A DNA stretch of 25,161 nt. Source: a virus. Taxonomy: Duplodnaviria; Caudoviricetes. The stretch spans positions 1 to 25,161 of IMG/VR virus record IMGVR_UViG_3300017651_000010; one strand, given 5' to 3'. The first letter of the stretch is position 1, and each line of letters opens with the position of its first letter. Of the stretch, positions 1-25,161 are shown piece after piece. The notes beneath the pieces were generated by a model. The model saw nothing but the letters and a program-made list of their open reading frames with translations. It was not told the DNA's origin and did no database searches. The position numbers and the translations under genes were made by a program.

Positions 1-122
1 ACATGGCTTCAAGCCTGGCACCATCGCTCCGCTCGTCCATTGAAAATCGTCCTTCCAAATCAACGAGCAGAATCTCAAGCCCAAATCGCGCCGTTAAAAG
101 GTGGGGTGTTCGTCGCGCTTAC
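1..122 (-). mobile_element. IS66-family insertion sequence, left end (partial), with probable start of tnpA
   Basis: Minus strand from 122 reads GTAAGCGCGACGAACACCCCACCTT, which resembles the GTAAGCG... terminal IR of IS66 elements. It is followed by GGAAGGA and an ATG at 40 (MDERSDGARLEAM...) running off the window. It supplies the odd C-terminus (RKRDEHPTF*) of the upstream tail gene. Confidence 0.75.
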
Positions 123-1029
123 GTTCATAGACCGGCTCGCTCGACGTCTGCAGGAAGCGCGAGGCGATGCGTCGAACGATACCTGAAACAGTGGAGACGA
201 AGATGCCGTCCAGCGCGTCCCCCTCGACATCGCAGGTCACGACGTCGCCGTCGAGCAGGAAGCGGATACGGAACAGTCCCGCCGCAAGGCAGGTGTCGAA
301 ATGCCCCTCGCTGACCGTGCCAGCCATGAGCGCGGCGGGTGTCGCATGATCCACGCCGAAGGTCAGCGCCGCGGCATTGGTATACACAGCCCGGATGGCA
401 TTCACCTGCCCGTCATGCACCTGATAGAGCTGCGCTACCGCCGACACGAGCACCGGCGTGATGTTGGCGACATATCCGTAGGACAGCGGTTTGCGCTTGC
501 CCGTCAGATCCTCGCCGCCTTCGACACCTCCGGTCCCGGCATAGGCATTGCTCTGCAACGGCACGTCGAACTTGTAGCCATAGTCCTGCAGCACGACGCT
601 GAAACCGTCCTCGTCGACATGGTAATCGGAGGCCGTCCCGGCGAAGATGGTGATCCAGTCCCGATAAGGCGTCCCCGGGATACCGAACCTCACCATCTGG
701 TCGCGCCCGTCCAGCGCGTAGAACTGCGGCAGGAAGTCGTAAGCCCCGTCTGCGTTTTTGACGACCATGCTCCCCTGCCCCTGGATGAAACCGGAGAAGC
801 CGTCGGAATTGATCGACCGCTGAAACTGGAGCGGATGGTCAAGCGTCCCGTCGAACGGCTGGCGAGGCGGGTCGTCCGTCGAATCCGTGATGAACTCCCG
901 CGTCGAAACGTAGACGCTGTAGGAACCGGTGATGACAAGCTGCGCTTCCGCGACGATGATGGTCGGCGCATCGGATGCGACGGGTGCCGCGCCGAAGGGA
1001 AGCGAGCCGAATGGACGAAGCCCGAACAT
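94..1029 (-). pseudogene. Phage tail tip/hub-like protein, truncated by IS66-like insertion at 122/123
   Basis: Lies downstream of the tape measure. Segment YAGTGGVEGGEDLTGKRKPLSYGYVANITPVLV is typical of alphaproteobacterial phage tail proteins. The stop codon falls inside the IS end. Confidence 0.65.
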
Positions 1030-1238
1030 CAGCGATCACCCAACCGCCATGGGCGGATGACCGCGCCATAGGCTGTCTCGCCGCGTGACCGCTCCAGCAT
1101 TGCGGAGACGGCGTTGAAACCGGTCACGTCGACATGGGCAACGCCCTCGACGAAAGGGTCTGCCGCGACCGTCGGCGGTGCAGACATCCCGCCCGCCGCT
1201 CCGAACGGGACGGCGCCAAAGGGTGAGGAGCCGAACAT
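1029..1238 (-). CDS. Small phage tail-region protein (69 aa) with N-terminal MFGxxPFGxxPFG motif
   Basis: Tightly packed between neighbours (TGATG overlap with the next gene). Shares its N-terminal motif with 94..1029. Confidence 0.6.
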   Translation of the reverse strand: MFGSSPFGAVPFGAAGGMSAPPTVAADPFVEGVAHVDVTGFNAVSAMLERSRGETAYGAVIRPWRLGDR

Positions 1239-1244
1239 GAAGGA

Positions 1245-1649
1245 TCAGACGAGACGGAACTGGATCTGCCCGGCGACACGTTGGAACGTGCCGCCCGACA
1301 TGATGACCTGCGCTTCCGATAGCGCACCGAAGAACAGCATATTACCGCCCGCTGGCGCATCGGAAATCGAGATATGCGTGATCGTGCCCCAGTCCGACAG
1401 TGCCGGACCGATGTTGATCGGCGCCGTCAGGACAGCAAGGCCGGTCAGGAGATCGGCCAGCGACATCTTGCCGGTCACCTGAGCACGGCCATATCCCGTG
1501 CCGACGATCCCGATCTCGTCATCAAACGAACCGGACGTCGTCGGCGAGGCGTCATGCAGACCGAGCCATATCTGCGAGGGCATGGCGAATGTGCCGTTGC
1601 CGAGCAGATGATCGGTCATCTTGGTGGAGGCGTAACGGGTCAAGGGCAT
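1245..1649 (-). CDS. Phage minor tail protein (134 aa)
   Basis: Coupled to the tape measure stop (TGATG). Motifs IWLGLHDASP, GYGR and WGTITHISISDAPAGGNMLFFGAL are typical of a widespread phage tail structural family. Confidence 0.75.
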   Translation of the reverse strand: MPLTRYASTKMTDHLLGNGTFAMPSQIWLGLHDASPTTSGSFDDEIGIVGTGYGRAQVTGKMSLADLLTGLAVLTAPINIGPALSDWGTITHISISDAPAGGNMLFFGALSEAQVIMSGGTFQRVAGQIQFRLV

Positions 1650-4600
1650 CAGCGATTTCCTCCTGCGCCTCGGTTTTTCTTGTCGCCGGCGATCTGCGTT
1701 TCACGGCGAAGCGCGGCGACCTCGCTGCGAAGGCCCGCCATTTCCTCACGGATCGCCACGACCTGCGCATTGCCGGCGGCTGCGACTGAGCGAGCAACCT
1801 CCCGCAACGCCTCACTGTTGTCGTTCCCTGCGGCAACGACGGTGGGTCGGAACGTCCCGGCCTGCATCGCCTCCAGCTGTGGCCGGTACATCGCCGTCGT
1901 GCGGGCATTGGCGACGAACTCCCGTCCATGCACGACACCGGCGACATCGTTGATGCCGATATCGCCGGTGTATCCGCCCGACGAGAATTTCTTGCCCCCG
2001 ACGCTGAAGTAGTTCGTCACAGCGTCTGTCAGCTTGCTCGTCAGTCGCGCGACGGTCAGGACGCTCTCATTGACCGTCTGGAGCGAACTGATCTGCCGCG
2101 CGAGAAGATCGATCTGCTTCTGTGCGGCCGTGACCTGCTCGTCGGCCTTCGCCCCTGCCTTAGCCAGCGCCGAATCGACGCTGTTGAAGATCGCCGCATA
2201 ATCCGCGCTCGACGCATAATACTGCTTGGCCTGGTCGAGATAGGCACGGCTCACATCGGTCAGCCGGGACATCGCGTCCCTGTCGCCCTGATTGGCGAGA
2301 GAGAGCGTGCTCTGATACTGCCGGCGCGCCTCAGCCAGGCGTTCCGTCGCCGAAAGCGTCGAAAGGCTGCTGTCGAGACGGATGCTTTCGCGGAAATCCT
2401 TCACGTCCTTGGCAAACGAACGGAAGGCCGAAATCGCGCTGTCGAAAGCGGACTTGAGGCGATCGATCTCGGAGCGCGCATCGGCCACACGCTTTTCGGT
2501 CGCCTGCGCCGCCTCCTGCGCCAGCCGCTCGGTCTCCAGTTCCTTCAGCTTGGATACCGCATCCTTCAGGAACGACAGCGGAATACCAAGCTCCTTGGCA
2601 TACTTTCGAAGATCGGCCGCGGCGACGTCTGATTCAGTGGCGATCGAGGCGAGAGACAGCGAGAACTCCTGCATCGCGAGTGAGCTGGAGATACCGAGCG
2701 CCTTGGCGTCCTTCAGACGTTCCTTGTAGAGCGCCTGCGCATCCATCATGTCATTGAGGAAGCCCTTGTCGGAAAGAGCGTTGATCGAGCGCTCCATGTC
2801 CTTCACATAGTCGTCGCGCAGCTTCGCCAGCGCTTCCGTCAGGCCCTTGGCGATGGCGTCAGCCGCCTCATCCGCCGTCATGCCGAGCTTTTCGAGGGTC
2901 GTCTGGAGACCGGCCGCCGTGCCTTGCAGGCGCTGTATCTCGGTCTCGATCGCCGTGAATTCGTCCGCGCCGGTGAGTTGCTTCAAGGCCATCTGCTGGG
3001 CGGCCTCCTGCGCATCCTTGATCGCGCGCTGCAACTCCTTCTCCCGGTCCGCCCGCTCCTTGACCTCGTCGGCCGTGAGGATGTTTCCGAGATCGTCGAA
3101 GGCGACGCCCAGGCTTTCCATCTTCTTCATCAGGTCTTCGATGGATGCGAAAGCCGCGATCTCCCGCGCATCACGACCCGTCCCCGTCTTGATGATCGCC
3201 TCGATACCGAGCTTTTCCAGCTCGCCCTTATAGCGCTCGACGGCAACACGATAGGCGTCGGTCATGATGCCCTGCTCGCGCTGGATCTCTTCGTACCATC
3301 CGGGGCCAGAACCCGGGGGGCCGTTGTCGTTGGCGGGCTTCGTCAGCTTCGCCTTCTCGTAATCGCCGCCGGTTTCCGCGAACCACTTCGCGTCCTCGAC
3401 AAAACCGACAAGCGTGTCCGCCAGATCGGTGATCGCCTTCTGCGCGCGGACAAAGGCACCCTCCATGCCGTGCCCGCTTTCCATGGCCTTCATCACGCCG
3501 TCGAGACCGCGCCGCCAATCATCGACGAGGAAGTCGAAGAAGGTCTTCGAAGCGAGATCCAGCTCCTTAACCAGTGCGCTGTCTCCAGCCTTGGATGCCA
3601 GCTTACGTGCCTTGGCGATCTCGTCCGACATCTGGCGCCAGGAGGATTCGAATTCACCCGAAGGCGTGCCCATGGCGGCATCGAGAAGGGACTGGATCGC
3701 GCCACGCTGGGATTCCAGCTCGGCGCGCGCCTGTTCACGCTCCTGCCGCTTGCGACGCGATTTTCCGAAGATGCCGCCGAGCAAGCCAGCGATGCCGCCA
3801 ATTACCGCACCGAGCGGTCCGCCAGACATGAAGCCGGAGATCGCGCCGCCAAGGCCACCCATCGCGCCGTTCTCGGACTGGAGTCCGAGGCTGAAGCCGC
3901 TCAGGGCATTCCCGAGCATGCCGCGGAGGCCTCCCATGCCGCCCTGCGCCATTCCAGGCGCCTGAACGCCAGCGCTGGTGCTGCCCGTCGCGACGTTGGT
4001 GATACCTGTTTCCACGCCGGCCTTTGCGCCGATCTTCACCGCATTCTGGATGCCGCCAGTGTCACCAAGTGCATTATTCACCTTCGCGACATACTGCTCG
4101 GTCGTATTGTAGCCGTCGCTCCTCGTGCGAGCCTTGGAAAGGGGCTGGCCCGAAAACCATCCGCTGATCGCGTCGTTCCAGGTCCCGAACCGGTCATAGA
4201 GCTTGCTGAACTGGTAGGAGGCGGTCTTGTCCTGCGCTACACGGTCGGCCAGAAACTCATTGACGGACAGCGAGCGCCCCAAGGCCTCCTCCGTCCAGGA
4301 TGGGATATTCCGGCCCATGACCTGATAGGCACCGTACGCGCGGTCACCTGAGCGGGTGACGGGACCCGTGGCAAAATAGTTGTTGCTGCTTTCGACCTTC
4401 TTCAGCGCATCAAGGTAAGAGGTGAGCGTGGTGCCGATCGTCGACGTGGTTTTGGTGACGGCCGTGCCGACGCTCGAAATTGCACCGACGAGAGGCTTGG
4501 CCGGAATTTGCGAGGCGGCCGTGGTAATCGCCTTGTTCTGCGCAGCGATGACCTTCCGGTTCGAGAGGATGCCGTCAAGCCATCCGCCAATCTGATCAAG

Positions 4601-7207
4601 AAGCCCGGTCTTGACGGTCGCGACATTGCCGCTCACACCGGAAGCCCCGCCGCGACCGGTGAACATGTTCTCGAAGAACTTGTCGATGTTGGCCTGGGCG
4701 ATCTTGGCGAAGCCGCTCGTCAGCCTGCTGAAAAATTCATCCGCGTCTTTGATCGGTCCGGAGAACATATCCGAGAAAATTGCGGCGATCTCCTCCGCGG
4801 CATCGCGTTGATCCTCCATCTGCTTGTTGATCCGTATCGCGTCGGCGACGCGCTGACCGTCGATGCTGTTGAGGTCGAGGCCGATCTGGCGGAGCTGCGC
4901 GTACACGGCGCGATCGGTATCGTTCCGGAACATCTGCCCTCGATCGAACTCAAGCTGTTCGACGGCTCGGGCCGCCTCGATCGCCGCGGCAACCTCCCCG
5001 TACTGCGCAGCAAGGTCTTTCAGCTGGGCGAGCTGATCAGCGGTCAGGGTGCGCCCCTTGTCCGTTGCCTTCTGGATGAGATCCAACTGCATCCGGTAGC
5101 GTTCAGCTTCGCCACCCGTCTTGCCGACCATCTCCATTTCGAGCTTCATTTGCTCGATGCGATCTTGGGCACCTTTCACTACATCGCGATACGCGTTTGC
5201 AGCGGACTGCCCGGCCTTTGCAGATCGTTTCGCAGCCGCTTCAAGCTGGTCGTGCTGCTGCCTGAGTTTATCGGCGAGACTGGTATCAAGCCGCAGAAAG
5301 AAGTCTCTTTCCTCAGCCTGGCCACCGAAGGAAGGGAGACGCCCCGTCTTCGCCGTCGTTTGAACTGCACTGTTCAGCGCATCCACGTTCGCCTTTGCAG
5401 TCAACGCTGCGAGACCTAGTCGCCCAAATTCTTCGATCGCTGCCGACATATCTGGGTTGGCAGAAGAAAGCGCGACAATTGATCTCTGGAGGTCCTGGGC
5501 AGTGATTGTCCCCGACTGCATGCCGCGAGAGAGTTCCGTTAAACTCCCCTCCAAGCGCGCCAGTCGGCCTGTGAGATCATATGGGTTCACTCGATCGATG
5601 GCATTCTGGAGGTTCTGAAACGCGAGGGCAGACTGGTCTAGCCCCTTGACTGCCGACAAACTCTCAAACGACCGCAAGGCCTCATTGGTCAGATCGCGCA
5701 GCTCCTTCGCCACGGATTCCGAAATAACGCCAGCCTCAGACAGCCTGATGATGGCCTCCTGAAATTCCCGAATTTTTGGGCTACCGGCGCTTACAGAGTT
5801 GACAAACTCGCCGATCGCAACCCTCGCGCCGTTGAACCTCGACGCCATGAATCCCATACCGCTTGCGCCGGTTTGCTCGCGGAACATTGCCGCCTGGATG
5901 TCGGCTACAGCTTGTTGGGACGCTTCCAAAATCGCTTGTGCGGCGTTGCGCGCGTCGTCCCTCAGTCTTGCTTCCAGGATGGATGGGCTCTGCTCGACAT
6001 ATTTCCTCTGAGCTTCAGCTGCTTTTTGATATGCCGGGCCAATCTCCTCAATGTTCCGCTTATGCTCCTGCAGAATGTCATCGACGGTTTTCGCGCCGCC
6101 GGAGGCATTCGTGAAGTATGATATCGCGGCGCTTCCGGCGAAGATAAATAAGGTCGCGAGAAGCCCCAACGGGGATAGCAGTCCTCCAATCATTTGCTTG
6201 AGTGCGGCCATAACTCCAGTCAGCTTGCCGCCATACATCGTCACCTGACCGATCTGCTGCGCCCACAGCATGAAGGGGTTCTGCCCCATCATCATCATCA
6301 TCGAGATGTCTTGCATCTGGAACATCAGGTTCTGCGTCTGAGCACGCGCCATGCCTGCGCTCGCGGTGTAGCCCTTGGCCCCATTCGCCGCCACCTGATA
6401 GCGCGCGTTCAGATCAGTAAGTGCCGCACCATGCTCACGCGCGCTGATTGCGCCCACCTTGTGCGCCCGGTTGAGCTCGTTCAGTTCCTGCTCATATTGC
6501 TTCGACAGTGCGAACAACGGGTTGAACTTCGCGCGTAGAGTATCGATTTCAGCACCGTATGCAGCGATGTCAGCACCGCGGGTCGCGCCGCCGAAATCTG
6601 TCCTCACGCCGAGCTGCGCATTGATCGCGTTCTGCGAGGACCGTGCAACGCTTGCAGACTGCTCAGCCGCCGCGTGCCGCGCAGCGCGGGCAAACTCGTT
6701 GGCCGCCGTCGTCGCCATCTGGTATTTACTATTGAGCGTATTAAGCGCCTCGCCGTGCTCGCGCGCGCTGATTGCGCCTACCCGCACTGCGTGGTTGAGG
6801 TCGTCTAGTGAACGCTCATATTGCTTCGACGCTGCGAAAAGAGGATTGTACTTCGCTCTTAGCCGATCAAGCTCCGCACCATATGCCGCGATGTCGGCCG
6901 CACGCAGATCGTGCATCGTCATGCGCTCAATTTGACGGGCAATATGTTCGGCTTCGATGGCCGCACGCTGGGCGATAGCGTTAAAACCCGTCAGCGCTCG
7001 GCTGGCGAGATTTGCGACGGCCCCTTCTGTGCTCTTGGCTTCGCGACCAAGTTTATTGATGCCGGAAACGGCCTTTTCGACAGACGGTACCATCTTCTCA
7101 ACAGATGTATCGACGTTCTTGGCAGCAGCAGAGACAGCACCAAGACGGCGTGCGGTTTCATCCGCCCCGCGCGTCTCGATGGAAATGCCGAGTGCAGAAA
7201 AGGTCAT
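1649..7207 (-). CDS. Tail tape measure protein (1852 aa) with internal lytic transglycosylase-like domain
   Basis: Long, Ala-rich, helical, in the tail module. Lambda-type TMP motif NLMFQMQDI..GQNPF...QQIGQV. Lysozyme-like segment LKKVESSNNY...AYGAYQVM...YVAKV. C-terminal FSSGGYTG...GVVHGREFV motif. Confidence 0.92.
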   Translation of the reverse strand: MTFSALGISIETRGADETARRLGAVSAAAKNVDTSVEKMVPSVEKAVSGINKLGREAKSTEGAVANLASRALTGFNAIAQRAAIEAEHIARQIERMTMHDLRAADIAAYGAELDRLRAKYNPLFAASKQYERSLDDLNHAVRVGAISAREHGEALNTLNSKYQMATTAANEFARAARHAAAEQSASVARSSQNAINAQLGVRTDFGGATRGADIAAYGAEIDTLRAKFNPLFALSKQYEQELNELNRAHKVGAISAREHGAALTDLNARYQVAANGAKGYTASAGMARAQTQNLMFQMQDISMMMMMGQNPFMLWAQQIGQVTMYGGKLTGVMAALKQMIGGLLSPLGLLATLFIFAGSAAISYFTNASGGAKTVDDILQEHKRNIEEIGPAYQKAAEAQRKYVEQSPSILEARLRDDARNAAQAILEASQQAVADIQAAMFREQTGASGMGFMASRFNGARVAIGEFVNSVSAGSPKIREFQEAIIRLSEAGVISESVAKELRDLTNEALRSFESLSAVKGLDQSALAFQNLQNAIDRVNPYDLTGRLARLEGSLTELSRGMQSGTITAQDLQRSIVALSSANPDMSAAIEEFGRLGLAALTAKANVDALNSAVQTTAKTGRLPSFGGQAEERDFFLRLDTSLADKLRQQHDQLEAAAKRSAKAGQSAANAYRDVVKGAQDRIEQMKLEMEMVGKTGGEAERYRMQLDLIQKATDKGRTLTADQLAQLKDLAAQYGEVAAAIEAARAVEQLEFDRGQMFRNDTDRAVYAQLRQIGLDLNSIDGQRVADAIRINKQMEDQRDAAEEIAAIFSDMFSGPIKDADEFFSRLTSGFAKIAQANIDKFFENMFTGRGGASGVSGNVATVKTGLLDQIGGWLDGILSNRKVIAAQNKAITTAASQIPAKPLVGAISSVGTAVTKTTSTIGTTLTSYLDALKKVESSNNYFATGPVTRSGDRAYGAYQVMGRNIPSWTEEALGRSLSVNEFLADRVAQDKTASYQFSKLYDRFGTWNDAISGWFSGQPLSKARTRSDGYNTTEQYVAKVNNALGDTGGIQNAVKIGAKAGVETGITNVATGSTSAGVQAPGMAQGGMGGLRGMLGNALSGFSLGLQSENGAMGGLGGAISGFMSGGPLGAVIGGIAGLLGGIFGKSRRKRQEREQARAELESQRGAIQSLLDAAMGTPSGEFESSWRQMSDEIAKARKLASKAGDSALVKELDLASKTFFDFLVDDWRRGLDGVMKAMESGHGMEGAFVRAQKAITDLADTLVGFVEDAKWFAETGGDYEKAKLTKPANDNGPPGSGPGWYEEIQREQGIMTDAYRVAVERYKGELEKLGIEAIIKTGTGRDAREIAAFASIEDLMKKMESLGVAFDDLGNILTADEVKERADREKELQRAIKDAQEAAQQMALKQLTGADEFTAIETEIQRLQGTAAGLQTTLEKLGMTADEAADAIAKGLTEALAKLRDDYVKDMERSINALSDKGFLNDMMDAQALYKERLKDAKALGISSSLAMQEFSLSLASIATESDVAAADLRKYAKELGIPLSFLKDAVSKLKELETERLAQEAAQATEKRVADARSEIDRLKSAFDSAISAFRSFAKDVKDFRESIRLDSSLSTLSATERLAEARRQYQSTLSLANQGDRDAMSRLTDVSRAYLDQAKQYYASSADYAAIFNSVDSALAKAGAKADEQVTAAQKQIDLLARQISSLQTVNESVLTVARLTSKLTDAVTNYFSVGGKKFSSGGYTGDIGINDVAGVVHGREFVANARTTAMYRPQLEAMQAGTFRPTVVAAGNDNSEALREVARSVAAAGNAQVVAIREEMAGLRSEVAALRRETQIAGDKKNRGAGGNR
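6390..6905 (-). repeat. Two copies of a ~64-aa repeat in the tape measure, 324 nt (108 aa) apart
   Basis: RAADIAAYGAELDRLRAKYNPLFAASKQYE...VGAISAREHG...YQMA versus RGADIAAYGAEIDTLRAKFNPLFALSKQYE...VGAISAREHG...YQVA. Confidence 0.9.
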
Positions 7208-7266
7208 CGGCTTTACCTTTGACGGTTACGTGAGATATCGTCCGCACCACAAAGCTTGGGGGCGAA

Positions 7267-7524
7267 GTGAAGATATTCGTGAAGTCGAAAGTTCGGTTGA
7301 CGAACACCGGGAAAGCTGGCGCGGCGCTTCTCGTAGCCGGCCCGACAATGTCAATGATCTCTTACTGGCGCTTTTTGGACGAAATATCGCCGGGTGGACG
7401 CGCGAACCTCACGTATATGTTGCAATACGGCATAGGCGTCTGGATATTGCTCGGGCTTCTTGGCGCAGTTTTGCTCTTCGTCGGCCGCTCATACGAGCAC
7501 GAGGCGACCATTGAACGTGAATGA
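7267..7524 (+). CDS. Small membrane protein (85 aa, two hydrophobic segments), moron
   Basis: Fills the gap before the TMP on the opposite strand. GTG start after GGGGG. Hydrophobic segment YGIGVWILLGLLGAVLLFVG. Followed by a hairpin. Confidence 0.6.
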   Translation: MKIFVKSKVRLTNTGKAGAALLVAGPTMSMISYWRFLDEISPGGRANLTYMLQYGIGVWILLGLLGAVLLFVGRSYEHEATIERE

Positions 7525-7550
7525 AGGCGGCCCCGAAGAGGCGCCCTTCA
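7522..7550. terminator. Imperfect hairpin between convergent genes
   Basis: TGAAGGCGGCCCC-GAA-GAGGCGCCCTTCA; no long U tract. Confidence 0.45.
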
Positions 7551-7580
7551 ATAGCCAGAAATAGCCAGCGCCGGTTGATG

Positions 7581-7787
7581 TTAGATGCGTATCCAATCTG
7601 GCTGGAACCCGTCGTCTGCGGGCGGATCACCGGGCCATGGGGTATTGAGGCCCATTTCCTTTCTGGACAAGACCTCGGGGGCAAAACAAGCGTAAGCACC
7701 ATCCTCACCGATATACACCTCATAAGGACGGCGGCCATCGGGCAGGGCACCAGTGCGTAGCCAGTTGTCGATCCACTCCGCCGTCAC
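7581..7787 (-). CDS. Hypothetical phage protein (68 aa)
   Basis: GTGA overlap with the upstream gene stop, purine-rich upstream sequence. Confidence 0.5.
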   Translation of the reverse strand: MTAEWIDNWLRTGALPDGRRPYEVYIGEDGAYACFAPEVLSRKEMGLNTPWPGDPPADDGFQPDWIRI

Positions 7788-8146
7788 ACGCCCTCCCCTT
7801 CATCCATGTCTTCGACGCCCAACCACACGCTGGTGAGCGTCTTGCTCGGTACAACCGTCGTCCCCACCGAGACGGTGATATTCCCACGATTGGTGTTGGT
7901 ATCGCTGGAGACAATTATGCTGGCCGTCTCCACAAGAACAACTCCCTCCACACGCTCCTCCTGCAGGAGATCGTCAAATACCACCAGTTTTTCGTCTCGA
8001 CCCCTTCTATATCGAAGAACGAAGCCTTCATCTTCATCGGCGGTCAGGACGTCACGCTGCTGGACTCCATCGAGATAGATTTCGTAGGATCGCAATTCAT
8101 CTATGGGGCGATAACCGGGGTCATCTTTGTGCACTGAGATGCGCAT
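7784..8146 (-). CDS. Hypothetical phage protein (120 aa; start reassigned to MRISVHKDDPGY)
   Basis: GGAG RBS before the ATG at 8146 avoids overlap with 8171+. Beta-rich DDPGY...IYLDG...TADEDEGFV pattern resembles small phage proteins. Confidence 0.65.
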   Translation of the reverse strand: MRISVHKDDPGYRPIDELRSYEIYLDGVQQRDVLTADEDEGFVLRYRRGRDEKLVVFDDLLQEERVEGVVLVETASIIVSSDTNTNRGNITVSVGTTVVPSKTLTSVWLGVEDMDEGEGV

Positions 8147-8170
8147 GTCGATCTCCGCAGGAGGGGCAGG

Positions 8171-8971
8171 ATGGACGAGGACGTTCGTGATTTCTTTGAA
8201 GAGTTCGATGAACGTGCAAACCTTGTTAGTGGGGCACGCCATCAAGATTTCGCGCGTCTGATGAGACAATGGCTTCGTGCGCTCGATGAAGCGCCGCCCC
8301 CTATCTCACGACGGGTATCCTGGCTCCGCGCCTTGTTACCAATCGAGCGCGTGGAGAGCGAGGTAATCCAAGAAGGCAGAGGGATGGTCGGCTCGGGCTT
8401 GCTCAATTGGCCCGACGACGTTGAGCAGTCGCTCTCCGGTCAACTCAATCTGTTTGAATCGTTGACAGATCGGGACGATAGCGGTTGGCAGTTTGCGCAC
8501 AGGTTCTTCCATAGCCGGTCGCGTAGCATTGACGACATTTTGCACGAACTCACGAGACACTTGTTTGACCCGCATGTTAGCGAACTTCGCCGCTACCTCA
8601 GGAAACGACTGAACAATCCGGTCCCATCAGGCACCGACCACGAAATTCCCGCGTCGGATCGTGTCGTCGGTCTCGATCACAATTCCCAGGCGCATCAGCA
8701 CACTGATGACGCGCTTCAGGACGTCGAAACCAAACTCCAGCAAATCAATCAAGGCAACCCAGAGGAAAAGAACCGTGTTGTTGCAGAGATCAGCGCTGCT
8801 CGGAGACTACTCCAGGCTACGCAGGTTCGGGTAGCCGCATTAGTCGCACTTGTCGGATCTGCTCTTACATGGATTGCCACGCAATTTGCTGAGACCGCAG
8901 CGGGCCAGGCAGCCACATGGGCAATAGCTAAACTTACCGAGTACATACCAATCTTGGCTGGGCTCTTTTGA
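8171..8971 (+). CDS. Hypothetical protein (266 aa), antisense moron, candidate defence gene
   Basis: AGGAGG RBS, 801-nt ORF with no long competing ORF, C-terminal hydrophobic Ala-rich helices. Confidence 0.8.
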   Translation: MDEDVRDFFEEFDERANLVSGARHQDFARLMRQWLRALDEAPPPISRRVSWLRALLPIERVESEVIQEGRGMVGSGLLNWPDDVEQSLSGQLNLFESLTDRDDSGWQFAHRFFHSRSRSIDDILHELTRHLFDPHVSELRRYLRKRLNNPVPSGTDHEIPASDRVVGLDHNSQAHQHTDDALQDVETKLQQINQGNPEEKNRVVAEISAARRLLQATQVRVAALVALVGSALTWIATQFAETAAGQAATWAIAKLTEYIPILAGLF

Positions 8972-9055
8972 CGCTAGAATGCGCACCATTCCTCCCGCCT
9001 CAGGCGCCAACATCGTCCACAACTGGTGGTAAGGCACAGTAACAAAGAGGCATAT

Positions 9056-9538
9056 ATGAAATCCGCGTTTGCTTACCTCTTCTTCGTGGCTACACTGCAG
9101 TTCCCGCTTTCGGCAGGCGTCGCTGCCGGCGACTTCCCTCTTGCCTCCTGCAAGGGCTGGAATGCCACCCTGACAGAGCGGATAGGCGTCAACAGCGTAA
9201 ACGCCGTCTTGCGTGGCATAACCACTCAAGCGGACTTCGCCGAATACTGCTTGAGAGACCCTGGCGGCGAGACCATCGCTTATGGTGGAAAGCTCACCGT
9301 CGACCAATGCGCCCTCAAGTATCTTCACCAGTCTGGCGGCCAACAATTCTCCGCTTCGGCGAATTGCGAAACGAAGTCTCTCATTTTCTACAAGCCGGGT
9401 TCCGATCCAGTGCAGCTAACGTTCCCTCGCCCAGACGGCGAAGATACATCCTGTGCTAGTGGATATCCTCCGATTGAAGGGCAGTTCGCCCTGCTCTGCC
9501 CAGAGGCTGCGGAAGAAATCGGCATTTCGACTGAATAA
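9056..9538 (+). CDS. Secreted Cys-rich hypothetical protein (160 aa)
   Basis: AGAGG RBS before the ATG at 9056. Signal peptide MKSAFAYLFFVATLQFPLSAGVAA. Six Cys in the mature part. Confidence 0.8.
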   Translation: MKSAFAYLFFVATLQFPLSAGVAAGDFPLASCKGWNATLTERIGVNSVNAVLRGITTQADFAEYCLRDPGGETIAYGGKLTVDQCALKYLHQSGGQQFSASANCETKSLIFYKPGSDPVQLTFPRPDGEDTSCASGYPPIEGQFALLCPEAAEEIGISTE

Positions 9539-9748
9539 GAGGTCCTCGCCTTAACAACTCGGTTTCCGTTTTGCCCGCTCGGCTCCTGCTACACATTGCT
9601 CCGTGAACACGCCGCGCCATATCACCAACTGCCCAGCCTAGGCGCGGTCCTGCGCATCGGCATACGCACCTTTGCTGTACCTCTGCCAGTCCATGGCATG
9701 GACCGTTTCGACAAGCCAGGGGTTTCACCCCTCGGAACCTCGCCCCTT

Positions 9749-9803
9749 AGTGTCCATTTCTTGCTTACACTCTCTTGACAAAATGTACGCGGTTAGCTTA
9801 CAT
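9749..9803 (+). promoter_or_regulatory. higBA promoter (TTGACA-N17-TTACAT) with two TGT-N13-ACA operator-like palindromes
   Basis: TTGACA 9775-9780 and TTACAT 9798-9803. Inverted repeats AGTGT..ACACT 9749-9771 and ATGTACGC-N5-GCTTACAT 9783-9803 both contain GCTTACA. Confidence 0.65.
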
Positions 9804-9808
9804 AAGTC

Positions 9809-10087
9809 ATGATCAAGTCGTTCAAGAACAAGGCGCTGGCAGACCTCTTCGGGACCGGGAAAACCGGCAAGATCGACGCCAAAATGCATAAGCGCATTCT
9901 CGTTCGGCTTGACCGTCTGGAGCAATCGGAGAGCCCGGAAGACATGAACCTTCCCGGCTTCGATTTCCACGCTCTCAAAGGCTTTGACCCAACTCGCTAC
10001 ACGGTCCACGTGAACGGCCCGTGGTGCATCACTTTCGAATTCGACGGCAAGGACGCCGCCCGTGTCGATTTCGAGCAATACCATTGA
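9809..10087 (+). CDS. higB: HigB-like toxin (RelE/ParE superfamily)
   Basis: MIKSFKNKALADLF...LPGFDFHALKG...YTVHVNGPWCITFEF...VDFEQYH is the classic HigB pattern; toxin gene precedes antitoxin. Confidence 0.93.
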   Translation: MIKSFKNKALADLFGTGKTGKIDAKMHKRILVRLDRLEQSESPEDMNLPGFDFHALKGFDPTRYTVHVNGPWCITFEFDGKDAARVDFEQYH

Positions 10088-10106
10088 GGCGGCCCAGATT
10101 GAGGGA

Positions 10107-10424
10107 ATGACGACCATGCCCGTTATCGAAACGACGAGGCCCATCTCTAGGTGCCCCTCTCACCCTGGGGCTTTGCTGGACGACATTATCCCGGCAACGG
10201 GAAAGACGAAGGTGGAAATCGCCGAGCTGCTCGGTATCTCGCGCCAGCAGCTTTATGACATCCTTCGCGAGAAGAAGCCGGTTTCCCCGAACGTTGCCGC
10301 TCGCCTCGGCAAGATGTTTGGCGACGGACCCGCTATCTGGCTTCGCATGCAGGCCGCATACGACGCATGGCACGCTGAGCGAGACGTTGACGTTTCCACC
10401 ATTCCTACCTTGCGAGCCGCGTGA
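10107..10424 (+). CDS. higA: HigA-like HTH antitoxin
   Basis: HPGALL, XRE HTH (EIAELLGISRQQLYDIL), W-L-x-M-Q-x-x-Y-D motif. GAGGG RBS; alternative start 10116. Confidence 0.93.
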   Translation: MTTMPVIETTRPISRCPSHPGALLDDIIPATGKTKVEIAELLGISRQQLYDILREKKPVSPNVAARLGKMFGDGPAIWLRMQAAYDAWHAERDVDVSTIPTLRAA

Positions 10425-10704
10425 ATGAGCGCGACGATATCACCCTCTCCGAAGATACCCGCGCGGCGAGAGGCCGCGCCGGCAATCGGAGAATCTAATG
10501 CATCACAAGCGAAAGCGACCCAAGAACCGCCGTTCTGGTTGCCTTATGTTCGAGCCTCATAAGGCGAATGGCGCCTGTCCTCGCCATCTCGACATGCGCG
10601 CCGGCGATCAGCGTAAATTCGAGGCGACCACATCACAGCTCCGGTGCGAAGGCATCAAAGCGCGATGACGGTAACACCCCGCCCCCTTAGCGGGATTTTG
10701 CAAT

Positions 10705-11214
10705 TCAGCAGCTTGGTCTCCGCTTTGCCTTCTCGGCACGCGCGAGGCACGGCTCGGTAAAGCTTCCGCGCCAAATGCCTCGTCGTTTGGTCTTCGCGAG
10801 CCTTTGCGCATCGTCATAGAGCCCATCGCTGTATCGCGGCCAATCCACAGCGTTACCGCTCTCAACGAGCCAGCGGTTGACCTCGCGCCCATCGGCGCGA
10901 AAGCAGGTTCCAACGAATCTCTTGTAGCGGTCGCGCTCGACAAACTCACAGCGAGTAGGCCTCGATTCCGCCAGCCAGCCGTCTAACGCAAACGCCGCAT
11001 CCCTTCCGCAACGATACTGTGCGCCATTCTCGTCAGCACATCGTTGCCAGCTTTCGGGCGCGTCGATACCGTTGAACCGGATGCGCACGCCAGCAATTTC
11101 GATAGTGTCACCGTCGACAACAGAAGCGCGGCCGATGATCGGTCCTTGAGCACTCGCCGAGACGGATACGAGTGCTGCAGAGAGCACTACCCCAACGAAC
11201 ACTCTCAATGACAA
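10705..11214 (-). CDS. Secreted thermonuclease (SNase-like)
   Basis: Signal peptide; motifs VVDGDTI, RIRFNGIDAPE, DRYKR, VNRWLVESGNA and AKTKRRGIW. Confidence 0.9.
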   Translation of the reverse strand: MSLRVFVGVVLSAALVSVSASAQGPIIGRASVVDGDTIEIAGVRIRFNGIDAPESWQRCADENGAQYRCGRDAAFALDGWLAESRPTRCEFVERDRYKRFVGTCFRADGREVNRWLVESGNAVDWPRYSDGLYDDAQRLAKTKRRGIWRGSFTEPCLARAEKAKRRPSC

Positions 11215-11348
11215 TGCATCGTGCCCGCTTTACGGTCCATGTGACAACACTGGCCAGGTGGTGAATCCTTGCGGCATCCGCCACCGTGCGCATTCGCGAT
11301 TGTTGCGCCTGCTAGAACCGCAGCAACACACCATATGAGCGCTTTCAT
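11205..11348 (-). CDS. Small secreted His/Cys peptide (47 aa, YHYH-like HGG..CH..HCH motif)
   Basis: AGGAGG RBS before the ATG at 11348. Signal peptide ending ANA, then HGGGCRKDSPPGQCCHMDRKAGTMHCH. Overlaps the SNase start. Confidence 0.75.
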   Translation of the reverse strand: MKALIWCVAAVLAGATIANAHGGGCRKDSPPGQCCHMDRKAGTMHCH

Positions 11349-11463
11349 ATCCCCTCCTATGCAACCCCGAAAACGCAGGATTGCACAGGAAACGCATCGG
11401 CGCAATTCTTGGTATATTTTGACTTGGTCGACTTCCGTCCCCTCTGACAGCGAGCACAACCAA

Positions 11464-11838
11464 TTACCGACCCATCGTAGCCCTGAACGCATCTCTCGTC
11501 GGATTGTCGCTCTCAGGCGCGTCTGGATCTGATCTGCTATGCTGAAGATACACGCGGTCCATCGCCCGAATGACGGCGCGAAACATTCCCGCATCGTCGT
11601 CGGACCAACCGGCGATATGTCTATCGATGCTGGCCGCCGGGATCGGTCCAACAGACATCGACATCTGCCGATCGGTGCTCAACTCGTGGAAATCATTCCA
11701 CCATTGCTCTGTGCCGATTGGTAGATCCGGCGGGTACAGGTGCTCCGGTACCCGCCAGTTCTTTTCCTCAAGAGCCTTGCGCCGCGCCTCTGCGTTTGGG
11801 TGCGCGAGGTGCCAGTGCAAGACCGCCGCTACTCCCCC
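11464..11838 (-). CDS. Tail assembly chaperone C-terminal extension (gpT-like), probably expressed by -1 frameshift
   Basis: In the -1 frame relative to 11829..12248 and open across its stop. No good RBS for the TTG at 11820. WWNDFHELSTDRQ...GPIP...IRAMDRVYL motif. Confidence 0.75.
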   Translation of the reverse strand, partial: GGVAAVLHWHLAHPNAEARRKALEEKNWRVPEHLYPPDLPIGTEQWWNDFHELSTDRQMSMSVGPIPAASIDRHIAGWSDDDAGMFRAVIRAMDRVYLQHSRSDPDAPESDNPTRDAFRATMGR

Positions 11839-12248
11839 GCGATTTCGTCCACAAGGCCGATGTGTCTGTCAGCGACGACGCCGGCGGCGTAGGCCACGGC
11901 CTCGCGGAAGGTCTTACCCATACCGCGTTCGTCGATGGAGGTCAGCACTTGCACCGCAAGCTCCTTGGAATATGGCTGCTGAGCGCCTTCACGAGAGACA
12001 GCGTTTTCCCAGTCGAGCAGGATATGCTCTGCCAGAAGCGCGCCGAGGCCCTTCTGGTACTCGGGCGTCGTATAGGCCTGTGCAGCTCGCTTTCCGAAGG
12101 AGCGGAGCAGACGGTTGTGGGCCACCTCGAAGGGCTTGTAGGCGTTCGACCGGACCCGGAACTTAACGCCGGGATGGCTCGGCAGATCACCTACCCATTC
12201 GCCGTCGTTGACGTTCACAGGTTTGTCGGCGAGATCAAAGTCAAACAT
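11829..12248 (-). CDS. Tail assembly chaperone (gpG-like)
   Basis: Directly after the major tail gene; GGAG RBS; GEWV, ILLDWEN and PYSKE motifs. Confidence 0.8.
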   Translation of the reverse strand: MFDFDLADKPVNVNDGEWVGDLPSHPGVKFRVRSNAYKPFEVAHNRLLRSFGKRAAQAYTTPEYQKGLGALLAEHILLDWENAVSREGAQQPYSKELAVQVLTSIDERGMGKTFREAVAYAAGVVADRHIGLVDEIAGE

Positions 12249-12338
12249 TTCGTTTCTCCAGGTTCAAAGTGGGTTCAATGTGGGCCGAGGCAGCGTGAAC
12301 CCGCGCGTACCCCGGCCCGCCCGTTGCCGGGCATAGGG

Positions 12339-13043
12339 TCAGACGGTTACCGCGAGTGCAATCGGCTGGATGGGCGCGTTCCACAGACGCGCCGCCGAAG
12401 AGTCGCCGCCGGTCTTGGTCCCGAAAAGTGCGTACCCGGCGATGTAGTCGGTCTCACCGACCGGAACGGCAGTCGCTGTGTGTGTGCCGCTTCCGGCCGC
12501 CGTTGTGTCGATCGCCGCACCTCCGGGTGTCGCTGCGACCGAAAACGCGTCCGTTGCTGCGTCAACCACATAGTACGTGACGCCAGCAGTCAGACCCGTT
12601 GGAAGCGCACCAGTGGTCGTGAAAACCACGGGCGTGCCGTTGGCGAAGCCATGACCGGCCCACGTCACGACGCCGGGCGTTGCGACCGAGATGGCGACTG
12701 TGGAGATTTCCTCACAATCGCTTCCCCAAACGATACGGAAGGCGTAGGGCTTGCATGCCTTCTGCGCCTGCGCAAAGTTCGTCTGACCTGCGTCGCCGGG
12801 GAGCGGGGCGAACGTGTTGGTCATAATGGGGAACGAGATCGTTCCCTTGGCATAGAGCGTCGTGTTGTTGTCCACGATGGCCTGAGAAATCATGGCCTGT
12901 TCCGCGCCCAGATCACCGATGTTCGTTGCCTGAGTGATGCGGGTCCAAGACTGGCCGGTGAAATCGGCCGCCTCGTACTCGGTCTGATAATCGATGGGGC
13001 CACCGATATAGATCGCTGTCCCGGCTATTTTTGCGAGAGCCAT
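12339..13043 (-). CDS. Major tail (tube) protein with an inserted beta-rich domain
   Basis: Position between tail terminator and chaperone. AGGAG RBS. Motifs IGDLG, KGT, DAGQ and YAFRI are typical of siphovirus tail tube proteins. Confidence 0.82.
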   Translation of the reverse strand: MALAKIAGTAIYIGGPIDYQTEYEAADFTGQSWTRITQATNIGDLGAEQAMISQAIVDNNTTLYAKGTISFPIMTNTFAPLPGDAGQTNFAQAQKACKPYAFRIVWGSDCEEISTVAISVATPGVVTWAGHGFANGTPVVFTTTGALPTGLTAGVTYYVVDAATDAFSVAATPGGAAIDTTAAGSGTHTATAVPVGETDYIAGYALFGTKTGGDSSAARLWNAPIQPIALAVTV

Positions 13044-13058
13044 GGGCTTTCTCCTATG

Positions 13059-13082
13059 AAAAAAGCCCGCCGGAAAGCGGGC
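13059..13082 (-). terminator. Intrinsic terminator-like hairpin just upstream of the major tail gene
   Basis: Minus strand GCCCGC-TTTCCG-GCGGGC-TTTTTT. Confidence 0.65.
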
Positions 13083-13108
13083 GGTTGACCGGTCTGAGCC
13101 GGGATCGA

Positions 13109-13342
13109 CTACGAGCGCGGTGCTCGCGATTTCTTCGAAGGGTGATCGATCCCCACCGGGGCTTCGACTTCCCCACCATTGTCGGCGGCCAGCACAGCGT
13201 CCTCCACAGACGCCGTTTTTTCCTTCAGTCCGACCATCTCGGCCGCGCCTTTGATTGCGTGACGAGTGGCGGCCGCGATCCGGCCTTCAAGCACCGCGTC
13301 GATCAGTTTTTCGCGGCGTTCGACACATTCCCTGCAGGCCAT
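13109..13342 (-). CDS. Hypothetical phage protein (77 aa)
   Basis: AGGAGG RBS; fills the gap in the operon; N-terminal CxxCxxRR. Confidence 0.7.
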   Translation of the reverse strand: MACRECVERREKLIDAVLEGRIAAATRHAIKGAAEMVGLKEKTASVEDAVLAADNGGEVEAPVGIDHPSKKSRAPRS

Positions 13343-13351
13343 GAAAGCCTC

Positions 13352-13804
13352 CTATCTCTGGGTTTCCAGTTGGATGCTGACCTGCGTTCGCAGATACGCA
13401 TCATCGCGATATGAGCCGAGGACATCCGGAACTTTCATCACGCGGACGCGGATGCCTTGGAACGTCATAGAGACGTCTGTGAAGAAGTGCCCGGCGATGT
13501 TCGATGCCGCCATCTCGCGGATGGCATCCTTGTGCGTCTTGCCCGATCCCGTCCCAACTTTGGCAATCGGCCAGCAAAGAGTGAGCAGAAGGATACCGCG
13601 CCGCTCACTCGCATCTTTCGATCCGATAAATGGCCTGGCGTTCCGGTTCGGCTCGTGGTGAGCCTCAATGAATGGGACGGGTTGTCCACCAGAGGCAGGG
13701 ACTGCGACCGGTTCTCCATCTGTCCAGATCACTGGATACGGCAACGAGATCGTCGCCACGCGGGCCCGTATGGCCTGCGATATGCAAGTCTCGATCGATG
13801 GCAT
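13352..13804 (-). CDS. Tail terminator/completion-like protein
   Basis: Synteny (after HK97 gp10-like, before major tail), 150 aa, matching alpha/beta pattern. Confidence 0.7.
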   Translation of the reverse strand: MPSIETCISQAIRARVATISLPYPVIWTDGEPVAVPASGGQPVPFIEAHHEPNRNARPFIGSKDASERRGILLLTLCWPIAKVGTGSGKTHKDAIREMAASNIAGHFFTDVSMTFQGIRVRVMKVPDVLGSYRDDAYLRTQVSIQLETQR

Positions 13805-13805
13805 A

Positions 13806-14288
13806 TTAAAGCCCCGCTTCCGCCTTCACTCCGGCGGCGACTTCCGAAACGATCTGCTGCCAGCGCTGCACGACAAGATCGACCCACGGCCGCGGAGCCT
13901 GCGCGCCGACATGTCCATACATGCCGTAGCCACTGACCCCGGAGTGAACATAGGCTCCGTATCGCGCCGTGTAGCCCAGATAGAGCGTGTCACCGACATC
14001 GGAACCATTGATGACCAGTTCGATCGGGCCAAAGTCCATCGCAGCGGCACTGCCCGGATTATCGACACTCAGCCGGGGCATCTCAGTTGTCGAGGCGACC
14101 AGCGATGCCCGAAGGAAACCAGTCCTGCGCGGATAGTTCGGCGTCGGCGGCTCATCGTAGACCAGCCTCGTCACCTCATCCGTCATCTCGTGCGCCATCC
14201 GCTGTGCCGCGCGCTGGAATATGATCTTCTCAGCTGCCTGGACCTTGCGGACCCACTCGCCCACCGTCGCGGAAAACTGGCTAGCCAC
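13806..14288 (-). CDS. HK97 gp10-like neck/tail component (start reassigned to GTG 14288)
   Basis: TGFLRAS, YTARYGAYVHSG and QAPRPWV motifs; start overlaps the end of the upstream gene. Confidence 0.75.
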   Translation of the reverse strand: MASQFSATVGEWVRKVQAAEKIIFQRAAQRMAHEMTDEVTRLVYDEPPTPNYPRRTGFLRASLVASTTEMPRLSVDNPGSAAAMDFGPIELVINGSDVGDTLYLGYTARYGAYVHSGVSGYGMYGHVGAQAPRPWVDLVVQRWQQIVSEVAAGVKAEAGL

Positions 14289-15345
14289 CCCTGCCCTCGC
14301 GGAACCGGCGCAACTCGGCCGCGCCGAACCGGATGTGATAGTCCAAGCCGCATTTGCAGCCGACGACGTGGCGCGCCGGCAACGTCGGGTCGAATGGACC
14401 GGAGCACTGGATCCCATCAGGGAGGGTGAAAGGCTCATTGAATTGGACGCCCGTCCCCACCATCGCGAGATGCATCTGCCTTGGCTCGCGGCTAACTGTG
14501 CGGCGCCAGATTTTCGTCACGTCCGCCGCGTCGAGCTTGCTCTCATCGATCTGCTGCTGGAAGGCATCCCGTTTGGCCCGTTCCAGCGCCGAGTGCGTCT
14601 CCAGAATGGCGATCGTATCCCCGCGCAGCTTCAGCGCCTTGTTGCTGTAGAGCCTCGTAACGCGCTCGACCTCCTCCGGCCTTAGTCCCCGTCCCTCCCG
14701 GATCGCCCTCATCACGGTTCGGTCAAGCCGTTTGTCGCGGTTCGCGAACCCTAGATATTCGCGCATGTAGGCCGTATCGCCTTCGCGCATGGCGCGCTCA
14801 ATTCGGACAACCGTTTCCATCTGCGGGCTCGACAGACCGATGAGGCCACCTTCGCGCCTGCCCGTCGCCCGGTTCACGCGGCCGGCCAGGATCCGGCCTG
14901 CCTCATAAGGGCTTCGGCCTCTCGCCAGGTTATCAACCAGGGTGTGGCGAATCCCGTCGCGCATATCACCTGCAATTCGCGTAACGAGTTCGGCCGCATG
15001 CAGCCGCATGGCCTGTTCTGCTGGCAGATTGCGCACGCCCCAACTGAAATGAATGCTATTGCCACTTGGATCGCGCAATGCCGGTAGGTTTCCTACCGTC
15101 GCGATACCTCCTGAATGGTAGGCCTGGATCAGCGCCTGCTCGAATTTGGCGAAGGCCCCATCGTCTATACCGAGATCGCTAACCGCCCCGGCTACGTCTC
15201 CTCGTTCAAGACGCTCGACAATGCGCTTAAGCACAATGTGAGAGGCGATGCCCCCGATCGCCTCAATCCAAGCCACGCGGATCAGCGGCACCCAATCAGC
15301 GGCGACCTGTTCCAGTAGCTCCCGAGGTGATAATCGTTTGAGCAT
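14281..15345 (-). CDS. Head morphogenesis / minor head protein (Mu gpF/SPP1 gp7-like)
   Basis: C-terminal IAILET...KIWRR...R..H...F.LPDG...P.DP...VGCKC. AGGA RBS before the ATG at 15345. Confidence 0.85.
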   Translation of the reverse strand: MLKRLSPRELLEQVAADWVPLIRVAWIEAIGGIASHIVLKRIVERLERGDVAGAVSDLGIDDGAFAKFEQALIQAYHSGGIATVGNLPALRDPSGNSIHFSWGVRNLPAEQAMRLHAAELVTRIAGDMRDGIRHTLVDNLARGRSPYEAGRILAGRVNRATGRREGGLIGLSSPQMETVVRIERAMREGDTAYMREYLGFANRDKRLDRTVMRAIREGRGLRPEEVERVTRLYSNKALKLRGDTIAILETHSALERAKRDAFQQQIDESKLDAADVTKIWRRTVSREPRQMHLAMVGTGVQFNEPFTLPDGIQCSGPFDPTLPARHVVGCKCGLDYHIRFGAAELRRFREGRGG

Positions 15346-15372
15346 GCGGCTTCCTACCAAAGGATCAGTATC

Positions 15373-15831
15373 GTGCGAGGTTTTCTCAAAGAATCTTTGC
15401 GTAGCGCGCAAGACCGGAAACCGACAGCAATTGCGGGATCGCTGTTGCAGTTTACTGTGATCATTGCAGTGGCGTCGTTCCTGGATAGTGTCTGTGGCCC
15501 AGCGTTTTGCTTCACCGATAGCTGGAATTTATTTGCTAGTCCATTTCCCGCCCTAGCGTTTTGGGCCGCTTCATTCGCTGTGTCGTTTTTCGCCATGTGG
15601 GCTTTGCTGATGGTGTGGATGTGGGCTCCGATACTGGTCTTTTTCGCAATATCCGAGCGCACAGAGCCTTACCTCGGAGGCGGCAGCACCTTCGTCGGCT
15701 TAGCTGCATCAGTGTTCATGGGGTGGTTTCTATATCGAGTCATTGCGTGGATCGACGATCACCGAATACGATGTCTGCCCCCTCCAGATCACGCGCCCGA
15801 CCGCGACGACGTAGTTAGTCCCGAACAATGA
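15373..15831 (+). CDS. Multi-pass membrane protein (152 aa), antisense moron
   Basis: AAGGA RBS and GTG start; three to four hydrophobic Phe/Trp-rich segments; visibly AT-richer than flanks. Confidence 0.7.
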   Translation: MRGFLKESLRSAQDRKPTAIAGSLLQFTVIIAVASFLDSVCGPAFCFTDSWNLFASPFPALAFWAASFAVSFFAMWALLMVWMWAPILVFFAISERTEPYLGGGSTFVGLAASVFMGWFLYRVIAWIDDHRIRCLPPPDHAPDRDDVVSPEQ

Positions 15832-16246
15832 ACTTGTGCGCCACCGGTGTTCCAGCCGCCGGCACCGTCAGATCGCGAACGATGGTGACGGGCTTGCCGT
15901 CGATTGCCAGAGTATCGAGGAGCGCAGCATCGAACTCCACTTCAGCCGGAGTGACCGAGATGCCGTCCACATCAGCCAGCGTCATCTTATGGGCGCAGGT
16001 CAGTTCAAGGTCGGTGGCGATGACAACATTGCCATCGACCAGTCTAGCGCTTACGCCTTTCACCACGGCGTCCAGTTCATAAAGCTGGTGCCGTGAACTA
16101 TCCGGCCACGGCTCCCATGTTGGCCAGTCTGGCGGGCGCGGGATGCCATTAACATTGCGCTGCAACGTGACTCGGCCTTGATTGAACCGAGCCAGCAAGC
16201 GCGTCGCCTTGGTCTGCATCTTGCCGTAGTTGAAGCGACGCGCCAT
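15815..16246 (-). CDS. Head closure/head-tail joining protein
   Basis: Y..MQ..A.RLLA.F.QG.VTL and LVDGNVVIATD motifs; follows the adaptor gene. Alternative start 16258. Confidence 0.7.
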   Translation of the reverse strand: MARRFNYGKMQTKATRLLARFNQGRVTLQRNVNGIPRPPDWPTWEPWPDSSRHQLYELDAVVKGVSARLVDGNVVIATDLELTCAHKMTLADVDGISVTPAEVEFDAALLDTLAIDGKPVTIVRDLTVPAAGTPVAHKFIVRD

Positions 16247-16268
16247 AGGATCCACCACTACGCCTTTC

Positions 16269-17054
16269 TTACGCTCCGGATTTCGAGGAGGCTGCGCCGT
16301 CCAGCGTTTCCTTCAAGCGCTCCTGGATCTCAGATCGCGCTGTCCACCAATCACCACTCTTGACCGGGACTCTAGCTGAAAGCGTCACACTACTATCGCT
16401 TAGGGTTTCCACTAGGACTTCCGGCTTTGCTCCGGACGCCGAGTAGTCGGTTTGTAGCGACCGAACAACTGATGCTCTGACCTGATCGATGTCCGCTGAC
16501 CTGGGCACGTTGAAAGTCACCTCGACGATACGCGAGCGCTCCCGGCTGTAGTTCAGGATTTTTGCGTTCGATAGCTTCGAATTCGGCGCAAAAATGTAGA
16601 TCCCATCCCTGGTTCTCAGTTGGGTAGAGAACAGTCCGATCTCAACAACCGTGCCAACGATACCCTCCGCATCGATGTAGTCGCCGGCATTAAACGGCCG
16701 AAGGAAAACCAACATTATACCTGCGGCGATGTTCGACAGCGTTCCTTGAAGAGAAAGAGCGATCGCTAGGCCCGCAGCGCCGAGAACCGCTAGGATTGAG
16801 GCTGTTTGCACGCCGAACTGACCTAGCACCACAATTATCGTGACGAACAAAATGGCATACTGAACGACTTGGCCTACGATTGGCGCTACCGTCTGATCGT
16901 GATTCAATCGAACCGCCAAAAATCCTGTCACGTAGCGTGAAATTGTCCGCGCGATGAACCAGCCGGCCACCAAGACAATCAGCGCAACAAACATTGACCA
17001 GACGTTGGCCAGTATCCAAGCGACGGATATCCCGAAAATCGCGTCATTGTTCAC
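16269..17054 (-). CDS. mscS: Small-conductance mechanosensitive channel MscS (moron)
   Basis: Three TM helices; LGAAGLAIALSLQGTLSNIAAGIML..RPF..GD.I...G.V.EIGLFST...PNS...NYS; GAGGAG RBS. Confidence 0.95.
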   Translation of the reverse strand: MNNDAIFGISVAWILANVWSMFVALIVLVAGWFIARTISRYVTGFLAVRLNHDQTVAPIVGQVVQYAILFVTIIVVLGQFGVQTASILAVLGAAGLAIALSLQGTLSNIAAGIMLVFLRPFNAGDYIDAEGIVGTVVEIGLFSTQLRTRDGIYIFAPNSKLSNAKILNYSRERSRIVEVTFNVPRSADIDQVRASVVRSLQTDYSASGAKPEVLVETLSDSSVTLSARVPVKSGDWWTARSEIQERLKETLDGAASSKSGA

Positions 17055-17087
17055 TTTGATGCTCCTCGAATGTCATGCCTTAATGCA

Positions 17088-17113
17088 AAAGGCGCGGCAC
17101 GCGAGAAGGTTGC
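17088..17113 (-). promoter_or_regulatory. Possible degenerate EcfG/RpoE2-type promoter for mscS
   Basis: GCAAC-N17-CTTT against the consensus GGAAC-N16/17-CGTT. Confidence 0.35.
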
Positions 17114-17121
17114 GCAAAAAG

Positions 17122-17604
17122 CTAGACCACCAGAATTCCCGGGAAGGCTTGCTGGAGGAATGGCGAGAGTAAGCCTTCAATCACCGTCATAACTGGCGTC
17201 ATTGCTAACGCGAGGTTTTCAGAGGAGGCCTGCTGGTACTCGACCTCGACCGCGCCGTCCACCTTTTCGCGCTTCACGCGGTCAGCCGCGGAGCCGATGA
17301 GCGATAAGCTTCCCGGTTCCCTTGCTTCCTGCAGCGCGGCCTCGTAACTCGCGTAAACAACCGGAAGCGGCACGACCTGACCAGGGATTAGTGCTCCGTT
17401 TGCATAGGCTCCAGTGCGTGGCCATGCGCGTTCCTGCGCCCATCCCCCTGTCCTCTCTCCGACGAAGCGCATACCGTAGAGCCCGTCGATATAGACAGAT
17501 CCCCGGTGACGAAGCACGGACGGCGACGAGGCATCGGCTGGCAACTTGTAACCGTTTTCTTCCATCCAGGCATCGAACCCGGCGTCATCTCCGTAGCCTG
17601 CCAT
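17122..17604 (-). CDS. Head-tail adaptor (DnaT-like annotated family)
   Basis: YIDG.Y..RF.G...Q.RAWPRTG...IP..V..A.YEAAL...VKREKV.GAVEVEY motifs; GGAG RBS. Confidence 0.8.
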   Translation of the reverse strand: MAGYGDDAGFDAWMEENGYKLPADASSPSVLRHRGSVYIDGLYGMRFVGERTGGWAQERAWPRTGAYANGALIPGQVVPLPVVYASYEAALQEAREPGSLSLIGSAADRVKREKVDGAVEVEYQQASSENLALAMTPVMTVIEGLLSPFLQQAFPGILVV

Positions 17605-17623
17605 GCCACTCTCCGTTGATGTT

Positions 17624-17647
17624 TGCCCGGCGTTAAACCGCCGGGCA
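17624..17647. terminator. Strong hairpin after the capsid gene block
   Basis: TGCCCGGCG-TTAAAC-CGCCGGGCA, 9-bp perfect stem; lacks a U tract on the minus strand. Confidence 0.55.
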
Positions 17648-17652
17648 GTTTG

Positions 17653-18147
17653 TCACGGCTGCATCGCAAGTTCTTCGAGCGCGGCAATGATCTCGTCCTT
17701 CTTCGACGGGGTCTTGTCACCGAGGAGTTTGGCAGCAGCTGATTTGAACGACATGAACGGGACGTTCGGGTCACCGGCCATAGCGATCACCTCGGGCGCG
17801 GTCTTCGCCGGCTCGTCAGCTTTCTCTTCCTTGCCCTTTGCGATTTCGATGTCGCGGGAAGCGAGAAGAGCGGTGAGCCGGTTGATCTCCGCGTCCTTGT
17901 CCTCGATCTCCCCGCGAAGCTGGTCGACCTCGTTCGGAGGCATGTCGAGGACGACGCCCACCGCCGGCGCCTCGGTGACCTCTTTCGACGGCTCGCCTTT
18001 GAGGTCCAAGAACTTCAGGCGCCCTGCCCGCCGCGCCTGTCCCTCGCTGAGATCGAGGTTATCCCGCGCCTCACCCGGTTTCAGGAAGACGAGGCCGCGG
18101 AGGGTGTGTATGCCCTGAAGCGCATGGCTGTTGTTGGTTGCCTTCAT
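17653..18147 (-). CDS. Hypothetical head-associated protein with coiled coil and C-terminal small helical (Rho-N/HeH-like) domain
   Basis: GGAGG RBS; immediately follows the major capsid gene; ends KKDEIIAAL. Confidence 0.7.
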   Translation of the reverse strand: MKATNNSHALQGIHTLRGLVFLKPGEARDNLDLSEGQARRAGRLKFLDLKGEPSKEVTEAPAVGVVLDMPPNEVDQLRGEIEDKDAEINRLTALLASRDIEIAKGKEEKADEPAKTAPEVIAMAGDPNVPFMSFKSAAAKLLGDKTPSKKDEIIAALEELAMQP

Positions 18148-18162
18148 GCCAGCATCCTCCCG

Positions 18163-19131
18163 TTACGGCGCGCTGATTTCGTCTGCGTAAGCGACGGCAC
18201 CAGGAAGACGGATCTCCGTGCCGCCGGTACGTGCGATCACACCCTGCTCAAAGCCCATGATGGACTTCTGGCGGGGCTGGAGGACGCGGCGCGGCATCGG
18301 GAGGTGGAAGCGAAGAACCTCCTCGTCACGACGATAGGCGACCATTCGACCACCCCCGTCCTGCGATGCGCTGGAAAGCTCCCTGAGCGGCTGGATGTCG
18401 AGCTGCTGGCCGGTCTCCGCCGTGTAGACGTTGTTCTTGCGGAGATAGTCCAGCAGGTTCAGCACCCCGTCACCCGCGCCAAGGCGACGGTTGTTGAGCA
18501 GACGGAACGCCTCGGGCGGGAGGCGGAGGCTGTCAGCCCATTCCACCTCTGCCGTATTGTCGCGGATGCTGCCCAGCAGATCGTTGATGTCCTGCAGGAT
18601 CTGGTCGTTGGTCTTCGCGGACCAGAACGTGGAGGAGCCAGTGCCGGTGGCGGCGACGTCGACACGGGAAACCGCCGGGCTGTTGACGAGACCGGTCCAG
18701 TTCTTTTCAGTCGAGCCGACCATGGCGATGGTGTTCAGCAGCCGCTCGATGGACTGGGACGAACTCATCGCCTTCACGTCGTTGAGCGGGATGCCGTAGA
18801 GGGCAGACTGGTTGACCTCTTCGAGGTTCCACTCCCAGCCTGCGCCGATCATGGCGTAGTCATGGGCGGCCTGGTCACGGGTGGCCGCGCTGAACGGCAG
18901 GTCGTTGGCAGCACCGGATATGAACTTTGCCTCGCCGGCAATGTCCACGGTGAAGAACATCGTGCCAATCGCCCATGCGTTACCTTCGGTCACCACGGGC
19001 ACGTGAGCCCCGTAATTGAACGTCGGGTAGCGCCGCTGGTAGATTCGGGTCTCGATGTTTCGCCCCTGCGCGATCACGAAGGGGAAAGCAGCCTGCGCGT
19101 CGGCGAAAGGCTGGCGGATGATCTCGTTCAT
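18163..19131 (-). CDS. Major capsid protein (DUF2184-like, HK97 fold)
   Basis: AAGGA RBS before the ATG at 19131; 322 aa; motifs TGLVN, ILQDINDLL, RMVAYRRDEEVLRFHLPMP and GGTEIRLPGAVAY.D. Confidence 0.9.
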   Translation of the reverse strand: MNEIIRQPFADAQAAFPFVIAQGRNIETRIYQRRYPTFNYGAHVPVVTEGNAWAIGTMFFTVDIAGEAKFISGAANDLPFSAATRDQAAHDYAMIGAGWEWNLEEVNQSALYGIPLNDVKAMSSSQSIERLLNTIAMVGSTEKNWTGLVNSPAVSRVDVAATGTGSSTFWSAKTNDQILQDINDLLGSIRDNTAEVEWADSLRLPPEAFRLLNNRRLGAGDGVLNLLDYLRKNNVYTAETGQQLDIQPLRELSSASQDGGGRMVAYRRDEEVLRFHLPMPRRVLQPRQKSIMGFEQGVIARTGGTEIRLPGAVAYADEISAP

Positions 19132-19151
19132 TGTCTCGTGTCCTTTCGTGA

Positions 19152-19637
19152 TCACGCGGCTTCGGGGTGGATGGTGCCGCGGAGACGGAGACTGATTTCA
19201 ACAATCTGGCCGTCCGAGCCGCTGGTATCGAAGACGGCGTCCGGGATCGGGCCGACGATGTTCGCGCCGGCAGCGCCGACGTAGCGATGGGTCGAGGTGT
19301 TGTAGAAGACCTCGCCGCCGTCAGACACGTTGCCGCCAGCGGTCACGTACATCGGCCCCATCGTGAGGAAGGCGCCGGTGAAGTACTGCGGGTAGGCATC
19401 GGCGAGCGTCGTGCTCGGCGGGACGGCCGGGTTGAGGATGGCGATCCCCATGAAGGTGCCGGAGGCGAGCGGGACAACGCCGTGGTCGCCCGCACCGCGC
19501 TGGACGGGCTGGCCGAAGCGAACGCCGCCGGAATTTTCGACGGTCCGGCTGATGCGGTTGCTCTTCTCCTCGGAGGCGACCTGACCATGCAGGCCCTTCG
19601 CAGGAGCATTCGTGTAGGTGGTCTGGTACGGAGCCAT
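19152..19637 (-). CDS. Capsid decoration/cement protein
   Basis: Between protease and capsid genes; 161 aa, beta-rich, FGQPV motif; GAGGAGG RBS. Confidence 0.8.
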   Translation of the reverse strand: MAPYQTTYTNAPAKGLHGQVASEEKSNRISRTVENSGGVRFGQPVQRGAGDHGVVPLASGTFMGIAILNPAVPPSTTLADAYPQYFTGAFLTMGPMYVTAGGNVSDGGEVFYNTSTHRYVGAAGANIVGPIPDAVFDTSGSDGQIVEISLRLRGTIHPEAA

Positions 19638-19650
19638 CGAAGCGTCCTCC

Positions 19651-20853
19651 TCAGTTGACCGTTGCGGTGGACTTGCCGGCCTTCATGTCGGCAATCATCT
19701 TCGTATAGGCGTCGGCCGTGGACTTGTCGGCGTCACCACTGGTGACAATGCCGTCCTTGACCACGCTGGCGAAAGGATCGGCATCAGCGATCTTCTTCGC
19801 GTCTTCGGCGAGGATGTCGAAACGGGCATCGATGTAAGCCTGGGCCTTATCCTTCACCGCGGCATCGCCGAGCTTGGCGACGACGGCGGCCTTGCGGATA
19901 TCGGCATCGCTGAGACCTTCGGTCTTGACGTCTTTGGCGATGGCCTTGGCTGTGGCGACGAGATCGGCCCGAGCAGCCACGAGGGCGTCGAGTGCTGCGC
20001 CGTCCACGACCTTGGCCTTGAGAGCGTCGATCTCCGCATCCTTCTTGGCGAGATCGGCGTCCTTGGCGGCGATGTCCTTGTCCTTGGCGTCGATTGCGGC
20101 GGCGTGAGCCTTCTCCGCATCGGCGAGCTTGGCTGCGGACGCGGCTTCGCCGTCGGTCAGCCTCTTTCCGGCATCAACGAGCCGCTGCTGGAGCGTGTTG
20201 ATCACCGTGGCGCCCTGGTCGGTCACCTCGACCGGGATACCATCGACGGTTACCGTCTTCAGGGTCATGATCTTTTCCTTTTCGGGTTGGCGATCATTGG
20301 TCACAGGGGCAATGCCCCACGAATTCGCACCGTCGCCGATGCGAGCCTTTGAACCAGCCCGCGCCTTATCCACGATGGCGAGATGGTTGATCTTGATGTT
20401 CGATTGCTGGGCGTCGAAGGCCGAGCCATCCGGTGCCACGCCGTCGCCCCAGACAAGCTCGCAGGTGTAGCCGGCGGACAATTCTCGCTTCCCGCTCTCG
20501 ACGGCCCGGATGGCGGCAGCGTCCTTTAGGATCAGCGGCAGGTGCACCCACTCACCGTCCTTCTTGGCCGCGGTGCTGACCTCGCCAACGGCGAGCTGTT
20601 TCCAGTTGTCGGCCGTCACTGCCTCTGCCGGGTGGCCCATGGTCACCGGAGCGTGCGTGAAGCTCTGGAGACTGTCGGCGGCGAAGACCTGATCGGCCGG
20701 GCGGTAAACGCGCACCACAGACATCTCAGGCTTACCCACCTCGTGACCCGCATAGAGTTGGATGCCGGTGCGGACTGACCGGACTTCGGCAACGAGGTAT
20801 CCATCGGCCGTCCGACGCGTGCCGGACACCGCTACAGCGTCGGTGAATTGCAT
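19651..20853 (-). CDS. Prohead protease/scaffold (DUF2213-like)
   Basis: DGYL, RTGIQ.Y, PVT.GHP, ELSAGY and INHLAIVDKARAG motifs, followed by a coiled-coil scaffold region. Confidence 0.9.
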   Translation of the reverse strand: MQFTDAVAVSGTRRTADGYLVAEVRSVRTGIQLYAGHEVGKPEMSVVRVYRPADQVFAADSLQSFTHAPVTMGHPAEAVTADNWKQLAVGEVSTAAKKDGEWVHLPLILKDAAAIRAVESGKRELSAGYTCELVWGDGVAPDGSAFDAQQSNIKINHLAIVDKARAGSKARIGDGANSWGIAPVTNDRQPEKEKIMTLKTVTVDGIPVEVTDQGATVINTLQQRLVDAGKRLTDGEAASAAKLADAEKAHAAAIDAKDKDIAAKDADLAKKDAEIDALKAKVVDGAALDALVAARADLVATAKAIAKDVKTEGLSDADIRKAAVVAKLGDAAVKDKAQAYIDARFDILAEDAKKIADADPFASVVKDGIVTSGDADKSTADAYTKMIADMKAGKSTATVN

Positions 20854-20856
20854 GGA

Positions 20857-21030
20857 TCAGTCCTTGATGTTCAGGGTACGACGGGTGGAGCGGGCCATGA
20901 TCTGGCGTTGCAAGACGTGGATGCCGTGACGAAATTCGTCGTTGTCGTCAGCATGTTCAACTGGCAGGCGCGTGAAGGCGTTCCACGCATCCACCAAACG
21001 ATCGAAGACTTCGCGCTCCTCGGATGTCAT
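20857..21030 (-). CDS. Unlisted 57-aa helical protein MTSEEREVFDRLVDAWNAFTRLPVEHADDNDEFRHGIHVLQRQIMARSTRRTLNIKD
   Basis: Translated by hand (below the ORF-track cutoff). ATGA overlap with the portal stop; ends 3 nt before the protease ATG; fills the gap exactly. Confidence 0.8.
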   Translation of the reverse strand: MTSEEREVFDRLVDAWNAFTRLPVEHADDNDEFRHGIHVLQRQIMARSTRRTLNIKD

Positions 21031-22877
21031 TCCCCAACGAGTCCCTGCTGCCAGTCCTCGTTGACCTCCTGGAATATCTCCGGACCCAGCACGATCTCAC
21101 CCTGATAGGGCTCGACGTTCGCGAGATCCGGCGCATCCTTGTCGTAGCTGATGGTGATATGCGGCTGGTACTCCGGGTGATCCCACGACGCGCCCTTGTC
21201 AACCATCTCGTCATGACGCCAGCGAAGCATGTTGGAGTTGAACAGCAGGACGCGCGCCTCGCCGAATTTCTCCATCAGTCGGGCACCGCCGCGCGGTATT
21301 TTCACCTCATCTTCCCACGTGCTGCCCATTTCCATCCAATCCACCGGTGTGCGGCTGAATGTGATGGTGACGTGCAGTTCATCGGCTGGCAGCATCGTTT
21401 TGAACCCCTGCCCCTTGGCCCATGCGATGATCTCGGCGGCGTTCAGGACGTCGCGTCGGACATATAGCGTGCGAGGAGCAGCGTCGTTCGCCGCGGACTG
21501 CATCCGTGTCACGTTTGCAGTCTTCGGTGCCTGTGAAACCGCTGCTGCCATAAACTCGTCCTCGGATGGCTCCTGTTCGCTCAGCTTGCCGTATTCTTCC
21601 ATGGCGGCGTCAAGGCCCGGAAGCACGCCATCCTCTACAAGGCGATTGACGAGCGCATCCGAAACGGCCTCACGAGGGATGATCTCCTGACCGAACGTCG
21701 TACCGACGAGTTGCCGGGCAGCATCGGCCGTTAGCTTGAAGATGTCGGCCCGCTCTTTCTCGCTCATCTGCTCCAGAGGAGCCCAGCGATAGTAAACGGC
21801 TGGATCGTGAATTCCCGCTGACCGCTCAAGGCACTCATCCAGTCTCACCATCGCCGGCTGAAACTCCAGCTCCTGCATCGACTGAATGCGGTCGTGATAA
21901 TTCTTCATATCGGCAATCCCGGTCGAATTTAGACCGGCCGGGGACTGGCCGAGGAGACGTGTCACCGGGATGTCAGCAGCGCCCGCCACGATCTGCAGGA
22001 ACGTCATGAGCACATCCGGTAGCCCAGTGAGCTGCGCCGTCTTCGTCTCATACTCTTCCTCTTTATCGAGGAGGAGCGTTCCATTGATGCCTTTGGCCGT
22101 GTTGGCCAAGGTGTATCGCTCCAACAGCTTGCTTCGATAGTCCGCCTGCGCGAGAGACGCCATGAAGTTCGGGATGCGGATGATATCGATCTTCGCCTCG
22201 AACACGAGCGACGCGATGTTCCCCGCGGTGCTGTCCGCGTTCTTCACCGCGTCGAGGGTGGATTGAAGAACACTATCGCCCCAGCCCTGCCCAACATTCG
22301 TGGCAATCTCGTCATCGGCGGGCATCGCGCCAGAGAACAAGACCAACCGCGACGGATGAATGGTGATCTGCTGGCCGTTGTTACCTGCAAGGTTGTAGTT
22401 TTTCGGCTTGCCGTACCATTCCGATTCCGGATCGCGGTCGATCTCGCCGGCGTTCAATTTGCGGCGCGACATCACATTGAGATAGCGGACCCCCCCCTTC
22501 TTGAGACGCTCCACATCGAGCGGTTCGGATGGGTCGGCATCACCCGTTCCGATGTAGATCGCGGCACCACCGAAGAGACGCCCCTTCTGTGCGGCCTCAA
22601 GGATCTTGCCCTTGACATTCAGTCGCTTCTCTTCCTCCTCAATCGCTTCGATCTGCGGTTTCTTCGCCTGCCAATCTCGCCACTTGCGGCAGGCATCAAG
22701 AGCCGGAATGTCCACGATCTTCCGGGGAAGCCAGGCCGTCGTGTATGCGGCGATCAACTGCTCATCGGTCAGATAGGCCTGTGCATAGAAAGAGCCCGCG
22801 GCCTTGTCCCGATCGGTGCCCATCCGCGACACGAGATTTGTCAAGCTGTCGCGAAACAGCGCGATCACATTTGTCAT
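21027..22877 (-). CDS. Portal protein (DUF1073-like) fused to a C-terminal Acb1-like 2H phosphoesterase
   Basis: N-terminal ~450 aa has portal motifs (KIVDIPA.D..R.W, RLFGGA, IHPSRL, AGAADIPVTRLLGQSPAGLNSTG..D..NY.D). C-terminal ~150 aa has LYV, LHVTITFSR and YQPHITISY. Confidence 0.9.
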   Translation of the reverse strand: MTNVIALFRDSLTNLVSRMGTDRDKAAGSFYAQAYLTDEQLIAAYTTAWLPRKIVDIPALDACRKWRDWQAKKPQIEAIEEEEKRLNVKGKILEAAQKGRLFGGAAIYIGTGDADPSEPLDVERLKKGGVRYLNVMSRRKLNAGEIDRDPESEWYGKPKNYNLAGNNGQQITIHPSRLVLFSGAMPADDEIATNVGQGWGDSVLQSTLDAVKNADSTAGNIASLVFEAKIDIIRIPNFMASLAQADYRSKLLERYTLANTAKGINGTLLLDKEEEYETKTAQLTGLPDVLMTFLQIVAGAADIPVTRLLGQSPAGLNSTGIADMKNYHDRIQSMQELEFQPAMVRLDECLERSAGIHDPAVYYRWAPLEQMSEKERADIFKLTADAARQLVGTTFGQEIIPREAVSDALVNRLVEDGVLPGLDAAMEEYGKLSEQEPSEDEFMAAAVSQAPKTANVTRMQSAANDAAPRTLYVRRDVLNAAEIIAWAKGQGFKTMLPADELHVTITFSRTPVDWMEMGSTWEDEVKIPRGGARLMEKFGEARVLLFNSNMLRWRHDEMVDKGASWDHPEYQPHITISYDKDAPDLANVEPYQGEIVLGPEIFQEVNEDWQQGLVGE

Positions 22878-22894
22878 TCTCGCGCCTTTCCTTC

Positions 22895-22920
22895 GGAACG
22901 TCTGCGCTCAGTCAAGTGTT
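22895..22920 (+). promoter_or_regulatory. EcfG/RpoE2 (general stress sigma) promoter-like motif
   Basis: GGAAC-N17-TGTT upstream of a general stress protein gene. Confidence 0.65.
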
Positions 22921-23006
22921 TAGGTTTCCGATTTGCCGGGAGGTGCCGACCACCAGCTCGTCCCGGCCATCAGCGCTTTGCACCCCACCTTAGAAAGGGC
23001 ACCGTC

Positions 23007-23483
23007 ATGACCACCGATCAGGAATTCGCCCACAAGTTCTGGAAGTCCATCCGATCCGACATGACCGCTATGGTCGGGACGAAGGATGTTCACCCTAAAC
23101 CGCTCACCGCCCAGTTCGACGGCGACCGAAAAACGATCTTCTTCTTTACCGCCAAGGGTACCGAACTGGCCGAGAGTGCGTCGTCGCCGGTTGATGCGAC
23201 AATTATCTACTCATCCAAGGGTCATGATCTGTTCGCCACGGTCCATGGCAAACTCGAAGTCGACAACGACCCCGTCCTCATCGATCGCCTGTGGAACCGC
23301 TTCGTAGCGGCATGGTTCGAGGAAGGCAAAGACGATCCCAAACTCTGCCTGCTGCGTTTCGAGCCCGGTGAAGCAGAGATTTGGAAAGACGCGTCAAGCA
23401 TCGTCGCCGGTCTCAAACTGTTCCTTGGCATGGGTGATCCCAAAGAGGACTACGAGGATAGCGTCGCTACGTTAAAGCTTTAG
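23007..23483 (+). CDS. General stress protein 26-like, pyridoxamine 5'-phosphate oxidase-like FMN-binding protein (moron)
   Basis: True start ATG 23007 after AAAGGG. Motifs IFFFT, IDRLWNRFVAAWFEEGKDDPKLCLLRF and AEIW. Confidence 0.9.
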   Translation: MTTDQEFAHKFWKSIRSDMTAMVGTKDVHPKPLTAQFDGDRKTIFFFTAKGTELAESASSPVDATIIYSSKGHDLFATVHGKLEVDNDPVLIDRLWNRFVAAWFEEGKDDPKLCLLRFEPGEAEIWKDASSIVAGLKLFLGMGDPKEDYEDSVATLKL

Positions 23484-23492
23484 CAGCAACAC

Positions 23493-23519
23493 CTAGCGGC
23501 CGGCGCGGCTGGCCGCTAG
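23493..23519. terminator. Hairpin between the convergent stress gene and terL
   Basis: CTAGCGGCC-N9-GGCCGCTAG; includes the terL stop codon. Confidence 0.55.
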
Positions 23520-24949
23520 ACATTCATGAGTGTGAATGTGGAGGTGAGGTTCACATTGTCTGCAGCGATCATCGCATCAGCCAGATTGTGAGATTTCACG
23601 CCCAAGTCCTTCTTTAGCTTTGCCTTCGGCACAACGCGCCTCTTTCCCTCGCTCTCGACCCACCATGGCACACAAAGCTCAGTGAAGAGCGCATCAAGCT
23701 TCTCCGCGCCCATCGTTGATGAGAACGACAAGATATCTTCAGGCTTGATTGCCTGCCCCCGTGTGATCGCATTGAATGTGAGCATCGCCCGGCGCGCAGT
23801 GTTTGCCCAAGCTTGAGCCTTTAGGTTCAGGTACTCGTTTTTGTTGAGCGGGCTATTGCTATTCTGCGGGTCGCTCGGCTTCTCGCCGTCCATGACAGCG
23901 CCGCCAGCGTGAAACGCGAAATGCTCGACCTTGGCGCCGTTTTCTTTGTTCTGCTCGTCTATGTAGCCACCGACGAAAGCCCCAACGCCGATCGTGTCAT
24001 ATGATACCGTCGCGCCGGCTAACTTCGCCTTGGCCCAGACCTTCTTCGCGTTTTGGACGAGCTCGTCCTTGCCGGACGACCAGTCCACAGCGTCGGTGAA
24101 GACGCCTTCGATCTTGTCAGCAGTGGCGCACTTGTCTTCGCCGTCATCGGCCGGGTCGAAGCCGATGATGTTACGGCCCGTCAGGCTGATCTTCAGAACC
24201 TGATGAGCATCGACACAGGCGTCGAGCCACCGGCGCTTGAAGATCGAAAGCTCTCCGTCCCCGAGGGGCACACCGCCATAGATGTGCTCGAAGAGTTCCG
24301 GATTCGCTCTCTGCATCGCAGCGATATCGCGCAATGCCTTCTGCGAGAGGAACGGATTTTCCGTCCAGTCGATCTTGTGCACCACCGTGTGCGGCGGAGT
24401 GTTTACGACGAAGTTCTTCCAGACATAGTCGGTGACGAGCTTGGGGTTGAAGAGCAGGATAGCGAGGCTGTCTTCCTTACGGATCGTCGGCCCGATAACC
24501 GTCCATTGCTCCTGGGTGAGGTTTTCCGCCTCCTCCACCCAGAGGATATCGACGTCGGACGTGCCCTTGATGTCCTCCAAATTGCGTTCGATGCCGTAGA
24601 AGATGAACTCCGCGCCGGTGCGCCGGTGGATGATCGTCGTCTTCTGGACGTCGTAGGCAGCCTGCAGCCCCAGATGCGATATCGCCCATTTCAGTTCGGT
24701 GTAAACCGAATCCTGAATGCGGTTCTGGAAGCGCCGGATGCAGAGGACGCGCATCCTGACCGCAACATGGTCGACCAGTCTCACCAACTGGCAGGCCGTG
24801 TCTCGTGTCTTTGAGCTTGACCGGCCGCCGTGAAGAACCGCGATATCGGCTTTGCCGAAGAAGACCTCTTCCCAGAAATCGAACAGCGCCGGGTTGGTAA
24901 GGTGTGCGCTGCTCTCTACCTCTTTTCGCCGCGCAGCACCTGACGCCAT
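23516..24949 (-). CDS. terL: Terminase large subunit (PBSX-like)
   Basis: Walker A HGGRSSSKT, Walker B ILWVEEAE, FNP motif, nuclease GFDPAD and SHNLADA. Start uncertain (24949 or 24973). Confidence 0.93.
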   Translation of the reverse strand: MASGAARRKEVESSAHLTNPALFDFWEEVFFGKADIAVLHGGRSSSKTRDTACQLVRLVDHVAVRMRVLCIRRFQNRIQDSVYTELKWAISHLGLQAAYDVQKTTIIHRRTGAEFIFYGIERNLEDIKGTSDVDILWVEEAENLTQEQWTVIGPTIRKEDSLAILLFNPKLVTDYVWKNFVVNTPPHTVVHKIDWTENPFLSQKALRDIAAMQRANPELFEHIYGGVPLGDGELSIFKRRWLDACVDAHQVLKISLTGRNIIGFDPADDGEDKCATADKIEGVFTDAVDWSSGKDELVQNAKKVWAKAKLAGATVSYDTIGVGAFVGGYIDEQNKENGAKVEHFAFHAGGAVMDGEKPSDPQNSNSPLNKNEYLNLKAQAWANTARRAMLTFNAITRGQAIKPEDILSFSSTMGAEKLDALFTELCVPWWVESEGKRRVVPKAKLKKDLGVKSHNLADAMIAADNVNLTSTFTLMNV

Positions 24950-25079
24950 GTCTTGTCTTCCGATTGCTCCCATTCGCCCGGGGCACCAAGCTCGGCTTTG
25001 GCAGGAGCGTAGCTGCCCTGCATCTTGTTCGCCTCTGCGATGGCAGAGATGGCCACACGCGCGTCCTTCTCCGCTTCCC
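24916..25079 (-). pseudogene. terS: 3' remnant of probable terminase small subunit, cut by an IS21-like element
   Basis: Overlaps the terL start; helical REAEKDARVAISAIAEANKMQG; the upstream part of the listed ORF is IS sequence. Confidence 0.6.
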
Positions 25080-25161
25080 TGTTGATTGCCACTGAGAACT
25101 GACCCGGCGTTTCCACCGAGAATTGACCCGCCTGTTAGGTATGTTTCGGGTCTGCGGTCGT
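25080..25161. mobile_element. IS21-family insertion sequence end (partial)
   Basis: TGTTGATTG terminus plus tandem subterminal repeats CCACTGAGAACTGACCCG (25089-25106) and CCACCGAGAATTGACCCG (25113-25130), 24-bp period, the typical IS21 end architecture. Confidence 0.8.

Follow-up and report, generated by a model that had tools for sequence, protein, structure and literature searches.

The window analysed here is a stretch of 25,161 nucleotides of viral DNA (Caudoviricetes; IMG/VR record IMGVR_UViG_3300017651_000010). It represents part of a viral genome (about 48% complete) without host sequence, so that a cognate CBASS system cannot be demonstrated for it. On its minus strand lies an open reading frame that encodes a phage portal protein, the last ~150 residues of which are, by profile match and predicted fold, an intact Acb1-family 2H phosphodiesterase domain. 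The coordinates of the gene, of its parts and of its neighbours are given in Table 1. A sequence-only reading of the same DNA had proposed such an intact fusion, and the gene is indeed a single frame without interruption: neither a stop codon nor a frameshift separates the two domains, and the six-frame search found no stop codons inside the Acb1 match. That reading had placed the enzyme domain at 21027..21480. The domain does lie there, but 21027 already belongs to the stop codon, as its first base, and the conserved domain starts slightly upstream of 21480, at D465 (21485), with the Pfam match covering 21045-21473.

Table 1 Features of the portal-Acb1 gene and of the adjoining genes in the window.
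Feature	Position	Strand	Basis and remarks
Large terminase, upstream neighbour	23516..24973	-	PF04466, E 1e-37
Portal-Acb1 ORF	21027..22877	-	616 aa + stop codon; ORF list
Portal body, aa 40-387	21717..22760	-	Phage_portal_3 PF06381, E 3.9e-108, 362 bits
Linker, aa 430-468	21474..21590	-	Acidic, Ala-rich, hypervariable, predicted disordered; recombination breakpoint zone (from sequence)
D465-A466-x-P468, linker/domain boundary	21474..21485	-	Just outside the Pfam Acb1 model
Acb1-family 2H phosphodiesterase domain (predicted), aa 469-611	21045..21473	-	PF23474, model, Foldseek
First catalytic HxT, H502-V-T504	21366..21374	-	CAC-GTC-ACC; aligned to the first H-x-T of 7T26
Second catalytic HxT, H573-I-T575	21153..21161	-	CAT-ATC-ACC; aligned to PHIT of 7T26
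W609 of the C-terminal 'EDW'	21051..21053	-	Aligned to the C-terminal Trp of FBB1 Acb1 (7T26)
DUF2213 protein, downstream of the portal	19651..20853	-	PF09979, E 5e-53; phrog_530, E 2.6e-104

Family scores above cut-off, a portal fold and an adjoining large terminase gene all place the protein among the phage portals. Besides the Phage_portal_3 match, TIGR01555 spans aa 10-392 with 263 bits, against a cut-off of 196. The best fold match of the portal body is the Pam3 portal (8hds_A; E 7e-30, 45% identity), and its top matches, 8hds_A, 8fvh_O and 9b41_A, are all portals. The profile phrog_146, 'portal protein', aligns with aa 2-611 through its positions 17-586 of 587; since it runs across both domains, the fusion is already covered in PHROGs.

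The gene belongs to a late head module, with the large terminase gene (TerL) upstream and protease, cement and capsid genes downstream. In 71 of 73 eligible loci, a homologue of the downstream DUF2213 protein lies behind the fused portal. PHROGs labels this protein 'head maturation protease'. The word protease is that label only, and we know of no cleavage motif for DUF2213 proteins; a structure search for a PDB relative returned none, the sole match being a weak ubiquitin-like stretch. When eight other ORFs of the window were compared with the PADLOC defence-system models, nothing but a weak SNase match was obtained.

The Acb1-family domain

The C-terminal domain matches Pfam Acb1 (PF23474) over profile positions 1-143 of 144 and scores 147 bits (cut-off 27; E 4e-43), which chance would by no means produce, and the six-frame search returned the same family at 21045-21473 with 151 bits. 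A phmmer comparison with the Acb1 chain 7T26 (E 1.4e-11) aligned the two HxT motifs and also the C-terminal Trp, the latter as 'nedwq' in the query against 'dlews' in the chain. By tblastn, the domain matches the T4-type gene 57B of isolated phages at ~30% identity (E 4e-4 to 4e-11). The predicted model of the domain, which is not a solved structure, has a pLDDT of 93 and a pTM of 0.86 and forms a compact 2H phosphoesterase fold that is nearest to solved Acb1. In a Foldseek search with this model, 7T26 ranked first (E 2.2e-9, TM 0.66/0.75) and 7T27 second (E 1.5e-8), followed by the phosphodiesterase 9Q2Y of phage BCSR5; LigT stood below these structures, with E 3.6e-5. The C-terminal lid was modelled with low confidence, the pLDDT of the last residues being 63 and 37 in two models. 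A C-terminal lid is described in Acb1, where W147 is listed among the base-stacking residues (Hobbs 2022, PMC9117128).

The sequence-only reading had likened this region to T4 Acb1 on account of a set of short motifs, all of which are present. The motifs HVT and HIT occur on the minus strand at the positions given in Table 1, LYV corresponds to aa 471-473, LRWRH to aa 551-555, GA..D...Y.PHIT.SY to aa 562-578 and the terminal E...DW to aa 604-609. The likeness itself is upheld by the PF23474 score, by the alignment of both HxT motifs to 7T26 and by the fold ranking; the Foldseek comparison that the reading had suggested put the Acb1 structures 7T26 and 7T27 best and LigT lower. Grouping with LigT, which it had named as an outcome that would speak against it, was not observed (147 bits for Acb1 and 22 for LigT_PEase).

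Conservation was counted over 80 viral-contig loci, which were collected with a search pattern that required the second HxT motif. Residues H502, T504, H573, Y472, W514, Y570 and E600 are each present in 80/80 loci, T575 is Thr in 79 and Ser in one, the counts for the second motif being partly ascertainment, and W609 is Trp in 77 of the 80. The HxT motifs are also invariant or almost so in the alignments A1 and A2. The column that phmmer aligned to the base-contacting E141 is Q603, and it holds E in 37, A in 20 and Q in 11 of the 80 loci; E604, beside it, is nearly invariant, and a shift by one residue is possible in this weakly aligned tail. Given the variation in this column, which holds Q in the window, the substrate range may differ from that of T4 Acb1. 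The dN/dS ratio, estimated from 10 of the 80 loci with dS near saturation, was 0.05-0.16 for the domain, 0.05-0.30 for the portal body and 0.13-0.45 for the linker, the highest of the three regions. The Acb1 domain is under strong purifying selection.

We predict with considerable confidence that the domain is an Acb1-type enzyme, and an anti-signalling role is probable. Like the Acb1 of T4 and of FBB1, it would act on cyclic di- and trinucleotides. A literature search found no enzyme assay of a portal-fused Acb1.

Linker exchange and retention of the fusion

The portal body and the enzyme domain are joined by a linker for which the predicted model gives pLDDT below 50 at aa 430-439, 441-443 and 445-469, and the variable alignment columns are 441-464. 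The DAxP motif closes the linker, and its D, A and P are each present in 80/80 loci. At about aa 440-480, sequence identity jumps in the loci L004, L073 and L009. The body of L004 is 32-58% identical and its Acb1 domain 92-100%; in L073, the body is 85-100% identical and the Acb1 domain ~60%. Such jumps indicate that recombination at the linker swaps the Acb1 module without the portal body to which it is joined.

A free Acb1 produced from an internal start was considered and rejected as a general feature, since an ATG with an SD motif is rarely present upstream of DAxP. An ATG lies at most 15 codons upstream in 22 of the 68 distinct ORFs that were scored (5 more were unscored), and an SD-like motif accompanies it in only 4 of these 22. 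In the window, M459 lies six codons before DAxP, as an ATG without an SD-like motif. Some short database proteins begin near the position of M459.

The Acb1 domain is in frame with the portal in all 80 viral-contig loci. Because the link is kept in every one of them although the module is mosaic, the covalent portal-Acb1 link appears to be under selection. Among the bacterial-genome loci, 35 of 39 are fused by a strict test, and one other (L109) is also effectively fused. Longer matching proteins in the databases number 1,729; the best 120 of them are all portal plus Acb1, and many of those 120 carry the name "anti-CBASS protein Acb1 family protein". The short Acb1 proteins listed number 101, and since they lie mostly on contigs of 1-3 kb and 9 also bear a piece of PF06381, most look like fragments. 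One of them, P0052 (171 aa, Ensifer adhaerens), was examined as a stand-alone gene and rejected: it is found with 99.4% identity inside a 644-aa ORF of locus L117 that stays open through the portal. Three short proteins on long contigs (P0010, P0029 and P0041) had no match of at least 95% identity among the fetched loci.

In some relatives, a further domain is appended behind Acb1. The architecture is portal-Acb1-ADPrib_exo_Tox in L049, portal-Acb1-PBECR3 in L072 and L080, and portal-Acb1-spacer-PBECR3 in L112. In RHph_N28_2, a portal without the Acb1 domain is followed by a separate PBECR3 gene.

Possible roles of the tethered enzyme

The sequence-only reading had offered two possible modes of deployment, 12 enzyme copies carried by each virion or an enzyme placed where heads are assembled. 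The C-termini of portals face the head interior. From this topology, twelve copies of Acb1 would be enclosed inside each head, and in some phages an ADP-ribosyltransferase or a PBECR3 RNase would be sealed in behind it. The domain may be freed by a cut in the disordered linker, for which the DUF2213 protein encoded next to the portal is a candidate enzyme; the freed domain would then be ejected into the next cell with the DNA, and signalling would be quenched before the phage genes are expressed. Modules would be exchanged between phages through recombination in the linker. For the reading as a whole, in which a portal-tethered Acb1 cleaves CBASS signals, is present in 12 copies in the head and is likely released with the DNA, we see slightly less than an even chance. 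Virion delivery of the domain is a tentative prediction. It is rather unlikely, in our judgement, that the portal C-terminus serves as a docking site, open to recombination, for counter-defence enzymes that are loaded in advance, cut at the linker, injected and able to quench CBASS before expression.

The portal remains in the capsid at ejection, and delivery therefore requires cleavage. The Pam3 channel measures 24-64 Å (PMC9942802), so that a folded domain of 17 kDa would need unfolding to pass. The Pam3 portal coordinates (8HDS) are those of the only solved virion with the fusion, and 442 of 621 residues are modelled in them; the Acb1 domain is absent, the structural match covering the portal body only. 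This absence fits a flexible tether, removal or loss alike. As for C-terminal peptides of the Pam3 portal, the mass-spectrometry table of the supplement gives just a '+' per protein, and the text of the PNAS supplement holds no residue ranges for virion peptides. A precedent is offered by a virion ejection protein that is reported to block CBASS (10.1101/2025.07.23.666291). If the tethered enzyme is active and virion-delivered, the phage would bring a ready-made signal-degrading enzyme into the cell, which would change how early in infection the signalling of CBASS, and perhaps also that of type III CRISPR, could be dampened, and the portal C-terminus would be a natural cargo-loading site of phage heads.

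The same enzyme, with the same target, might never be injected and might work solely within the producing cell, carried by free portal subunits, rings and unfilled procapsids. Its activity would then arise at the same time as the CBASS-triggering head proteins of the late phase, and the copies built into the head would be a dead end. We hold this to be possible but doubtful. It requires neither cleavage nor tail passage, and it agrees with the location of the gene between the terminase on one side and the protease and capsid genes on the other, as well as with the domain being unseen in the Pam3 virion coordinates. By estimate, the portal subunits of one burst would also far exceed 12 injected copies in the amount of enzyme. 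Type I CBASS is reported to be activated at the late stage of virion assembly, and mutations that allow escape lie in the genes for prohead protease, capsid and tail fibre (10.1101/2023.05.21.541620). However, a separate gene in the same operon would be co-expressed equally well, yet the covalent link is kept in 80/80 viral loci despite the swapping of modules at the linker, and the apparent stand-alone protein P0052 lies within an ORF open through the portal. A tethered ADP-ribosyltransferase and RNase, moreover, make little sense in a cell near lysis.

Substrates other than the CBASS signals of the preferred reading have also to be weighed. The domain could be a LigT-like RNA-end-healing 2',3'-cyclic phosphodiesterase that helps to repair tRNA or mRNA after cleavage by anticodon nucleases of the host. 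Its place in the 2H superfamily would suit this role, as would the Foldseek matches to LigT structures (E 3.6e-5), the label 'RNA ligase' given to homologues by PHROG 755 and many phage records, and a LigT_PEase match to the isolated domain of 26.4 bits (cut-off 23.3), which covers 28 residues around the second HxT (positions 21-47 of 87). On the whole protein, however, LigT_PEase reaches 22.0 bits, below the same cut-off, and the Acb1 score exceeds it by more than 120 bits. The 2_5_RNA_ligase2 family (PF13563) scores 16-21 bits against 27, under its cut-off for the whole protein and the isolated domain alike, and neither PF02834 nor PF13563 passes its cut-off over most of the model. Acb1 structures outrank LigT in Foldseek; the scanned ORFs of the window include no RNA-repair partner, in that neither an RNA ligase nor a polynucleotide kinase was found among them; and the 'RNA ligase' label of the 57B homologues is older than the work in which T4 57B is Acb1 (Hobbs 2022). 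RNA healing thus described is very improbable. An improbable main target, too, is the set of non-CBASS signals, such as the cyclic oligoadenylates of type III CRISPR or further messengers of nucleotide type. The substrate range of viral 2H phosphodiesterases is reported to differ by structural group, and group 3, which includes T4 Acb1, acts on type III CRISPR messengers too (10.1101/2025.08.21.671373). The variable residue aligned to E141 favours such targets, and so does the lack of a SMODS match over cut-off in 20 of the 30 searched host genomes that harbour prophages of this kind. The CD-NTase marker SMODS (PF18144) passed its cut-off in the other 10 of the 30, a count without a matched control, and therefore no enrichment is claimed. 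This search covered 30 of the 39 genome loci, with L091 and L111 excluded as second loci in included genomes and L094, L096, L098, L099, L104, L106 and L116 excluded as loci of MAG records; no SMODS match was obtained for G001 and G002, two genomes of Shinella, which by identity are the nearest hosts. Against non-CBASS signals stand the nearest characterised relatives by sequence and fold, which are Acb1 proteins acting on CBASS di- and trinucleotides, and the conservation of the aromatic residues, including the lid Trp.

Comparison with known systems

T4 57B is Acb1; its chemistry and anti-CBASS role are established, and the targets demonstrated for Acb1 are CBASS di- and trinucleotides (Hobbs 2022, PMC9117128). 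The domain described here is like the Acb1 of T4 (gene 57B) and FBB1 (7T26/7T27) in its full-length PF23474 match, its HxT/HxT tetrad, its 2H fold, its conserved aromatic residues and its C-terminal Trp. It differs from them in that the identity is ~27-30% and that it forms the last domain of a portal of 616 aa, whereas they are free proteins of ~150 aa. In addition, it is encoded in a late structural gene, has Q at the residue aligned to E141 and is preceded by DAxP. With LigT and 2'-5' RNA ligase (PF02834; E. coli LigT, PDB 5LDM) it shares the 2H superfamily and the catalytic motif, but the match in sequence and fold is far weaker.

The same two-domain architecture is found in the Pam3 portal gp3 (PDB 8HDS; PMC9942802), the C-terminal domain of which matches with E 2e-39, and in the portals of the Rhizobium phages RHEph04/05/06 and RHph_TM3_3_3, Synechococcus phage Yong-M2-251 and Pseudomonas phage phiPSA1. 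Pam3 and the other named phage portals are 45-76% identical to the window protein, and among phage records, 33 match over 80% or more of its length. The Pam3 paper describes five canonical portal parts, and the enzyme domain is unmentioned in the portions of its text and supplement that were searched (PMC9942802). Fusions of 2H phosphoesterases to MuF or portal proteins were named in 2017 (PMC5512222) and 2022 (PMC9503650), where they were proposed to be packaged, injected and to degrade immune nucleotides. The PBECR and ADP-ribosyltransferase partners seen in relatives of the window belong to families in the 'polyvalent proteins' of these two papers. The fusions named there are comparative-genomic predictions that predate the characterisation of Acb1; the present analysis contributes the recombination breakpoints that fall in the linker and, for Pam3, the missing density.

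The sequence-only reading had guessed that such fusions may already sit in family annotations, and the PHROG portal profile and the database protein names prove it right. Fusions of portal and Acb1 are common; databases already label them, and they have been in print since 2017. The architecture is represented in the PDB, in Pfam and PHROGs and in the protein names of NCBI and UniRef; the window provides a good example of it, not a discovery. What is added here is the in-frame linkage in 80/80 loci, the recombination in the linker, the absence of the domain from the Pam3 coordinates, and the ADP-ribosyltransferase and PBECR3 domains appended behind Acb1.

The portal-Acb1 reading frame and the identity of its C-terminal domain

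The portal gene of the window is an uninterrupted open reading frame of 616 amino acid residues, and a six-frame search of the window found no stop inside the Acb1 match. The sequence-only reading, that a portal and an Acb1-like domain share one frame, is thereby borne out. Its two motifs, HVT and HIT, are encoded exactly where it had placed them on the minus strand, and LYV, LRWRH, GA..D...Y.PHIT.SY and a terminal E...DW were all found in the frame. The PHROG portal profile, phrog_146, matches residues 2-611, so that the Acb1 domain belongs to the PHROG family itself.

Coordinates of the features described in the text
Feature	Record	Position	Strand	Details
SNase (staphylococcal-nuclease-like) gene	Window	10705-11214	-	Pfam, 40 bits
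MscS-type channel gene	Window	16269-17054	-	MS_channel_2nd, 77 bits; TM and C-terminal domains
DUF2213 protein	Window	19651-20853	-	PHROG label head maturation protease
57-aa ORF	Window	20857-21030	-	phrog_13916, E 3e-18
Portal-Acb1 ORF	Window	21027-22877	-	ORF listing of window
HIT	Window	21153-21161	-
HVT	Window	21366-21374	-
Pyrid_ox_like gene	Window	22992-23483	+	103 bits
Phage_portal_3	Portal-Acb1 protein	aa 40-387		Pfam, E 3.9e-108
Acb1 PF23474	Portal-Acb1 protein	aa 469-611		Pfam, E 4e-43; 147 bits vs cut-off 27; profile positions 1-143/144
TIGR01555	Portal-Acb1 protein	Portal part		NCBIfam
Portal locus without Acb1	L001, Rhizobium phage RHph_N28_2	3001-4897
673-aa gene product	L002, Rhizobium phage RHph_TM3_3_3	4827-6848		phrog_8480
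Portal-Acb1-ADP-ribosyltransferase	L049	163-2745
Portal-Acb1 with 408-aa tail	L064	1917-5198		Tail without domain assignment
Portal-Acb1-PBECR3 nuclease	L072	1830-4223
Portal-Acb1-PBECR3 nuclease	L080	2076-4508
Portal-Acb1-spacer (~370 aa)-PBECR3	L112, Methylobacterium prophage	1103-4369
P0052 match	L117, Ensifer adhaerens	2462-2974		99.4% identity

The C-terminal domain belongs with Acb1, not LigT, as judged from Pfam scores, PDB sequence matches, fold ranking and a tblastn search; the grouping with LigT that the sequence-only reading had named as its refutation was thus not seen. In Pfam, LigT_PEase scored 22 bits on the whole protein, under its cut-off, and 26 bits over only 28 residues of the isolated domain, while 2_5_RNA_ligase2 stayed under its cut-off on both. 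Among PDB sequences, the domain matched the portal chain of Pam3 (8HDS, residues 463-616, E 2.1e-39) and the Acb1 of phage FBB1 (7T26/7T27, E 1.4e-11). The structures of domain and linker are predictions, not solved structures; the AlphaFold model of the last 157 residues (pLDDT 93, pTM 0.86) had 7T26 (E 2.2e-9) and 7T27 (E 1.5e-8) as top fold matches, with TM up to 0.75, followed by the phosphodiesterase of phage BCSR5 (9Q2Y) and then by E. coli LigT (E 3.6e-5). With the domain alone, tblastn reached gene 57B of T4-type phages.

Acb1 is defined by a 2H fold, a tetrad of two HxT motifs, aromatic base-stacking residues, W147 among them, and a lid at the C-terminus closing over the ligand (Hobbs 2022, PMC9117128). 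In the best 80 of 402 IMG/VR stretches encoding a relative, H502, T504, H573, Y472, W514, Y570 and E600 are each present in 80/80, T575 in 79 (Ser in one) and W609 in 77; conservation of the second HxT, and not of the first, is partly ascertainment, because the pattern used to fetch these loci demanded YxPH[IV][TS]. In the weakly aligned C-terminal tail, base-contacting E141 pairs with a column that is Gln in the window protein and variable across the 80 loci, so the substrate range may differ from that of Acb1. Pairwise dN/dS between the window and the ten closest of these loci, rough because dS is near saturation, was 0.05-0.16 for the domain, 0.05-0.30 for the portal body and 0.13-0.45 for the linker. 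At the sequence level, the Acb1-type domain is intact and under purifying selection.

Distribution, linker and tethered effectors

Among 2049 phage records that contain a related portal, 33 cover at least 80% of the protein, including phages of Rhizobium, Sinorhizobium, Aminobacter, Pseudomonas syringae, Synechococcus and Pseudanabaena. A domain search of 2002 candidate proteins of 276-2000 aa gave 1729 matches; the best 120 all have PF06381 with PF23474, and for many of them NCBI or UniRef gives the name 'anti-CBASS protein Acb1 family protein'. In each of the best 80 of the 402 IMG/VR stretches, domain and portal body share one frame. Among 39 loci from bacterial genomes, 35 passed a strict fusion test and L109 is effectively fused too; of the other three, L099 is frameshifted, L115 truncated and L122 a remnant. 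Their hosts are mostly Alphaproteobacteria (Shinella, with 92% domain identity, Phyllobacterium, Pararhizobium, Roseovarius, Aureimonas, Methylobacterium, Caulobacter), plus Xanthomonas. SMODS matches occur in 10/30 genomes carrying such prophages, a count that has no matched control. A 171-aa hypothetical protein of Ensifer adhaerens, P0052, was rejected as a stand-alone Acb1; it maps inside a 644-aa ORF of L117 that is open through the portal, so some of the 'stand-alone' Acb1 genes called in genomes of rhizobia may be artefacts of annotation.

Portal body and Acb1 module have different histories. Their identities to the window are weakly correlated (Spearman 0.46, 73 distinct ORFs); L004 has 32-58% identity over aa 1-440 and 92-100% over aa 481-600, and L073 has 85-100% over aa 41-440 and ~60% in the domain. 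In both, identity changes around aa 440-480, in the linker. Besides being hypervariable, the linker is predicted to lack order, with pLDDT under 50 across aa 430-469, and it ends in D465-A466-x-P468, a motif just outside the Pfam model that is invariant in all of the best 80 of 402 loci. Further effectors are found on the same tether (see table). The closest portal body among isolated phages, that of RHph_N28_2 (83% identical), ends at 481 aa without Acb1 and is followed by a separate 119-aa PBECR3 nuclease gene; different effectors thus occupy the position after the portal body in near relatives.

Gene neighbourhood in the window

The window is a linear IMG/VR virus record, ~48% complete, that includes no host genome. 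All structural genes lie on the minus strand, in the order large terminase, portal-Acb1, DUF2213 protein, cement protein, major capsid protein, adaptor, head closure, MuF-like head morphogenesis protein, neck, tail terminator, major tail protein, chaperone and a tape measure of 1852 aa. The MscS-type mechanosensitive channel gene, between the adaptor and head-closure genes of the head-tail connector module, is unusual as cargo of an operon for phage structural proteins, and it had no PHROG or PADLOC match. Between portal and terminase, on the opposite strand, the pyridoxamine 5'-phosphate oxidase-like gene looks like a recently acquired moron, since a homologue was found in 0/80 related viral loci. 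The SNase gene, in the tail-gene region, has a weak PADLOC match to the SNc+LTD model.

The start of the 57-aa ORF overlaps the last four bases of the portal ORF (ATGA). Its PHROG label, 'DNA ligase', is implausible at this length, and in none of 79 eligible related loci was a homologue found downstream of the portal. RHph_TM3_3_3, the nearest full-length relative, differs in that portal-Acb1 is followed by a gene for a 'lysophospholipase L1-like esterase', in place of the window's 57-aa ORF and DUF2213 gene. Residues 201-243 of the DUF2213 protein are weakly similar to ubiquitin (E 0.03-0.7 against single ubiquitin, lower E-values coming solely from polyubiquitin chains), and this stretch may represent a beta-grasp insert or a chance likeness.

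Proposed role of the tether and comparison with known systems

Fusions that join a 2H domain with a MuF or a portal domain have been described, with the proposal that such domains could break down the nucleotides that nucleotide-activated defence systems use (PMC5512222, J Bacteriol 2017), and have been taken to suggest head packaging and injection against immune signalling (PMC9503650, Viruses 2022). The words 'portal' and 'fused' do not occur in Hobbs 2022 (PMC9117128), nor does 'portal' in a 2025 survey of viral 2H phosphodiesterases (10.1101/2025.08.21.671373), and the available text of the literature searched yielded no published assay of the portal-fused form. The portal-Acb1 fusion is real, correctly read and already known. 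Added here are the separate histories of module and body, the hypervariable linker with its invariant DAxP, the further tethered effectors and the extent of the modelled Pam3 chain.

The C-terminal crown and barrel of the portal face the head interior, from which it would follow that twelve domain copies are enclosed in each assembled particle. We tentatively favour, as somewhat short of an even chance, the proposal that the domain would be freed at the linker and would exit with the DNA. The main rival, that the enzyme works solely at a late stage, inside the cell producing the phage, is only a little less likely; it requires no cleavage, and late virion assembly has been reported as a trigger of type I CBASS (10.1101/2023.05.21.541620). 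The domain is, however, covalently tied to the portal in every one of the best 80 of 402 viral loci, a tie kept despite module swapping, which mere co-expression would not demand. Release with the DNA is also favoured by the enzymes against host macromolecules (ADP-ribosyltransferase, RNase) that share the tether, and because effectors packaged in the head and injected are well established, with T4 Alt as an example (cited in PMC5512222) and a reported ejection protein that blocks CBASS (10.1101/2025.07.23.666291). The enzyme could also work against the phage, since, according to a review (PMC13728456), the Panoptes system can be set off by broad Acb1 activity.

Among known systems, the Pam3 portal (gp3, 8HDS), whose barrel and crown are described as the innermost portal parts (PMC9942802), has 442 residues modelled vs 621 deposited. 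Its likeness to the window protein lies in the C-terminal sequence match, whereas in its coordinates the fold match spans the portal body only, and the chain is missing from the fold matches of the domain model alone. FBB1 Acb1 (7T26/7T27) aligns in the two HxT motifs as well as in the C-terminal Trp and is the best fold match of the predicted model, and gene 57B of T4-type phages shares ~30% identity with the domain.

Follow-up and report, generated by a model that had tools for sequence, protein, structure and literature searches.

The DNA analysed here, referred to as the window (a 25-kb virus record of 25,161 nucleotides taken at its full length), carries between its portal and prohead protease genes a small gene whose 57-aa product is predicted to fold as a two-helix hairpin and belongs to an uncharacterised phage protein family, and this family represents a well-founded candidate for a new anti-defence family that is cheap to test, with a putative role as a sponge for nucleotide signals. 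An anti-defence role for the family seems moderately probable, and the narrower prediction, in which the protein is a late-expressed oligomeric nucleotide-signal sponge, is offered tentatively and at somewhat less than even chances. A second pattern, the recurrent cassette of a portal gene fused to an Acb1-like domain and followed by an Acb2-like gene, is better supported than the sponge reading of the 57-aa gene.

The window encodes its head genes, which include terminase, portal, protease/scaffold, cement protein and major capsid protein, on the minus strand, and the features around the small gene are listed in Table 1. The plus-strand reading of 20857-21030 does not correspond to the gene, and it is the minus strand that encodes the 57 amino acids. 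The ATG of the small gene (21030-21028) shares the tetranucleotide ATGA (21030-21027) with the TGA of the 616-aa portal gene, and its stop codon lies 3 nt ahead of the DUF2213 protease gene, whose ATG is at 20853; the preliminary description had proposed an ORF in the gap between portal and protease with an ATGA overlap, and the coordinates, the overlap and the 3-nt spacing were all verified. The same overlap with the portal stop was observed at four other loci (L001, L008, L145 and L151), and the 57-aa gene would be co-translated with the portal-Acb1 gene through it.

Table 1. Features of the window at and around the 57-aa gene.
Feature	Coordinates	Strand	Basis
57-aa two-helix hairpin gene, PHROG 13916, candidate anti-defence	20857..21030	-	ORF, profile match, AlphaFold2, dN/dS
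ATGA overlap of portal-Acb1 stop and small-gene start; coupling inferred	21027..21030	-	sequence
Portal protein PF06381 with C-terminal Acb1-like domain	21027..22877	-	Pfam
Acb1-like 2H phosphodiesterase domain, portal residues 469-611, both H-x-T motifs	21045..21473	-	PF23474
DUF2213 prohead protease/scaffold gene	19651..20853	-	starts 3 nt after small gene
Terminase large subunit, upstream, same strand	23516..24973	-	context

The ORF is short and matches no family in Pfam, NCBIfam or PADLOC, as a spurious reading frame might, and such a reading is effectively refuted already. The gene is more than a product of chance because 154 homologues were recovered among 253 candidates by profile search and the family exhibits a pooled dN/dS of 0.11 over 29 disjoint pairs, indicating purifying selection; both homologues and selection had been named beforehand as checks on the proposal. 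Its GC3 of 0.71 is similar to that of the neighbouring genes, and its orthologue in the P. syringae phage psageB2 is already annotated as a CDS, so that the gene cannot be called hidden in general, as it had been described at the outset.

The profile of PHROG 13916 was matched at an E value of 3e-18 (query residues 1-54 against profile positions 6-59 of 67), and all 97 of the 97 aligned homologues match it as well, with the C-terminal part of PHROG 21487 also being related to the family; the earlier statement that the protein fits no named family has to be given up, though the family itself is uncharacterised. The homologues are mostly 54-100 aa long, and the query, at 57 aa, lies within the size of the sponge class (often <100 aa). 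A degenerate family motif was detected at no fewer than 120 IMG/VR loci, with the total estimated at about 220, and the motif loci together with the other loci fall into 61 groups at 80% core identity. The family is carried by T5-like phages, P2-like phages, lambdoid phages and large Firmicutes phages. The motif AWNAF..LP.EH.DD..EF..GIH.LQ..I.AR, quoted in the preliminary description, is found in the 57-aa protein, and across 152 non-redundant sequences E5, H26, F33 and Q41 are invariant, W16 and H38 are conserved at 99%, and L12, N17, L22, I37, R47 and R51 at 92-97%, the same residues being retained across phages of Proteobacteria, Firmicutes and others. The core of the family is acidic, with a median pI of 5.8. 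PHROG 13916 bears the label 'DNA ligase', which is probably a transfer error inherited from T5-like phages: in Vibrio phage phi 3 the member (L005:2974-3195) is annotated 'DNA ligase' and sits between two real ligase subunit genes, and since the T5-like gene has this position and proteins of 57-73 aa are too small for a ligase, the ligase identity was rejected. Enterococcus tblastn matches (E 0.4-0.8) were also dropped, the locus concerned (L007) having no profile hit, and L009, L010, L013, L014, L072 and L159 were dropped as members for the same reason. Some members have N-terminal extensions with CxxC motifs or other N-terminal domains (PHROG 21487 type), or a C-terminal LRR_5 (P0124); extra domains of such kinds were observed in L026, L048, L068, L084, L106, L003:2701-3180, L027:2941-3477, P0123 and P0124, none of which matched a known sponge family where scanned. 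A search for longer fused forms at 201-2000 aa, which leaves 129-200 aa outside its range, returned two proteins, neither joined to a sponge, and no fusion of the family to Tad2, Acb4 or Sequestin was found.

The helix-loop-helix anticipated from the sequence was reproduced by AlphaFold2, which, from a 97-row alignment, predicts a hairpin of helices 3-20 and 29-56 with a mean pLDDT of 96.6. VIA-align placed T4 Vs.4 (Acb2, 7uq2) at Z 6.4 (rmsd 2.7, 57 aligned), a score shared by unrelated hairpins; its list contained generic hairpins only, with a best Z of 7.5, and the absence of Tad1 and Sequestin from that list does not exclude them. No PDB structure reached E<=0.001 in a Foldseek search, the BFVD search returned four proteins at probability 1.0, all uncharacterised, and the ESM Atlas gave no match above 0.80, with no usable named match for the P0047 query. 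Comparison of the predicted fold is uninformative for so simple a hairpin. Sequence searches of the PDB returned weak local matches only, among them PrgK (8s0u), which was judged a chance match as its E value of 0.001 with an 11-sequence profile rose to 0.43 with a 97-sequence profile. Named immune inhibitors in the PDB or Pfam gave no match to the family.

The portal protein upstream of the small gene comprises PF06381 over residues 40-387 and the PF23474 Acb1 domain over residues 469-611 (E 4e-43), and both H-x-T motifs (H502 and H573) are present in the latter, making it a putative Acb1-like phosphodiesterase. A portal ring with fused Acb1 would display many such domains. The closest cultured portal is that of Rhizobium phage RHph_TM3_3_3, at 76% identity, and at least 80% of the portal-Acb1 fusion is covered in 33 of 1094 portal-matching phage records, Pam3 included. 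Yong-M3-232 encodes its Acb1 part in an ORF of its own (L170:1593-2144). The structural region of the window also holds an MscS channel gene at 16269-17054 (-) and, on the opposite strand, a hydrophobic ORF at 15373-15831 (+), and a pyridoxamine 5'-phosphate oxidase-like gene lies on the opposite strand between terminase and portal at 22995-23483 (+).

The distribution of the small gene differs from that of the head genes. It is absent from all 160 IMG/VR loci (101 groups) fetched with the window portal or Acb1 domain, a set from which very near genomes may have been omitted; the family profile found no 57-aa gene in any of nine cultured-phage portal regions, including those of RHph_TM3_3_3 and Pam3; and a matching small gene occurs in only eight of the 33 fusion-covering records, which represent one P. 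syringae phage group with the gene at the same position. Judged by this distribution, the 57-aa gene is accessory and dispensable for head building in related phages. A minor structural or assembly protein associated with the head or portal would agree with the coupling to the portal gene and with the position between portal and protease, here and in the P. syringae phages; this explanation is very unlikely, given that the gene is missing from all the related portal or Acb1 loci and cultured-phage portal regions just described and that homologues in T5-like, P2-like and large phages lie far from head genes, in line with the earlier description of the protein as no recognised head component.

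The neighbourhoods of other family members were compared in 45 groups with long flanks, leaving out 15 groups with only 300-nt flanks. Most homologues have no neighbouring Acb1 and are often placed in late or packaging regions. In 19 of the 45 groups the gene lies at most three genes away from Q, holin, lysozyme, terminase, portal or prohead protease, and other homologues are found among replication and nucleotide genes, such as the T5-like ligase halves, DnaB, NrdD, NADAR and Macro. The NADAR and Macro domain genes (ADP-ribose processing) directly adjoin family members (L046:2265-2738 and L023:2444-2896). Known sponge families matched none of 222 neighbouring ORFs, taken from crude gene calls on the same strand. 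Among 50 records with the 57-aa gene, many of which are fragments, Acb1 was detected in five, Sequestin in two and PF24729 above its cut-off in none. A near-clade motif retrieved 18 metagenome loci, including the window's own contig, one repeat of L008 and one locus without a profile hit. In six lineages (the window, the L001 group, L008, L145, L151 and L148/L152/L157) the 57-aa gene comes after a PF06381 portal that has Acb1, and in four (L149, L154, L155 and L037) it adjoins a PF06381 portal that lacks it; the adjoining portals share 28-59% identity in the six compared. Because portals with and without Acb1 both precede the gene and are interleaved on a poorly resolved tree, the gene is associated more closely with the portal gene's end than with Acb1, and an obligate partnership with Acb1 was rejected on these grounds and on the low count of Acb1 in the carrier records.

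Many unrelated extra genes use the slot behind the portal gene, where 201 crude ORF calls, many of them spurious, fall into 121 clusters, and its commonest non-structural occupant is the Acb2-like gene (PF24729). Of 76 portal groups with Acb1, 12 have an Acb2-like gene in the 2.5 kb downstream, compared with none of 25 groups without Acb1 (Fisher p 0.026, the groups not being independent), and, with an Acb2-like gene as the query, portal-Acb1 stands directly upstream in 12 of 80 loci. The cassette was seen in L345, L349, L359, L375, L376, L392, L396, L436 and others. Only one of the 80 Acb2-like loci contains the 57-aa gene (L172, identical to L157 over a 1047 nt cassette); in L157, portal-Acb1 is followed by a gene of the Acb2/Tad1 hairpin type (PF24729, E 2e-18; L157:2653-2883) and then by the 57-aa gene, and in its close relative L152 (3132-3755), as in L148, an HNH-AP2 endonuclease replaces the Acb2-like gene before the small gene. 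Several Acb1-less relatives have a PBECR3 nuclease-domain gene in the slot (L163:4038-4397, L416, L425 and L484). The 57-aa gene is thus an alternative or additional occupant of the Acb2-like slot behind the portal, and since so many unrelated extra genes share the slot, its use amounts to weak guilt by association. The pair of enzyme and sponge inside the head operon that had been proposed at the outset is borne out as a gene arrangement for the Acb2-like gene in this slot, and for the 57-aa gene itself the sponge half of the pair stays putative.

As a model, the 57-aa accessory protein would act against host immunity late in infection, in keeping with its presumed late expression. Its hairpin subunits may assemble into a small oligomer that binds a nucleotide alarm signal between subunits, in a predicted pocket containing the near-invariant W16, N17, H26, F33, H38, Q41, R47 and R51. 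Candidate ligands would be a Thoeris signal derived from ADP-ribose or some cyclic nucleotide spared by Acb1, and the sponge would in this way add a specificity that Acb1 and Acb2 lack; the tandem of the two small genes suggests that the specificity of the 57-aa protein differs from that of the Acb2-like gene product. A drift to a new specificity is plausible because Acb2 homologues, according to the accessible text of Hadary et al. (10.1101/2025.08.24.671296), change their ligand from cGAMP to 3'cADPR where the pocket residues differ. The size, the fold and the near-invariant polar and aromatic residues of the family fit the sponge traits given in the available part of Tal et al. (10.1101/2025.07.12.664507). 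The spread of a mobile accessory gene under purifying selection across unrelated phage types also fits a sponge, as do the sharing of one slot with Acb2-like genes, the tandem in L157 and HHalign scores above controls. Speaking against a sponge are the acidic core of the family, as opposed to the positive pockets of sponges, the restriction of the tandem with Acb2 to one lineage, the generic fold, the neighbouring ORFs free of sponge families, the low counts of Acb1, Sequestin and PF24729 in the carrier records, and the position of the gene behind portals both with and without Acb1. Among 124 structure-selected candidates, as far as the available text of Tal et al. reports, anti-defence was verified for only nine, and the 57-aa family may be one of the 124. 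A more specific version, in which the family is a new sponge class that arose from the Acb2 hairpin, diverged far from it and captures in a His/Gln/Arg pocket of its own a signal, maybe an undiscovered one, outside the reach of Acb1 and Acb2, and in which the portal 3' end is a recurrent, translationally coupled anti-signalling cassette (portal-fused Acb1, followed by Acb2, this sponge or both) whose timing matches head assembly, appears doubtful when taken as a whole.

Two other functions were weighed against the sponge. The protein could be a late accessory protein with no immune role, for instance one that assists packaging or lysis timing, modulates host metabolism by binding metal or nucleotides, or has a regulatory function, its gene being carried in late-region insertion hot spots; the proximity of 19 of 45 groups to late genes, the members among replication and nucleotide genes, the unrelated extra genes collecting in the post-portal slot and the two near-invariant histidines, which could bind metal, all agree with it. 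Conflict genes are typically patchy, mobile and strongly selected, and the family has such a patchy, mobile distribution under strong selection, no other non-structural gene fills that slot as often as the Acb2-like gene, and the weak Acb2 profile match exceeds the controls, all of which leave the non-immune function a substantial possibility that is less than likely. It is rather unlikely that the family counters defence by binding a host protein, for instance one that senses portal, terminase, protease or capsid (Avs, CBASS cyclase or ThsB), and is made together with the trigger that it masks. Such an inhibitor would account for the repeated placement of the gene next to terminase, portal and protease genes that belong to several unrelated types, with or without Acb1, and there are precedents in the accessible text of PMC13728456, where Avs sensors bind portal and other structural proteins, and in that of PMC13243611 and PMC13728456, where the small direct inhibitors Tad3-8 are described. 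The residues of the family are, however, constant across phages of Proteobacteria, Firmicutes and others, which a constant small ligand would fit better than a host protein, and no named inhibitor in the PDB or Pfam was matched.

Seven sponge families have been characterised so far, according to the available part of PMC13712596, and with every further family an immune signal is mapped or uncovered. The 57-aa family has a wide distribution, its members are tiny and readily tested, and a probable 'DNA ligase' mislabel has obscured it; the cassette of portal-Acb1 and an Acb2-like gene in the head operon offers a new place for mining anti-defence genes. A literature search through titles and opening abstracts, with subscription papers thinly covered, found no paper on the 57-aa family or on the portal-Acb1-Acb2 cassette.

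Among the known sponges, Tad1, Tad2, Acb4, Lockin and TadIV-1 resemble the family as small accessory phage proteins of the proposed functional class, with no sequence match in Pfam or PDB searches. The folds of Tad1, Tad2, Acb4 and TadIV-1 presumably differ from the 57-aa hairpin. Lockin is mostly beta, as stated in the accessible text of Tal et al. (10.1101/2025.07.12.664507), from which the key residues of Sequestin (PF21825; T4 denB.1), E12/Q47/R61, were also taken. Sequestin is, like the 57-aa family, an all-helical phage protein, of 60-80 aa, and its residues occur in an E, Q, R order like that of E5/Q41/R47-R51; homology was rejected, with none of 97 members matching PF21825 and an HHalign score of 9.35 (probability 0.2%). 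The nearest likeness is to Acb2 (PF24729; T4 Vs.4, PaMx33 Acb2 and Acb2_43), which has two antiparallel helices, a similar size, the same slot behind portal-Acb1 and the start pattern L-S/T-x-x-E in common with the family. HHalign against three Acb2-like sets scored 27.2, 18.9 and 21.7 (probability 39, 13 and 27%), compared with 8-10 for reversed alignments, a maximum of 17.3 for 200 column shuffles and a maximum of 13.1 for 84 windows from 19 other phage families, suggesting a weak profile similarity that lies above all controls, these controls not being matched hairpin families. Membership of Acb2 was not assigned: the 57-aa query has no PF24729 match, one of 97 members matches it over nearly its full length at E 0.057 and 14.1 bits (cut-off 27 bits), and a conserved helix-1 Lys, which presumably has a role in PaMx33 Acb2, is not kept and aligns to a variable A/V/G at position 13 of the family. 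The family starts after, and therefore lacks, the N-terminal arm that holds the base-stacking residue of Acb2 (Y11 in PaMx33, according to the available text of Hadary et al., 10.1101/2025.08.24.671296), and in place of these features it exhibits its own W-N...H...F...H..Q...R signature.
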